From an uncultured Alphaproteobacteria bacterium (GTDB lineage Bacteria; Pseudomonadota; Alphaproteobacteria; Rhizobiales; Stappiaceae): a stretch of 64,000 bases of DNA. Below are positions 1 to 64,000 of the stretch, in pieces (positions within the stretch are counted from its first letter, which is position 1; each line of letters begins with the position of its first letter). Where the stretch lies: the NCBI GenBank assembly GCA_963698365.1, contig CAVOQM010000015.1, forward strand, positions 9,586 to 73,585, in the 5' to 3' direction. The notes below the pieces were generated by a model. That model had not been told where the DNA came from, did no database searches, and worked only from the letters and a program-made list of their open reading frames with translations. The position numbers were made by a program, and so were the translations under genes.

Positions 1-1315
1 TCGGCCTTCGCCAGCCAGCTTAGAAACGTGCTGACCGCTCTCGACATGGAAGACGAACTCGGCGGCGACGCCGAGGAAGACGACGAGCAGGATTCCGACG
101 ATCAAGGCCGCAACGAGCGCGCCGAAACCTCGGCCGAGGGCGAAGAGGACAGCGGCGAGGAAGAGGGCGCGCCGCAGGAGATGGAGCTTTCCGGCGAGGA
201 GCAGGAGGCAGGCGAAACCGAAGCGCTCGACGGCGAATTCCAGGAAATGGACGACGATTCGTCTCGCCGACGCCGAGGAGCCGGGCGAATCGCCCCGGCG
301 CGACCTGCCCTTCTCCAACCAGCCTCCGGGACCGGACTACAAGGTCTTCACGCGCGCCTTCGACGAAGTGGTGACGGCGGAAGAGCTTTGCGACCAGGCC
401 GAGCTGGACCGTCTGCGCGGTTATCTGGACAAGCAGCTGGCGAACCTTCAGGGCGCGGTTGCGCGGCTCGCCAATCGCCTGCAGCGCAAGCTGCTGGCGC
501 AACAAAACCGCTCCTGGAGTTTCGATCTCGAGGAGGGCCTGCTCGATACCGCCCGCCTGACGCGGGTCGTCACCGATCCGATGCAGCCGCTCGCCTTCAA
601 GCAGGAAAGCGATATCAACTTCCGCGACACCGTGGTGACGCTGCTTCTCGACAATTCCGGCTCCATGCGCGGCAGGCCGATCACGGTTGCCGCCACCTGC
701 GCCGATATTCTTGCCCGCACGCTGGAACGCTGCGGCGTCAAGGTCGAGATCCTGGGCTTCACGACGCGCGCCTGGAAGGGCGGGCAATCGCGGGAAGCCT
801 GGCTTGGCGGGGGAAAACCCGCCCATCCCGGCCGGCTCAACGATCTGCGGCATATCATCTACAAGGCGGCCGACCACCCATGGCGGCGCGCAAGGCGCAA
901 CCTCGGCCTGATGATGCGCGAGGGGTTGCTGAAGGAAAACATCGACGGCGAGGCGCTCGATTGGGCACACCGCCGGCTGCTGGCCCGTCCGGAACAGCGC
1001 AAGATCCTGATGATGATCTCCGACGGCGCTCCCGTCGACGACTGCACCTTGTCGGTCAATCCCGGCAACTATCTGGAGAAGCACCTGCGCTGGGTCATCG
1101 AGGATATCGAAACCCGCTCTCCGGTCGAATTGATCGCCATCGGCATCGGTCACGATGTCACCCGTTACTATCGCCGCGCGGTGACCATCGTCGACGCCGA
1201 GGAACTGGCCGGAGCGATGACCAACCAGCTTGCCGATCTTTTCGATGACGAGGCAGAAGCACCGGTTCGACGCGGAAGACGGGGTGCAGGCAGAGCGGCT
1301 GCAGGCAGGCGATGA
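1..1315 (+). CDS. cobT: Cobaltochelatase subunit CobT (5'-partial; apparent +1 frameshift near 262)
   Basis: Acidic linker in frame 1, then [14 protein letters not shown]..., vWA motif [33 protein letters not shown] in the 368..1315 frame. Confidence 0.93.
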
Positions 1316-2322
1316 GGCGGCTCGCCGCTCTTTTACTCGCATCACTTGCCTGTGCAGGTTTGGCGCATGCGGAACCGGCACTCACCATCGAGACCGTGAC
1401 GGTCGAGAGCCGGCCTATTGCCAATTTCGCCATAGGGCGGCCGTCCGAGACCCGTTTCGGCAAGCTGGACTTCCTTGGCGGTATCGAGCTTTTAGCTAAA
1501 AACCGCCACTTCGGCGGGCTGTCCGGCCTCATCGTGTCGCCAAATGGCGAAGAAATCCTGGCCGTTACGGACAACGGGCTGTGGGTCGCGATCGGTTTGG
1601 AGCAAGCTGCAAACGGCGCGCCGGTGAAAATCCGCAAGGCCGTTGTCGCGCCGATGATCGGCGCCAAAGGCAAACCCCTTCTCGCCTTGGGCCGGGCCGA
1701 CACCGAGGCTATCACGCTGCGCGATATCGATGGCAAGAGCGAGCTTTTCGTCTCGGCTGAAGGCAGGCACGCGATTTACGCGTTCCCCTATCCGCCGGAT
1801 TTCAAAGCGCCGGCGCGAATGCTCGACGCTCCCCTGGACCAGTTGCGACTTCGCTACAACAAGGGGCTGGAGGCACTCGCCGCCTCGCCGGTCGATGGCA
1901 TTTTGCAGGGCGCGCTCGTCGCCATCGGCGAGCAGGGGCAGAGCTACGACGACGATATGCCCGGGCTTTTAATCGGTGGACCGCATCCGGGACGCTTCAG
2001 CGTCAAGCGGGACGGCGACTATGACGCAACCGACGCGGCGTTCCTGCCGGACGGGGACATGGTCCTGCTGGAACGGCGGTTCAATCTTCGCCACGGTATC
2101 GGCATGCGCATTCGCCGCATCAAGGCCGAAAGCCTGAAACCGGGCGAAACCGTCGATGGCGAAGTACTGATGGAAGCCGGCTTCACCAATCAAATCGACA
2201 ATATGGAAGGCATCGCCGTGCACCAAAACGCCGGCGGCGACACCATCCTGACCCTCGTTTCAGACGACAACCGCTCCATCCTGCAGCGAACGCTGCTGCT
2301 GCGGTTTCGCCTCGTCGAGTGA
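1312..2322 (+). CDS. Esterase-like activity of phytase family protein (secreted)
   Basis: Signal peptide; [29 protein letters not shown] motifs; usual neighbour of cobT. Confidence 0.85.
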
Positions 2323-2332
2323 TTTTGCCAAT

Positions 2333-2366
2333 AAAAAAGCGGCGGAGTTTCGCTCCGCCGCCTTTT
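2333..2366. terminator. Bidirectional intrinsic terminator
   Basis: aaaaaa-gcggcggag-tttcg-ctccgccgc-ctttt between convergent genes. Confidence 0.8.
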
Positions 2367-2388
2367 CGAAACCTTGTCGAAAACCCGC

Positions 2389-3042
2389 TCAGGCGAGCTT
2401 TGGCTCGGCTTTGAGGCCGAAGATTGCAAGCAGCACACGGTAGGGCGCAAGCAACGCCGTCGCTACCACCAGCTTGACGACGAAGTCGCCCAACGCCCAG
2501 GAAATCCAGCGCGGAACCTCCGGATCGAAAGCGCCAAGCAGGGGCGCAAGCTCATTGGGGAAATTGCCGTAGTCGCCGAGAATCGGCGTGAAAGCGAGCG
2601 CGAAGGCAAGACTGAAGAACAGCATCGTGTCGAGCACCGAGCCGATCACCGAGGAAACGACCGGCGCTTGCCACCAGGCCTTGGTACGCAGCCGGTCGAA
2701 GATCGCGACATCGAGAAGCTGGGCAACAAGGAAGGCTGTTCCGGAGGCAATCGCGATACGCGGCGTCGCCAGCCAGACGGAAAGCACAACCGCAAGGACG
2801 AAGCCGACCAGCACCACCTTGCGCGCGGCCACCGGGCCGAAGCGACGATTGGTCAGGTCGTTCACCAGAAAGGCCGCCGGATAGGTGAAAGCACCCCAGG
2901 TGAGAATATCGGCAAGATTGACCGGCCCAACCATTCCCGACACGGGAAATTGAACCAGGATGTTGGCCGCCACCACAACGAGAACCATGGCGCTCATGGC
3001 GGCAACAGCCGCGAGCGGTGAAAAACCTTCAGAACGGGTCAT
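2389..3042 (-). CDS. Queuosine precursor transporter (VUT/YhhQ family)
   Basis: Hydrophobic; LTWGAFTYPAAFLVNDL, RIAIASGTAFLVAQLLD, LDTMLFFSLAF motifs. Confidence 0.85.
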   Translation of the reverse strand: MTRSEGFSPLAAVAAMSAMVLVVVAANILVQFPVSGMVGPVNLADILTWGAFTYPAAFLVNDLTNRRFGPVAARKVVLVGFVLAVVLSVWLATPRIAIASGTAFLVAQLLDVAIFDRLRTKAWWQAPVVSSVIGSVLDTMLFFSLAFALAFTPILGDYGNFPNELAPLLGAFDPEVPRWISWALGDFVVKLVVATALLAPYRVLLAIFGLKAEPKLA

Positions 3043-3152
3043 ATTGCTGAAACCTGAATTTGCCCGCCCGGCTCGGCGCCCGGTGCGGAGAATCACGCAC
3101 GAAAAGAGGCGCCGGAGCGCCTCTGGTCATGCAAACGAATGAAAACGCTGGG

Positions 3153-3455
3153 TCAGGCGGCTTCGGCAGCAGCGGCTGCCTGACGGCGCTTGATTTCCGT
3201 CTTCAAAAGGCGGGCGCGCGGAGAAAGCTCGCTATCGACCGCCTTGAGAAGAAATGCATCCAGACCGCCGCGATGCTCGACCGTACGAAGGGCGTGCGCG
3301 GAAATGCGAAGCTTGAATGTCGAGCCGAGCGCGTCGGAAAGCAGCGACACGTTGCACAGGTTCGGCAGGAACCGGCGACGCGACTTGTTGTTGGCATGGC
3401 TGACGTTATTGCCGGACATGACGTCCTTGCCGGTAAGTTCGCAACGGCGGGCCAT
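3153..3455 (-). CDS. rpmB: 50S ribosomal protein L28
   Basis: [10 protein letters not shown]...[19 protein letters not shown]. Confidence 0.98.
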
Positions 3456-3861
3456 TGGATCACCTTCTTGTGTTGTTTGGCCCTCGATTTCAGGCCAGAA
3501 GCGGTTAAAGCCGGCGGGCTGCCGATCGCATGATCAGGCAATCTCGCGCGCGGCGATGATTGGAAAGTCGGCTTCCTATAAGGGGCAAGGCCTGCAAGGT
3601 CAAGCGATCTCGAACACCTTTGGCGCGATTCCACCCAATGGGGTATCATGCATTGCGTCAGAACGCATGAGAGGCATGGCCAAGGCGGGGATGTTTGCAG
3701 TACATTAACCATACGGTTACCGCGCGAGTATCATGATGCGGACAAATTGACGGGTCATTTCTGATTTGCAGTCAGGGGAATGTTTGTCAGAGGCTTTTCG
3801 ACAGAAGCTTTTTTGGCAATGGGCCGCGCCAATGCTCTGGTTTCTCGTCGGGTAGCGGCGC

Positions 3862-4767
3862 TTGGAGGATCATATAGTGTTCCGGTTCCGGTCTTTGTCA
3901 GTCAATAAAGCGCGCAATCTCAAGCAGGGTGCAGGCGTTTCGGCCAAATGGCGGCCTGCGATGGCAATTGCCGGCGCAGTTGCTCTCGGCCTCGCTCCAA
4001 CGACCGGCCAGGCCGGCACCGAAAGGCTCGGCGGGGTTTACGATATTTCGGTCGCCGGCTTCAGGATCGCACGGGGATCGCTGTCGCTGGTGGTGCAGGG
4101 CAACGCCTATTCCGCGAAAGTCGGTATGGAACCCGCCGGCATCGGCACTCTCTTTTCCACCGGCAAAGGCGGGGCTGAGGCGTCCGGCTGGCTGCGGGGA
4201 AGCACCGTACAGCCCGCCCGTTACACGATGGCATCGCGCGCATCCAACCGGGATTTCTACGTCGATCTCGCCCTGGGCGCGGGCAATATCAAATCGATGG
4301 ACGTCAGCCCCCAATTCAAGCCCAACAAGGAGCGCATCAAGATCACCGACCAGCATCGCCGCAAGGTCGTCGATCCCCTGAGCGCTATCCTCATGCCGGT
4401 GACCGCAGCCAAGGGGAGTTCCGACGCCGCCGCCTGCAATCGCAAGATTCCGGTGTTCGACGGCTGGACGCGCTTCGACATTCATCTTGCCTATAAGGAA
4501 ACCAGGCAAGTATCCGGGCACGGATACGATGGGCCGGTCGTGGTTTGCTCCGCGCAGTGGATTCCAGTTGCCGGCCACCGCCCCTCAAGGGCAAAGGCCA
4601 GCTACATGACCGACAACAAGAGCATGGAAGCATGGCTTGCGCCATTGAAAGCCGGGCGCGTTTTCGTGCCCTATCGCATCCAGATGTCGACGAGGACGGG
4701 GCTTTTGGTGGTTGAAGCGAATACGTTGAAACTTTCGGGAAGCGAAAACGACCAGGCGGCGCGATAA
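3862..4767 (+). CDS. DUF3108 domain protein (start may be further downstream)
   Basis: Signal-like segment; VVDPLSA, IPVFDGWTRFDI, WIPVAGHR motifs; typical neighbour of rpmB. Confidence 0.75.
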   Translation: MEDHIVFRFRSLSVNKARNLKQGAGVSAKWRPAMAIAGAVALGLAPTTGQAGTERLGGVYDISVAGFRIARGSLSLVVQGNAYSAKVGMEPAGIGTLFSTGKGGAEASGWLRGSTVQPARYTMASRASNRDFYVDLALGAGNIKSMDVSPQFKPNKERIKITDQHRRKVVDPLSAILMPVTAAKGSSDAAACNRKIPVFDGWTRFDIHLAYKETRQVSGHGYDGPVVVCSAQWIPVAGHRPSRAKASYMTDNKSMEAWLAPLKAGRVFVPYRIQMSTRTGLLVVEANTLKLSGSENDQAAR

Positions 4768-4967
4768 TCCGCGTTCACTTACAACTCGCCACGTCACCTC
4801 GTCTTGACAGCGGCGGCACGCATCGCCAGTGTCACGCCGCATATCTTCATGCTCGTAACATGATCCGTGATCCCATAGCGTCGGGCCAACCGCACAGGGT
4901 TTGCCGGGCAAGAGCATGCTCCGGAACCCGCGCGCGCCCCCGGCGCCAGTAACGAGACCTTCGATCC

Positions 4968-5921
4968 ATGCACAGCTTTCTCGAATTCGAAAAACCGGTG
5001 GCGGAACTTGCCGGCAAGGTCCACGAATTGAAGGCGCTGGCCCAAAGCGGCGAAGCTGTGGATGTCGACGACGAAATCGCCAAGCTGCAGACCAAAGCGG
5101 ACCAGGCGCTGCGCGACATCTACGCCAAGCTCACCCCCTGGCAGAAAACGCTGGTGGCGCGCCACCCCGACCGGCCGCACGCCGTGGACTATATCAGCGG
5201 CCTGATCGAGGATTTCACCCCGCTCGCCGGTGACCGCACTTATTCCGAAGACGCGGCGATCACCGCCGGTTTCGGCCGGTTTCGCGGCCGCTCGGTCGCT
5301 GTGCTCGGGCAGGAGAAAGGCCACGACACCCAGTCGCGGCTGAAACATAATTTCGGCATGGCCCGACCGGAAGGCTACCGCAAGGCCGTTCGCATCATGG
5401 AACTGGCCAGCCGGTTCGAAGTGCCGGTGATATCGCTCGTCGACACCGCCGGCGCCTATCCCGGCATCGGCGCGGAAGAGCGCGGCCAGGCAGAGGCGAT
5501 CGCCCGCTCAACCGACGCCTGCCTCGCATTGGAAACGCCGAACATCGCCCTGATCATCGGCGAGGGCGGATCGGGCGGCGCCATCGCCATTGCTACCGCC
5601 AATCACGTAGCGATGCTGGAGCATGCAATCTACAGCGTGATTTCGCCGGAGGCCGGCGCCTCGATCTTGTGGCGCGACAGCGCCCGGGCCCAGGATGCTG
5701 CGACCAACATGAAAATCACCGCCCAGGACCTGATCAAGCTCGGCATCATCGACGAAATCGTTGCCGAGCCTCTGGGCGGCGCCCATCGCGCCAGCGAAAC
5801 CGTCATCGATCGGGCCGGCGGGATCATCGAAAAGGCGCTCGCCCGCTTCGACGGCATGTCGGCGGATGATGTGAGAAAGCAACGGCGCGAAAAATTCCTC
5901 AAGATTGGCCGGGCACTTTGA
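4968..5921 (+). CDS. accA: Acetyl-CoA carboxylase carboxyltransferase alpha subunit
   Basis: FLEFEKP, ARHPDRP, GAYPGIGAEERGQ, GEGGSGGA, YSVISPE. Confidence 0.98.
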   Translation: MHSFLEFEKPVAELAGKVHELKALAQSGEAVDVDDEIAKLQTKADQALRDIYAKLTPWQKTLVARHPDRPHAVDYISGLIEDFTPLAGDRTYSEDAAITAGFGRFRGRSVAVLGQEKGHDTQSRLKHNFGMARPEGYRKAVRIMELASRFEVPVISLVDTAGAYPGIGAEERGQAEAIARSTDACLALETPNIALIIGEGGSGGAIAIATANHVAMLEHAIYSVISPEAGASILWRDSARAQDAATNMKITAQDLIKLGIIDEIVAEPLGGAHRASETVIDRAGGIIEKALARFDGMSADDVRKQRREKFLKIGRAL

Positions 5922-6116
5922 CGCATTGAGGTGCAGTGGGCCAGATCCTGCCGCCAAATCGCCAGATTCATCCCTCACGGAGGGCATGAAGGCCGAGGTA
6001 GCCGTCGCGCACGCGCGATCGGTAACCTCTGATAAACCCTGATTGGGTAGTTTTGTAGCGATCACCGGGCCATGGAACGTTCCGTTCAAATCGCCCAATT
6101 CAACGAAAGTTCGGAC

Positions 6117-7454
6117 ATGGTGGATCGAAAGCGCCATTTCGGGTTCCGCAATCCCGGCAAGCTCAATTCCGGTATTGGCCGCATTTGGCCGAGGTTGGCC
6201 GGCGCGGTGCTGCTTGCCGGTTTTCTGGCCGCCTGCCAGGCGGACGAACTAGGCTACGGCCCCAAGGCGCAGCGTCCGGTGAACGCCGATATCAAGGAAA
6301 AAATGACGAAGCTCGGCATGAAGGACGAATCTCCTATCATGATCCGAATCTTCAAGGAAGAATCCGCGCTTGAAGTCTGGAAGGCCAAGCCGGACGGGCG
6401 CTATGCGCTGCTTGATACTTTCGAAATCTGCAAGTGGTCGGGCGAACTCGGGCCCAAATTCAAGGAAGGCGACCGTCAGGCGCCGGAAGGTTTCTACGAG
6501 ATCACACCGGCGCTGATGAACCCCAATTCCAACTATTATCTCTCTTTCAATCTGGGCTACCCGAACAAATACGACCGCGCCTACGGACGCACCGGCACGC
6601 ATCTCATGGTGCATGGCGCCTGCTCGTCGCGCGGCTGCTACGCCATGACCGATGAGCAGATCCAGGACATCTACGCGCTCGCCCGCGATTCCTTCAAAGG
6701 CGGACAGCGTTCCTTCCAGGTTCAGGCGCTCCCCTTCCGCATGACGGCGGAAAATCTGGCGAAGCATCAAGATAGCGAGCACCTCGATTTCTGGATGATG
6801 CTGAAGCGCGGTTACGATCACTTCGAAGTGACGAAGCAGCCGCCGAAAGTGGCCGTCTGCGAAAAGAAATATGTCTTCGACGCAACGCCCGTGGTGGAAG
6901 GCGTTCCTTTCAACGCCGTCGGCAAATGCCCGGATTATGCGGTTCCAGATGCTGTAGAGCTTCAGGTCGCAGCGAAGGAACGCGCGGATCGGGAAAAGAT
7001 CCACCAGATCGTCGCCAGCACCAGGCGTGCGGAAGAGCGCAAGAAGCAGTTCGCCGCACTCTTCGGCGGCGGCACGGACGATGAATCCGATGCTCCCGCA
7101 GCCGTCGACGCATCGCCGATCCCGGCGGAGGCTGCCACGGCAATCGCGGCGGCGGCTGCGCCCGAAGCACCCGCACCAACCGATGCGGCAAAGGCAGGCA
7201 CGGCGGCGATTGCAACGACGCAAGCCCCCTCTGATGCGGAAACTGCCGAACCGCAATCGACAGCGGACGCAGTTCCGACCGCAACAGCCTATGCGGCGGA
7301 AGGCAAGGCCACCTCTTCGACCGGGAGCTTCTTCAGCCGGTTCATCCCCTCCTTCGGTTCCTCTTCCCTGAGAAGCACAGCCGAAGCGAATGAGGCGGCA
7401 ACAACGGACCCGGCACTGGCATCGGCACCGGCCCCCGCGCCCAAGCCCAACTGA
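6117..7454 (+). CDS. Murein L,D-transpeptidase family lipoprotein (YafK/DpaA-like) with Ala/Pro-rich tail
   Basis: Lipobox LAAC; GPKFKEGDRQAPEGFY, MVHGACSSRGCY catalytic motif. Confidence 0.88.
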   Translation: MVDRKRHFGFRNPGKLNSGIGRIWPRLAGAVLLAGFLAACQADELGYGPKAQRPVNADIKEKMTKLGMKDESPIMIRIFKEESALEVWKAKPDGRYALLDTFEICKWSGELGPKFKEGDRQAPEGFYEITPALMNPNSNYYLSFNLGYPNKYDRAYGRTGTHLMVHGACSSRGCYAMTDEQIQDIYALARDSFKGGQRSFQVQALPFRMTAENLAKHQDSEHLDFWMMLKRGYDHFEVTKQPPKVAVCEKKYVFDATPVVEGVPFNAVGKCPDYAVPDAVELQVAAKERADREKIHQIVASTRRAEERKKQFAALFGGGTDDESDAPAAVDASPIPAEAATAIAAAAAPEAPAPTDAAKAGTAAIATTQAPSDAETAEPQSTADAVPTATAYAAEGKATSSTGSFFSRFIPSFGSSSLRSTAEANEAATTDPALASAPAPAPKPN

Positions 7455-7504
7455 CAACGAAAACGCGGGCCGGGCGTTTCACCGCGCCCTCGGCCCGCGA
7501 ACGT

Positions 7505-8224
7505 TCACGCCCAGATCGCCATCCGCAGACCTTTGCCATCGCGGCTGAAATCGAGCGGGAATGGCTTTGCAACGCCCTTGGCGATCCGCTCGGCGATAAC
7601 GGAACTGACGCAGGCATCGAGCAGATCGTCGCGCGCAGCACCTCTCGGCGGCTTTTGATCGAGAAACTCCCGCTCAAACCCATATTCAATCAGCAGATCC
7701 CGGCGCTCATCCAACCCAGGACCGTTCCCACGGCTTTTCACCTTCTTCGGCAGAGACATATGCGTTTCGCCGTTCAGCCGCCAAAAGGCGACTTCGGGGT
7801 GAACCTCGAAGATCCTTGCTTCCATTTCGACCGACATCAGTTGGTCGATCTCGCGGATTTTCGGAAACAATTGAAATGCCTGTTTCGATATTTTTCGTGG
7901 CGGGTCGGATGTTTCAAGCGCCACCCGGCAGGCCTCCCAATAGTCTTCGCAATAGACCGCCGCCCGCGACGGCATCGAAAACACCGAGGACTGGCGTTTT
8001 TCCAGCAACGGCCTCACCGCCCGCTCCGGCCCTCGCCCTCGCGGGCCAGAGCGATCCGGCAGGCCGATCGGCATATCGACGGCAACAATAACGGGAGCAT
8101 CGGAAACGGCGATGATTTCGCTGAAACTGGAAAAAATAAAAACCTCGGGGGATTTTCGACTTTCAATATCGCGCAGAACGGCGATCCAGCCGCCTTTTGC
8201 CCCGTCCACACCGGCAACCCGCAT
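7505..8224 (-). CDS. DUF429 domain protein (RNase H-like fold)
   Basis: VAGVDG, AVDMPIGL, EVHPEVAF, DDLLDA motifs. Confidence 0.85.
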   Translation of the reverse strand: MRVAGVDGAKGGWIAVLRDIESRKSPEVFIFSSFSEIIAVSDAPVIVAVDMPIGLPDRSGPRGRGPERAVRPLLEKRQSSVFSMPSRAAVYCEDYWEACRVALETSDPPRKISKQAFQLFPKIREIDQLMSVEMEARIFEVHPEVAFWRLNGETHMSLPKKVKSRGNGPGLDERRDLLIEYGFEREFLDQKPPRGAARDDLLDACVSSVIAERIAKGVAKPFPLDFSRDGKGLRMAIWA

Positions 8225-8264
8225 TTGATCCTCCCACTTTCCGCAACGAAAGGTGGACAGTGTC

Positions 8265-9164
8265 TCAGGCAGGCCGGGGACGGTCAAGAATGCGGCGGGA
8301 GGAGACCAGCGCCATGGGGCCAAGGATCGACGCCTGCTCCGAGGAGAGCAGCAGTTCGGTCGAACCTTGCTTCACGCTACGGGCGACAAGCTCGAAAGTA
8401 GAGGCGGCAGCACGCCGAAGCGCCCCTTCCTCGCCATGGCCCTCAAGCAGGCGGGCAGTGAAAAGCGCGGAAATCAGATCGCCGGTTCCATGCGGCGCGT
8501 CCGGCACCAGACCATGTTCGGCGGCCATTGACCCACCGGGCCCGACCAGGAGGTTGGAGACCGAATTGCGCCTCAGGGCCGGCGAGGAGGTGACGAGAAC
8601 GCGCTCCGGCCCAAGGGCGCGGGCAGCCGCAATCGCCTGCATCTCGGTTTCGATTTCCATCCCCGTCAGCCAGGCGAGTTCAAATCGGTTGGGCGTTGCA
8701 ATGTCGGCGCGCGAGACGAGATGCTCGCGCATCGCCTCGGCAGTCGCTTCTGGAACATAAAGGCCGCTGCCGTCGCCGAGCACGGGATCGCAGACATACC
8801 ATGCCTGCGGATTGGCCTTCTTGAGCGCATCGACCAGCCTTCCCACCTCAGCCGCCTGCTCTGGCGCGCCGAGATAACCCGTGATGATGGCGCCGACGGA
8901 GGAAAGCATTTGCGAACCGGCGAGATCGTCTACAAGGCCGGCGAAATCCGCCGCCGGCGGCACCATCCGCGTGCCCTTGCCCTGTCCCGGATGCCAGGGC
9001 AGCAAAACGGTTGGCAGGAACCAGACGGGAAAGCCCAGCCGCTCGAGCGCGAATACGGCGCCGCGCCCGCCTATCGCGCCGCAAACAACCTGCGACGTCA
9101 CGACGAGAATGGGCTGGCGCAGGGCGTTTTGGGCATTGCCGGTAGGAAGGTGAGGCGGGATCAT
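8265..9164 (-). CDS. pdxY: Pyridoxal kinase
   Basis: SQVVCGAIGG, ITGYLG, VCDPVLGD, TPNRFEL, HGTGDL. Confidence 0.9.
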   Translation of the reverse strand: MIPPHLPTGNAQNALRQPILVVTSQVVCGAIGGRGAVFALERLGFPVWFLPTVLLPWHPGQGKGTRMVPPAADFAGLVDDLAGSQMLSSVGAIITGYLGAPEQAAEVGRLVDALKKANPQAWYVCDPVLGDGSGLYVPEATAEAMREHLVSRADIATPNRFELAWLTGMEIETEMQAIAAARALGPERVLVTSSPALRRNSVSNLLVGPGGSMAAEHGLVPDAPHGTGDLISALFTARLLEGHGEEGALRRAAASTFELVARSVKQGSTELLLSSEQASILGPMALVSSRRILDRPRPA

Positions 9165-9192
9165 CAAGGCGTCCGATCGGTCAAAAGGCGCT

Positions 9193-10487
<1,295 letters not shown>

Positions 10488-10742
10488 AAGGCGGACCCGG
10501 AAAGAGGCGTCGCTCGGTGACGCAGTCGTAACCTTGATTAGTGCGCCACCCCGCCGCTTGCAAGGGGAACGGGGGATAAGCGGCCATTCGAACCGGGCGG
10601 AGGTGACCCGGCCGATGCGAGGCCGCAGTGTACCGAACGCAAACCAATGACGTTGGTTGTGATCCGCGCATCAACTCGCCATTAACGTTTATACGGCGAA
10701 GGTTCGCTGCTTCGATTTCAAGCGCTGTTCTCAGGCATTCCA

Positions 10743-11662
10743 ATGTCGACAACAATTTTGCTCATTCAAAGGGCCCTTCAAAGCACTGTTCAGCAATTTC
10801 CGGGACTTCATTCGCCTAATCGCAGGCTGGATGGCTCTGGCCTATATCCTGTTATCAATCAGCTATGGCCTTGAATTCTTTGACATTAGCAGCAAGGGCG
10901 CGAGGTTTTTCGATGTAGCATTTTGGGTGCTCATGTTCTTCGCTTGGATATCGGTCAGGTCGGTTGGAGTAGACTATTGCTGCTGGATGAGCGGCCTGCC
11001 AGCGTATCATCCCACTTTTCGGGCATCGCGAAATAGCCTACCTTAAACGAAAATTGGCTATAATGCGCCTGTTTTTCGTTATATATACTTTCCTTGCATT
11101 GATATTGATATTGATCTTTGTTTTTGCAGAATCAATCTCGCTGGCATGAAGCAGACGATTTATTTAATGATTACATTTTCTTAATTCGTCATTTGTTATA
11201 CTTATTGCTACTTCGCCGATCTTGATGCGCATATCCTTCATATTTCCGGCGATCGCAGTGGATGAACCGAAGACACTGAAAGAGGCTTGGCGCGCCAGCC
11301 ACGGCCTTGGCATACCAATGGCGGTGGCAGGCCTTAGTATATGAATTTTATACGTAATTCTAATCCTTGCTTTTACAGTAATTCTTACAATTTTATTTTT
11401 TGCCATAACCATTACACTGTCTTTGATAATGCCTGAATATATTTTTGGTAACATCCTCGAAAACTCTATTGATCTGCTCGAGAACGCTCTGGAATTAGAT
11501 CTTCCATTTCTTGAAGCGCTTCAGCAGATACTAATCGCAACCTTGTTTAATTCCGTAATCATCGGCGGTTACCACATCATGTGGCAAAGACGCGAGGACA
11601 ATGAAAACCGACTTGCGTCACGCACTTCTGGTGAGTCGAACTCAGGAGAGCTTTCCCGGTAA
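10743..11662 (+). pseudogene. Fragmented AT-rich multi-TM membrane protein
   Basis: Hydrophobic fragments in different frames (FRDFIRLIAGW; VGWSRLLLLDERP; RISFIFPAIAVDEPKTLKEAWRASHG) with several frameshifts and an in-frame TGA at 11342. Confidence 0.6.
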
Positions 11663-11809
11663 GTCCATGCGTCGAGGACAGTGACCTTAGAACACTGATC
11701 TTCCTGACCCATATTGCACTGCACTGTCGATTGGCGTCATATGCTCCCAGCTTGGCAAAGGCGGAAACGCAATCCGCCTCGCCGCAACGAACGCCAAAGG
11801 GAGATTGTC

Positions 11810-12592
11810 ATGCTTGCCCAGAAAACCGCCCTCGTCACCGGCTCCACCTCGGGAATCGGGCTGGAAATCGCCCGCGCGCTGGCCAAGGAAGGCGCAAATA
11901 TCGTCATCAACGGCTTTGGCGAGGCGGCTGCGATCGAGAAGGAACGCACCGGCATCGAAAAAGACTTCGACGTGAAGTGCCGCTATTCGGCGGCCGACAT
12001 GACCAAGCCCGCCGAGATCGCCGCCATGATCGCGGACGCGGAGAAGGAATTCGGCGCCATCGACGTGCTGGTCAACAATGCCGGCATCCAGTTCGTCTCT
12101 CCGGTCGAAGAATTTCCGATCGAGAAATGGGACGCGATCATCGCCATCAACCTTTCCTCGGCGTTTCACACGATCCGCGCCGCCCTGCCGGCCATGAAGA
12201 AAAAGGGCTGGGGCCGGATCATCAACACCGCATCCGCCCATGCGCTCGTCGCATCGCCCTTCAAGGCGGCCTATGTGGCAGCCAAGCACGGCATCGCCGG
12301 CCTGACGAAGACGGTCGCGCTGGAAGTGGCGCAAGACAATATCACCGTCAATGCCGTCTGCCCCGGCTACGTCTGGACGCCGCTGGTCGAGCGCCAGATC
12401 CCCGACACCATGAAGGCGCGCAACATGACGGCGGAAGAGGTCAAGCGCGACGTTCTGCTTGCAGCCCAGCCGACCAAGAAGTTCGTCACCGTCGACCAGG
12501 TGGCGGCGATGAATGTTTTCCTGTGTTCGGATGCCGCATCCTCCATCACCGGCACCATGCTGCAGATGGACGGCGGCTGGGTCGCCCAGTAA
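11810..12592 (+). CDS. bdhA: 3-hydroxybutyrate dehydrogenase
   Basis: SDR: TGSTSGIG, NNAGIQ, SAHALVAS..KAAYVAAKHG, CPGYVWTPLV. Confidence 0.93.
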   Translation: MLAQKTALVTGSTSGIGLEIARALAKEGANIVINGFGEAAAIEKERTGIEKDFDVKCRYSAADMTKPAEIAAMIADAEKEFGAIDVLVNNAGIQFVSPVEEFPIEKWDAIIAINLSSAFHTIRAALPAMKKKGWGRIINTASAHALVASPFKAAYVAAKHGIAGLTKTVALEVAQDNITVNAVCPGYVWTPLVERQIPDTMKARNMTAEEVKRDVLLAAQPTKKFVTVDQVAAMNVFLCSDAASSITGTMLQMDGGWVAQ

Positions 12593-12628
12593 ACGCAAAA
12601 TATCGCAGCGCCGGAGCGGGACACCCAT

Positions 12629-13651
12629 ATGGCCAAAGAGGCAGCGGTGAAGAAAATCAATCTGGCGCTGCAAGGCGGCGGCGCACATGGCGCATTCACC
12701 TGGGGGGTCCTCGACTGGCTGCTTGAGAACGATAAATTCGAGATCGACGGCGTTACCGGCACTTCCGCCGGCGCGATGAACGCCGTCGCTCTCGCCAGCG
12801 GAATGCATCAGGGCGGGAACGACGGCGCCCGCGAATTGCTGGAGCGGTTTTGGCGGGCAGTGAGCGAGCGCTCATTCCTGAGCCCGATCAAACGCTCGCC
12901 GGTCGATATCGCCCTTGGTCAGTGGAGCCTCGATTTTTCGCCGAGCTACCTGGCCTTCGACCTCGTGTCGCGTTTCGCCTCGCCTTACGAATTCAATCCG
13001 CTGAATGCCAATCCCTTGCGCGACGTCGTGGCGGAAACCGTGGATTTCGATTGCGTCCGGCATTGCGAGCACATCAAGCTCTATATCGCCGCGACCAACG
13101 TCTTTACCGGCAAGATACGGGTCTTTTCAGCCCATGAAGTCACGCTGGACGCGGTGATGGCCTCCGCCTGCCTGCCCCATCTTTTCCAGGCGGTGGAGAT
13201 CGACGGCGAACCCTATTGGGACGGCGGATACATGGGAAATCCGCCGCTTTATCCGCTTTTCTATCATACGGAGACGCCGGATACGGTCCTCATCCAGATC
13301 AACCCGCTGGAGCGGCGGGAGACGCCGCGCACGGCGCGCGAAATCCTGAACCGGCTGAACGAGATCACCTTCAACTCGACGCTGACGCGGGAACTGCGGG
13401 CGGTCGATTTCGTTACCAGGCTGATCGAGGACGGCAAGCTCAGCCGGCAGGACTATATGAAGGTGCACTTCCACCGCATCTCCGCAGCCAGGCTGAAACC
13501 GCTGCAGGCCTCGTCCAAGATGAATGCCGAGTGGGCGTTTTTGACCGAATTGCGCGACATCGGCCGCGAAACCGCGAGGCAATGGGCGGAAGAAAACTTC
13601 GACGCGATCGGCGAGCGATCGACCGTGGACCTGCGTCAGGAATTCATGTGA
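12629..13651 (+). CDS. Patatin-like phospholipase (PHA depolymerase-type)
   Basis: LQGGGAHGAF, GTSAG, WDGG motifs; adjacent to bdhA. Confidence 0.9.
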   Translation: MAKEAAVKKINLALQGGGAHGAFTWGVLDWLLENDKFEIDGVTGTSAGAMNAVALASGMHQGGNDGARELLERFWRAVSERSFLSPIKRSPVDIALGQWSLDFSPSYLAFDLVSRFASPYEFNPLNANPLRDVVAETVDFDCVRHCEHIKLYIAATNVFTGKIRVFSAHEVTLDAVMASACLPHLFQAVEIDGEPYWDGGYMGNPPLYPLFYHTETPDTVLIQINPLERRETPRTAREILNRLNEITFNSTLTRELRAVDFVTRLIEDGKLSRQDYMKVHFHRISAARLKPLQASSKMNAEWAFLTELRDIGRETARQWAEENFDAIGERSTVDLRQEFM

Positions 13652-14042
13652 GACATCGAAATCAGCGCTAGAAGAGGGTGCCTTCGCCCCTCTCTTTCGA
13701 CGGCTGCATGGTTAAGCGACGTTAACGCTTAGCCACAGGTCAGTCTCGCATTTTGCGTTACGGCACGCCTTACCATTTCCTTAATATAATCAATAATTTG
13801 GGAAGAAGGAAATTTTTCGCTGCATTCATCGCAAAAGTCAGCATGCCAACGATTTGGCAAGGGTTTTACCGCATCATCGACATGCTGATTGTTTGGTAGT
13901 GCGTCGTCAGCAACCGGCGGACGGAGAAGACAGGCAAATGCGACCCCGCCTCCTTCTTCGTCCCGCCGCTTCCTTTGAAAGACACTTTAGCGCGGCATCC
14001 GCTTGTTGCGAACCCGCCCTTGCGCCTTTCATGGAAACAAGG

Positions 14043-14490
14043 TTACCGCGAAATCACGATTCGCGCATTCCCCTTTCCATATTGCTGGATCAGCGGAATA
14101 CAGCCGTCTCGCATTGGCCGGATGCAGGCGAATGCAGCCGTGAGAGGCCGGGCGACCCAGGCTTCTCACTGCATCGGTGCCGTGAATGGCATAGCCGCCA
14201 TAAAAGAAAACCGACCAGGGCATGGGCGAGCCATGATATTTCTTCGAGTAATAACGCTTATGCATTCTGCCTGGGCGAAAGGTTCCAACAGGTGTGCGAT
14301 AACCCCGCCTCGCCGTGGAAACCGGCCAGCTGTGCCGCGGAAGGCCGTTGACATAGACCTTCATCCGCTGTTCGGAGAGGTCGATACGCGCCGTCACATT
14401 GGCAGCACACGCCGGATGAATTGATAGTGCGACCCATATTGCCGCGACCGCGCATGCAAACCCTGCCGTCTTGCAGATGGATCGACGCAT
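14043..14490 (-). CDS. Small L,D-transpeptidase (YkuD family); apparent frameshift near 14095
   Basis: Signal peptide, WPVSTAR, AIHGT...LGRPASHGCIRL; removing one C gives a typical C-terminus LIQQYGKGNARIVISR*. Confidence 0.85.
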
Positions 14491-14830
14491 AACTCCCCCC
14501 CAAACGTTCGATAGCTCCAGGTTCGATCCGCCAAATCGCGCAAGTCGATTTTCTCCTTCCATGTGAAATTGCCAAAAGGCGGAGAAAATACTTGGGCCCG
14601 TTGCTCCAGGGATCTCGAATAGCCTTTTCAGTCGAACAAATCTTTATGAAACGTTAACATAACCTGCCAAGCCTGTCTTCGACACGGCTCCAATTTGATT
14701 AACGAGGGACGAGACTTTCAAAAGGCGGCGGCAATATTATTCGGATATAACACTTAGTTTGAGCGTCAGGTCTTTCAGACAGTCGCGCAACTACCTACAT
14801 CAAATAGACAGCACGAGATGGAAAAGTCGC

Positions 14831-15664
14831 ATGAGCGGGTATCCAAGCTTGAAAACGGCCATGACTTCGATTTTCGCCGGATTGATCGCCGCGGGGACAA
14901 TGACCGGCGGCGAGGCAAAGGCAGACCAGTCGTCCGTCGACCGGCTGATGGCCGAAAAGTCCTGCCCGCGATGCAATTTCAAACTCGATGAAATGCGCGA
15001 AGTTTCGCTGGATGGCGCCAATTTACGCGGCGCCGTGATGCGGGAAGCTGACTTGAAGGAAGCAAAACTTCTCAACTCGGACATGCGCGATATCGATCTG
15101 CGGCGGGCGGAATTGGAACGCTCCGATTTCACCGGCAGCAATCTCTCCAATGGCAGCATGCGCGGCGTGGACTTCGAAAAGGCGATACTTCGCAACACGC
15201 TCTTCATCAAGGCTGACCTGCGCGATTCCGATCTTGCGGAAGCCGACCTGACCGGCGGCGATTTTACAGGCGCCGACCTTCGCTCCGGCTATTTCGTCCG
15301 CGTCATCGCGACAGGAACGGTGTTCGCAAATGCCAAGATGGACGCCATCAACCTGGAGCGGGCAATCGTTGAAGGCGCCGATTTCTCCGGTGCGCGGCTG
15401 AAATACGCCAATTTCAACCGGGTGAGGGCCGAGGGAGCGCAATTCCGCGATGCCGATCTGACCGGCGTCCACATGGTCAGCACCGATTTGACCGGAGCCG
15501 ACCTGTCAGGCGCTACCATGACGGATGCGCTTTTGCGCCGCGCTCGCCTGGCGGGCGCGGATCTGACCGGCGTGGAGGGACTGTCTGCCGATCGCATCAT
15601 TGATTTATGCGGCGACGCTGCCACAAAGCTTCCGCCGGGTATCACCCTTAATGTTTGCGATTAA
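14831..15664 (+). CDS. Secreted pentapeptide-repeat protein
   Basis: Signal peptide, CPRC, long A(D/N)LxG repeats. Confidence 0.9.
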   Translation: MSGYPSLKTAMTSIFAGLIAAGTMTGGEAKADQSSVDRLMAEKSCPRCNFKLDEMREVSLDGANLRGAVMREADLKEAKLLNSDMRDIDLRRAELERSDFTGSNLSNGSMRGVDFEKAILRNTLFIKADLRDSDLAEADLTGGDFTGADLRSGYFVRVIATGTVFANAKMDAINLERAIVEGADFSGARLKYANFNRVRAEGAQFRDADLTGVHMVSTDLTGADLSGATMTDALLRRARLAGADLTGVEGLSADRIIDLCGDAATKLPPGITLNVCD

Positions 15665-15744
15665 AAGCCGGGCCGATGAGAGAGCCTGGCGCGGCCAACC
15701 CAGGCCGCGCGCGTATCCCGTGCTTTACAAGAACAGGCCGCCAA

Positions 15745-16560
15745 TCAGAACAGATCAAACGAGAAGCGGTAGGTAACGCCGAGTCCGACCGAAAACTGAT
15801 CGTCGCTGCCGCCGTTCACGATCGGGCTGTCATTAGCATCGCCAACGAAGCGATCCCAACCGCCCTGCAGATGAAGCGTCGTCAAATCGGTAAGCGCGTA
15901 GCTCGCGCGCGCCGCAAGGCCGACCGTCTTGAAGCCCGCATCCGGCTGATAGGCGGTTAACGCGCCGCCGGAGGCCGCCGCTTCGCCAGCCGTCACACCG
16001 AAATAGGTTTCCATATAGTCGTCCGACGCCCATGAGGCGCGCGGGCCGAAGCTTATTTCAAGGCGGTCGAGCGGATTGGTGATGATGTCGACGCCGAAAT
16101 CGGCAACCTGGCCATGGTGGCCGTTGATACCCTGACGCAGCGCCACGAAACCGCGCACCCAGTCATAGCGATAACCGCCGCCGATACCCAGTTCCAGCGC
16201 CCAGTCGACCGTATTGGTGCCTGTCAGGCTGGAGGAATTGGAGGCCTTGCGCTCGCCGTTGAAGTCGAAGGACGGATAGAAGAAGAAGCCCCGCTTCGTC
16301 ACATGGCCATCGGTGATCTGGCCAATACCGGGAAAATAGAAACGCCCAACCGCGATAATCGGGAAAGGCACGACCTGATAATCGTCAGCGCCGGGATATT
16401 TCGGCTGAACGATCGCGCCACCGCCGAGATCGACAACATACTGCCGCTGCGGCATAGGGCGATCTTCCGGCGCGGTGATCGCATCTTGCGCCTGCGCCTG
16501 GGATGCGACCGCAAGAGCGGTGGCTGCGAGCAGGAAACGGGCGGCACGGGCAAGGACCAT
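15745..16560 (-). CDS. MipA/OmpV family outer-membrane protein
   Basis: Signal peptide, PKYPGADDY, YMETYFGV, DSPIV, C-terminal aromatic YRF...F. Confidence 0.85.
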   Translation of the reverse strand: MVLARAARFLLAATALAVASQAQAQDAITAPEDRPMPQRQYVVDLGGGAIVQPKYPGADDYQVVPFPIIAVGRFYFPGIGQITDGHVTKRGFFFYPSFDFNGERKASNSSSLTGTNTVDWALELGIGGGYRYDWVRGFVALRQGINGHHGQVADFGVDIITNPLDRLEISFGPRASWASDDYMETYFGVTAGEAAASGGALTAYQPDAGFKTVGLAARASYALTDLTTLHLQGGWDRFVGDANDSPIVNGGSDDQFSVGLGVTYRFSFDLF

Positions 16561-16715
16561 GATGTTTCAATCCGTAAGAAGCAGGGAAAGTCAGATACTG
16601 TTCTGACATCTTATGGCGCGGATGGGCAGATTTTGTCTTAACGCGACAATGATTTCCCCGCCTCTGTTGCATTGCTGCATCGTTCCCGACGGGGGAACCG
16701 GGAAGGACTGCCCGC

Positions 16716-18752
16716 CTAAAGATCCTTCGCCAGGCGCAGCGCGTCGTAGATCGCCGCGTGGATGTTGCGCGAGGAAACCGCATCGCCGATTTGCAGCAGA
16801 TTGAAGGCCCCGTCCGCATTGTAGGCGGGGAACGGATCTTTCCCGTCAATAAGGCCGCGCCAGTTCACCGCGCCACGGTTCTTCGACAAGGGCTTCAACG
16901 CGAAATAGAGATCAGCCAACGGCAACGTGCCGTGTTCGACAACGACCTGATCCACCAGCCTTTCCTGCCTGCCGCTGCCATAGTCGGAGCCGATGAAGGC
17001 GCGCAGCCTGTTGCCTTCGCGGCGGACGCCGACGAGACGGGAATTGATGGTGACTGTCACGCCTGCCTCGTGGAAGATTTCGGCATAGGGAACGTGATTC
17101 AGCCCTCCCATTTCCGGCGCAAAGAAACGCTCCGGGCTGACGATCTCAAGCTTCGATCCGGCGCGCGCCAGTGTTTCCGCCGCCTGCATACCCGGGTGGC
17201 CGCCGTTATCGTCATAAAGCAACGCCTCCGCGCCGGGCTTCACCTCGCCCGATACGATTTCCCATGAAGAGGTGAGAAGATCGGCGCCCTCTTCCACCAC
17301 CTCGGTATTGGGGAGCCCTCCTGTCGCGACGAAAACCACATCGGGCGCCAGTGCAGTCACATCGTCGGCTTCGGCATATGCGTTGAAATGAAATGTCACG
17401 CCAAGTGCGCTGCATTGCTCCATCCGCCAGTCGACGATGCCGATCAGTTCCCGCCGCCGCGGACTTTGGGAGGCAAGGCGAACCTGACCACCCGCCTCCG
17501 CCGCCGCTTCGAAAACGGTGACCTCGTGCCCTCGTTCGCCTGCAACCCGCGCCGCCTCCAGTCCCGCCGGCCCGGCGCCGACGATGACGACGCGCTTCCT
17601 GGCGCCCGCCGAGCGCTCGATCACATGCGGCATCGTCGCTTCACGCCCGGTGGCCGCGTTATGGATGCATAGCGCCTCATGGCCTTCATAGATCCGGTCG
17701 AGACAGTAGGTCGCGCCGACGCACGGGCGGATCTGATGTTCCCGGCCCTCCATAACCTTGCGGGCAATATGCGGGTCGGCGATATGCGCCCGCGTCATGC
17801 CCACCATGTCGAGCTTTCCTTCCGCTATGGCATGGCGGGCGGTGGCGACGTCGCTGATACGGGCCGCGTGGAAGATCGGAAATTTCGTCTCCGCCCTCAC
17901 TTCGCCGGCGAAATCGAGATGAGGAGCCGAGCGCATGCCCTGCACCGGGATCACCTTCGAAAGCGCTGCGTCCGTATCGATATGGCCGCGAATGAGGTTG
18001 ATGAAATCGATCCGGCCGGAGGCGATCAGCCGCCTGGCAATCTCAAGTCCCTCCTCGCGCCCGAACCCCTTGTCCCAGTCCTCATCGGCCGCCATGCGCA
18101 TGCCGACGATGAAGTCCGCGCCTACGCGCTCGCGGATCGCAGTCAGCACTTCGTGGGTGAACCGCAGACGATTTTCGAGCGCGCCACCGTAGTTGTCGTC
18201 GCGATGGTTGGTGGCGGGCGACCAGAAGCCGTCCATCAGATGGCCGTAGGCTTCCAGTTCGATACCGTCGAGACCGGCAGCCTGCATCCGCTCCGCCGCA
18301 TCGGCATAGTCGGCGACGATCCGCTCGATATCCCAATCCTCCGCTTCCTTGGGAAAGGCGCGATGCGCCGGCTCACGGATCGGAGACGGCGCCACGACCG
18401 GCAGCCAGTCGGCCTTGTTCCAGTTGGTCCGCCGGCCAAGGTGGGTAATCTGGATCATCGCCGCCGCGCCCTCCGCGTGACAGTCGTCGGCAAGCCGCTT
18501 CAGCCACGGCACGATCTCGTCCTTATAGGCGTGAAGATTGCCAAATGCGGCGGGGCTGTCCTCGGAAACAATCGCCGAGCCCGCCGTCATCGTCAGCGCG
18601 ATGCCTCCCTTGGCTTTTTCCAGATGGTAGAGCCGGTAACGGTCCTTCGGCATGCCGTCTTCGGTATAGGCCGGCTCGTGCGCCGTCGACATGATCCGAT
18701 TGCGGAGCGTCAGGTGCTTCAGTTGGTAGGGCTGCAGCAGCGGGTCGGTCAT
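16716..18752 (-). CDS. stcD: NADH:flavin oxidoreductase, N-methylproline demethylase (StcD/HpbA)-like
   Basis: DPLLQPYQLKHLTLRNRI..TAHEPAY, RPCVGATYCLDRIY...CIHN Fe-S motif, GAGPAG FAD motif. Confidence 0.8.
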   Translation of the reverse strand: MTDPLLQPYQLKHLTLRNRIMSTAHEPAYTEDGMPKDRYRLYHLEKAKGGIALTMTAGSAIVSEDSPAAFGNLHAYKDEIVPWLKRLADDCHAEGAAAMIQITHLGRRTNWNKADWLPVVAPSPIREPAHRAFPKEAEDWDIERIVADYADAAERMQAAGLDGIELEAYGHLMDGFWSPATNHRDDNYGGALENRLRFTHEVLTAIRERVGADFIVGMRMAADEDWDKGFGREEGLEIARRLIASGRIDFINLIRGHIDTDAALSKVIPVQGMRSAPHLDFAGEVRAETKFPIFHAARISDVATARHAIAEGKLDMVGMTRAHIADPHIARKVMEGREHQIRPCVGATYCLDRIYEGHEALCIHNAATGREATMPHVIERSAGARKRVVIVGAGPAGLEAARVAGERGHEVTVFEAAAEAGGQVRLASQSPRRRELIGIVDWRMEQCSALGVTFHFNAYAEADDVTALAPDVVFVATGGLPNTEVVEEGADLLTSSWEIVSGEVKPGAEALLYDDNGGHPGMQAAETLARAGSKLEIVSPERFFAPEMGGLNHVPYAEIFHEAGVTVTINSRLVGVRREGNRLRAFIGSDYGSGRQERLVDQVVVEHGTLPLADLYFALKPLSKNRGAVNWRGLIDGKDPFPAYNADGAFNLLQIGDAVSSRNIHAAIYDALRLAKDL

Positions 18753-18784
18753 ACGGCGGGAATCCTCGTCGGCCAGGACCAAGG

Positions 18785-20353
18785 TCAATACCAGGCGTCG
18801 GGCTGCGATGCCTTTCGCCGCGCCATGAAGTCCAGCAGCGCTTCATCGATGCCGGGGTCGATAGGCGGCGGCTGATAGGCGGCGAGCACCTCCTTCCACT
18901 TTGCATTGGCGCGGGCAGCCATGTCGAGACCGCCATTGTCGGTCCAAGTCTCAAATGGATCGTTGTCGGAAAGCGCTGAATCCCAGAAGGCGGTTTCATA
19001 GTTTTTTATCGTATGGGCCGAGCCAAAGAAGTGATTGCCCGGCCCCACCTCCACGAATGCGTCGACGGCAAGCGCATTGTCGTCGACAGGAACACCCGCA
19101 AGATAGCTGTGCAGCGCGCCGCAATAATCGACGTCCATGACGAATTTCTCGTAACTCATCGAAAGGAGCCCATCGAGAAAACCGGCTGAATGCAGCAAAA
19201 AGTTCGCGCCGCAATGGATCGCCGAAAGCATCGAAGTGACGCTTTCCTGCATGGCCTGCGCATCCGGCAGCTTGGAGGTGGTGAAGGACCCGGCTGAGCG
19301 CAGCGGCAGGCCCAGTCGTCGTGCAAGCTGTCCGACGACGAGCGAGCCCGCAGCCGGTTCCGGCGTGCCGAAAGTGGGCGAACCCGAACGAAGCGACATG
19401 GACGACAGGAAATTGCCGAATATCACCGGCGCGCCCGGCCGCACCAGTTGGGTGAGCGCGCATCCGACCATGGTTTCGGCCAGTGCCTGGGCGATGGCGC
19501 CTGCCGTCGTCACCGGCCCCATGGCGCCTCCCAGAATGAAGGGCACGATGACCGAGCCCTGATTGGCCGCCGCATAGGCCCGCACCGCGCCGGTCATCGT
19601 TGCATCCCAGACCAGCGGCGAATTGACGTTCACATTGCCCATGATCACGCAATTCTTGTCGACGAAATCGGCGCCGAAGACGATCCGGGCCATTTCGATG
19701 GACTCTTCCGCCCGCTCCGGCTGGGTGATCGAACCCAGGAACGCCTTGTCGCTGTAGCGCAGATGCGCATAGACCATGTCGAGATGGCGCTTGTTGACGG
19801 GAATATCCGTCGGCTCGCAAACCGTACCGCCGGAATGATGCAGCCACGGCGCGCAATAGGCGAGCTTCACGAAATTCTGGAAATCGTCCAGCGTGCCATA
19901 GCGCCGGCCACGGTCGAGATCCATGACGAAGGGCGAACCGTAGGACGGAGCGAAGACCACCGCATCGCCGCCGATCTGCACCGAGCGCTCCGGATTGCGG
20001 GCGTGCTGCACAAAGGTCTTCGGCGCGGTCTTGAGGATTTCCCGCAGCATGCCGGGTTCGAATTTGCACAATTCGCCTTCGCCGCTTGCGCCCGCCTGGC
20101 GAAACAGCGCCAGCGCGACCGGATCGCCGCGAAACTCGATACCGACTTCCGCCAGTATTCTGTCCGCCGCCTTTTCGATGCGGATCAGGCTTTCCTCGCC
20201 CAGGATTTCATAGGGCGGGATCTGCCGGATAATATAGGCGGGAGCATTTGCGCTCTGCGCCGCCCGTTTGTCCCGCCGGCGTTCGCGCGCGCTTCTGCGG
20301 CCGCCCGTCTCATTCTCACCCGCATTTTCCTTGAGTACCGCCGGCTCCGCCAT
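18785..20353 (-). CDS. Trimethylamine methyltransferase (MttB) family protein, non-pyrrolysine
   Basis: GGTVCEP, NVNSPL, GAMGPVT.AG, SGSPTFGTPE, HSAG..DG motifs; no in-frame amber codon. Confidence 0.9.
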   Translation of the reverse strand: MAEPAVLKENAGENETGGRRSARERRRDKRAAQSANAPAYIIRQIPPYEILGEESLIRIEKAADRILAEVGIEFRGDPVALALFRQAGASGEGELCKFEPGMLREILKTAPKTFVQHARNPERSVQIGGDAVVFAPSYGSPFVMDLDRGRRYGTLDDFQNFVKLAYCAPWLHHSGGTVCEPTDIPVNKRHLDMVYAHLRYSDKAFLGSITQPERAEESIEMARIVFGADFVDKNCVIMGNVNVNSPLVWDATMTGAVRAYAAANQGSVIVPFILGGAMGPVTTAGAIAQALAETMVGCALTQLVRPGAPVIFGNFLSSMSLRSGSPTFGTPEPAAGSLVVGQLARRLGLPLRSAGSFTTSKLPDAQAMQESVTSMLSAIHCGANFLLHSAGFLDGLLSMSYEKFVMDVDYCGALHSYLAGVPVDDNALAVDAFVEVGPGNHFFGSAHTIKNYETAFWDSALSDNDPFETWTDNGGLDMAARANAKWKEVLAAYQPPPIDPGIDEALLDFMARRKASQPDAWY

Positions 20354-20451
20354 GCCATCCTCCCGAAACCCAGACTTATGGGGTCGAGCCTAGCTGCGAT
20401 AAATGCCGTCGTAATGCTGGAAATCTCTAATCGTTCAGATAAGCTCTGCTT

Positions 20452-21360
20452 ATGAAAAGCCTGCGCCATCTCCTTCCTTCCGCCGGGGCGCTGATCGCCT
20501 TTGAGGCCGCTGGCCGCCACGGCAGTTTCACCCGTGCCGCCGAGGAGTTGGGCATGAGCCAGGCGGCCGTCAGCCTGGCGGTGCGCACACTGGAGGAAAG
20601 CCTCGCCGTCAGGCTGTTTCATCGCCGCCACCGGCATGTGGAACTGACGGAAGCAGGCGCACGATTCTACAGCGACGTCTCGCTCGGGCTCGGCCACATT
20701 CGCAAATCGGCTGAGGAATTGCGGGCGCTTGGGAGCGAGCGGCACGTAACGCTTTCCGCCTCCACCGCATTTGCCAGCTTCTGGATGCTGCCGAGGCTGG
20801 CCAAATTTCGCGAGGATCTTCCCGATATCGACCTGCGCATCCAGACCGGCGACCGCGATATCGATATCGTCGCCGAAGCCATTCCGCTCGGCATTCGCTC
20901 CGCGCCGGTCGGATCCTTCCTCGGCTATGAGGCCGGTATCATCGCGCCGGAACGCATCGAGGCGGTCGCCAATCCGGCCTATGTGGAACGTGCGGGAATG
21001 CCCGCACGCGCGGAAGATCTCCTCAGCCACCGGCTCATCCATCTGGAAGAACCTTACCGGCCCTGCACCGACTGGGGCGACTGGTTCACCAGCCTGAACC
21101 TGCCGCGTCCCCCGCTTTCAAGCGGGCTTTCCATCAACGATTATGTGCTCGTTATTCAGGCGGTGATGGAGGGGCAAGGCGTGGCGCTCGGCTGGAAGCA
21201 CCTGACCGACCGGCTCGTCGCCGCCGGGCTTCTCGTGCGCCTCAGCGACCATGTGCTTGAAACGGACCGGCCGTTCCAGCTTGTCTGGCCGAAATTCGGC
21301 GCCCTTTCAGGCCCTGCCGCGCAGGTGCGCGACTGGCTTTTGTCCGGGCAGGAGACCTGA
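20452..21360 (+). CDS. LysR family transcriptional regulator (GcvA-like)
   Basis: FEAAGRHGSFTRAAEELGMSQAAVS HTH; GQGVALGW. Confidence 0.92.
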   Translation: MKSLRHLLPSAGALIAFEAAGRHGSFTRAAEELGMSQAAVSLAVRTLEESLAVRLFHRRHRHVELTEAGARFYSDVSLGLGHIRKSAEELRALGSERHVTLSASTAFASFWMLPRLAKFREDLPDIDLRIQTGDRDIDIVAEAIPLGIRSAPVGSFLGYEAGIIAPERIEAVANPAYVERAGMPARAEDLLSHRLIHLEEPYRPCTDWGDWFTSLNLPRPPLSSGLSINDYVLVIQAVMEGQGVALGWKHLTDRLVAAGLLVRLSDHVLETDRPFQLVWPKFGALSGPAAQVRDWLLSGQET

Positions 21361-21438
21361 CGAAAGGGCGTCGCGCTTTTGAGCGTGTTTCGAATAACTG
21401 GAATCAAAAAACACGGCGCAATCATTTGACTTTATGGC

Positions 21439-21541
21439 GCATGTCCTTGTCCCAAAACCGGCATCCACTTTTGGGGGACATGCTTTTTTACAGGCCGCAT
21501 GTCCTTGTCCCAAAACCGGCATCCACTTTTGGGGGACATGC
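21439..21541. repeat. Two identical 45-bp palindromic REP/RIME-like elements in tandem
   Basis: gcatgtccttgtcccaaaaccggcatccacttttgggggacatgc at 21439-21483 and 21497-21541. Confidence 0.9.
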
Positions 21542-21542
21542 T

Positions 21543-22739
21543 TTATTCTTCTGTCATCGAGTTGCCGTTATGCCTGTCGCCTGGCTTCAGGCTCTGTTCC
21601 GCTTCCACCAGCGGCTGTTCGGTAAAGCCGTTCAGCGGGCCGATTTCCTTCGCATCGCGCGGGATCGCGACCGGGCTCAGCGTATAGGCAGTCAGCAACT
21701 CGGCGACGGAGCGAAGCGCATGCATGTTGATGCGCTCATAGCCATGCGAGGCATCGACGCCGAATGTGGCCAGCGCCGTTCGCACATCCGCTCCCGCCGC
21801 AATCGCCGAGGCGCTGTCTGAGAGATAATAGCGAAAGACGTCGCGCTGAAACTTGATGTCGTTTTCCCGGCAAAGCTGGATGAGCTTGCGCGTCAGGTGA
21901 TAGTCGAAAGGCCCGCTCTGGTCCGCCATGGCGATGGTGACGCCGAATTCCGACGAATTTTGCCCCGGCGCGCTGGTGCCATTGTCGACCACGACCATGG
22001 AAGCAACGTCATGGGTCAGCATGGAAGACGCGCCGGAGCCGACCTCCTCGGAAATCGAGAAGAGCCAGAATGTATCGAGCGTCGGTACGGCTTTTTCGCG
22101 CTTGTGGGCTTCAAGCGCGGCGAGCATCAATGCAACGCCCGCCTTGTTGTCGAGATAACGCGAGACGATGAACCCGTTATCGAGGAATTCCGGCTGAGGG
22201 TCGATCGCCACCAGATCGCCCACGTGAATGCCAAGGCGCAGCGTATCGTCCTTGCTGGCGGTCAGCGCATCTATCCTCAGTTCCACATAGGGCCAGCCGA
22301 CAGGGAGTTTGTCGACTTCCTCGCCATAGGTATGGCCGGAGGCATGCAGCGGCAGTATCGTGCCGCGATAGCTGCCTTTTTCGGAAATGATGGTGCAGCG
22401 TGCGCCTTCGGAAAACCGCGCCGACCAATGGCCTATCGGCACGAGTTCGAGCCTGCCGTTTTCCTTGATCTGCTTGATCTGGGCGCCCAGCGTGTCGAGA
22501 TGGGAGATCACCGCCCGGCGCTGGTTGCTGGCTTTGCCCTTCAAAAGCGCCCGGATCGCGCCACGCCGCGTCAGTTCGAAGGGGATCTTGAGCTTCTTCA
22601 GCTCATCGCAAGTCGCCCGCACCACCGTATCGGTGAACCCCGAGGGAGAGGGAATCTCCAGCAACATCTTCAATTTTTCCGCAAGATAATCGATGTCGAT
22701 CTGCAGTCGCGTCACTTCCCTCTTTATCCCTTTCGTCAT
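21543..22739 (-). CDS. Osmoprotectant NAGGN system M42 family peptidase
   Basis: IPSPSG, SHLDTLG, LDNKAG, SEEVG, SHGYER; third gene of the NAGGN operon. Confidence 0.9.
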   Translation of the reverse strand: MTKGIKREVTRLQIDIDYLAEKLKMLLEIPSPSGFTDTVVRATCDELKKLKIPFELTRRGAIRALLKGKASNQRRAVISHLDTLGAQIKQIKENGRLELVPIGHWSARFSEGARCTIISEKGSYRGTILPLHASGHTYGEEVDKLPVGWPYVELRIDALTASKDDTLRLGIHVGDLVAIDPQPEFLDNGFIVSRYLDNKAGVALMLAALEAHKREKAVPTLDTFWLFSISEEVGSGASSMLTHDVASMVVVDNGTSAPGQNSSEFGVTIAMADQSGPFDYHLTRKLIQLCRENDIKFQRDVFRYYLSDSASAIAAGADVRTALATFGVDASHGYERINMHALRSVAELLTAYTLSPVAIPRDAKEIGPLNGFTEQPLVEAEQSLKPGDRHNGNSMTEE

Positions 22740-22751
22740 TCATTCATCCTT

Positions 22752-24513
22752 CTACGGGTGCGCCACCGTGAGCGGAAACAGGAGATCCATGAACCGCTCG
22801 GCCGTCGGCTGCGGCTCGTGATTGGCAAGCCCCGGGCGCTCGTTCGCTTCAATAAAAGCATAGTCGGACCTGGAAGGATCCAAAACCATGAAGTCGATGC
22901 CGGCCACAGGTATGTCGATGGCTCTCGCCGCTTTCTCTGCGGCGGCTATGAGATCGGGGTGGGTCTTGTCGGTCACGTCATGAATGGTCCCGCCGGTGTG
23001 GAGATTGGCCGTGCGGCGGACTTCCAGCTCGACCCCCTCGGCAAGGATGCTGTCGAAGCCATAGCCCTTGTCGGCGACGCAGCGCCTGGTTTCCGCATCC
23101 ATCGGGATTTCGGACTCGCCCCCGGTCGCCGCCCGGCGGCGCTTGCTTTGCATTTCGATCAAATGCGCCACCGTGCTTTTGCCGTCGCCAATGACCCTGG
23201 GCGGGCGGCGCGTCGCCACCGCAACCACCTGAAAATCGATGACGACAAGGCGCAAATCGTGTCCCGGCACCATCTCCTCGATCAGCACCCTGTCGCAGAC
23301 CTCGCGGGCAGCGGCAATCGCGCGGCGGATTTCAATATCACCCTTGAGCCCGACGGCTATGCCACGCCCCTGCTCGCCCCGGGCCGGCTTGACCACCACC
23401 GAACCCGCTCGCTTCAGGATATCCTTCCACGCTTCCTCGTCGGTGCTATCGGCCTGTTCCGGCACCTTCAATCCGGCCTTTTCGATAAAGCGGCGGGTTA
23501 CGGATTTGTCGTCGCAGATACTCATTGCGACGGCGGACGTCAGTTCGCTCAGGGATTCCCGGCAAGCGATCTGCCGTCCACCATGGCTCAAGCGGAAAAA
23601 CCCGCCTTCTGCATCCAGCACATCCACGCCGACGCCACGACGGCGCGCCTCGTCGACGATGATGCGGGCGTAAGGGTTGAGCTGTTCTTCCGGCAATTCA
23701 CCGATGAACAGCTTCTCGTTGATCGGGTTCTTCTTCTTCAGCGCAAAGACGGATATCCGCCGGAAACCCAGTTTTTCGTAGAGGCTGATCGCCTGTTCGT
23801 TGTCATGCAGGACCGAAAGGTCGATATAGGCCGACCCCCGCGCCTGAAAGAGATCGGCCAGGCGGCGCACCAGCGCGGTGCCGGTGCCGGCGCGGGCCGC
23901 CTCGCCATCGACCGCCAGGCACCACAGCGATGAACCGCGTTCGGGATCGCCGAATGCGCGCTCATGATCGATGCCGGTAACGGTGCCGACGATTTCGCCC
24001 GTCGAACTCGAGTTCCGCCACGAAGAAAGTCATCACCCGGCTGTCCCGCCGGTTCCAGAAGAACTCCGGTGCAACCGGCGCCATACCGCGCTTCAGATAC
24101 AACCGATTTACCGCCTCCGCATCCGCCTGGGTGCAAAGCCTGCGGATGATGACGCCCTCCACCGGTTTGTGCTCGGGGCGATAGGTGGCAAGATCCAGCC
24201 GGTAGGTATGGGAGGGATCGAGAAACAGTTGCTGCGGCGCCTTCGCCAGCGCCACATGCGGATCTCGAATGTAGAAGGCGATATCGCGCTCGCCCGGTGT
24301 TTCGGCGCGAAGCGTCTTGGCGATTTCCTCCGCGCTTTCGAAGGTCTGGCCAAACAGCAGCCTGCCCCAGCCGACTTCCAGCGCGAAATTGCCCGGTAGC
24401 GCCTCATCGGCGCGGTTCTTGCCGATAGGCGGATTAAGGCTCTGGTTCCGCATTCTCTTCAGCCGATAGGCATAGACCTGCGGATCGTGACGTTTGGCAT
24501 GGTGCGACGACAT
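22752..24513 (-). CDS. ngg: N-acetylglutaminylglutamine synthetase (GNAT + ATP-grasp); apparent frameshift near 24005
   Basis: VGWGRLLFGQTF, LFLDPSHTYRL, then LWCLAVD, KNPINEKL, EANERPGLANHEPQPTAERF; one extra base splits the ORF. Confidence 0.9.
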
Positions 24514-24524
24514 GGACGCCTCCG

Positions 24525-26297
24525 TCAAAGAGCGTGGGACTGGAGCCAAAGCTCCAGCAGCGCGCATTGCCACAGCTCCGATCCCTGTAGTGGCGTGATA
24601 TGAGATTGCGGAGCTTCAAACAGCATGTCGAGATAATCAGGCCGGAATATGCCGCGCTCCCGCGCTTTCCTGGAGGTAAGCGCATCGCGCGCCATCTCCA
24701 GATAGGGGCCGTCGAGATATTTGAGCGCCGGTACCGGGAAATAGCCCTTCGGCCGGTCGATCACCTCATTGGGCACGACACGGCGGGCAACCGCCTTCAA
24801 CACTCCCTTGCCGCCATCCGCCAGCTTGTGGCGCGCCGGAATTTTCGCCGCCAGTTCAACAAGTTCATGATCGAGGAAAGGCACGCGCGCCTCCAGCCCC
24901 CAAGCCATGGTCATATTGTCGACCCGCTTTACCGGATCATCGGCAAGCATGATCTGGGTATCGAGGCGAAGCGCCTTGTCGACCGGATCGCTCGCTCCTG
25001 GCTGCGCGAAATGACCGGCGACAAAATCGCGGCTCACGTCTTCGCCAAGCCATTGCGGCTGCAGGTGGCGCGCCATCTTCTGCTGATCGCGGTCGAAAAA
25101 GCTCGCCGCATAGTCGTCGAGCGGCCGGTTGGAGCCGGCAAGCTTCGGATACCAGTGATAGCCGGCAAAGACCTCGTCGGCGCCCTGGCCCGACTGCACC
25201 ACCTTCACGTGTTTGGAAACCTCGCGCGACAGCAGGAAGAAGCCGACATTATCGTAGGAGACCATCGGTTCCGATTGCGCCGCTATCGTCTGCGGCAGTG
25301 CCGCCATGAGATCGGCGGAAGGCACGAAGATCTTAGCGTGATCGGTGCCGAAACGCTCAGCCACCAGATCGGAGTAGAGGAATTCGTCGCCCTTCTCGCC
25401 CTTGGCCTCCTCAAAGCCGATGGAAAAGGTCTTCAACCCCTTCTGGCCCATGTGAGCCAGTAGCGCGACGATGAGGCTGGAATCGACCCCGCCCGACAGA
25501 AGCACGCCAACCGGGACGTCGGCGACCATCCGCCGGCGCACCGCCAGCATGAGCGCGGCCTCCAACCGGTCGGTCCATTCCTCGAAGCTGCGCTCCTCGT
25601 CAGCCGCCGTGCGGTCATAGGAGAGCGACCAATAGGCGGTGTCTTGAAAACTTCCGTCCCGCTCGACCTGGCGGATCGTCGCCGGCGGCAGCTTGCGCAC
25701 GCCATTCAGCATGGTGCGCGGCGGCGGCACCACCGCATGGAAACTCATGTAGCAATTGAGCGCGCCGAGATCGATCGACGTATCGACATCGCCTGCGGCG
25801 ACGATCGCCGGCAGGGAGGATGCGAAGCGCAGCCGCGACGCATTTTGCGAATAATAAAGCGGCTTGATGCCGAAGCGGTCGCGCGCCATGAACAACCGGC
25901 CGCTGTCGCGCTCATGAATCACATAGGCGAACATGCCCTGCAGCTTGTTCGGCGCCTCCAGCCCCCAGGCGTGATGCGCCTTGAGGATCACTTCCGTGTC
26001 GCCATGGGAGAAGAACGAGTAGCCCTTGGCTTCCAGTTCCGCCTTTAATTCCTTGTAGTTGTAGATACATCCGTTGAAGACGATGTCGAGGCCGAGCGCC
26101 GGATCGCTCATCGGCTGCTGGGCATGATCGGTGAGATCGATGATCTTCAAGCGCCGGTGGCCGAGGCCCAGCCGTCCACGACGCAAAACGCCATCGCCAT
26201 CAGGTCCACGCGGCGCTAAAACAGCCGCCATCGTCTCCAGCGCCTCTGTAGACGCCGACGCTCCGTCAAAGGTGATTTCTCCGCAAAGTCCGCACAT
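24525..26297 (-). CDS. asnO: N-acetylglutaminylglutamine amidotransferase
   Basis: MCGLCGE Ntn start, GHRRLKIIDL, LSGGVDSS, SGQGADE, DDPVKRVDNMTMAWGLEARVPFLD. Confidence 0.92.
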   Translation of the reverse strand: MCGLCGEITFDGASASTEALETMAAVLAPRGPDGDGVLRRGRLGLGHRRLKIIDLTDHAQQPMSDPALGLDIVFNGCIYNYKELKAELEAKGYSFFSHGDTEVILKAHHAWGLEAPNKLQGMFAYVIHERDSGRLFMARDRFGIKPLYYSQNASRLRFASSLPAIVAAGDVDTSIDLGALNCYMSFHAVVPPPRTMLNGVRKLPPATIRQVERDGSFQDTAYWSLSYDRTAADEERSFEEWTDRLEAALMLAVRRRMVADVPVGVLLSGGVDSSLIVALLAHMGQKGLKTFSIGFEEAKGEKGDEFLYSDLVAERFGTDHAKIFVPSADLMAALPQTIAAQSEPMVSYDNVGFFLLSREVSKHVKVVQSGQGADEVFAGYHWYPKLAGSNRPLDDYAASFFDRDQQKMARHLQPQWLGEDVSRDFVAGHFAQPGASDPVDKALRLDTQIMLADDPVKRVDNMTMAWGLEARVPFLDHELVELAAKIPARHKLADGGKGVLKAVARRVVPNEVIDRPKGYFPVPALKYLDGPYLEMARDALTSRKARERGIFRPDYLDMLFEAPQSHITPLQGSELWQCALLELWLQSHAL

Positions 26298-26364
26298 GAA
26301 TCCATTGTCTGTTGATGAAACAAAACGGCTACGGGCGCAGCCGCGCAAGGTGTTTACAACAGAA

Positions 26365-26384
26365 ATGATTTGAGTTCAAATTAT
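26365..26384. promoter_or_regulatory. Candidate MarR (EctR/CosR-type) operator
   Basis: Near-perfect palindrome atgatttga-gt-tcaaattat between divergent asnO and marR. Confidence 0.55.
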
Positions 26385-26411
26385 GTCACATCGAACGATC
26401 AGGTTGTCTCC

Positions 26412-26930
26412 ATGTCCGACCCTAAACAGTTGAAAGCAGTTCTCACGGCGATCCGGCGCATCACGCGCGCTGTCGATATCCAGTCGAAGCAGGTGACCAA
26501 GGCCGTGGGGCTTACGGTTCCGCAGGTGGTGCTTCTTCAGGCGACCCGGGAATTGGGGCCGGTAACGTCAAAGCGGCTGGCGCAGGAAGCCAGCCTCTCG
26601 CCGGCGACCGTCGTCATCATTTTGGAGAAGCTGGAAGCCAAGGGCCTTATCGATCGCCGCCGCGACACACGCGACAGGCGCGTCGTCTTCACCAGCTTGA
26701 CGCCGGCCGGAGCCAAGGCGCTTGAGGGCGCGCCGCCACTTCTGCACGATGCCTTTTCCAGGCGCTTCAGCGCGCTTTCGCAGGCACGGCGCGGCGAGAT
26801 CATCGAAGCGCTCGGTTCGGTCGCCGACATGCTGGATCAGCCCGCGTCGAATTGGACGCATCTCATCGACGAGAACCTGCTTCTGCAAGGCGTCTCCGAA
26901 GCGATGCCCTATCCGGACGACGCCATCTGA
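26412..26930 (+). CDS. MarR family regulator, EctR/CosR-like
   Basis: VLTAIRRITRAVDIQSKQV...GLTVPQ, SLSPATV, DRRVV..LT..G. Confidence 0.88.
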   Translation: MSDPKQLKAVLTAIRRITRAVDIQSKQVTKAVGLTVPQVVLLQATRELGPVTSKRLAQEASLSPATVVIILEKLEAKGLIDRRRDTRDRRVVFTSLTPAGAKALEGAPPLLHDAFSRRFSALSQARRGEIIEALGSVADMLDQPASNWTHLIDENLLLQGVSEAMPYPDDAI

Positions 26931-26975
26931 AAAGCTGGCGACCCTGGTAAACGTCAATGAAAGAGGAAGGAATTT

Positions 26976-27051
26976 TGGTGGAGCCGAGGGGAATCGAACC
27001 CCTGACCTCTGCAGTGCGATTGCAGCGCTCTCCCATCTGAGCTACGGCCCC
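26976..27051 (-). tRNA. tRNA-Ala(CGC)
   Basis: GGGGCCGTAGCTCAG...anticodon arm ctgca-atCGCac-tgcag...GGTTCGATTC...CCA. Confidence 0.95.
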
Positions 27052-27273
27052 GCTTCTTCAAGCGTGGCGGCATTTAGGAGAGCGTCGGCCAGCCTGTCAA
27101 GTAGGCGGCGCGCTTGTGCGATACAAATCCCCGTGCTGCTTTCGACGCTGCAACGGCGAACTAAAACCTCGTTCGATTCCGAAAGACAGCAGGGGTGCTT
27201 GCGGCTTCGTGCCGCGCCCGCTACATGAAGATCAGTCTATTTCGGTCCGACGGAAGCGGGAGCCCCTCGATTC

Positions 27274-27564
27274 ATGCGTGCAATTCTCGACGTCTTCATG
27301 GTGGTCTTGAACCTCTATACCTGGGTCATCATCGCCAGCGCGATCTTTTCCTGGCTCTACGCCTTCAACGTGGTCAACCCGCGCAATCAGGTCGTATCGA
27401 TGATCGGCCAGACGCTTTATGCGCTGACGGAGCCGCTGCTCAGGCCGATCCGCAGGGTGTTACCGGCCATGGGCGGGCTGGACCTGTCGCCAATCGCGCT
27501 CCTGCTTGGCGTCTTCCTCCTGCAAAACATCATCATTCGCTATATCTATCCCAACGTCTTCTGA
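27274..27564 (+). CDS. yggT: YggT family membrane protein
   Basis: SWL..FNVVN, LTEPLLRPIRR..P.MGGLDLSPI. Confidence 0.92.
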   Translation: MRAILDVFMVVLNLYTWVIIASAIFSWLYAFNVVNPRNQVVSMIGQTLYALTEPLLRPIRRVLPAMGGLDLSPIALLLGVFLLQNIIIRYIYPNVF

Positions 27565-27570
27565 CCGGCC

Positions 27571-27900
27571 TTGAGCGATCCTGCCAATCATCCCTGGCAA
27601 GCAACCGACAGGGGCTTGCGCCTGTTTCTGCGGGTGACGCCCAGGGCCGGGCGCGACGGGATCGACGGCATCGGTACGCTTTCCGATGGACGGCTGGTGC
27701 TATTGGCGAGGGTGCGCGCCATTGCCGACAAGGGCCAGGCCAATGCGGCCGTAAGCGCGCTGGTGGCCAAACTGCTGAAGGTGCCCAAGTCCTCAGTCAC
27801 GCTGGAAAGCGGTGCGACCGCACGGCAAAAGACACTGCATGTTGACGGAGATGCGCAAGCGCTTGCCGCATGTCTGACAGACATTACGCGCGCGAAGTGA
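27571..27900 (+). CDS. DUF167 (YggU) family protein
   Basis: LRVTPRA, G.ANAA, SGATARQK. Confidence 0.85.
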   Translation: MSDPANHPWQATDRGLRLFLRVTPRAGRDGIDGIGTLSDGRLVLLARVRAIADKGQANAAVSALVAKLLKVPKSSVTLESGATARQKTLHVDGDAQALAACLTDITRAK

Positions 27901-27957
27901 GTAAGCTCCGGATCGATACAGTCAAACCCGCCGCAGGTCTCGCCGCAAGAGGACATT

Positions 27958-28851
27958 ATGCAAGCCAAGATAATCGACGGAAAAGCCCGCGCCGCAAGCC
28001 TGCGCGATACAGTCGCCAAAGCCGTCGAGACACTTAAGGCGGATCATGACCTCACCCCCGGCCTTGCCGTCGTGCTGGTCGGCGAGGATCCGGCAAGCCA
28101 GGTCTACGTTGGCAGCAAGGTCAAGCTCACGAAAGAATGCGGCATGCGCTCCATTGAGCACCGCCTGCCGGCCGATACCCCGCAAACCGTGCTTCTCGAT
28201 CTTGTCGCCAGTCTCAACGCCGACCCCGATGTCGACGGCATTTTGGTGCAAATGCCGTTGCCCAAACATATCGACACCGACAAGGTGGTCCTTTCCATCG
28301 ACCCGGCCAAGGATGTCGACGGGCTCCACCCGGAAAACGCCGGACGGATCGTCCTCGGCAAGGCGGGGCTTGTTCCCTGTACGCCGCAGGGCTGTGTGAT
28401 CCTGGCCAAAGATGCACTTGGCGATCTTTCGGGCCTCAACGCCGTTGTCCTCGGCCGCTCGATCCTGGTTGGAAAGCCGGTTGCGCTTTTGCTGCAAAAT
28501 GAAAACTGCACCGTGACCATGGCCCATTCGCGCACAAGAGACATCGCCGCGCTTTGCCGGCAGGCCGATCTTGTCGTTGCCGCCGTCGGCCGCCCCGAAA
28601 TGGTCAAAGGCGACTGGATCAAGCCGGGCGCCACAGTCATCGACGTCGGAATAAACCGCGTCCCGGCGCCCGAAAAAGGCGAAGGCAAGACGAAACTCGT
28701 CGGCGATGTCGCCTATGACGAGGCGGTTCGTGTGGCTGGCGCGATTACACCGGTTCCAGGCGGGGTCGGGCCTATGACGATAGCCTGCCTGCTGGCCAAT
28801 ACGGTGCGTGCAGCCTGTCGCAGGCGCGGTATCGCCGAGCCGGCGTTCTAA
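27958..28851 (+). CDS. folD: Methylene-THF dehydrogenase/cyclohydrolase
   Basis: [36 protein letters not shown]. Confidence 0.97.
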
Positions 28852-28853
28852 AG

Positions 28854-29069
28854 TCAATCTTCGAGTTTGCGCGCCTCGTCCGGCAGCATGATCGGAATGC
28901 CGTCGCGGATCGGATAGGCAAGCTTGGCGGCGCGGGAAATCAGCTCCTGCTTTTCCGCGTCATATTCCAGCGTCGTCTTGGTCAGCGGGCATACGAGAAG
29001 CTCCAGAAGCTTGCGATCGATGATACGCTGCTTTTCCCCGCTCTTGTTTTCCCCGCTCTTGGTTTCCAT
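28854..29069 (-). CDS. Trm112 family protein
   Basis: [11 protein letters not shown]...[12 protein letters not shown]. Confidence 0.9.
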
Positions 29070-29147
29070 TGTCGCCATCGTTTTCGTCCCGATTCATTGT
29101 CCTCACGCGCATCGATATCGCGGTCGGGCCTACTGAAGCCACCGGCA

Positions 29148-29828
29148 TTATTGCAATCTGGCGCCATCCTCGCCGCCACGGCGCGCCAGATGCACTTCCG
29201 TCAGCGCCACCAGCGTTTCAGCGCGGGTCCTGAGGTCCGGCGCTTCCAGCAGCATCTGTTTTTCGGCTGGCCCGTAAGGGCTCATCATGGATAGCGCATT
29301 GACGAGAACTTCAGTGCTCGCCCCGGTAATACTGGACCAATCCGCTTCCAGATCGTTTGCCGTCAAATAATCCTTGAGCGCACGCACCAATTCGTCGCGG
29401 TCGACATCGTCCTCGCCATGGCCTTCGTCAAAATCCGTGGCGAAGCGTTCCGCCGACACCGCTGCCATGCGAAACGGCGTCACCGTTTCCAGTTCCTCGA
29501 CGATCTCGAAACGCGCGATCCCCGCCAGCGTGACGAGGTAACGCTCATCGCCGGTCTCCTGGAACCCGATGATCCGGCCCGCGCATCCCACCTTGCACAA
29601 AGCAGGCTTCGCCGCCGTTTCCGCGCCGGGAATCGAGAAATCCGGCTGCACCATGCCGATGACCCGATCACCCTTCAACGCCGCATCCACCATGGCGATA
29701 TAGCGCGGCTCGAAGATATTGAGCGGCATCTGGGCCTGCGGCAGAAGCAAGGCTTCCATCAGCGGGAATATGGGAATTGTACGGGGCAGATCCCCGGACC
29801 TGTCGTAGCTGGCATTGCCCGCTTGCAT
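29148..29828 (-). CDS. LON peptidase substrate-binding domain protein
   Basis: IPIFPL, PLNIFEPRY, EKQMLLEA. Confidence 0.9.
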   Translation of the reverse strand: MQAGNASYDRSGDLPRTIPIFPLMEALLLPQAQMPLNIFEPRYIAMVDAALKGDRVIGMVQPDFSIPGAETAAKPALCKVGCAGRIIGFQETGDERYLVTLAGIARFEIVEELETVTPFRMAAVSAERFATDFDEGHGEDDVDRDELVRALKDYLTANDLEADWSSITGASTEVLVNALSMMSPYGPAEKQMLLEAPDLRTRAETLVALTEVHLARRGGEDGARLQ

Positions 29829-29909
29829 GGGCATCTCCTTGGTCGTTCCCTGATCGTTGCAGAGAGAGCCGGCGGCCGGAAACTTTCCCGCCACCCGATT
29901 CCTATACGC

Positions 29910-30908
29910 TCACGAGAACAAAACGGACGAAAGACGCCTGCGGCCATAGCCGGTCGCCGGATCCTTCGCCCCCCAGGCATCGAAGAATTGCAGCAGCTGC
30001 TTGCGCGCTTCATCGTCGTTCCATTGACGATCACGGCGTACGATTTCGATCAGATGATCGACGGCCGCCGTCTTGTCGCCTCGCGCATTGAGCGCGACCG
30101 CAAGGTCGAAGCGTGCTTGATGGTCGGAAGGGTCGCCATCCACCCGCGTTTGCAATTCAGCGAGATCGCCGAGCGATTCGGCCTGCTCGGCAATCTGGAT
30201 CGCTGCGCGCGCAGCCACAACGCTGGGATCGGAGGCCGCCGCATCGGGAATACGCTCCAGCATCTGCTTTGCGTGGCCGACATCGCCGAGCCCCAACAAG
30301 CACTGGGAAAGCCCGGCAATCGCCTTGGCGCTGTCGGGTTCCATTGCCACAACGGCGTTATAGAGCTGCGCCGCCTGGGTGAAGTCGCCGGCATCGCGCA
30401 AGGCCTCGGCTTCTTCGAGAAACTTCTCGGCCTCAGTCGGCCCGACCGGACCGGCGATGCGCTCGATGAAAGCCTTGATCTGGCTTTCCGGCTGCGCGCC
30501 CATGAAGCCATCCACCGGCTGGCCGTCCTTGAAGGCGATCACAGCCGGGATGGACTGAATGCCCATCTGACCCGCGACTTCCGGATGGTCGTCGATATTC
30601 ATCTTCGCCAGCACGACAGCGCCGCCAGCGTCATTGACCGCTTTTTCAAGCGCGGGCGTCAGCTGCCGGCAGGGCCCGCACCATGGCGCCCAGAAGTCCA
30701 CCAGTACGGGCTGCACGCGGGAGGCTTCGATCACGTCCTGCATGAAATTCGCGGTGGTCACATCCTTGACGTTGGCGCTCTTGCCGCCGGGGCCATTGCC
30801 GCCGGAGCCGTTGCCGCCGGCGCCATTCGCACCGCCGTTCAATCCGCCGGCGCTGCCACTGAGGGTACCGCCCAGCCGGCCGCTGACCGAAAAACCTTGC
30901 CCGCTCAT
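29910..30908 (-). CDS. cnoX: Thioredoxin-TPR co-chaperone CnoX/YbbN
   Basis: DFWAPWCGPC, TPR region, ARKQLLQFF...RRRLSSVLFS. Confidence 0.9.
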   Translation of the reverse strand: MSGQGFSVSGRLGGTLSGSAGGLNGGANGAGGNGSGGNGPGGKSANVKDVTTANFMQDVIEASRVQPVLVDFWAPWCGPCRQLTPALEKAVNDAGGAVVLAKMNIDDHPEVAGQMGIQSIPAVIAFKDGQPVDGFMGAQPESQIKAFIERIAGPVGPTEAEKFLEEAEALRDAGDFTQAAQLYNAVVAMEPDSAKAIAGLSQCLLGLGDVGHAKQMLERIPDAAASDPSVVAARAAIQIAEQAESLGDLAELQTRVDGDPSDHQARFDLAVALNARGDKTAAVDHLIEIVRRDRQWNDDEARKQLLQFFDAWGAKDPATGYGRRRLSSVLFS

Positions 30909-31121
30909 CCCGTTGATCCTTCAATCATTGTCTTTTTGCCAGGCTCTGGCGTCTAGAGCCGGCCAATTTTCCAACGCCTAACATGGGGCCGGGTTACGCG
31001 AAATACAAACCTTGGTCACGACGCCGCAAATTCCGAAAAAAGCCTGCGTCGATTTCGCCACCGGATTTGCGAAAACAAAAGCCGGACATTGCAGAGGTTC
31101 CGTCAAAACCCGCGCGTCAGG

Positions 31122-31631
31122 TCACCCTTCATCTTCGCTCACCGCCACCAGCAGCGGTTCGTGGCCGCACGCCTTGGCGAAGCGCAGCAGATCCTCGCTC
31201 GCAATCGCCGTGGTGGCGTTGTTTGCCAAAGGGTGACAATTGAGCAGCGGTTCGCGCATCATGGCCGCATCGAAGACAGCGGTCACCCTTTGGCTCTCCC
31301 TGTCGTTGATCAGCGCCAATGCCGTCACCGAGCCCGGGGTAACGCCGAGCGCTTCCATCAATAGATCGGCATTGCCGAAGGAAACCCGCCCCTGCCCGCC
31401 GATTTTCTGGTGGATCGTCTTCAGGTCGATGACCGTGTCATGCAGCGCCACGACCAGAAACAGCCGACCCTTCTTGTCCTTCACGAACAGATTTTTTGTG
31501 TGCCCACCGGGAAGCCGTTCGTGCAGGTCTGCCAATTCCGCGACCGTAAACACCGGCTCATGATCGTGCGTCACAGTCGAAATGCCGAGGCTATCCAGGA
31601 ATTCAAACAGGTCGGAACGGCTGGCGGGCAT
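31122..31631 (-). CDS. YbaK/ProXp-ala aminoacyl-tRNA editing domain protein
   Basis: H.PVFTV, GHTKNLFVKDKK, LGVTPGSVT, NCHPL.N. Confidence 0.9.
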   Translation of the reverse strand: MPASRSDLFEFLDSLGISTVTHDHEPVFTVAELADLHERLPGGHTKNLFVKDKKGRLFLVVALHDTVIDLKTIHQKIGGQGRVSFGNADLLMEALGVTPGSVTALALINDRESQRVTAVFDAAMMREPLLNCHPLANNATTAIASEDLLRFAKACGHEPLLVAVSEDEG

Positions 31632-31959
31632 TATGCAGTCTCTCGTCTCAGGTGAATAGTTTCGGCAGCGGCAATACAGGGAGCATGACGCTTTGTTCTT
31701 GCAAATGCCGCGCGCGATTGCCGACGGTGGATGCAAGCGACTTCCTTGTTAAGGCAGGCGCCGCGCCGCCTCAAGCCTTGATCTTCGCACCTCGATAAGG
31801 CGGCTCGAAGGATTTCAACAGCCATCCACAGCCGTTTTAACCAGATGAGCGATGGTTTGCGGAGAGGCGAAAAATCACTGTTGCAATCCGCTGCGGCTTG
31901 GTTCATATACAGCCCACCTTCGGGGCCGGCGACAACAGCGGGCCGCCGATATGGAGCGT

Positions 31960-32034
31960 GCGGGCGTAGCTCAGGGGTAGAGCACAACCTTGCCAAGGTT
32001 GGGGTCGTGGGTTCGAATCCCATCGCCCGCTCCA
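31960..32034 (+). tRNA. tRNA-Gly(GCC)
   Basis: GCGGGCGTAGCTCAG...caacc-ttGCCaa-ggttg...GGTTCGAATC...CCA. Confidence 0.96.
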
Positions 32035-32194
32035 ATTTTTTTCACAAAGCAATCTCATAAAGATCGACTGCCTGGCCGCTGATAGCGCCGGGCTGCGATG
32101 CTTTGCGCATGGCTGGCGAAATGGCTGGCAAGCCAACGCCCGGACGATGCCGGGCGTTGTCTGAGGATCGCAAAGTCAAGGTTTCCGCCGACGG

Positions 32195-32731
32195 CTAGTT
32201 CGCGCCGACCTTGCCCATCGCCAGAAGCGATTTGCCGAGGATGAAGATCGATGCGGCGAAGAGACCGATATCCTTCAGCAGAAACTGGCCGGGCGCGACC
32301 GAGATTGCCGGAAAGCCCAGATCCGCCTCGAAGACGCCGGGAGTCGACACCATGAAGCTGATCGTGGTGACGAAAAGCCCGGCAGACAAAAGCCCGCCCA
32401 GCGCCGACAGACGCGGCGAGATCACGCGAGCCGCGATCAACACGCCGATTGAAATCTCGACCACGCCCAGAAAATTGGAAAAGCCGCGTACGGAAAGAAA
32501 GTTGTACATCCATCCGATCAAGGCGCTGTTTTCCACCAGCGGCACGAGTCCTTGCGCTTCATAGGCGGTGAATTTCATGCCGCCGAACCAGAAGTAGATC
32601 ACCGCAAGGGCTGCAAAGATCCCGTAGGTGCCCGCGTCGCTCAACCTCTTGCCCAGTTCCGGCGCAAAAGCAGTGATACGGTCGAGAAAGCCCGGGGCCT
32701 GGCTCCATTGATAGGACATTGCTGTCTCCAT
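32195..32731 (-). CDS. YkgB/RclC (DUF417) inner-membrane protein
   Basis: WFGGMKFTAYEA.G..PLVENS, T.SF..STPG, GQFLLKDI. Confidence 0.88.
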   Translation of the reverse strand: METAMSYQWSQAPGFLDRITAFAPELGKRLSDAGTYGIFAALAVIYFWFGGMKFTAYEAQGLVPLVENSALIGWMYNFLSVRGFSNFLGVVEISIGVLIAARVISPRLSALGGLLSAGLFVTTISFMVSTPGVFEADLGFPAISVAPGQFLLKDIGLFAASIFILGKSLLAMGKVGAN

Positions 32732-32907
32732 TTTCTGTTTTTGAATTATAATACCAAAATTGGCTGCACGCAGGGAGGATTGTGCGCCGCAGCAATGCCT
32801 ATCATTTTAGTACGCCAGTACAAGAACCAGGAGCATCACACATGCGTGAATCCGACCCGGCGCAGCAACGCGCTAGGGTGGGGAAAAAATAATGGGCGGG
32901 AGGAAAT

Positions 32908-33498
32908 ATGGGGCGGCCAAGGCAGTTCGACGAGGAAGAACTTCTGGACAAGGTAACGGAAGTTTTCTGGCGAAAAGGTTTCCATAGCGCATCGACAAGC
33001 GACCTGGAAGCGGCAACGGGATTGATGCGGGGCAGCCTCTACAATGCCTTCACCGACAAACGGGGACTTTATCTCGCAGCGCTTGATCACTACGCGAAAA
33101 AGGAGATGGGCGGCGCAGTCACGCTCATCAACAAACACAAGCCGGCGGCAAAAGCCGTTGCGGCGCTGCTTAAGCGGGTGATCGAACAAGCGGGCCCGCA
33201 AGGCGCCAGGCGAGGCTGCCTGATCTGCGACGCGGCGGTTGATCTTGCGCCGCGCGACGAGGAAATAGGCAGCAAGGTTCGTGCGGCCTTCGACCCGATC
33301 CGTAATGCGCTGGTGCGTCTGTTTCAGGCGGAAGAGCCTCCGATCGCGCTGAAGGAGGCAACACGCCGCGCCGATCATGTGGCCGCGACCTATCTCGGGC
33401 TCAGGGTCTTCGCCAAGGCAGGGTATCCGGCGACTGCCTTGCGCAATATCGCCAGCCAGGCCGTCCTTGACGTCACCGCCACCCAATCGGAGAAATAA
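32908..33498 (+). CDS. TetR family regulator (NemR/ComR-like)
   Basis: MGRPRQFD, FW.KG, RGSLYNAF.DK, GCL.C. Confidence 0.9.
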   Translation: MGRPRQFDEEELLDKVTEVFWRKGFHSASTSDLEAATGLMRGSLYNAFTDKRGLYLAALDHYAKKEMGGAVTLINKHKPAAKAVAALLKRVIEQAGPQGARRGCLICDAAVDLAPRDEEIGSKVRAAFDPIRNALVRLFQAEEPPIALKEATRRADHVAATYLGLRVFAKAGYPATALRNIASQAVLDVTATQSEK

Positions 33499-33636
33499 CG
33501 CCGGAACGGCGACCTCGATTTAGCGTCCGGCGAACCGCTTCCTGTCGCTCGAATACTTCGAATATGACGAAGCCGGGACAGGCTGCCCCGAATGACCTGG
33601 ACTGGTCATCGGGCTATCCCAAAAAGTGAATTGAAA

Positions 33637-33675
33637 CAAAAAAGGCCGCCCGGTCGCAATGGACCGGACGGCCTT
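33637..33675 (-). terminator. Intrinsic terminator of YHS gene
   Basis: A-run followed by ggccgcccggtc...gaccggacggcc hairpin. Confidence 0.7.
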
Positions 33676-33697
33676 CGTCAATAGCGCTTTTAAAGAA

Positions 33698-34177
33698 TTA
33701 CTTCTTCAGCAGCTCAGCCGGATCGGCGTCCTTGACCTTGCCCCAGTGATTGGAGGCTTCAACGATCTTGCCGTTGGTGTCTTCGCTCCACAGCTCGACG
33801 ACCTTCGGGGACAGGTTGAGGTACAGCTTGCCGTCAACGATCTTCCACAGTTCCGGATCGCCGTCGAACTTCAGGCCGAGCGACATGCCGAAAGCGCAGA
33901 ATCCGCCGTACTGCGGAGCGTACTTAGCGGGCTCAGCGTCGAAAGCCTTCTTGTTGTCTTCCGAAGCGAAACGGTAGACAGCGCCGTTGTATACGGAGGT
34001 GATTTCGACCTGGCCTTCTTCCGGGTGACCGGCCTTGAAGTAGGAAACCGGGTCCACGCCGCGCAGCGCCAGGCCAGTGGTGGTGGCGTTGACGTCAAAA
34101 CCGGCAGCCCAGGCGCCAGAGGTCATGCTAACAGCGAAAGCAGCAGCGACGAGGCCGCCACGGATAAAGTTCTTCAT
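33698..34177 (-). CDS. Secreted YHS-domain (seleno)protein family member, Cys form
   Basis: Signal peptide; G.DPVSYF, YAPQYGGFCAFG, W.IVDGKLYLN. Confidence 0.88.
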   Translation of the reverse strand: MKNFIRGGLVAAAFAVSMTSGAWAAGFDVNATTTGLALRGVDPVSYFKAGHPEEGQVEITSVYNGAVYRFASEDNKKAFDAEPAKYAPQYGGFCAFGMSLGLKFDGDPELWKIVDGKLYLNLSPKVVELWSEDTNGKIVEASNHWGKVKDADPAELLKK

Positions 34178-34581
34178 TGAGGTATCCTCTCAAGCTTTTC
34201 ACGGACCGCAGAAACACTCGCGCATTCCAGGTAAACCGTGATAATGTACTGATCAGTTCCAAATCGACTGCCAAAAACGATTGCATTGACAACCGACTTC
34301 GGAACGGCAAACTACAATTTGGAACCAAGCGGTACAAAACACATAAGCGTGAGGGCGCGGTAATTGTTCCCCTGTTTTTCTTCACGCCACCAACAGCCTG
34401 AAGACGTTGGGTTAGGGGTAAGACAGGCTGACACACTTCCCGAAAATCCCGGGCCGGGGATCCCGGGTGGATGCGCAAGCTTTTTGTGTGTTGCCGGAAT
34501 GTTGAAAAACCTGCCGTTCTGTTGATGGAGCGGGATCTGTGATGAAGGATCCGCATCCGTTTCAGGAAATAGAGAGACCGG

Positions 34582-35169
34582 ATGGCGAGACCAAGGGAAT
34601 TTGAAACCGACGCAGCGCTTGAAATGGCCATGCAGGTGTTTTGGTCGAAGGGCTATGAGGCGACGACCCTTCCCGATCTGCTGGACGCCATGGGCATTTC
34701 CCGAGGCTCCTTCTACAAGGCCTTTCACGACAAGCGTTCGGTCTATTTCGCCACGCTGGAGCGTTACGACGTCACCCGTGTCGGCGTCACGGTCAAGGCG
34801 CTGATGGACAGGGAAAAAGGCCGCGGCAAGGATCGTATCGCGGAGTTGTTCACCGCACTGGCGGCAAACGACGGGCGAGAGGGATGTTTTCTCTGCAATG
34901 CGGCAATCGACCGCGCCCCGCATGACCGCGAGGTGGAGACGAAGGTCAATACCATGATTTCCCGCCTGGAGCGGGCCTTCGGCACCGCCCTGCTCGACGA
35001 CCGAAGCGACCTTCTGCCTGAAATTCTGCGGGGCACGGCGCGGTCGCTGGTCGTCAGCTATATCGGCCTGCAGGTTCTCGGCACTTCCGGGCTGAACAAC
35101 CAGATCGCCGGTGATTGCCTGAAACAGGTTCTCAAGATGTTGAACGACGTGGTCGGCGGCGCTGCGTGA
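34582..35169 (+). CDS. TetR family regulator (NemR/ComR-like)
   Basis: MARPREFE, FWSKGY, RGSFYKAF.DK, GCFLC. Confidence 0.9.
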   Translation: MARPREFETDAALEMAMQVFWSKGYEATTLPDLLDAMGISRGSFYKAFHDKRSVYFATLERYDVTRVGVTVKALMDREKGRGKDRIAELFTALAANDGREGCFLCNAAIDRAPHDREVETKVNTMISRLERAFGTALLDDRSDLLPEILRGTARSLVVSYIGLQVLGTSGLNNQIAGDCLKQVLKMLNDVVGGAA

Positions 35170-35179
35170 TTGAGCCGGC

Positions 35180-35734
35180 TCAAACTGGCAGAGGCATCAA
35201 TTCCTTTTCGAAATAATAGCGGCGGATGCCTCCGCCGATCGTCTTGTTGCTCGCCTCGTTGGCGATTTCCTCGCGCACTTGCCGATAGCCGGAACGCCGG
35301 TAGAAGGCCAGCGCGGCCTGCTGCAACTGCGATGTGCTGAGCACGAGGCGCGAGCAGCCCGCGCTCCGGCATTCGTCTTCGGCGTGGCCGAGCAACGCTG
35401 CCGCCACACCGCTGCCGCGCTTCGTTCGATCCACATACATTCGGCGCAGTTCCATGGCGCCCTCGCCCGCAGGTTCCAGTCCGAACATACCGACGAGCAG
35501 CCCGTCCATAATCGCGACATAAAAGCCGCCGCCGCGTTCGCCGTAATAGGCCTCGATCCGGTCGATTTCCTCGGCAAGCGACATATCGATATAGCCCTCG
35601 AATGCCGCTTCCTGTCCTTCCGGCGCAAGTTCCCGATTGATCGCAATGAACATCGCCCGCACGCCGGCGGCGTCGGAAGGCTGAAACCGGCGCATGAAAA
35701 GTGCCTGCATTGTCCCTGCTCTATTCTCGTTCAT
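35180..35734 (-). CDS. GNAT family N-acetyltransferase
   Basis: ELRRMYV...RGSGVA, A.AFY...GY. Confidence 0.85.
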   Translation of the reverse strand: MNENRAGTMQALFMRRFQPSDAAGVRAMFIAINRELAPEGQEAAFEGYIDMSLAEEIDRIEAYYGERGGGFYVAIMDGLLVGMFGLEPAGEGAMELRRMYVDRTKRGSGVAAALLGHAEDECRSAGCSRLVLSTSQLQQAALAFYRRSGYRQVREEIANEASNKTIGGGIRRYYFEKELMPLPV

Positions 35735-35809
35735 TGAAAACCCCGGCGTGGCTTGCGTCGGCCGGGATTATCATTTCCACTTCATGCTGCGAGGTCAAAG
35801 GGCATCCGA

Positions 35810-36442
35810 TCACGGTATCGGGATCGCCGCCTTGTCGCCAAAGACTTTCCACGCTCGAGAGACCGCCGGCCTTGCGGCAATATTCACATACCAGCGCCTG
35901 ACGTTTTCAAAGTCGTTGAGGTCGATTTTCTGGAATGGATGACGCGAGACCCAGGGCCAGATCGCCATGTCGGCAATCGTATAGTCGTCACCCGCCACAT
36001 AAGGCGCTTCCGCCAGCCGCGTGTTCAATACTGCGTAGAGGCGCTTCGCCTCAGTGCCATAACGCTCAGCCGCGTAGTCGGATTTGCCCGGTGCATAATG
36101 CAGGAAATGCATGGCCTGACCGAACATCGGCCCGACGCCGCCCATCTGCCACATCAGCCATTGCATCGCCGTCCACTTGCCGGTTTCGTCTTCCGGCATG
36201 AATTGACCTGTCTTTTCCGCGAGATAAAGCAGGATCGCGCCGGATTCAAACAGGCTCAGGCCGGTATCGCGGTCGGCTATGGCGGGGATCTTGTGATTGG
36301 GCGAAAGCCTGGCGAAATCCCCACCGAATTGCTCGCCCTTGGTCAGGTCGATCGGATGAGCCACATAGGCGAGGCCCATTTCCTCAAGCGCGATTGCGAC
36401 CTTGCGGCCGTTGCCGGTGGTCCAGCTGTAGAGATCGATCAT
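35810..36442 (-). CDS. Glutathione S-transferase (YfcG-like)
   Basis: TGNGRK, PNHKIPA, FESGAILLYL, WQMGGVGPM. Confidence 0.9.
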   Translation of the reverse strand: MIDLYSWTTGNGRKVAIALEEMGLAYVAHPIDLTKGEQFGGDFARLSPNHKIPAIADRDTGLSLFESGAILLYLAEKTGQFMPEDETGKWTAMQWLMWQMGGVGPMFGQAMHFLHYAPGKSDYAAERYGTEAKRLYAVLNTRLAEAPYVAGDDYTIADMAIWPWVSRHPFQKIDLNDFENVRRWYVNIAARPAVSRAWKVFGDKAAIPIP

Positions 36443-36506
36443 GAAAAGCTCCAGGCAGTAGATAAAGGGCGGGAAAAGCGCGGCGACAACCCGCGCATTT
36501 TCCGCC

Positions 36507-36884
36507 TCAGTCGTTCTTCAAGTCGTAGTGGAAGACTTTGGAGATGATCCGCCAGTTGCCGTCCGTCCGCACGAAAGCAAGAAAATCGGTGAAGAATTTC
36601 GGCCCTATGGAGAGTTCCACCCTGGCGAAGGCCATGTCCGGCCCGCCGAATTCGATCCCAATAATCCGGTCGGCGCGCGGCTCGCCAAGACCAGCCGGCG
36701 AAGGGCGCGCGTCGACAATGGGGAAATACTCAGCCATCGTCAGCTGCCGCAAGGGCTTATCCGTCGGGCATACGTAAACCGCATCCGGATGGAACACCTT
36801 CGCCAGCCGGATGGTATCGCTGTGATAGAGCCCGTCGAAATAGACCTGCAAAGCCTCCACGACTTCGGCATATCTTGCGTCCAT
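36507..36884 (-). CDS. NTF2-like (putative lumazine-binding) protein
   Basis: YFDGLY, FHP.A, IEFGGP..A, W.IISKVF. Confidence 0.85.
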   Translation of the reverse strand: MDARYAEVVEALQVYFDGLYHSDTIRLAKVFHPDAVYVCPTDKPLRQLTMAEYFPIVDARPSPAGLGEPRADRIIGIEFGGPDMAFARVELSIGPKFFTDFLAFVRTDGNWRIISKVFHYDLKND

Positions 36885-37148
36885 GTCTCTCGCCCTCCTG
36901 CCATGACAAAGCCGCGCGGCGCCCGCCGCAATCTTTGCTCCGCAAGGCCCGGAACCGGACGAAACCGGGCCCTGCGGGGCGTTCCGGGCGTCGCGAAATC
37001 GTCAATCCGCCACGCCACGTTCGGATTACAGCTAAATTCGTTGGTATCCTTTGTAAACCAGATATCCTTATGATATCGAGTTTTCCGATTTCCAACCGGT
37101 AACCCAATGAGCGGGCGGAAATGCCTCCAACCCGAGAATGAGGCCATC

Positions 37149-37568
37149 ATGGCATTGAAGATACGCAAGAACCGCAGCCCCGAACCGCCTCAGCCATGCG
37201 CCCTGACAGAATGCATGGCGATCATCGGCGGTGCCTGGACGACCAATGTGATCTGGAGCCTCAGGGCCGGGCCACGGCGATTCAGCGAGCTTCGGATCGA
37301 TATTCCGCCGGTTTCGCCAAAGGTGCTGACGGTGCGGCTACGGGAGCTGGAAGCCGGTGGCATCATCCTGCGCAAGGTCAAGCCGACCTCGCCGCCCTCG
37401 GTGGAATATTCGCTGACCGCCCACGGCGAACAGCTGGTTCCGGCAATTGAGGCCATCGTCGCGGTCGGCCACAAGATCAAGACCGAAAGGGCCAATCGCG
37501 ACGAGAGCGGCGAATTGCTGCCGGATGCGAATTCGGAGGCGGAAAACCCGCAAAGGCGAGCCTCGTGA
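37149..37568 (+). CDS. HxlR family winged-helix regulator
   Basis: N-terminal Cys (PCALTEC), IGGAW, RRFSEL, PPSVEYSLT. Confidence 0.88.
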   Translation: MALKIRKNRSPEPPQPCALTECMAIIGGAWTTNVIWSLRAGPRRFSELRIDIPPVSPKVLTVRLRELEAGGIILRKVKPTSPPSVEYSLTAHGEQLVPAIEAIVAVGHKIKTERANRDESGELLPDANSEAENPQRRAS

Positions 37569-37622
37569 ACCGTCTTCAGCATTGCAAATAGATGGCCGAG
37601 TACGCTTCAGCGCGGTAGCCGG

Positions 37623-37997
37623 TCAGGCCGGTGTAGTGTGGAAGATCTTGGTCAGGAGCCGCCAATGGCCGTCGACCTTCATCAAGGTCACGAGATCCAC
37701 ATAAGCGGTGGAACCGAGCACGCCGCTGATGCGGGCGATTGCGGTGTTCGGGCCGCCGAATTCGATCGAATGCACCGTTCCGTTCTTGGTTTCGCCCTTG
37801 CTTGCCGGCGATTCGCGCGTGGCCAGAACATCCACATATTCGGCGGTGCTGCGGGTCATGATCCCGCCTGCGTCGGTCGACATGGCATAGAGTGCGGCCG
37901 GGTGAAACAGATCGGCGATCCGTTTTTCGTCAGCGTGATACAGGGCGTCGAGATAAACGTCGAGCGCTTCCAGGACTTCCGAATAAGCCTCGTTCAT
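37623..37997 (-). CDS. NTF2-like (putative lumazine-binding) protein, paralog of 36507..36884
   Basis: YLDALY, FHP.A, IEFGGP..A, W.LLTKIF. Confidence 0.85.
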   Translation of the reverse strand: MNEAYSEVLEALDVYLDALYHADEKRIADLFHPAALYAMSTDAGGIMTRSTAEYVDVLATRESPASKGETKNGTVHSIEFGGPNTAIARISGVLGSTAYVDLVTLMKVDGHWRLLTKIFHTTPA

Positions 37998-38178
37998 CGC
38001 AGGCTCTCCTCTTTGATTGACCGAAAAAGTCTGAGGCAGAGCTAAGAGCCGAGGTTTGCGATGTAAACCTGATATCCTTGTGATACCGGCGTTTCCAGTT
38101 TCCTGCCGGTAACGCGTTTTCCGCCTGTTGCGCCACCTGCCGAAGCCCATCGCCGGGCTTCGTTTCGGCAGGATACAA

Positions 38179-38751
38179 TCAACCGACGGCGTCGAGCAGC
38201 CATCGCTCCGTCGCCAGAAAAAGCTCCGGTTGTTTGGTTGCGATTGCAAGGATCATCGAGCCTTGCAGGCTGCCAAGGACAACTGAGGGCTCGATGCCGC
38301 TTGCCACCTTGCCGTTGCCATCTGCGCTCTTTGAGTAAAGAGCGGTTCTGGTCCATCCCGTCAGCCAGTTGAAATAATCTTCGACCGCATTGGAGAGAGA
38401 CGGCGGCAGATTCAGCGCTTCGCTTCCAAGCACGCAGGCAAGGCACACCTTGCCCTCGTCGATAGCCCCGGTCCTATAACCTCGGCAAAGCCTGGCAATT
38501 CTGTCGCGAATGCTGTCGGAAGGATCATCGGCAGGTCCAAGCGCGGCGGCGAAACGATCACGATAGCGGCTGATGACCGCTGCGCCAAGATCGACTTTCT
38601 GGGGGAAATGATAATGCACGCTGGCGCTTTTGATGCCCACGTCAGCGGCTATGTCGCGGTAACTCACCGCATCGAAGCCACCCGCGCGCATACGCGATTC
38701 CGCCACGTCCAAAATCTCGACAGCCTTGCCCTGATAGCCTTGTGAGGTCAT
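38179..38751 (-). CDS. TetR family regulator
   Basis: GFDAVSYRDIAADVGIKSASVHYHFP.K; CLAC. Confidence 0.9.
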   Translation of the reverse strand: MTSQGYQGKAVEILDVAESRMRAGGFDAVSYRDIAADVGIKSASVHYHFPQKVDLGAAVISRYRDRFAAALGPADDPSDSIRDRIARLCRGYRTGAIDEGKVCLACVLGSEALNLPPSLSNAVEDYFNWLTGWTRTALYSKSADGNGKVASGIEPSVVLGSLQGSMILAIATKQPELFLATERWLLDAVG

Positions 38752-38811
38752 GGCGCAATTTATCTATCAGCAGATAGGTATTGACAAGCAGATTGTGCTT
38801 CGTCATTTTGC

Positions 38812-38829
38812 CTACCTATCGATAGGTAG
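38812..38829. promoter_or_regulatory. Candidate TetR operator
   Basis: Perfect 18-bp palindrome ctacctatcgataggtag; related tatctatc-agca-gataggta at 38761 abutting a TTGACA at 38781. Confidence 0.7.
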
Positions 38830-38871
38830 ATTATCAGTGCCTGAATATCTCAAACATCTCAAGGAGTTGAC

Positions 38872-39499
38872 ATGAAGGTCTATGAATTCAAGGGCTTCGC
38901 CAATCCGGCCCGCGTTCGTATCGCACTGGCCGAGAAGGGCCTTTTCGACAAGGTCGAGTTCGTCCATGTGGACGTTCTGGGCGGAGAGCACCGCACCCCG
39001 GAGTTTCTGGCCAGAAACCCGTCGGGCGTTGTTCCGGTGCTTGAACTGGAAGACGGTACCCAGCTTTCGGGAATCCACCGCGATCACCGAATATCTCGAC
39101 CAGCTTTCCGGCGATTTGACCCTGACCGGCAAGACCGCCCGGGAGCGCGGCTATATTCACATGCGCCAGCGCAAGATCGAGACCGGCCTGCTGGAGGCGG
39201 TTTCGCATTTCTTCCACCACGCGACCGACGGCCTCGGCCCGCAGAACTACGCCCACAAGAACAAGGAATGGGGCGAATATCAAAAAACCGTCGTCCTGAA
39301 GACCATGAAGGCGATGGACGACTATCTTGCCACCCACGAGTTCCTGGCGGGCGATACCTTCACCATAGCCGATATCACCGGCATGGCCGGATTCGCCTTC
39401 TGCGACTTCGTCAAGATCGAGACACCGGCGGAACTCGCCAATCTCAATGCCTGGAAGGCGCGCGTTTTCTCGCGCCCAAGTGCTGCCGTCGCCGCCTGA
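38872..39499 (+). CDS. Glutathione S-transferase family protein; apparent +1 frameshift near 39070
   Basis: NPARVRIALAEKG, VPVLELEDG; removing one G gives LSESTAITEYL...FTIADI. Confidence 0.85.
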
Positions 39500-39649
39500 C
39501 CGGAGCGATCACGCGCAGTTGCCTCGTTCGGCGGTTCGTACGGGGTAAATTGCCTTGAGAGAAAAACGCACCAATTGCCGTAAAATTCTTCCTTGTTTGC
39601 GGCGATGAGGCGTAAAAACTGGACAACCGATTTCCAAGGACAAGCCGCC

Positions 39650-40330
39650 ATGCAATTGAATGCCGATTTTTCCAAACGCGTCTGCGTCCACTCCGACCAG
39701 CTTGAATGGCGCGCATCGCCAATCGCCGGCGTCAGCCGGCGCATGCTCGACCGCATCGGCGACGAAGTCGCCCGCGCAACCACCATCGTTCGCTATGATG
39801 CAGGCAGCCAGTTTTCCTCCCACGTCCATACCGGCGGCGAGGAGTTCATCGTGCTTGAAGGCGTCTTCCAGGACGAACACGGCGATTTTCCAGCCGGCAC
39901 CTATGTGCGCAATCCTCCGCAGTCGAAGCACACGCCGGGTTCGGAGCCGGGCTGCGTCATCATGGTCAAGCTCTGGCAGTTCGACCCGAAAGACCGCACC
40001 CATATCCGCATCGACATGAACAAGATCGGCGCCGTCCCGCAAGAAGGCAGGCCGGGCGTCTCCGTCTCCCCGCTCTACAAGGATGAGCGCGAGGATGTGC
40101 GGCTGGAAATCTGGCAGCCGGGTGCGGATGTGACGGTGGAAGCCGATGGCGGCGCCGAGCTCTTCGTGCTCGATGGCACATTTGAGGAAGGCGGCGATAC
40201 ATTGGCCAAGAATTCCTGGCTTCGCGTTCCAGTTGGCGGCAAAGCCGTGGCGAAGGCCGGTCCGGACGGCGCAAGGGTCTGGATCAAGACCGGTGGCCTG
40301 CGCTTCGTAGAGCCTCCGAAGGCGCAGTAA
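39650..40330 (+). CDS. ChrR-like cupin domain protein
   Basis: [35 protein letters not shown]. Confidence 0.88.
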
Positions 40331-40554
40331 CGACAACAACCCGCGGTTCGACAAGCGGCGTCGACCTTTCAACCAGCCCAATCAACCTGCAGAGATAAGT
40401 GGGAAGCCGGCGAAAATCCCTGCCGGCGTCCGCTCCCAGCTTCCTTCCGTGATTTCAGGCGACTGGGGGCACTGCGCACGTCGCTAAGGGAAATTTGGCA
40501 GGCCCGCCCTCCACACTCTGCCAATGCGCGTATTATTGTGTCGGAATTCGCCCG

Positions 40555-41340
40555 CTATTTCATTTTCCTTTTCAGGGAAATGGCAACATTGGCGATCAGC
40601 ATTCTTGCGCTCTCCATCACTCCAAAGCTACCGAGCCTGTAGCGGAATGCCCGCCACGTCTCACCCTTGACCCGGGAAAAACGCTTTCTCGCCGGTAAAG
40701 ACCGCGGGCCCGAGAGCGCATCGATTGACGAATCGAAAATATTCGATCTGATCGGAGGCGGCAGGACACCGTAGGTGACCACACCATGCTCCCATGGCCT
40801 TCGAAGATCCTCATCCACCGCCCTGAACCGTATTCCGGCATAGCGTAGAAACTTCTCCGCGCCCTTGGCATTGACAAGATATGCACCCGTGTTGTTCGGA
40901 ACTCTCCAATAGCGGACCACACGCGAACCCGATGGCAGCCGGGAGACCGTCGTGGCGGCCGATTTCGCCGGATTGCTGAGCCTTATTATTTCCCAGTCGC
41001 TCGGCAATTCAGAGAGCTCGTTCAAAAGCGTTCGCAAATCGTCGGAGAACTCAAGGTCGTCTTCCAGCACCAGGACAGGCGATTGCATTTTCTCATCGAC
41101 AATACGTTTGTGAATCAAAAGATGGCTTGCGTAGCAGCCGATTTCGCCGGCGCTCAAGCCGGCATATGCTCCGTTACCCTCGCCTTGAAAATAGTGCGAA
41201 AGCGCCGCCGGAACGGAATTTCCCATAACGGCCGGCACCCGTTCAAAGGAAACGCCATACCGCTCCAGTTGCTCGCGCATATATGCGAGCCGATCCCCAT
41301 CGCGGTCGAGATTAATAAGAAACGCTCTGAAACCTTGCAT
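40555..41340 (-). CDS. Glycosyltransferase family 25
   Basis: INLDR..DR, GEIGCYASH, VLEDD, TGAYLV. Confidence 0.88.
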   Translation of the reverse strand: MQGFRAFLINLDRDGDRLAYMREQLERYGVSFERVPAVMGNSVPAALSHYFQGEGNGAYAGLSAGEIGCYASHLLIHKRIVDEKMQSPVLVLEDDLEFSDDLRTLLNELSELPSDWEIIRLSNPAKSAATTVSRLPSGSRVVRYWRVPNNTGAYLVNAKGAEKFLRYAGIRFRAVDEDLRRPWEHGVVTYGVLPPPIRSNIFDSSIDALSGPRSLPARKRFSRVKGETWRAFRYRLGSFGVMESARMLIANVAISLKRKMK

Positions 41341-41359
41341 TGAATTTGGGACCCAAACC

Positions 41360-42244
41360 TCAGATCAAAATCCAGCCGACCGGGCATACATCGTCCACAT
41401 AGACCTTGCGCATTTCAGCGCGCGAGAACCATCGTCTCGGCCCAATCACCTGCTTTGCGGCATTATGTCCGAGCCAGGCACCCCACCAGCTGAAGCTCGA
41501 ATTGGCGATCACGTGATTAGCGCAGGCCGTCATCAGGTAAAGATCCTGCTCGCGCGTATGGCCGGAAACGAGCGTCCGGTTTTTCCAATGGCGCGTCAGT
41601 TCGTCCGCCGCCTCGATATCGTCGCTGAACACCATGAACCGGCAGTCCGGCATCAGACGTCTCATGATTTCATAGGCGCGATTGTAATAGTCGCCGGTCA
41701 AAAGACCGTGCACCTCCGTCACATTCGCCCGGCTTGCGTAATCGCCTCGCCGGATATGCACCGAAACGCTTTTTTGATCCGAAGCCGCTTCACGAAGGCC
41801 GCCGTCAATACTGGCCGCCACATGATCGAGCGAATAAAGCGCGCGAATATCCGCCGCGCAATCGGCGAAAAACTGTTCCGACTGGAAATATCCGTTCAGG
41901 TAAGTCCCCGGCTTGATCGCGCCGAAATCATCTGCGCTGCAAAAATTCACCTGCCGGTAAACAGGCCCGGGCCACAACTTCTCCAGCTTCTTGCGGCTAT
42001 CCTTGCCACGCACCCCCTGAAGAAACCGGTGAGCGGCGGCTTTAGCCCCGCTTGGCTGCCAAACCTCTGTTTCAAGGTTGAACAGCCCCAGGCCGAAGGC
42101 CGTATGCGCTTGGGACATCTCAACCGGATCGACGAGAAGCCCGACGCCCAGACGCTTCGCCAGCGCATGACCTGCGGCATATTGGAACATCTGATTACCG
42201 AGCCCGCCCCAGATGCGGACGCAGATTTCACAGGTGTCGGGCAT
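41360..42244 (-). CDS. Alpha-1,2-fucosyltransferase (GT11)
   Basis: GGLGNQMFQYA, GYFQS, VHIRRGDY, FSDD, ANSSFSWWGAWL. Confidence 0.93.
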   Translation of the reverse strand: MPDTCEICVRIWGGLGNQMFQYAAGHALAKRLGVGLLVDPVEMSQAHTAFGLGLFNLETEVWQPSGAKAAAHRFLQGVRGKDSRKKLEKLWPGPVYRQVNFCSADDFGAIKPGTYLNGYFQSEQFFADCAADIRALYSLDHVAASIDGGLREAASDQKSVSVHIRRGDYASRANVTEVHGLLTGDYYNRAYEIMRRLMPDCRFMVFSDDIEAADELTRHWKNRTLVSGHTREQDLYLMTACANHVIANSSFSWWGAWLGHNAAKQVIGPRRWFSRAEMRKVYVDDVCPVGWILI

Positions 42245-42358
42245 AAATATTGATCACCTTCATACGCAACAGGTCTGCGCCCATCTGTCATCACCGTAAC
42301 AACATGCAGTATAAACAATAAACCTATCGCCAGATGCCAAATCATGGCGATTTTGTTG

Positions 42359-43078
42359 TTAATTACAATCAATAATATTATGATAAAGTCTTTTCAGTAT
42401 TCCACGTTTCTTTTTAAAATCTATTTCTTCAGGCTTCTTATTATCCGAGATGAATTCATCCTTAACGTAAAGAGCGTCTCCCCAATACCGACTTGGCCAA
42501 TGCGTTAGCATTCGCGTATATCCGACTTCCAACAGAAAGGAGTCGATTTCCTCGACAGTAGCCGAGCCCTTGTATTGTGTCTTTCTGTTTAGCTCCGAAA
42601 CGATAAAATCGAACTGGCGAAGTTTACTGCCAGCCCCGCGAAGAACTTCCAGCTCATACCCTTGTACGTCGATCACAAGGAAATTGAATTGATCCTCTTC
42701 CGGTAAATACTCCGACAATAGATCGACAATGACCGTTTCCTTTCCGATAAACCCGATTTTTCGCTGCATTTTGCGGTCCATGGCAGGCTCAAGAATCGAA
42801 CTTGAGGCGCCGTCGTTCGTGGAAATGTTGATTTCGACCGACCCTTTTTCCGACCCTAGTGCTACGTTGAAAACTTCGATCGAAGCCAAGTTCCGATATC
42901 TGGCCGCATTCTCCGTCAACCGTTGAAAGGGCTCTTTCAGCGGTTCAAACAGCATTAGTTTCAATATTCCGGCGTCGATATAGGATTTCAGCTCAGTGGC
43001 ATCATTGGCGCCAACATGCACAAGGCCTTTGATGGCAATACCGAATTCTTTCGATATTTCTGAGAGATCAAATGTCAC
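42359..43078 (-). CDS. FkbM family methyltransferase
   Basis: HVGAN, FEPL, IDVQGYELEVLRGA, WGDALY. Confidence 0.88.
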   Translation of the reverse strand: MTFDLSEISKEFGIAIKGLVHVGANDATELKSYIDAGILKLMLFEPLKEPFQRLTENAARYRNLASIEVFNVALGSEKGSVEINISTNDGASSSILEPAMDRKMQRKIGFIGKETVIVDLLSEYLPEEDQFNFLVIDVQGYELEVLRGAGSKLRQFDFIVSELNRKTQYKGSATVEEIDSFLLEVGYTRMLTHWPSRYWGDALYVKDEFISDNKKPEEIDFKKKRGILKRLYHNIIDCN

Positions 43079-43740
43079 CTGTCACGATCCTTCGGCGTGT
43101 ATGGGCTAGTTTTATCCGGCGTCAAACAGCATTTGCGAGTGGACCGCAAAGCTATGATCATTCATTGGGCGATATCCGCCAGCAGCATCATGTTTATGGT
43201 ATATGCTTAGTAACCGACAATCGAAAATCAACGGGAGCTCACCATACATTTTATCGGCGCATGGATAAACACCACCACGATGTTTCAGGCCACCGTTTGC
43301 GAGGCGCGGATACCGGTCAGCGGGTGCGCTGGCCGCACTACCGACAGTTCATCGAATTCATATAGCAGGAAATTTTTCATTTCCTTGAACGCCGAGACAG
43401 CAATCCAATTTTTTCGCAAAAATTGGCAACTTCCACCGACGGTCATCTCGCCCTGCCTCCGCCGATCCATTTGCCGCATACTTCGGAGCCCACAATTTCA
43501 ACGATTGCTGCAGGGATGCAATCAAACCGACTTTCCGGCACATCGCCAATCGACGACCCATACACTTTCCCACCGGCGTCCGAATCGCCGCAATCGTCGA
43601 CTAACGACCAGAAGGCGAGCCAAACCCATTTTTCACCAGACTTGGCGCCCCATCTTTCTTCTGAAATACTTCACAATAGGTATATTCTTGATTCTTCTCT
43701 CCAAGGTTTTTAGATCTTGCTGAGATTTTCTTATTTTCTT

Positions 43741-45144
43741 TCAACTCGTAACTTCAAATTTATGTAAATCCTCTTTTGCGAGAAATTGGCTAATAGCGGA
43801 AAAGTCCTCGACATCTTTTTTTGAACAACGCCTGAATTTGAACTGAGCAACACAATCCAAACTCATGAACTTCACCCCTCTATGAAAGAAATGAAATGCA
43901 GAATTCTCAATGATTTCATGGATATTTATACCGAGCGGCATGTATTCTTTATTGTGATTGGAGGTTACTCGGTCCTGCTCCATCTCATCAAAGACATCGG
44001 AGCAAATATAATCTATGTCATCGGCCTTACGAATCCCAAACAAACCAAGCACCGCGCCGGAGTCCACGCAATAGCTGTCGGCATCCCGCCCGGCTACCTC
44101 CTGCTCGCGAAGACGAGCCTTATACACTGAGAGTTTTTCATCAAATTCCGGATCTTTATTTGGCAGTCTATGATTGGCAAAAAATACCCAATTTTCATTC
44201 AACAAGTGCTTCGCGTAGTGCTCTGCATCGCTGATCGTATCACTTGAATGTATTATGCAAGGCTCTTCAGCCGAAAATAACTTGCGAACCTCCGTCTTCA
44301 GGTCGGCGCAGCTAATGCCTTCCTTTAATTCAACAACGTAAACTCGCAAGGCGCCAAATTCCGGAAAGCGAGCGCCTATGAATTTTTTCGTCAGCTTTTC
44401 CTGCCACCAGTCGTTATGGTCGTAGGCCAGTTTGACCACGTGCTCGACACCACCATCGGTCAGCAACAAATCCTTATGGTAAACAATGTCCGCGTGTTCT
44501 CGAATAGCCTTTTCGCATTCCTTGAGTTTGTTGATAGCTTCGGGAAAAAGAAAAAGGAAATGGCATCGTTTTGTCAGGTCCATATACGTTCGGATGACAT
44601 AATCAATATAGTGACGATTAATCCCCGCCCTTATCATGCCGTTGTAGTCAGACTGGTGAGCTTTGGGATCGCCATATACCGTTACGCATGGAATCTCCGC
44701 ATCGAAATAGGCGGCAGCTGCCACTCTATGTGCGTTACCAACCAGCGTTTGCTCGCAGATTGGCGCAGCCTCCCTGTCAAAATCAAACTCGCCATCCTTC
44801 ATGGCGTAAATGATCTTATTAAAATTCTGGATGTAATCCTGATAGCTGTTTTTCCGGCCGTCACCGTCCTTAAAGAATGTCGCGCGACTCTTTTGTACAG
44901 ATAAAAGATAATGCCAGTAAACATCCTCGCCTATGTTACTTGGGCCTTGACGTGACATCTGGTGTTTAACGTAGATATATCTCGAAATTATATCCAATCG
45001 GTCAAAACGAAGCAGGTCTCGTGCTTTTTTATAATAAATCGCGACATCGCCTAGCTCACCGAGATCATAAAATTTCAATACGTCAGGGTCTATGTTCTCT
45101 ATTGTTTTAGCACTTTGATTAGGGGCTCTCGGGGAAGAGGGCAT
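43741..45144 (-). CDS. Hypothetical protein of glycan cluster (AT-rich)
   Basis: 467-aa ORF in an AT-rich stretch; motifs GNAHRVAAA, IIHSSD, SGAVLGLFGIR..DDIDY. Confidence 0.75.
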   Translation of the reverse strand: MPSSPRAPNQSAKTIENIDPDVLKFYDLGELGDVAIYYKKARDLLRFDRLDIISRYIYVKHQMSRQGPSNIGEDVYWHYLLSVQKSRATFFKDGDGRKNSYQDYIQNFNKIIYAMKDGEFDFDREAAPICEQTLVGNAHRVAAAAYFDAEIPCVTVYGDPKAHQSDYNGMIRAGINRHYIDYVIRTYMDLTKRCHFLFLFPEAINKLKECEKAIREHADIVYHKDLLLTDGGVEHVVKLAYDHNDWWQEKLTKKFIGARFPEFGALRVYVVELKEGISCADLKTEVRKLFSAEEPCIIHSSDTISDAEHYAKHLLNENWVFFANHRLPNKDPEFDEKLSVYKARLREQEVAGRDADSYCVDSGAVLGLFGIRKADDIDYICSDVFDEMEQDRVTSNHNKEYMPLGINIHEIIENSAFHFFHRGVKFMSLDCVAQFKFRRCSKKDVEDFSAISQFLAKEDLHKFEVTS

Positions 45145-45419
45145 CGTTAAATTCTCCTGTTTATCCCCGCATTGCCGCTCTCGAATGCATTTCCGAGTTG
45201 GCTCAGGACTGCGATTTTATGATTTAGCTCTCGAGCATGCACCAACGCCGTACTCAATAACCGATAGCGTGTAGCGCCGCCGCCACAGTCACGCGGTTAT
45301 ACAGCGTCTTTCTTGGGCCGTCGACATAAGGCTTGCCCGCCAGTTGAACGACGTCACGATAAAAAAACTGCCGGCGTAGAGCGATCATCAAGTACGGGCC
45401 TAGTCGCATCCCACTAGTC

Positions 45420-46442
45420 TCACTCGAAGATTTCCAGATACAGCTTGTCAAGCGGAGCCCTTAAAAGACGAATCGGCCGGACGAGATGCCGCAATCTCGA
45501 TTTTCTTGGGCCATGAATAGGCACCGGCGCGGGCAGATGGTCGGAACTCTGCGGCAACTCCCGCACGATCCGGGAAATCAGCGGGAAGATCTGGTGCTCC
45601 CCCATCAGGCGTCGCTTGTTGTCCGCCATCGCCGCCTGAACATCCAGCAAGGAAGCAGGGTCACGCTCCAGCACCTCCAGGACCTGCTTCACCGCTTGCT
45701 TCGGGCGCCTGGTATCGATAGCGGTGAAGCCGCCCGGATGGAAATAGGCATCAAGACCGGGTCCACCTGCGACTATGGGGTAAACTCCCGCCAGAAGCGG
45801 ATCCGCAAGCTTTTCCGTCCAGCCGTGCGGATCAAGATTATTTTCAAGCACCAGATGATAGCGGAAACCGTCAAGCCCCTCGGCCTTGTCGCCTATTCGC
45901 TTAAACCCGCGCCCAAAGACAGCGAGCTGATCGCCGAGTTCGCCCTGAAGCATAGTCAGGAAACGCAAGCGGCGGATCTGGTTGCGATTAAGCGTCTTCG
46001 TCGAACAGACAGCCGACAACAGCCCGCGATTTTCCGTCTGCCCGCGCCCCTGCGCCAGGCTGTCGAAATCCATTATATTTGCAGCGCTCGCGCGTCGATC
46101 GAGGTCAACACCATAGAACCACGGCACGGCCGAATGCGATTTGAATGTCACGCCGTCAAAATGGTCTGGCAGCGTCGGCGCCAATGCGATGCCGAATTGC
46201 CGGACGAAATCCTCATCGTAGCGCCGGATTGATTTCGGTTCGGCCAGGATCACGATCCGCCGATGGCGCGGTACCGCCGTAACGAGGCCCGGAGGCGGTG
46301 CGTCCTGGACGACAAGCCAGTCGGCCGCTTCTCCCTCAAGATCGAAAACGAAGCGAAAGTCCTGCCAAACTCCGTCTCCCTTAGGCGTCTGCCGGAGGAT
46401 GAAACGACCACTCGGCAAGGTGGGAAAGTGGATAAGCGGCAT
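45420..46442 (-). CDS. GT10-like (alpha-1,3/4-fucosyltransferase family) glycosyltransferase
   Basis: VFGRG, FRYHLVLEN....GWTEKLAD.L.AG..PI matches the GT10 motif. Confidence 0.75.
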   Translation of the reverse strand: MPLIHFPTLPSGRFILRQTPKGDGVWQDFRFVFDLEGEAADWLVVQDAPPPGLVTAVPRHRRIVILAEPKSIRRYDEDFVRQFGIALAPTLPDHFDGVTFKSHSAVPWFYGVDLDRRASAANIMDFDSLAQGRGQTENRGLLSAVCSTKTLNRNQIRRLRFLTMLQGELGDQLAVFGRGFKRIGDKAEGLDGFRYHLVLENNLDPHGWTEKLADPLLAGVYPIVAGGPGLDAYFHPGGFTAIDTRRPKQAVKQVLEVLERDPASLLDVQAAMADNKRRLMGEHQIFPLISRIVRELPQSSDHLPAPVPIHGPRKSRLRHLVRPIRLLRAPLDKLYLEIFE

Positions 46443-46623
46443 TGGCAATCCTGTGACTTCTCCTAGGAGGGGGAGCGCAACGAAGATATTCGCTGCCTTG
46501 GGCGAGCCGGCGCTATATATCATGCGGATTTTAAACTTCAACAAAGCTCTTCAAGCCGAAAATCCGCAGAGGCGCTCGGCATAGCGCCCCGGTTGCGCGA
46601 GGACCTTCAGCGCACGGTTTCAA

Positions 46624-47455
46624 CTAAAGGAAGAACGACGTCAGCTTTCTCCACCGCTTGGACAGGCTGTTCCTCACTCGGTCCAGCACAGTTCTTTCCC
46701 TCGCATTTTCTCCCGCGCCATATCTGATCGGGACATTCTGTTGCCTGGCCCCTCTGGCATAGCGTCTATCCAAAATTCCTTCGAAGGGGATGCTTGCCAC
46801 TTTCTTGTATAAATCCATGTCCTTGACCCAAAACTGATTGATGCCGACCATCCTCGCGGGTCTATAATTACGTCGTTCCAGCAGCTGGCTTGCCAATCTG
46901 TCCTTGGCTGCTTGGTGCCTGTCTGTTTCAACGACGATAATTTTAATGTCATATGCATCGAAATCCAGCGTGTCCAACGCATCGAGCTCACCGCCTTCAA
47001 TATCGATGGTCATGAAATCGATGGTTTTGGGGGCTGCGGATCTCCGCAAAAACTCAGTTGTCCCGATTGGCAATATCGGCACCTCGCAATAGCTCTCCCG
47101 GGTGACCTCGGGGCGAGTGCGAATGAAATATTCCTTTTGCGCTTCATCGAAAGTCGATAGGGAGCCGATATCAGACATATAGAAAATCAGGGGCTTATCC
47201 GAGTTGCCGATCGCGGCATGTTCGCAGTAAGAGTTCGGTCGATTTCTCCTGCAATTCTGCAAAAAGAACCGGATGAGCCTCGACCAGAGCGCCTGTCCAC
47301 CCGGCCAACTCGAAGTGCAGCGTATTGGAGAGATGCCTGCCGTCGTGGCCTCCGATTTCGACGAAATAGCCATCCTTTTTTCCGGCAAACACCGCCGAAA
47401 GGAGGATGTCTTCGCCATGTTGGCTATAAAAGCCACCTGCATTCTCAGTTTCCAT
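46624..47455 (-). CDS. FkbM family methyltransferase; apparent frameshift near 47255
   Basis: YSQHGED, FVEIGGHDG..LSNT, WTGALVEA; other frame IDFMTIDIEGGE. Confidence 0.83.
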
Positions 47456-47877
47456 CAGGGCCGATCCAAGTTTATTTGCGAAAGATCCACACATGAATAG
47501 ATCTCCGCCAAATCAGCGAACCATCCGCCGATCATAATGCTTGATGCTGCAACCTAAAGACGGCGACATAACAGCCCCAAGCTCAGCACTGCCCCTTATC
47601 CGCCATGGCCATGCCACTTACCAGGCCAACCGGTGACTATCATGTTTCACAACCACTGTGGCCTCGTAATCAGTTGGCACCAGGTCAAGGCCACGAACCA
47701 CTTCGAGATTGTCTATCAGGCGGATAATCGGCATTGGTAATCCGCAGAAAGGCGGTTAAACCAGCAACTGTGAAAGTGCGGATACTTGCCGCCAGCATTC
47801 TTTGCAATAGGGCAAAGTCCGATGCTACGTCAACAATCACCGCAAGCATACGAAGCCTATCAGCGCAGGAAAAACCC

Positions 47878-48960
47878 ATGGCAGATCGCCCGATAGCATT
47901 GATCACCGGCATAACGGGCCAGGATGGCGCCTATCTGGCCCGCCTCCTGCTCGACAAGGGCTATATTGTCCACGGTATCAAGCGGCGATCGTCCTCCTTC
48001 AACACAGGCCGCATCGATCCGATGCTGCATGACAAGCACGAGGAAGGCGTCCGTCTGTTCCTCCACTATGGCGACATGACGGATTCCGCCAGCCTGATCC
48101 GCCTGATTGCCGAAGTGAAGCCCTGCGAAATCTACAATCTTGCCGCCCAAAGCCATGTGATGGTGAGTTTCGAGACGCCGGAATATACCGCCAATGCGGA
48201 TGCTATCGGCGCGTTGCGCATTCTTGAGGCGCTGCGCATTCTGGGCATGGTGAAGACCACCCGCTTCTATCAGGCATCCACCTCCGAGCTTTACGGCAAG
48301 GTGCAGGAAGTGCCGCAGAGCGAGACGACGCCCTTCTACCCTCGCTCGCCCTATGGCGCGGCGAAGCTTTATGCCTATTGGATGACCGTGAATTATCGCG
48401 AAGCCTATGGCATGCACGCCTCGAACGGCATTCTCTTCAACCACGAAAGCCCGCTGCGGGGCGAAACTTTCGTCACCCGCAAGATCACGCGCGCAGTGGC
48501 TGCAATCGAACTTGGCCTGCAGGACCGCCTGTTTCTCGGCAATCTCGACGCCAAGCGCGACTGGGGTCATGCCCGCGATTACGTGGAAGGCATGTGGCGC
48601 ATGCTGCAGCAGGACGAGCCGGACGACTACGTGCTGGCGACCGGCGAGACCCACGCGGTGCGCGAGTTCGTCGAGCGCGCCTTTGCCAGGATCGGACGGG
48701 AGATCGTCTGGAAGGGCGAAGGCGTGGACGAGGCGGGTATCGACGCGAATACCGGGGCCGACCTGGTGCGGATCGATCCGGCATATTTCCGCCCGACCGA
48801 AGTGGATCTTCTCCTCGGCGATCCGACCAAGGCTCACGAACGGCTCGGCTGGAAGCATACGACCCCCTTCGCCGATCTGATTAACGAGATGGTCGACGCG
48901 GATCTGGAGCTTTTACGCGTCGAGCGCCATGCGCGCCGCGCCTATGGCCGCGAAGAGTGA
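47878..48960 (+). CDS. gmd: GDP-mannose 4,6-dehydratase
   Basis: [37 protein letters not shown]. Confidence 0.97.
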
Positions 48961-48986
48961 CAAGAGCCAAAATTCAGAGGCAATCG

Positions 48987-49928
48987 ATGACAGACGTAAA
49001 AGGCAGGGTGTTCGTTGCCGGCCACAAGGGCATGGTGGGATCGGCCATCCTTCGCCGCCTGGAACGGGAAGAGGCGGAAGCGGTCACCCGCGACCGCGCC
49101 GGCCTCGACCTGCTCGATCAGGCGGCCGTTCACCGTTTCTTTCGTGAAGAGCCGGTGGACGCGGTAATTCTTGCGGCAGCCAAGGTCGGCGGCATTCTCG
49201 CCAACGCGCAATACCCGGTCGATTTCCTCTACGACAACCTGCAGATCCAGAACAACGTCATCCATGCCGCCGCTGAAGCCGGCGTAAAACGTCTGGTGTT
49301 TCTGGGGTCTTCCTGCATCTATCCGAAGTTCGCCGAGCAGCCGATCCGCGAGGATGCGCTTTTGACGGGCCCGCTTGAGCCTACCAATCAATGGTACGCC
49401 ATTGCCAAGATCGCCGGGCTTTATCTCTGCAAGGCCTACCGCGAACAGCATGGCCTCTCATACATCTCCGCCATGCCGACCAATCTATACGGGCCGAATG
49501 ACAATTTCGACCTGAAGACCAGCCACGTCATGCCGGCATTGATCCGCAAATTCGTGAAGGCGAAAGAAAATGGCGCACCCTCTGTCGAACTATGGGGCAG
49601 CGGCTCACCCTTGCGCGAATTCATGCACGTCGATGATCTCGCCGACGCCGTGGTTTTCCTGCTTCGCGCCTATGACGGATCGGAACCGATCAACGTCGGA
49701 TCGGGTCAGGAAATATCCATCAAGGGGCTTGCCGAAGTGATCGCGAAAGCCGTCAACTTTAACGGCGAGCTGGTGTTCGACGCGACCAAACCGGACGGCA
49801 CCCCGCGCAAGCTCATGGATTCAAGCCGCCTCACCGCGCTTGGCTGGACGCCGAAAATTGCGCTGGAAGACGGTATCCGCACCACGATCGACTGGTTCCG
49901 CGAGCACTCGAAAGACATGCAGGCCTGA
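48987..49928 (+). CDS. fcl: GDP-L-fucose synthase
   Basis: AGHKGMVGSA, AAAKVGGI, GSSCIYP, YAIAK, PTNLYGP. Confidence 0.96.
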   Translation: MTDVKGRVFVAGHKGMVGSAILRRLEREEAEAVTRDRAGLDLLDQAAVHRFFREEPVDAVILAAAKVGGILANAQYPVDFLYDNLQIQNNVIHAAAEAGVKRLVFLGSSCIYPKFAEQPIREDALLTGPLEPTNQWYAIAKIAGLYLCKAYREQHGLSYISAMPTNLYGPNDNFDLKTSHVMPALIRKFVKAKENGAPSVELWGSGSPLREFMHVDDLADAVVFLLRAYDGSEPINVGSGQEISIKGLAEVIAKAVNFNGELVFDATKPDGTPRKLMDSSRLTALGWTPKIALEDGIRTTIDWFREHSKDMQA

Positions 49929-50190
49929 TTTCGCTAGACCCGTATCGTATCGCTCCGTAGCCCATTGCATTCCATCGACGTTTAAGAATTTGCAGAAGCC
50001 TTAATGTCCTTTGAGGGAAATTTCGGCTGACAAGTATTTTTTCGCCTGCTATCTCAAACTCTCGTAACGTTATTTACTGAAGCGGACAATCAATCGATAT
50101 CGATTCCAGCCCCTTCAATCCTAATGAAAGCATTAATTGCGGGAGCTCCCCTGGTATTGCCCGCAATTAGTGAGACGAGAGCGACAAGAT

Positions 50191-50745
50191 ATGACGGCAG
50201 CGCCTGAAAAGCTCCATCTTGGCTGTGGGCGGAAGATCATCGAAGGCTTTTACCATGTCGATGCACTGGATTATCCGCACGTCGATCACGTTGGCCCGGT
50301 GGAGCATCTCCCCTTCTTGAGCAGCAATAGCGCTCAACTGATCTACGCCTGTCATGTGCTGGAGCACTTCGGGCGGCACGAATACAAGGACGTGCTGGCC
50401 GAATGGTGCAGGGTCCTCGCCCCCGGCGGCGTGCTGCGGCTTGCAGTGCCTGATTTCAACGCCATCGCCGGTCTCTATCTTGAGCCGGGCAATGGCATCG
50501 ACCTGCCGGTCGTTCTCGGCCTCATTGTCGGCGGTCAGCGCGACGAGTACGATTATCACAAGATGGCCTTCGACGAGAAATGCCTGACAGAAGCGCTGCT
50601 TGAGACCGGCTTTTCCCAGGTTCACCGTTGGGATTGGCGCGAGACCGAGCACGCCGATATGGACGACTATTCGCAGGCCTACCTGCCGCATATGGATAAG
50701 GAACACGGCAGGCTGGTGAGCCTCAACCTCGAAGCCGTGAAATAG
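50191..50745 (+). CDS. Class I SAM methyltransferase domain protein
   Basis: LHLGCG, HVLEH, RVL.PGG.L.LAVPD, SLNLEAVK. Confidence 0.85.
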   Translation: MTAAPEKLHLGCGRKIIEGFYHVDALDYPHVDHVGPVEHLPFLSSNSAQLIYACHVLEHFGRHEYKDVLAEWCRVLAPGGVLRLAVPDFNAIAGLYLEPGNGIDLPVVLGLIVGGQRDEYDYHKMAFDEKCLTEALLETGFSQVHRWDWRETEHADMDDYSQAYLPHMDKEHGRLVSLNLEAVK

Positions 50746-50762
50746 GCTCGCGATTCCTCCGA

Positions 50763-52505
50763 TTAATATCCCGCTGCAAGCGATCCTTCGCGTCTGGGAT
50801 CCGAAGCGCCGTGCAATTCGCCGTCGACGATGGCAATCGACTGGGTGGAACCCATGGTCGACTTCACCGCCACCTTATGACCGCGCTCTTCCAGCAGGCG
50901 CACCGTATCCGGTGAAATTCCCTCCTCGACGCGGATTTCATCGGGCAGCCACTGGTGGTGAATGCGCGGCGCCGCCGTCGCCTCCGCCACGTTCATGCCG
51001 TGGTCGATGCCGTTGAGGATAACCTGCAACACGGTGGTGATGATGCGGCTGCCGCCGGGCGATCCCGTCACCAGCACCGGCTTGCCATCCTTGAACACGA
51101 TCGTCGGGCTCATGGACGAAAGCGGGCGTTTTCTCGGTTCCACCGCGTTGGCGTCGCCGCCGATCAAGCCATAGGCGTTTGGAACGCCGGCCTTGGCGGA
51201 AAAATCGTCTAGCTCGTTGTTGAGCAGCACGCCCGTTCCCGCCGCCATCATCCTGACGCCATAGGAGAAATTCAGCGTATAGGTGTTGGAGACGACGTTG
51301 CCCTCGCCGTCCACCACCGAATAATGGGTCGTCTGGCCGCTCTCGTAAGGAGTGAGGTTGCCGGGCTTGATGGTAGCGGAATTGGCCGCCTTCATCGGGT
51401 CGAAGTCGCTCATGCGGGCCATCGCATAGGCCTTGGACGTCAGTGCCTTCACCGGCACTTTGACGAAATCGGGGTCCCCCAGATATTCGGAGCGATCCGC
51501 ATAAGCGCGTTTCATGGCCTCCGCCATCACGTGGATCGTCGCTGCCGAATTGGCGCCGCTGGCCGCCAGATCGTATGGCTCCAGCATGTTGAGGATTTCC
51601 ACGATATGCACCCCGCCCGAAGAGGGTGGCGGCATGGAGGCGACCTCATGTCCGCGATAGGTGCCTTTCACCGGCTCGCGCCAGATCGCCTCATATTGGC
51701 CGAGATCACCGGCGCTCATCAGCCCGCCGGCCTCAAGCACCCTTGCGGCGATGGCATCCGCCACAGCGCCTTCATAGAAGGCCTTTGGCCCTTCGTTAGC
51801 GATCTTTTCCAGCGTCAAAGCCAGATCGGGCTGTTTCAATATCTCGCCAGGCTCGTAGAAGCCGCCGTCGGCCTTGTAGAAGACCGCGCGCGCCGCTTCA
51901 TCCGCCGCCAGGCTGCTGACAACGTCCTTCAACGATCCGGCAAGATCCTCCGATACCGTAAAACCGTCGCGCGCAAGTGCGATCGCGGGTGCTACGACTT
52001 CAGCGAAAGAAAGCTTGCCGCCGCCATAAAGCCGGTGCGCCTCGTAAAGTCCCTTCACCGTGCCGGGAACGCCGATGGCCAGCCCCGAAAATCGCGACTT
52101 CTGGCTGTCCGCCTCGCCCTTGTCGTCGAGGAACATATCGCGGAAAGCCTTTGCCGGCGCGAGTTCCCGGTAGTCGAGCGCCAAAGTCTTTCCGGTCTTC
52201 GCCTCATGGATCAGCATGAAACCGCCGCCGCCCAGATTGCCCGCGCGCGGCAGCGTGACGGCAAGGGCGAAGCCCACCGCGACACCGGCGTCGACCGCAT
52301 TGCCGCCCGCCTTCAGGATGTCGACGCCGACCTCGGTCGCCAGCGCTTCCTGGCTTGCCACCATGCCGTTTCTCGCCACAACCGGGTGGAAGCGATCGAG
52401 ATCGGAAAGGATCGGCGCGCTTTGCGATAGCGCAGGCAACGATGGAAGGACGGCAGCGCCTGAAACAAGGGCGGCCAAGGCAAACCGGCGGAACTGAAAA
52501 GACAT
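50763..52505 (-). CDS. ggt: Gamma-glutamyltransferase
   Basis: GGNAVDA, GGGGF, TTHYSVVD, LLNNELDDF, RPLSSMSP, GSPGGS. Confidence 0.96.
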   Translation of the reverse strand: MSFQFRRFALAALVSGAAVLPSLPALSQSAPILSDLDRFHPVVARNGMVASQEALATEVGVDILKAGGNAVDAGVAVGFALAVTLPRAGNLGGGGFMLIHEAKTGKTLALDYRELAPAKAFRDMFLDDKGEADSQKSRFSGLAIGVPGTVKGLYEAHRLYGGGKLSFAEVVAPAIALARDGFTVSEDLAGSLKDVVSSLAADEAARAVFYKADGGFYEPGEILKQPDLALTLEKIANEGPKAFYEGAVADAIAARVLEAGGLMSAGDLGQYEAIWREPVKGTYRGHEVASMPPPSSGGVHIVEILNMLEPYDLAASGANSAATIHVMAEAMKRAYADRSEYLGDPDFVKVPVKALTSKAYAMARMSDFDPMKAANSATIKPGNLTPYESGQTTHYSVVDGEGNVVSNTYTLNFSYGVRMMAAGTGVLLNNELDDFSAKAGVPNAYGLIGGDANAVEPRKRPLSSMSPTIVFKDGKPVLVTGSPGGSRIITTVLQVILNGIDHGMNVAEATAAPRIHHQWLPDEIRVEEGISPDTVRLLEERGHKVAVKSTMGSTQSIAIVDGELHGASDPRREGSLAAGY

Positions 52506-52625
52506 GGCTTGAACCTCGAATGGAGATCAACGTGGCATCCGTTCTTTCACAGTCTGTCGCGACAGCCCATGTCCCGCTACCCTCGTCTGGGGACGGTATC
52601 CGAATATGAACGGAGTTCTTTCGCC

Positions 52626-52982
52626 ATGATACAAGATTCCTCGACCCGGAAGCCTCTTCTCTCAGGCTCGCCTTTCGCTTTTCTCGTGCTTTCAGGCGCG
52701 TTTGCGTTTTTTTCCGCCAACCCGGCGCAAGCTGCGGGCGATGCTTATGAAGGTGGAAAACTCGCCAAAATCTGGTGCTCGGCCTGCCACGTCGTATCCG
52801 ACGACCAGCAGAGCGGGTCGGAGGCGGTGCCAAGTTTTGCGGCAATCGCCGCCCTGCCTGAGCGAAACGAGGAAACGCTTTCGGCCTTTCTGCGCGATCC
52901 CCACGTGAAAATGCCGGATATGAACCTCTCCAACACCGAGATCGCCGATCTCGTCGCCTATATTCTCAGCCAGAAGCGCTGA
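52626..52982 (+). CDS. Small c-type cytochrome
   Basis: Signal peptide, CSACH, distal MP. Confidence 0.88.
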   Translation: MIQDSSTRKPLLSGSPFAFLVLSGAFAFFSANPAQAAGDAYEGGKLAKIWCSACHVVSDDQQSGSEAVPSFAAIAALPERNEETLSAFLRDPHVKMPDMNLSNTEIADLVAYILSQKR

Positions 52983-53000
52983 TCGATAACTTGTCTCAAG

Positions 53001-53225
53001 CTCCCTCGGGGAGAGGGTTAGGGCGAGGCGGCGTCCCCTCTCCCTCGGGGAAGGGCCCAGCGTGAGGCGGCGTTCCTTTTCCCTCAGAGAGAGACCCAAG
53101 ACGAGGCGGAATCCCCTCTCCTTCAGGGAGAGGATTAGGGCGCGGCGGCGTCCCTTGTCCCTCAGGGAGAGACCCAGCGTGAGGCAGAGTCCCCTCTCCC
53201 TCAGGGAGAGGGTTAGGGTGAGGGG
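53001..53225. repeat. Six-unit tandem array with exact 39-bp period of boxC/REP-like palindromes
   Basis: Units start at 53001, 53040, 53079, 53118, 53157, 53196; consensus ctccctcagggagagg(g)ttagggYgagg plus linker cggcgtcccct. Confidence 0.9.
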
Positions 53226-53253
53226 CAATAATCCGGCAACGAGCGGAATTCCC

Positions 53254-54222
53254 TCAGCCTGGATTGAAGTCTGCCGCGACCGCTGCATGGAAGGAACCGG
53301 GCGGATCCCCTTTCGCCTCCGCCTCGTCCTCAAGTTCGGCATTGAAGACGCGGATCGATGCAAAGCTCGCCGCAAGCGCCGCACTCGCCAGAATGTGGTC
53401 GAGCATGCGGCCCCGGCCGCGGTGGATCACGCTGTAGCGGTCGACTGCCGCAAGTCCGTGGTCGAGCACGCGCATCGCCCTCGCCGCGAGGTCAGGATTG
53501 CCGGTCTCCTGCGGATCGGCGGCGATGATCCTGAGCGCCGCCTCCACTTCGCCAGCGTTGAAATCGCCGGCCACCAGAACCAGCGGCTCCGCTTCGCGAT
53601 CGAAAATCTCCTCCAGCGCCAGTCTGAGTTCCAGCGCCTGCGCCGACCGCTTCATGGCGGCCAGAAAAAGCCCCTCCGCCCAGCCCGGCACGTCCTTCCA
53701 GCGGCCTGCGCTTTCCTTTGCGCCTGGAATGGCGGCGGCGATGGGCGCGCGCAGGTGCACGGTGAAGAGATGGAGCCAGCGCCCGTCCGGCAGTTCGGCT
53801 GCGGTCTGCAGGACCGGGCGGTCGAAGCTCACGCCTTCCGCCTTCGCAATCGGCGGATCGGCATGGCGAGGCCTCCACAGCGGCGCTTCCACACGGGCAT
53901 GCCAGATGGAACTGGCCGGCTTCAGCGGATACCGCGACAGCACCAGCAGATTGTGCCGGTCCGCCGGTCCATAACCGATGGCTCTTTCGCTGGATACGCG
54001 GAAATAATGCGCATAGGGCGTATCCTCCAGCAGCGCCTCCAACGCTGGAAAGCTGCGGCGATCAGTACCCGCAACGTGCTGGGCGTTAACCTCCTGCAGG
54101 CAAAGGATATCGGCTTCAAGCGCCAGAAGCTCCGGGCGCAGCGCTTCGATCCGGGGCGCCAGATCGGCGGCGTCGAACCGCTCTCCACCAAAGGATTCCA
54201 GGTTGAATGTGGCAATGCGCAT
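53254..54222 (-). CDS. Endonuclease/exonuclease/phosphatase family protein
   Basis: IATFNLE, LCLQEV, AGDFN, LDHIL, SFHA. Confidence 0.88.
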   Translation of the reverse strand: MRIATFNLESFGGERFDAADLAPRIEALRPELLALEADILCLQEVNAQHVAGTDRRSFPALEALLEDTPYAHYFRVSSERAIGYGPADRHNLLVLSRYPLKPASSIWHARVEAPLWRPRHADPPIAKAEGVSFDRPVLQTAAELPDGRWLHLFTVHLRAPIAAAIPGAKESAGRWKDVPGWAEGLFLAAMKRSAQALELRLALEEIFDREAEPLVLVAGDFNAGEVEAALRIIAADPQETGNPDLAARAMRVLDHGLAAVDRYSVIHRGRGRMLDHILASAALAASFASIRVFNAELEDEAEAKGDPPGSFHAAVAADFNPG

Positions 54223-54321
54223 GAATTGCCCCGCCCCGTCTTGCCCAATCGCCGATTGGCGTTCATCCATTGCGAAAGATAGTAGCACCTGCCAAAGCTT
54301 TATGGACAATGAGGGTTTCCA

Positions 54322-54726
54322 ATGACCACCCAATCCTGCCCCTGCGGATCGAAGCGCGAGCTTTCACAGTGTTGCGGGCGTTTCCATTCAGCCGAAGCGT
54401 TGCCGCAGACGGCGGAAGAACTCATGCGCTCCCGCTACTCGGCCTATGCGCTGGAAAGGATCGACTATCTTCGCGAAACGCTCTGGCCGCGCTATCAGCC
54501 CGGCTTCGATGAAGCCGCCGTCTCCAGGTGGGCGCGCGAGAGTCACTGGGTCGGTCTCAGCATCCTGAAGACTGAAGCCGGCCTTGCGGGCGACAGCAAG
54601 GGCACCGTGCTTTTCATCGCCCGCTATCTCGCCGACGGAGAAATGCGCGAGCATCGCGAACTCAGCCTGTTTCGGCGAAAGTCCGGGCGCTGGTACTATG
54701 TCGAAGGGTTGCCGGAGGTTGCGTGA
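54322..54726 (+). CDS. ychJ: YchJ (SEC-C + NTF2-like) protein
   Basis: CPCGS...CC, ELMRSRYSAY, E.S.F..K.GRWYYVEG. Confidence 0.9.
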   Translation: MTTQSCPCGSKRELSQCCGRFHSAEALPQTAEELMRSRYSAYALERIDYLRETLWPRYQPGFDEAAVSRWARESHWVGLSILKTEAGLAGDSKGTVLFIARYLADGEMREHRELSLFRRKSGRWYYVEGLPEVA

Positions 54727-54732
54727 ACCGCT

Positions 54733-55188
54733 TCACGAAATCGGCAGCGGCCTTTGCTCCTCAATCGCCTCCATGGCGAAATAGGAGGTGACGGAATCGA
54801 GCTCCACGCCTGAGATAAGCTGCCGGTAGACCGCGTCATAGCCCGCCATGTCGGCGGCCACCACCTTCAGCAGGTAGTCGTAATCGCCGCCAATCCGGTA
54901 GAAGTCGATCACCTCGGGAATGTTCGAGACGTGACGGCGGAACGTCTCCAGCCAGTCTATCGAATGATGCCGCGTCCGCACCATGACGAAGACCACAAGC
55001 CCCAGGCCCATTTTCTCCCGGTCGAGGCGCACGGTCTGCCCGAGGATAAGCCCGTCCTTTTTCAGCGCCTGAATACGGTTCCAGCAGGCATTGGCCGAGA
55101 GATTGACCTTATCCGCGATTTCCCGCTGGGTCAGCGCGCCGTCCCGCTGCAACAGCCTCAGGATGGCCTTGTTGAATTGATCGAGCAT
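54733..55188 (-). CDS. Lrp/AsnC family regulator (DecR-like)
   Basis: LS.NACWNRI, H..DWL..F, YR..G.YDY, S.FAME. Confidence 0.9.
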   Translation of the reverse strand: MLDQFNKAILRLLQRDGALTQREIADKVNLSANACWNRIQALKKDGLILGQTVRLDREKMGLGLVVFVMVRTRHHSIDWLETFRRHVSNIPEVIDFYRIGGDYDYLLKVVAADMAGYDAVYRQLISGVELDSVTSYFAMEAIEEQRPLPIS

Positions 55189-55316
55189 CTCTTCAATTCT
55201 TTCGAACAAAACATACCAAATTCAGCTTTCAGGATTATAAATATGAATAAAATCACGCCAATTCCAGTATATTCTTTTTCCCGGTTGGCAATCACGGCAA
55301 ACTCGGGAACAAGACG

Positions 55317-56762
55317 ATGGATCTGGCGGCATTTCGGGCGGCGCTTGAAGGCGGCGACACGGTTGGCGAGCTTCGGCGCGGTTTGATCGGCGAAGGCATC
55401 GCCGTTCCCGGCCCCTTCGGCGAACATCCGCTCGTCTATGCCGATTACACCGCCTCCGGCCGGGCGCTGAGGCAGGTGGAATCCTATATCGCCGAGCACG
55501 TGCTGCCCTTTTACGCCAACAGCCACACCGAGGCTTCCTATTGCGGCATGCGGATGACCCGGCTCCGAGGGCAAGCGCGCGAGGTCATCGCCGACGCCGT
55601 CAACGCCGGGCCGGACGAGACCGTCGTCTTCACCGGATCGGGCGCGACCAGCGCCGTCAACCGGCTTGTAGCCCTGCTTGGTCTCGACCGTTCATCCGCG
55701 CTCAAACCGCTCGTTCTCATCGGCCCCTACGAGCACCACTCCAACATCCTGCCCTGGCGCGAAAGCAAGGCGGAGGTCATCGAAATTCCGGAAGCGGAAG
55801 AGGGTGGGCCGGATCTGACCGAGCTGGAACTCCAACTCGTGCGCCAGCCCGAAGGGCGGCTCGTCATCGGCGCATTTTCCGCCGCTTCCAATGTCACCGG
55901 CATTGTCACCGACGTCGATGCGATAACCGCGCTCTTGAAGCGTTACGGCGCGCTTTCCGTTTGGGATTACGCCGGCGGCGGGCCTTATCTTCCGATCGAC
56001 ATGAACCCCGGCGAGGATCTGGCCAAGGATGCGGTTGTTCTTTCGCCGCACAAATTTCCCGGCGGCCCCGGCGCATCCGGCGTGCTGATCGTCCGCAACA
56101 GCATCGTCAGCCGGAAAAAGCCGACGCTGCCGGGCGGCGGTACGGTCTCCTTCGTATCTCCTTGGGGGCACGATTATTCGCGCGATCTCTCGGCTCGCGA
56201 GGAAGCCGGCACGCCCAATGTCATCGGCGATATCCGCGCTGCGCTCGCCTTCATCGTCAAGGCCGCCGTCGGCGAGGATTTCATCGCCGCCCGCGACGCG
56301 GAACTGGGCAGCCGCGCCTTCGCCGCCTGGGGAAGCAACGCCCGGATCGAAGTGCTTGCCTCAGATCACCGCCATCGCCTGCCGATCTTCTCGATCCGCC
56401 TGCATCTAGCCGACGGAACCCTGGTCCACCAGCAACTGGTGACGCGGATGCTAAGCGATCTCTTCGGCATTCAGGCGCGCGGCGGCTGCGCCTGCGCCGG
56501 TCCCTATGCCCACCGGTTGCTCAACATCGGCCGCGAGCAATCCGACGCCATGCGCGCCGCGATCCTCGCCGGTCACGAGGTGGAAAAACCCGGGTGGTGC
56601 CGGCTCAATTTCGGCTATCTGATCGACGATGAGACCGCCGATTTCATCCTCAAGTCCCTCATCGAACTGGCGCGGATCGCCCCGGACTATCTGGAGCATT
56701 ACGCCTGCGACGAGAGCACCGCCCGCTTTCGCCACGAAAGCGAATGGATGAATGTGGCATGA
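55317..56762 (+). CDS. Class V PLP aminotransferase / cysteine desulfurase-like
   Basis: YADYTASG, EHHSN, SPHKF, EAGTP, RGGCACAG. Confidence 0.88.
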   Translation: MDLAAFRAALEGGDTVGELRRGLIGEGIAVPGPFGEHPLVYADYTASGRALRQVESYIAEHVLPFYANSHTEASYCGMRMTRLRGQAREVIADAVNAGPDETVVFTGSGATSAVNRLVALLGLDRSSALKPLVLIGPYEHHSNILPWRESKAEVIEIPEAEEGGPDLTELELQLVRQPEGRLVIGAFSAASNVTGIVTDVDAITALLKRYGALSVWDYAGGGPYLPIDMNPGEDLAKDAVVLSPHKFPGGPGASGVLIVRNSIVSRKKPTLPGGGTVSFVSPWGHDYSRDLSAREEAGTPNVIGDIRAALAFIVKAAVGEDFIAARDAELGSRAFAAWGSNARIEVLASDHRHRLPIFSIRLHLADGTLVHQQLVTRMLSDLFGIQARGGCACAGPYAHRLLNIGREQSDAMRAAILAGHEVEKPGWCRLNFGYLIDDETADFILKSLIELARIAPDYLEHYACDESTARFRHESEWMNVA

Positions 56763-56768
56763 TTGACG

Positions 56769-57272
56769 TCAAAGATACCCGATCGCCCGGCCGCAACCGA
56801 TCACGGTCAGCCAGATGACGGCGGAAAAGAACCCCGCCCAGCGGAAGCGCGAGATTGTGCCTCTGGAATCCACCTGCGCCAAGAGTCGCCACGCCGGCAC
56901 GATGCGCAGCGAGAGCGCGTTAAGAATGCCGAGCGCGACCAGCACCAACTTTGCCTGCATCACGGGCATGGCAAGGTATTCGCCCGCCTTGACGGAGATC
57001 ATCAGCACGCCGGTCGCCATCGCCAGCAAAAGCCCGAGCATCGACATGGGCACCAGCACCCGCTTCAACTCGGAAAGCGGCACCGCTTTCCAAAAGCCCA
57101 TGAGACGCAGATCCAGCGGCAGGATCGCGCCGAACAGCATGGCGATCCCGACCACATGGCCGAAATTCACCAGTGGATAGAGCCAGGGCTCACGGCGCAT
57201 CAGGAGCGCGGCCTCCGAGGCTTGCAGATAGCGGGCCACCGTGTCGATGTCGAAAAAGCTGCTTAAATCCAA
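56769..57272 (-). CDS. Four-TM membrane protein (DUF2214/DUF6644-like)
   Basis: YP..N..HVVG, DLRLMG, TG..M, K...V, W..V...GR.IGY. Confidence 0.7.
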   Translation of the reverse strand: MDLSSFFDIDTVARYLQASEAALLMRREPWLYPLVNFGHVVGIAMLFGAILPLDLRLMGFWKAVPLSELKRVLVPMSMLGLLLAMATGVLMISVKAGEYLAMPVMQAKLVLVALGILNALSLRIVPAWRLLAQVDSRGTISRFRWAGFFSAVIWLTVIGCGRAIGYL

Positions 57273-57278
57273 GAAACG

Positions 57279-57680
57279 TCAGCCCGATCTATTGGGATAC
57301 ATATCGTAGACTACACCTTCGACGGTGATTCTCTCCGCTTTCATCACTTTATCCGAAGCGTTTTTCGACCGGTGGCCCGAGGCGAAAACTTCCTGCCCTT
57401 CCCGCAACGTACCTTCCTTCAAGCCGGCACTGCGCATTCGCGACGGCGGCCCCATTTCCACTTTCCAGAGTTCACCCTCCACATCCACATCGAGCAGGCC
57501 ATGCGGCGGACCGATGTAGATGGTTTTGATCAATCCGGTCAGTTCGAATTGCCCGTCCTCCGCCCAGCGCCAGCCGTGATGGGCAAGGGCCGGCGCGGCC
57601 ACGAGCGAACAACCGGCGAAAAGCAGGAAGCTTCTGCGGTTGATGGCGGCAATTTTCGGTATCGGCTTTTGCCGGGTCAT
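57279..57680 (-). CDS. DUF6152-like exported protein with Tat-type signal
   Basis: NRRSFLL...ALA|HHGW, PH, W.VEMG motifs. Confidence 0.7.
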   Translation of the reverse strand: MTRQKPIPKIAAINRRSFLLFAGCSLVAAPALAHHGWRWAEDGQFELTGLIKTIYIGPPHGLLDVDVEGELWKVEMGPPSRMRSAGLKEGTLREGQEVFASGHRSKNASDKVMKAERITVEGVVYDMYPNRSG

Positions 57681-58019
57681 ATCCGGTCTCCTCGTCGCTA
57701 TCTGAAAGCGCAATAGATGGGGCGATCCTGCCTGTTGGCCAGCGGCGGGCCTGAAAACCCCGCTCTCCAGGCTTGGGCTCTTCAAATTTGGACTCGGGCG
57801 TCATCCCGGCCCGCATGCGCGTAAGCCGCATCGCGAGAGCCGGGAACCATCACGCGCTTGACGGTTGACTTGGCGCGGCTTTTTCGTCATGACGTTTGCA
57901 ATCGATTTTTTGTCGGATATCGGAACTTCATGGCCACGCGGCAAGGTGACATCGCCAGCCTTTTTGCAACTGCGCCCTGCGCGGTAGCGATGACGCGCGC
58001 GCGTCAGGGGACAGTTGCC

Positions 58020-58076
58020 ATGGACGATACCCGCATGACCACCCGCAAGACCAAAACTACCAAAACCACCGCCTGA
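58020..58076 (+). CDS. Putative asd leader peptide MDDTRMTTRKTKTTKTTA (alternative start 58035)
   Basis: After the second Met, 7 Thr and 3 Lys in 12 codons; aGGGG SD-like site at 58006; stop 110 nt before asd ATG. Confidence 0.75.
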   Translation: MDDTRMTTRKTKTTKTTA

Positions 58077-58177
58077 CGGTGCCTCTCGTCCCGCGCTCCC
58101 CCGGGTCACGAGGGGAGCGCCGAGGGCCACGGTCGCCATGTGCGCCCGGACGGCTCGCGGGGGGCGGAAAAAGAGGA
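58067..58177 (+). promoter_or_regulatory. Putative attenuator RNA structure upstream of asd
   Basis: Hairpin gcgctcccc/ggggagcgc (58093-58120); cctct (58082-86) complementary to asd SD agagg (58172-76). Confidence 0.55.
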
Positions 58178-58186
58178 ACTATCACG

Positions 58187-59222
58187 ATGGGTTACAAGGT
58201 CGCAGTCGTTGGCGCCACGGGCAATGTGGGCCGCGAAATGCTCGATATTCTGGACGAACGCGGGTTTCCCGCCGATCAGGTGGTGGCGATTGCCTCGCGC
58301 CGGTCGCAGGGCGTTGAAGTGTCCTTCGGCGACAGGACACTGAAGTGCCAGGCGCTTGAGAATTTCGATTTTTCCGACGTCGATATCTGCCTGATGTCGG
58401 CCGGCGGCACAGTTTCCAAGGAATGGTCGCCGAAGATCGCAGCACAAGGTTGCGTCGTCATCGACAATTCCTCCGCCTGGCGCTACGACGCCGACGTGCC
58501 GCTGATCGTGCCGGAAGTGAATGCCGACGCCATTACCGGCTTCAGCCAAGAAGAACATCATCGCCAATCCGAACTGCTCGACCGCCCAGCTCGTCGTGGC
58601 GTTGAAGCCGCTGCATGAAGCCGCCACCATCAAGCGCATCGTCGTTTCCACCTATCAGTCGGTTTCCGGCGCCGGCAAGGACGCGATGGACGAGCTTTTC
58701 AACCAGACGCGGGCGATTTTCGTCAACGATCCGGTCGAGGCGAAGAGCTTCACCAAGCGCATCGCCTATAACGTCATTCCCCATATCGATGAATTCATGG
58801 AGGACGGCTACACCAAGGAAGAATGGAAGGTGCTGGCCGAAACCAAGAAGATGCTCGACCCGAAGATCAAGGTCACCTGCACCGCCGTTCGCGTGCCGGT
58901 CTTCATCGGCCACGCCGAGAGCGTCAATATCGAGTTCGAAAAGCCGATTACTGCGGACGAAGCCCGCTCGATCCTGCGCGAGGCGCCGGGCTGTCTCGTC
59001 ATCGACAAGCAGGAAGACGGCGGCTACGTCACCCCGTTTGAATGCGCGGGCGAGGATGCGACCTTCATTTCCCGAATTCGCGAGGATGCGACGGTTGAAA
59101 ACGGCCTGAATATCTGGGTCGTCTCCGACAATCTGCGCAAGGGTGCAGCACTCAACACCGTGCAGATCGCCGAGGTTCTCATCAACCGCAAGCTGATCCA
59201 GCCGAAGCGGAAAGCCGCCTGA
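58187..59222 (+). CDS. asd: Aspartate-semialdehyde dehydrogenase; apparent +1 frameshift near 58546
   Basis: VVGATGNVG, IDNSSAWR, VPEVN then IIANPNCST, TYQSVSGAG, DNLRKGAA. Confidence 0.96.
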
Positions 59223-59255
59223 TCAAAGGCTTGCCTGCTTTGAAATAAGACTCCG

Positions 59256-59286
59256 CGTCCCGGCAAAACCATGCCGGGGCGTTTTT
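59256..59286 (+). terminator. Intrinsic terminator of asd
   Basis: cgtcccggca-aaacca-tgccggggcg-ttttt. Confidence 0.8.
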
Positions 59287-59349
59287 CTATCTTCTCCCGT
59301 TTTCCCGACTGCTGCGCCAACATCCGCGCTTATTCCGGTTTGACCTCAA

Positions 59350-60243
59350 ATGTTTGTCTATGAATCCGCAGCCCTTGCCGCTGCCGCCTTCTGGGCGCTG
59401 ACCGGCCTCATCTCCGCCGGGCCGTCGCAATATCTGGGCGCCATCGCTTTCAACCAGGCGCGGATGGTCATGGTCTTCGTCGGCCTCAGCCTCTATGTGG
59501 CGCTGACCAGTGGCTGGAGTTCCATCACGCCGGAACTTGCCCTTCCCATCCTGCTTTCCGGCTTTATCGGCATATTCCTTGGCGATACGGCGCTTTTCCT
59601 GACGCTCAACCGCTTGGGCCCACGCCGCACGGCGATCCTGTTTTCCATGAACGCGCCGATCTCCACCCTGCTCGGCTGGCTGATTTTGGGCGAGATTCTC
59701 TCCGCCCGCGCCACGCTTGGCATCGCCATCACGCTGACAGGCGTCGTGCTCGCCATCACCTTCGGCAAGCGCAAATCGCAACTGCATCATTGGGAAAGCA
59801 TCAAGGGCCCCTTGTGGGTCGGCGTGTCGCTCGGCCTTGGGGCAGCCCTTTTCCAGTCGGTCGGTTCCCTCTTTGCCCGCCCGGTCATGGAGGCGGGCGC
59901 GGATCCCGTTGCCGTATCGAGCCTGCGCGTCGGCGTCGCCGCCCTTGGCCTCGTCGTGCTGGCTCGCCTTCCCGTCCAGCGATTTCAGGCCGGCGAACAA
60001 AATGACGCTGAAAATCGCCGGATTGATCGCCCTATCCGGTTTCATCGGCATGGGCGTCGGCATGACGTTGCTGCTTTTCGCGCTATCGGGCGGCGAGGTC
60101 GGCATTGTCGCCACCCTTTCGGCCACCACGCCTGCGCTGCAATTGCCGTTTTGTGGTGGCGGACGAAGGAGGTCCCGGCCCTTGGCGCGTGGATCGGCGC
60201 AGCGCTTGTGGTGGCCGGCAGCGCGCTGATTTTTATGGGTTAA
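59350..60243 (+). CDS. DMT/EamA family transporter; two compensating frameshifts (~59983, ~60150)
   Basis: Hydrophobic EamA repeats; the TM segment LSGFIGMGVGMTLLLFAL...LSATTP lies in the alternative frame. Confidence 0.85.
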   Translation: MFVYESAALAAAAFWALTGLISAGPSQYLGAIAFNQARMVMVFVGLSLYVALTSGWSSITPELALPILLSGFIGIFLGDTALFLTLNRLGPRRTAILFSMNAPISTLLGWLILGEILSARATLGIAITLTGVVLAITFGKRKSQLHHWESIKGPLWVGVSLGLGAALFQSVGSLFARPVMEAGADPVAVSSLRVGVAALGLVVLARLPVQRFQAGEQNDAENRRIDRPIRFHRHGRRHDVAAFRAIGRRGRHCRHPFGHHACAAIAVLWWRTKEVPALGAWIGAALVVAGSALIFMG

Positions 60244-60273
60244 AGCATCTGGCGGGGCGATCGACTGGTTACG

Positions 60274-61098
60274 CTATGCGAAAAAGGTCAATGCAGCGGC
60301 AACGATAGCCTCCGGCGCGTCTTCCTGTATCAAGTGCCCGGCTCCGGCAATCTCGTGCAATTCGCAACCCGGTATCATTCCGGCAAGCTGCCGACCCCGC
60401 TCTAGCGGTATCCACTCGTCTTCCGTTCCCCAGAGCAGCCGGACGGGGCACCGTATTTCGCCGTAGCGGGTTTCAACCTCGTCCGTAAAACGAACGTCCA
60501 TCTGGGCAATCTGGCGATAGAACGCCGGCTGGCCCGTGCTGCCTCGCCATTGCGCGATGTAGGGCTCCAGTTCGGCGTCCGTCATTTCCCGCTGCACCGC
60601 GCCACGGATGTATGCCCGCAGCATTGCCTGCTGCAGATAATCGGGAACGCCGGCAAAAGCCTGTTCATGATGGCGGACATGCTGCACGAAGGGCGAGCCC
60701 CACGGCCGCACCGCGACGGGGTCAAACAGAAGCAGTTTGCGGTAGTCGCAATTGTCGAGGATGTGCGCGCGCAGCACCGTCGATCCGCCAAAGTCATGCG
60801 CTACAACGTTTGGCCGCGACAGGCCCCAATGGTCGATGAGCGCCGTGAACAGTCCGTTTTGTACGCCCAGCGAGACGTCCTGGCTCTCCCGCTTCTCGGA
60901 TTGCCCGTAGCCGAGCAGATCGTAAAGGTGGACTTTGTAGCCGCGCGCCAGCTCGCGCGCGATCCTGCGCCAGACGTATGACGAAAAAGGTGTGCCATGG
61001 ACGAGCACGATTGGCTCGCCCTCACCCAAAACGTCGTAGGCGACCGACTGCCCTTGATAGTTGACCCGTTGCTTCAAGGACCAGCCCATATCGACCAT
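60274..61098 (-). CDS. Alpha/beta fold hydrolase
   Basis: VHGTPFSS, DLLGYG, AHDFGG nucleophile elbow, AGHLIQED. Confidence 0.9.
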   Translation of the reverse strand: MVDMGWSLKQRVNYQGQSVAYDVLGEGEPIVLVHGTPFSSYVWRRIARELARGYKVHLYDLLGYGQSEKRESQDVSLGVQNGLFTALIDHWGLSRPNVVAHDFGGSTVLRAHILDNCDYRKLLLFDPVAVRPWGSPFVQHVRHHEQAFAGVPDYLQQAMLRAYIRGAVQREMTDAELEPYIAQWRGSTGQPAFYRQIAQMDVRFTDEVETRYGEIRCPVRLLWGTEDEWIPLERGRQLAGMIPGCELHEIAGAGHLIQEDAPEAIVAAALTFFA

Positions 61099-61276
61099 CG
61101 CTCGTTTCCTTTGTAAAAACTTCAAATTGCGGCAGCGGCAATCTATAAGACAGCCAGACAGCAAGTCACGCCTTAATAAGGCCTAATCGCCAGTTACGAC
61201 CATAGCGAGTGGGATACCTGCCGAAGCTGAGCTGAAAGCGACCACGGGCATATAAAATTATAGGCGCGAACAATCA

Positions 61277-61335
61277 GCGCGCGGATCGGCGTAGCGATTG
61301 TGGTTGCCGGCAGCGCGCTGATTTTTACGGGGTGA
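61277..61335 (+). repeat. Diverged copy of the last 59 bp of the EamA gene (60185-60243)
   Basis: 52/59 identical by manual alignment, ends in a stop codon. Confidence 0.85.
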
Positions 61336-61357
61336 CTCCAAATCCGGCGCCCGCCAT

Positions 61358-62185
61358 TCATTTCGAACTGCTGCCCGCCTTTATTACCAGCGTGGCGCTT
61401 ATCAGCGCGATGGCAACGCCTACGGCAATCAGCAAATAGGCCGAGCTGAAAAGGTCGGCGGCGATACCGCCGACAAGAACGCCGAAGCCCAGACCCAATT
61501 CGCCGCCAAGCCGCCAAAGCGCATGCGCCCGCGCCAGAAGTTGGCTTGGGGCGTTTTTCTGGATCAGCGTGATGATGAAAACATCCTGGAAGGCCAAAGA
61601 CGCCCCGCCGGCGAGCCCTATCGCCACCTGGCCGGCGTAGTTTGAAACCTGCCCGAGCAGCAGGAACGACATTCCGGCAACAAACATGCCGCCGGCCACC
61701 ATGGTTGCTGCGCGCTTTGCCGAAATGCCCGCAATCAGCACATTCGCGGCAATGCCGCCGAAAGCGAATGCACCGATGATGGAGGCATAGACGTCCGCCT
61801 CGCCGCCGTTTGCCGAAAGCAGGATACGCGGCACGATGGAGAAATAGGCCGCGCCATGGAAAATCCCGTAGGCCGCCGAACATCCAAGCACGGTTGCGAC
61901 ACCTGCCATGCCAACGGCGGAAAAATTGGCGCGTCTCAAGATGACAATCGCGCCCAGCCGGTCGGTGAATGTCGCGCCGATGAAGCCGAACAGCCAATAC
62001 GGCGCCCGCTGAATGAAAACGGCAAGGCCTGTCAAGGACGACGACTGCGTCACCTGCCATACGGCCCAGATAAGGGTGATTTCGAGGATCTGATCGCCAC
62101 AGCTCGATGCCGCGCGCCCGGCGCCAAGCAACAGCCCGCGCCGGTAGTCCAATAGTCGTTTCACGAAAATTCCGATGCAATCCAA
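61358..62185 (-). pseudogene. MFS transporter, apparently internally deleted (275 aa)
   Basis: S.CGD, GATFTDRLG motif A, IQ..AP....AR C-terminal motif, but too short for 12 TM. Confidence 0.55.
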
Positions 62186-62276
62186 AGTCTGAAATCAATA
62201 CTCTAGATTGCAAACATGCACCTGCAACTCACCTTTTGGTTCCACTTGAAACATCCTGTTACGATCAGGCGGCACC

Positions 62277-62750
62277 TCAATCCTCAAGCGCCAGCTTGTA
62301 TCCCTCGTGGGTCGCCTTGAAGCCCAGCCGGTCGTAAAAGCGATGCGCGTCCTCGCGCGTTTTGTCGCTTGTCAGTTGCACGAGCTTGCAGCCTCTTTGC
62401 CTGCATTGATCAATCGCCCAGGAAAACATTTCCTTGCCGAGGCCGGAGCCGCGATGGCTCGACGCCACGCGCACCGCCTCGATCTGGCCGCGCCATCGGC
62501 CTTTGCGAGCGATACCTGGAATGAACGAAAGCTGAAGCGTTGCCACCACCGCCTCGCCATCGGCCGCTACGGCGAGCAATTGATTGGGATCGGCTTCGAT
62601 CGCCGCAAATGCCTGCCGGTAACCTTCGGCAATAGGTAAACCGACATCTTCCCGATGACGGCCTAGCTCATCGTCGGCCAATAGCGCGATTATCGCTGGC
62701 AGGTCAGACGCTTCCGCCCGACGAAACACGATGCTGTCTTGCTGTTTCAT
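62277..62750 (-). CDS. GNAT family N-acetyltransferase
   Basis: LLADD.LG, IEAVRV...RGSGLG, VQLTSDK.R.DAHRFY..LGF. Confidence 0.9.
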   Translation of the reverse strand: MKQQDSIVFRRAEASDLPAIIALLADDELGRHREDVGLPIAEGYRQAFAAIEADPNQLLAVAADGEAVVATLQLSFIPGIARKGRWRGQIEAVRVASSHRGSGLGKEMFSWAIDQCRQRGCKLVQLTSDKTREDAHRFYDRLGFKATHEGYKLALED

Positions 62751-62891
62751 GACGGCGACCCTATCACGGCGCGCCGGTCGTTCAAGCAAATGGCGCATCC
62801 CTCCCCATTCAAATCACCCCTCCCGGCCCCCATATGGCTGATGGATTTCGCAATGCCATTCGGCTAATCTCACGCAAAGGGAGTTGCAAAC

Positions 62892-64000
62892 TTGCAACGA
62901 TATTTGGCGGCAATACTTGCAGCGGATGTGGTCGATTACTCCCGCCTCATGGGTGAGGACGCGACCGGCACGCTGGCAATGCTCAAGGAACTGCGCAGCG
63001 AATTTCTGGAACCTGCCTTTGCAGAGCATCGCGGTGCGGTGATCAAACGCATGGGAGACGGCTGGCTGGTGGAATTTGCTTCCGCCGTCGACGCTATCGC
63101 TTGCGCGATCCGGATACAGGAACACCTTGCCAGTCATGGCAAGGTCAAGCTCAGGATCGGCGTCCATATCGGCGATGTCACCCACGAAGAAGAAGACATC
63201 TACGGCGACGGCGTCAACATCGCCGCCCGGCTTCAGGCAACCGCCGATCCGGGCGGGATCGTCATTTCCGAGTTCGCGCGGCGCAGCATCGACGACAAGC
63301 TTGCATCCGCCTTCTCCGATCTCGGCATCTTGAAGCTTAAAAACATCTCGCAGCCGGTGACCGCATTCGGGTGGGGAATGACGCCAGCTACAGAAGTCGC
63401 CGCGCTGCCGATGCCCGCCAAGCCATCGATCGCGGTCCTGCCCTTCGACAATATGTCGGGCGACCCGGAGCAGGACTATTTCTCCGACGGCATGACCGAA
63501 GACATCATCACGGATCTCTCGAAAGCGTCCGGCCTGTTCGTCATCGCCCGCAATTCCTCCTTTGCCTACAAGGGGAAAAGCCCTGATATCCGACAGGTTT
63601 CGCGCGAGCTGGGGGTCAAATACATTCTGGAAGGCAGCATACGCCGCGCCGGCAAGCGAGTGCGCATCAACGCCCAGTTGATCAACGGCACGGATGGCGG
63701 CCATGTCTGGGCCGAGCGCTACGACCGCGATCTGGAGGATATATTCGTCGTTCAGGACGATGTGACCCGGGAAATCGTCACAGCTCTCAAGGTCAATTTG
63801 ACCCCGCCGGAGGCGGCCAGACTTGAAGGCAAGACAAAGGTCAATCCGGAAGCGAATGACTATCTCTACCGTGGCCGCGCCCTGATCCTCAAATTCCAGC
63901 CCGACGCGCTGCTTGAAAGCCGGCGCATGTTGCAGCGTTCGTTGGAACTGGACCCCGATCAGGCCCAGGCCCATGCCTATCTGGCAATTGGATATTTCGT
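62892..64000 (+). CDS. Adenylate/guanylate cyclase-TolB_N-TPR protein (3'-partial)
   Basis: TTG start after aagggag; LAAILAADVVDYSRLM, MGDG, RIGVH.GDV, GDGVNIAARL, KPSIAVLPF.N. Confidence 0.9.
   Translation, partial: MQRYLAAILAADVVDYSRLMGEDATGTLAMLKELRSEFLEPAFAEHRGAVIKRMGDGWLVEFASAVDAIACAIRIQEHLASHGKVKLRIGVHIGDVTHEEEDIYGDGVNIAARLQATADPGGIVISEFARRSIDDKLASAFSDLGILKLKNISQPVTAFGWGMTPATEVAALPMPAKPSIAVLPFDNMSGDPEQDYFSDGMTEDIITDLSKASGLFVIARNSSFAYKGKSPDIRQVSRELGVKYILEGSIRRAGKRVRINAQLINGTDGGHVWAERYDRDLEDIFVVQDDVTREIVTALKVNLTPPEAARLEGKTKVNPEANDYLYRGRALILKFQPDALLESRRMLQRSLELDPDQAQAHAYLAIGYF

What the first reader, a model, noticed from the sequence alone, without database searches (positions are those of the whole stretch)
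58006..58189. Thr/Lys(/Met)-rich leader peptide and attenuator-like RNA upstream of asd
Seen: a tiny ORF MDDTRMTTRKTKTTKTTA* (58020-58076; or MTTRKTKTTKTTA from 58035) ends 110 nt before asd. Ten of its last 12 codons are Thr or Lys, and it also has Met and Asp codons. It is followed by a hairpin across its stop codon (caccg/cggtg), a GC-rich hairpin (58093-58120) with no U-tract, and a cctct segment (58082-86) complementary to the asd SD (agagg, 58172-76). The leader itself is C/A-rich and G-poor. Known: Asd makes aspartate semialdehyde, the branch point to Lys, Thr and Met; classical leaders (thrL: Thr/Ile; ilvL) sense tRNA charging by ribosome stalling, whereas Lys is normally sensed by riboswitches. 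Inference: a ribosome-mediated attenuator integrating Thr and Lys (possibly Met) supply, acting by SD sequestration or Rho-dependent termination rather than an intrinsic terminator. I do not recall such a leader described for asd, but could not check the literature.
Basis: partly seen in the sequence, partly recalled or inferred. Interest (0 to 1): 0.85.

Follow-up and report, generated by a model that had tools for sequence, protein, structure and literature searches.

The report
Terminator-free Thr/Lys leader switch for asd
A short reading frame ending in threonine and lysine codons, followed by an RNA predicted to flip between two folds, sits in front of the asd gene in many Rhizobium-order bacteria and likely raises production of this shared amino-acid pathway enzyme when threonine or lysine runs short; the short frame was already flagged once in Sinorhizobium meliloti, while its wide spread and the predicted switch appear undescribed.

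Summary
The feature is real. The uORF is probably longer than reported: 48 codons from ATG 57930, behind a conserved TTGAC box. A Thr/Lys-ending uORF precedes asd in 36 of 37 family genomes, and with its RNA core in 103 of 161 order genomes. No other long ORF of 1,814 in this genome has a comparable tail. Met/Asp sensing is unsupported (0 of 432 family tail codons). The S. meliloti copy matches SEP5, shown translated and proposed as a leader peptide, but called Sinorhizobium-only (PMC10117765). This scan noted the same element earlier on other DNA (e1-5256287). What I add is a co-varying three-helix switch after the stop, with no U-tract. Hairpin X starts at the stop, and its loop can pair downstream (Y, a pseudoknot); hairpin Z competes with both. 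Masking 6-9 nt after the stop flips X to Z in silico. Best model: a stalled ribosome gives X+Y (ON); a ribosome at the stop gives Z, and the freed anti-SD blocks asd (OFF). SD capture fits this species but only part of the order, so Rho is a serious rival. Regulation is untested. New variant of a known kind.

The parts
57864..57893 (+). Predicted housekeeping-sigma promoter (-35 box TTGAC at 57865; -10 inferred about 18 nt further; start of transcription inferred near 57900)
   Evidence: TTGAC lies 50-260 nt upstream of the uORF stop in 87 of 88 elements. In three elements of family f33 the uORF ATG lies 37-38 nt after it, as for a leaderless uORF. The E. coli-type scan found no promoter here. 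Not mapped experimentally.
57930..58076 (+). Leader uORF, 48 codons (MATRQGDIAS...TTRKTKTTKTTA*); further in-frame ATGs at 57990, 58020, 58035
   Evidence: Translation. Homologous uORFs with a free N-terminus and a fixed T/K tail in 36 of 37 family genomes. The S. meliloti counterpart is reported translated (PMC10117765, passages).
58038..58073 (+). Regulatory codon run: 7 Thr and 3 Lys in the last 12 codons; C-rich, G-poor
   Evidence: Family tails: 253 Thr and 82 Lys of 432 codons; all four Thr codons used; AAA 62 of 82 Lys codons against 5,338 of 18,672 in the genome.
58077..58093 (+). Segment 2: 5' arm of hairpin X; contains the anti-SD (58082-86)
   Evidence: X = 58077-93 with 58102-22, 17 bp, -24.8 kcal/mol. 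Cognate partner better than the median foreign partner in 74 of 87. X starts 1-3 nt after the stop in 61 of 67 elements whose nascent fold holds X.
58094..58102 (+). Segment A2: loop of X; pairs either with B (hairpin Z) or with C (helix Y)
   Evidence: Most conserved RNA core. Z = 58093-103 with 58109-20, -23.4 kcal/mol. Y duplex -15.2 kcal/mol.
58102..58122 (+). Segment B: G-rich 3' arm shared by X and Z (mutually exclusive)
58124..58156 (+). Variable spacer hairpin P3
   Evidence: Predicted; sequence and length vary among homologues.
58159..58166 (+). Segment C: complement of the X loop (helix Y, predicted pseudoknot); in the OFF fold it pairs with segment 2
   Evidence: One Y column is C-G in 34, U-A in 21, U-G in 13 and unpaired in 1 of 69 elements (69 of 88 had both anchors). 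Y ends 15-26 nt before the asd ATG in 67 of 88.
58172..58177 (+). Shine-Dalgarno sequence of asd
   Evidence: Sequence. Paired with 58082-86 in the minimum-energy fold, -58.3 kcal/mol.
58187..59222 (+). asd, aspartate-semialdehyde dehydrogenase; carries a 1-nt insertion near 58545, probably an assembly error
   Evidence: 91-93% identical in two frames to the intact relative L002; alignment 1036 vs 1035 nt; relatives annotated as Asd.

Best explanation
This is a conserved Thr/Lys-ending upstream reading frame followed by a three-helix RNA that likely works as a ribosome-stalling attenuator without an intrinsic terminator, predicted to turn asd on when charged tRNA-Thr or tRNA-Lys is scarce. Shown: the uORF, its conservation in front of asd, the absence of a U-tract, and co-variation of helices X, Y and Z. 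Inferred: (1) In starvation the ribosome stalls in the T/K run and leaves the RNA after the stop free. Hairpin X (segment 2 with B) forms first, and its loop A2 later pairs with C (helix Y, a pseudoknot). That holds the anti-SD away and leaves the asd SD open (ON). (2) When Thr and Lys are plentiful the ribosome reaches the stop, covers the first 7-10 nt of segment 2 and breaks X. A2 pairs with B (hairpin Z). After release, segment 2 pairs with C and the SD, blocking asd initiation (OFF). Rho-dependent polarity on the C-rich leader may follow. The peptide itself is probably inert, since only the tail is conserved.
For: Conservation: 36 of 37 family genomes; 103 of 161 order genomes in 25 of 52 families; 115 of 120 hits of a pattern holding no asd sequence lie directly before asd. 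The RNA core is found in 82 of 106 loci with a T/K tail and 2 of 56 without. Coding signature: four Thr codons used, uORF lengths 10-59 codons, tail fixed at the stop. Helices: cognate beats foreign partner for X in 74, Z in 72 and Y in 68 of 87, against 40-49 of 87 for three control pairs; compensatory columns in X and Y. Switch: X exceeds Z in 70 of 88 nascent RNAs with no base masked after the stop, 25 with 6 masked, 10 with 9 masked. In this species X and Z are nearly equal in energy (-24.8 vs -23.4), and opening the asd start region costs 2.2 kcal/mol in X+Y against 6.2 in Z. In the family, anti-SD CCTCT and SD AGAGG are both present or both absent in 24 of 30. S. meliloti SEP5 is reported translated (PMC10117765).
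Against: No regulation has been measured. The RNA runs found were contigs only and told nothing about ends or levels. SD capture is not general: segment 2:SD shows no cognate advantage (48 of 87); Z closes the start region by more than 1 kcal/mol over X+Y in only 36 of 88, the reverse holds in 9, and outside the family shuffling segment 2 does not lower the closure. In 11 of 88 elements C lies 33-98 nt from the ATG, and in 10 it lies under 15 nt from it. The in-silico switch is partly compositional: 60 of 88 real against 16-43 of 88 in shuffled or swapped controls. In this window's own RNA, Z is slightly favoured even with the ribosome upstream, and OFF (-58.3) beats X+P3+Y (about -55.5 before any pseudoknot penalty), so ON must be set kinetically. 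An 8-nt loop cannot pair fully without opening part of X. Related genomes are not independent. Ribosome footprint lengths are recalled, not measured.
Confidence: 0.5

Rival explanations
1. Same sensor and same switch, but the output is Rho-dependent termination. The C-rich T/K codons plus segment 2 would form a Rho loading site, hidden by the stalled ribosome and by X+Y, and exposed in the Z fold (as recalled for tnaC, mgtL and speFL).
For: No U-tract (5 or more T in 8 nt) downstream of A2 in 79 of 88 elements; the region is 43% C and 19% G on average and among the most C-skewed in the window. rho is present. X, Y and Z are kept in lineages that lack an anti-SD or have C far from the SD.
Against: The C skew follows partly from Thr codons. 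Y ends 15-26 nt before the ATG in 67 of 88, at the edge of the initiation site. Anti-SD and SD co-occur in the family. No 3'-end data.
Confidence: 0.27
2. Opposite polarity: X+Y is the OFF fold, because Y crowds the ribosome-binding site, and Z is ON.
For: In 10 of 88 elements Y ends under 15 nt before the ATG, overlapping the SD in the f33 elements. X+Y costs over 1 kcal/mol more to open than Z in 9 of 88.
Against: A ribosome stalled in the T/K run should not reach X (inference from recalled footprint sizes); only one at the stop would. Amino-acid excess would then switch asd on, which is the wrong sign for a biosynthetic gene.
Confidence: 0.08
3. The uORF senses general translation speed, or acts through re-initiation or its peptide, rather than sensing Thr/Lys supply.
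For: A T/K run could slow ribosomes for other reasons; AAA is strongly preferred. SEP5 is detectable as a tagged protein.
Against: Only Thr and Lys, two end products of the Asd pathway, are enriched. Other A-starting codons (Asn, Ile, Met, Ser, Arg) are not. The N-terminus and length are unconstrained, and 66-198 nt of structured RNA separate the stop from asd.
Confidence: 0.1
4. Chance or neutral sequence, with no regulatory role.
For: The whole leader folds no better than shuffles (z = 0.07). No Rfam match.
Confidence: 0.02

Closest known systems
Sinorhizobium meliloti SEP5 sORF (Hadjeras et al. 2023, PMC10117765; passages read)
   Same: [quoted passage not shown] The uORF in front of annotated asd in S. 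meliloti Ak57 ends KTTAKTTTKTV, six Thr and three Lys, and carries the same RNA core. The identity with SEP5 is inferred from this match; the table with SEP5's coordinates was not visible.
   Different: The paper calls SEP5 conserved only in Sinorhizobium and gives no RNA structure or mechanism in the passages seen. Here the element is found in 25 of 52 families of the order, with a co-varying switch.
Enterobacterial thr operon leader thrL (Rfam RF00506; recalled)
   Same: Run of regulatory codons next to the stop of a short uORF, aspartate-family biosynthetic target, and ribosome position predicted to choose between folds.
   Different: Thr/Lys instead of Thr/Ile; no intrinsic terminator; structures lie wholly after the stop; no Rfam match at E up to 10.
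Actinobacterial leuA LEU element (Rfam Actino leu leader; Seliverstov et al. 2005, PMC1262725; parts 1-2 of 3 read)
   Same: Leader peptide, a pseudoknot with an alternative hairpin, no terminator, and an SD-sequestering stem.
   Different: In the LEU element the Leu codons themselves pair with the SD and that stem is common to both folds; the authors favoured a protein regulator. Here the anti-SD lies after the stop and is shared between X and the SD. Different amino acids, gene and phylum.
Rho-dependent leader-peptide attenuators tnaC, mgtL, speFL (recalled)
   Same: uORF-controlled, no intrinsic terminator, C-rich leader.
   Different: Rho involvement is untested here; there is no conserved arrest peptide as in TnaC or SpeFL.

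Membership tests
Ribosome-mediated amino-acid attenuators (leader-peptide class) | Short uORF with clustered codons for end products of the downstream pathway | tested here: met
   null.
Ribosome-mediated amino-acid attenuators (leader-peptide class) | uORF and gene on one transcript from an upstream promoter | tested here: inconclusive
   Conserved TTGAC box upstream of the uORF in 87 of 88; RNA contigs cannot show a transcript. PMC10117765 places SEP5 in the 5'-UTR.
Ribosome-mediated amino-acid attenuators (leader-peptide class) | uORF is translated | not testable with these tools
   Reported for S. meliloti SEP5; not shown for this genome.
Ribosome-mediated amino-acid attenuators (leader-peptide class) | Mutually exclusive RNA structures within reach of the ribosome | tested here: met
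   X/Z share B and Z/Y share A2; cognate advantage and compensatory pairs; X starts 1-3 nt after the stop in 61 of 67.
Ribosome-mediated amino-acid attenuators (leader-peptide class) | Expression responds to the amino acid through the regulatory codons | not testable with these tools
   Needs reporters.
Classical thrL-type transcription attenuator (RF00506) | Intrinsic terminator hairpin with U-tract | tested here: not met
   None on the + strand; absent in 79 of 88 homologues.
Classical thrL-type transcription attenuator (RF00506) | Match to the Rfam model; Thr/Ile codons | tested here: not met
   No match; Ile 11 of 432 family tail codons.
LEU element of Actinobacteria | Regulatory codons pair with the SD as the base stem | tested here: not met
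   The anti-SD lies after the stop; the codon run is A/C-rich.
LEU element of Actinobacteria | Pseudoknot with an alternative hairpin | tested here: inconclusive
   X and Y both co-vary and cross; that they coexist is not shown.
S. meliloti SEP5-type asd leader | T/K-ending uORF about 110 nt before asd | tested here: met
   110 nt here, 113 nt in S. meliloti Ak57.
S. meliloti SEP5-type asd leader | Same RNA core (segment 2, A2, B, C) | tested here: met
   L292 shows X with up to 0 nt masked after the stop and Z from 3 nt masked; segments listed.
Lysine riboswitch (RF00168) | Match to the covariance model | tested here: not met
   No match in the region or in the 74%-complete genome.

The most novel reading that the evidence does not exclude
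An order-wide class of terminator-free attenuator in which the position of the leader ribosome chooses between a pseudoknot-locked ON fold and a nested OFF fold, reading Thr and Lys charging together at the Asd branch point and so replacing both thrL and the lysine riboswitch in Rhizobiales.
Probability: 0.4. Interest if true: 0.7.

Novelty: new variant of a known kind. Interest (0 to 1): 0.5.

Why it matters
How rhizobia and their relatives tune the aspartate pathway to Lys and Thr supply is poorly known. This genome showed no lysine riboswitch (74% complete) and no T/K leader before aspartate kinase, so asd may be the control point. The element turns a one-paragraph suggestion about S. meliloti SEP5 into a testable, order-wide mechanism with named base pairs. 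Lys-codon sensing by a leader peptide and a pseudoknot-locked ON state would widen the attenuator repertoire. It could also serve as a Thr/Lys biosensor part, and it deserves an Rfam family.

Tried and rejected
Rfam scan of 57000-58400: two chance hits outside the leader. Whole-leader folding z-score: not informative. The E. coli-type promoter scan missed the alphaproteobacterial-type box. RNAalifold on a 75-sequence alignment gave no consensus pair because variable spacers misalign, so model R1 is sequence-only; it found one strong site in the genome, this one, with the rest at E 0.027 or higher. A structural motif scan of the genome passed 7 of 2,212 candidates, and only this one had a biased codon tail. 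Expression: 24 runs were found for a Rhizobium ruizarguesonis locus, all contigs; four were laid and were uninformative. The script crashed part-way; its SD-pairing figures are not used. Met and Asp sensing rejected; a mild Met excess in uORF bodies (85 of 1,883, 4.5% vs 2.4%) may reflect spare start codons and is not excluded as a signal. The stop-spanning hairpin as a conserved element is not supported (53 of 87; 27 of 57 outside the family). A t6A-modification sensor idea was dropped because other A-starting codons are not enriched. The SEP5 coordinates were sought in the paper's supplement, but the stored file is cut and gave no hit. Literature searches with no further description of this element; term look-ups in PMC13285730, PMC12612679, PMC2965389, PMC4833913 and PMC8632094.

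Full report
OBSERVATION. The frame stops at TGA 58074-76, 110 nt before the asd ATG at 58187, and 10 of its last 12 codons are Thr or Lys. The frame is open back to ATG 57930, giving 48 codons. That start, about 65 nt after a TTGAC box at 57865, is the one matched in relatives; the 58020 ATG is missing in the close relative L002. As a null, I scored the best upstream frame of 1,814 long ORFs of this genome: 37 reached 5 or more T/K in the last 12 codons, 7 reached 6, none reached 7. Rfam has no match, and the leader as a whole folds no better than shuffles. asd itself has a 1-nt insertion near 58545. It is the only asd found in this 74%-complete genome, so an assembly error is likely (inference).

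CONSERVATION. All 37 family genomes examined, the own included, were read at asd. Thirty-six have a uORF ending in 8-10 T/K of 12; the exception is G021, a 20-Mb assembly with 6% contamination. For the order I fetched 162 of the 235 genomes that named, favouring higher-scoring Asd hits and family spread, so the sample leans to nearer kin; the asd start was found in 161. Of these, 105 have 5 or more T/K in the tail, and 103 also have the RNA core (L161 and L163 lack it), in 25 of 52 families. An independent strict motif for the RNA core occurs in 82 of 106 loci with a T/K tail (S. meliloti included) and 2 of 56 without. Of these, 115 lie directly before asd, in Rhizobium, Sinorhizobium/Ensifer, Mesorhizobium, Shinella, Neorhizobium, Ochrobactrum/Brucella, Nitratireductor, Aminobacter and Devosia; 5 are chance matches in unrelated taxa. 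One unnamed order genome (L109) has a leader nearly identical to the named Rhizobium ones, so the order is Hyphomicrobiales/Rhizobiales (inference). Methylobacterium bullatum, Sphingomonas parapaucimobilis and Ruegeria TM1040 lack it. Among 29 top-scoring loci from other orders (27 with the asd start found), 4 have 7 or more T/K. By eye, two share this architecture (L297, L309) and two instead have a hairpin and T-run like a classical terminator (L311, L323). Kin are not independent, so these counts show spread, not significance.

WHAT IS SENSED. In the 36 family members, which were not chosen by composition, the 432 tail codons are 253 Thr, 82 Lys, 0 Met, 0 Asp and 11 Ile; all four Thr codons occur. 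uORF length runs from 10 to 59 codons with no conserved N-terminus. Selection therefore acts on the codons near the stop, not on a peptide. Lys is AAA in 62 of 82 cases against 29% in the genome. Met is 1.0% of tails over 88 elements and 4.5% of uORF bodies, against 2.4% in the proteome, so Met sensing is unsupported but not excluded. TTGAC lies upstream of the stop in 87 of 88 elements (about 15% expected by my arithmetic for a 210-nt stretch), and three f33 uORFs begin 37-38 nt after it, as leaderless frames would.

RNA ANATOMY. After the stop come segment 2 (58077-93), A2 (58094-102), B (58102-22), a variable hairpin P3, segment C (58159-66) and the SD (58172-77). Hairpin X pairs segment 2 with B (17 bp, -24.8 kcal/mol) and leaves A2 as its loop. 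Z pairs A2 with B (-23.4). Y pairs A2 with C (8 bp, -15.2). W pairs segment 2 with C and the SD. X and Z share B; Z and Y share A2; X and Y cross, so together they would be a pseudoknot. In a swap test on 87 distinct elements (one unsegmentable row, one short row, two without the core and duplicates dropped; about six mis-segmented rows left in), the cognate partner beat the median partner from other families in 74 for X, 72 for Z and 68 for Y. Three control pairs gave 49, 48 and 40; W gave 45 and 48; the stop-spanning hairpin gave 53. With sequence-only anchors, a Y column reads C-G 34, U-A 21, U-G 13 and mismatch 1 of 69. Two X columns in the family are paired in 48 of 60 cells against 37 in shuffles, with U-A/A-U and G-C/A-U exchanges (relatedness not corrected). 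A U-tract is absent in 79 of 88.

MECHANISM. Folding the nascent RNA up to the end of B, X exceeds Z in 70 of 88 elements with no base after the stop masked, 54 with 3 masked, 25 with 6 and 10 with 9. From recalled footprint sizes, a ribosome stalled on the last Thr or Lys covers at most about 4 nt past the stop, and one at the stop about 7-10. The last T/K codon lies 0-2 codons from the stop in 82 of 88, and X starts 1-3 nt after the stop in 61 of 67. A clean X-to-Z flip is seen in 60 of 88 real elements and 16-43 of 88 controls, so composition explains part of it. I infer stalled = X+Y = ON and stop reached = Z = OFF. The output is less certain. In this species, opening the asd start region costs 2.2 kcal/mol in X+Y and 6.2 in Z (3.1 with segment 2 shuffled). 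Over the family the means are 3.0 and 4.9; outside it 4.3 and 4.9, with no segment-2 effect. Anti-SD and SD are concordant in 24 of 30 family members. Y ends 15-26 nt before the ATG in 67 of 88, just outside the SD, but under 15 nt in 10 and 33-98 nt in 11. So SD capture is my choice for this species, while a Rho-based output remains plausible and could be the ancestral one: the leader is C-rich and rho is present. Against the model, Z is slightly favoured over X in this species' nascent RNA, and the OFF fold (-58.3) is more stable than X+P3+Y (about -55.5 before a pseudoknot penalty). ON would have to be set during transcription. No expression data could test any of this.

PRIOR KNOWLEDGE. 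Hadjeras et al. [quoted passage not shown] They suggest it is a leader peptide and call it conserved only in Sinorhizobium. The uORF before annotated asd in S. meliloti Ak57 has exactly that tail. The actinobacterial LEU element (PMC1262725, parts 1-2 of 3 read) also combines a leader peptide, a pseudoknot and an alternative hairpin, but there the Leu codons pair with the SD. thrL, tnaC, mgtL and speFL are recalled comparisons. Ten searches of the held library found no other description; subscription papers, among them Vitreschak 2004 and Lopatovskaya 2010 (recalled), were not visible and could hold one. The scan's own notes list this element on other DNA (e1-5256287) and several terminator-type asd leaders elsewhere; these are unchecked leads, not support. 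Searches of them by place and for a pseudoknot reading returned nothing.

VERDICT. A real, widely conserved leader-peptide element: a new variant of ribosome-mediated attenuation. That it is a Thr/Lys-sensing attenuator of asd: about 0.85. The specific X+Y/Z switch with SD output: 0.5. Interest 0.5.

Noticed in passing
window 58187-59222: asd has a 1-nt insertion near 58545 relative to L002, splitting the frame; probably an assembly error since it is the only asd found.
   Followed up: partly
window 59350-60243: The transporter-like gene after asd appears to change frame near its 3' end (overlapping ORFs 59350-60243 and 59837-60229), a further hint of indel errors in this assembly.
   Followed up: no
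window about 53060-53250; G000 C18 48250-53270, C5 268840-269250, C3 80840-81300: Clusters of short palindromic repeats with pyrimidine/G-rich arms resemble the A2:B hairpin (weak R1 hits; repeated 'SLRERG' frames). Whether the switch was recruited from such a repeat is untested.
   Followed up: no
L311 and L323 (other orders), upstream of asd: T/K-rich uORFs followed by a hairpin and T-run that look like classical intrinsic terminators: the same sensor with a different output.
   Followed up: partly
L297 and L309 (other orders), upstream of asd: The same segment 2 / A2 / B / C architecture outside the order.
   Followed up: partly
L025, L027, L028, L032-L034, L126, upstream of asd: Extra hairpins of 30-80 nt are inserted between segment C and the SD while X, Y and Z are kept; natural test cases for Rho against SD output.
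   Followed up: partly
L073, L085, L086, L089, L139 (family f33): Minimal versions: 10-16 codon, probably leaderless uORFs; in four the stop lies only 66-69 nt before asd and C overlaps the SD.
   Followed up: partly
L163 and L161, upstream of asd: T/K-rich tails (9 and 5 of 12) without the A2/C core; L163 has a different GC-rich structure.
   Followed up: no
L332 (G000 C12), upstream of aspartate kinase: No T/K-rich uORF in the 400 nt upstream, and no lysine riboswitch in the genome.
   Followed up: yes
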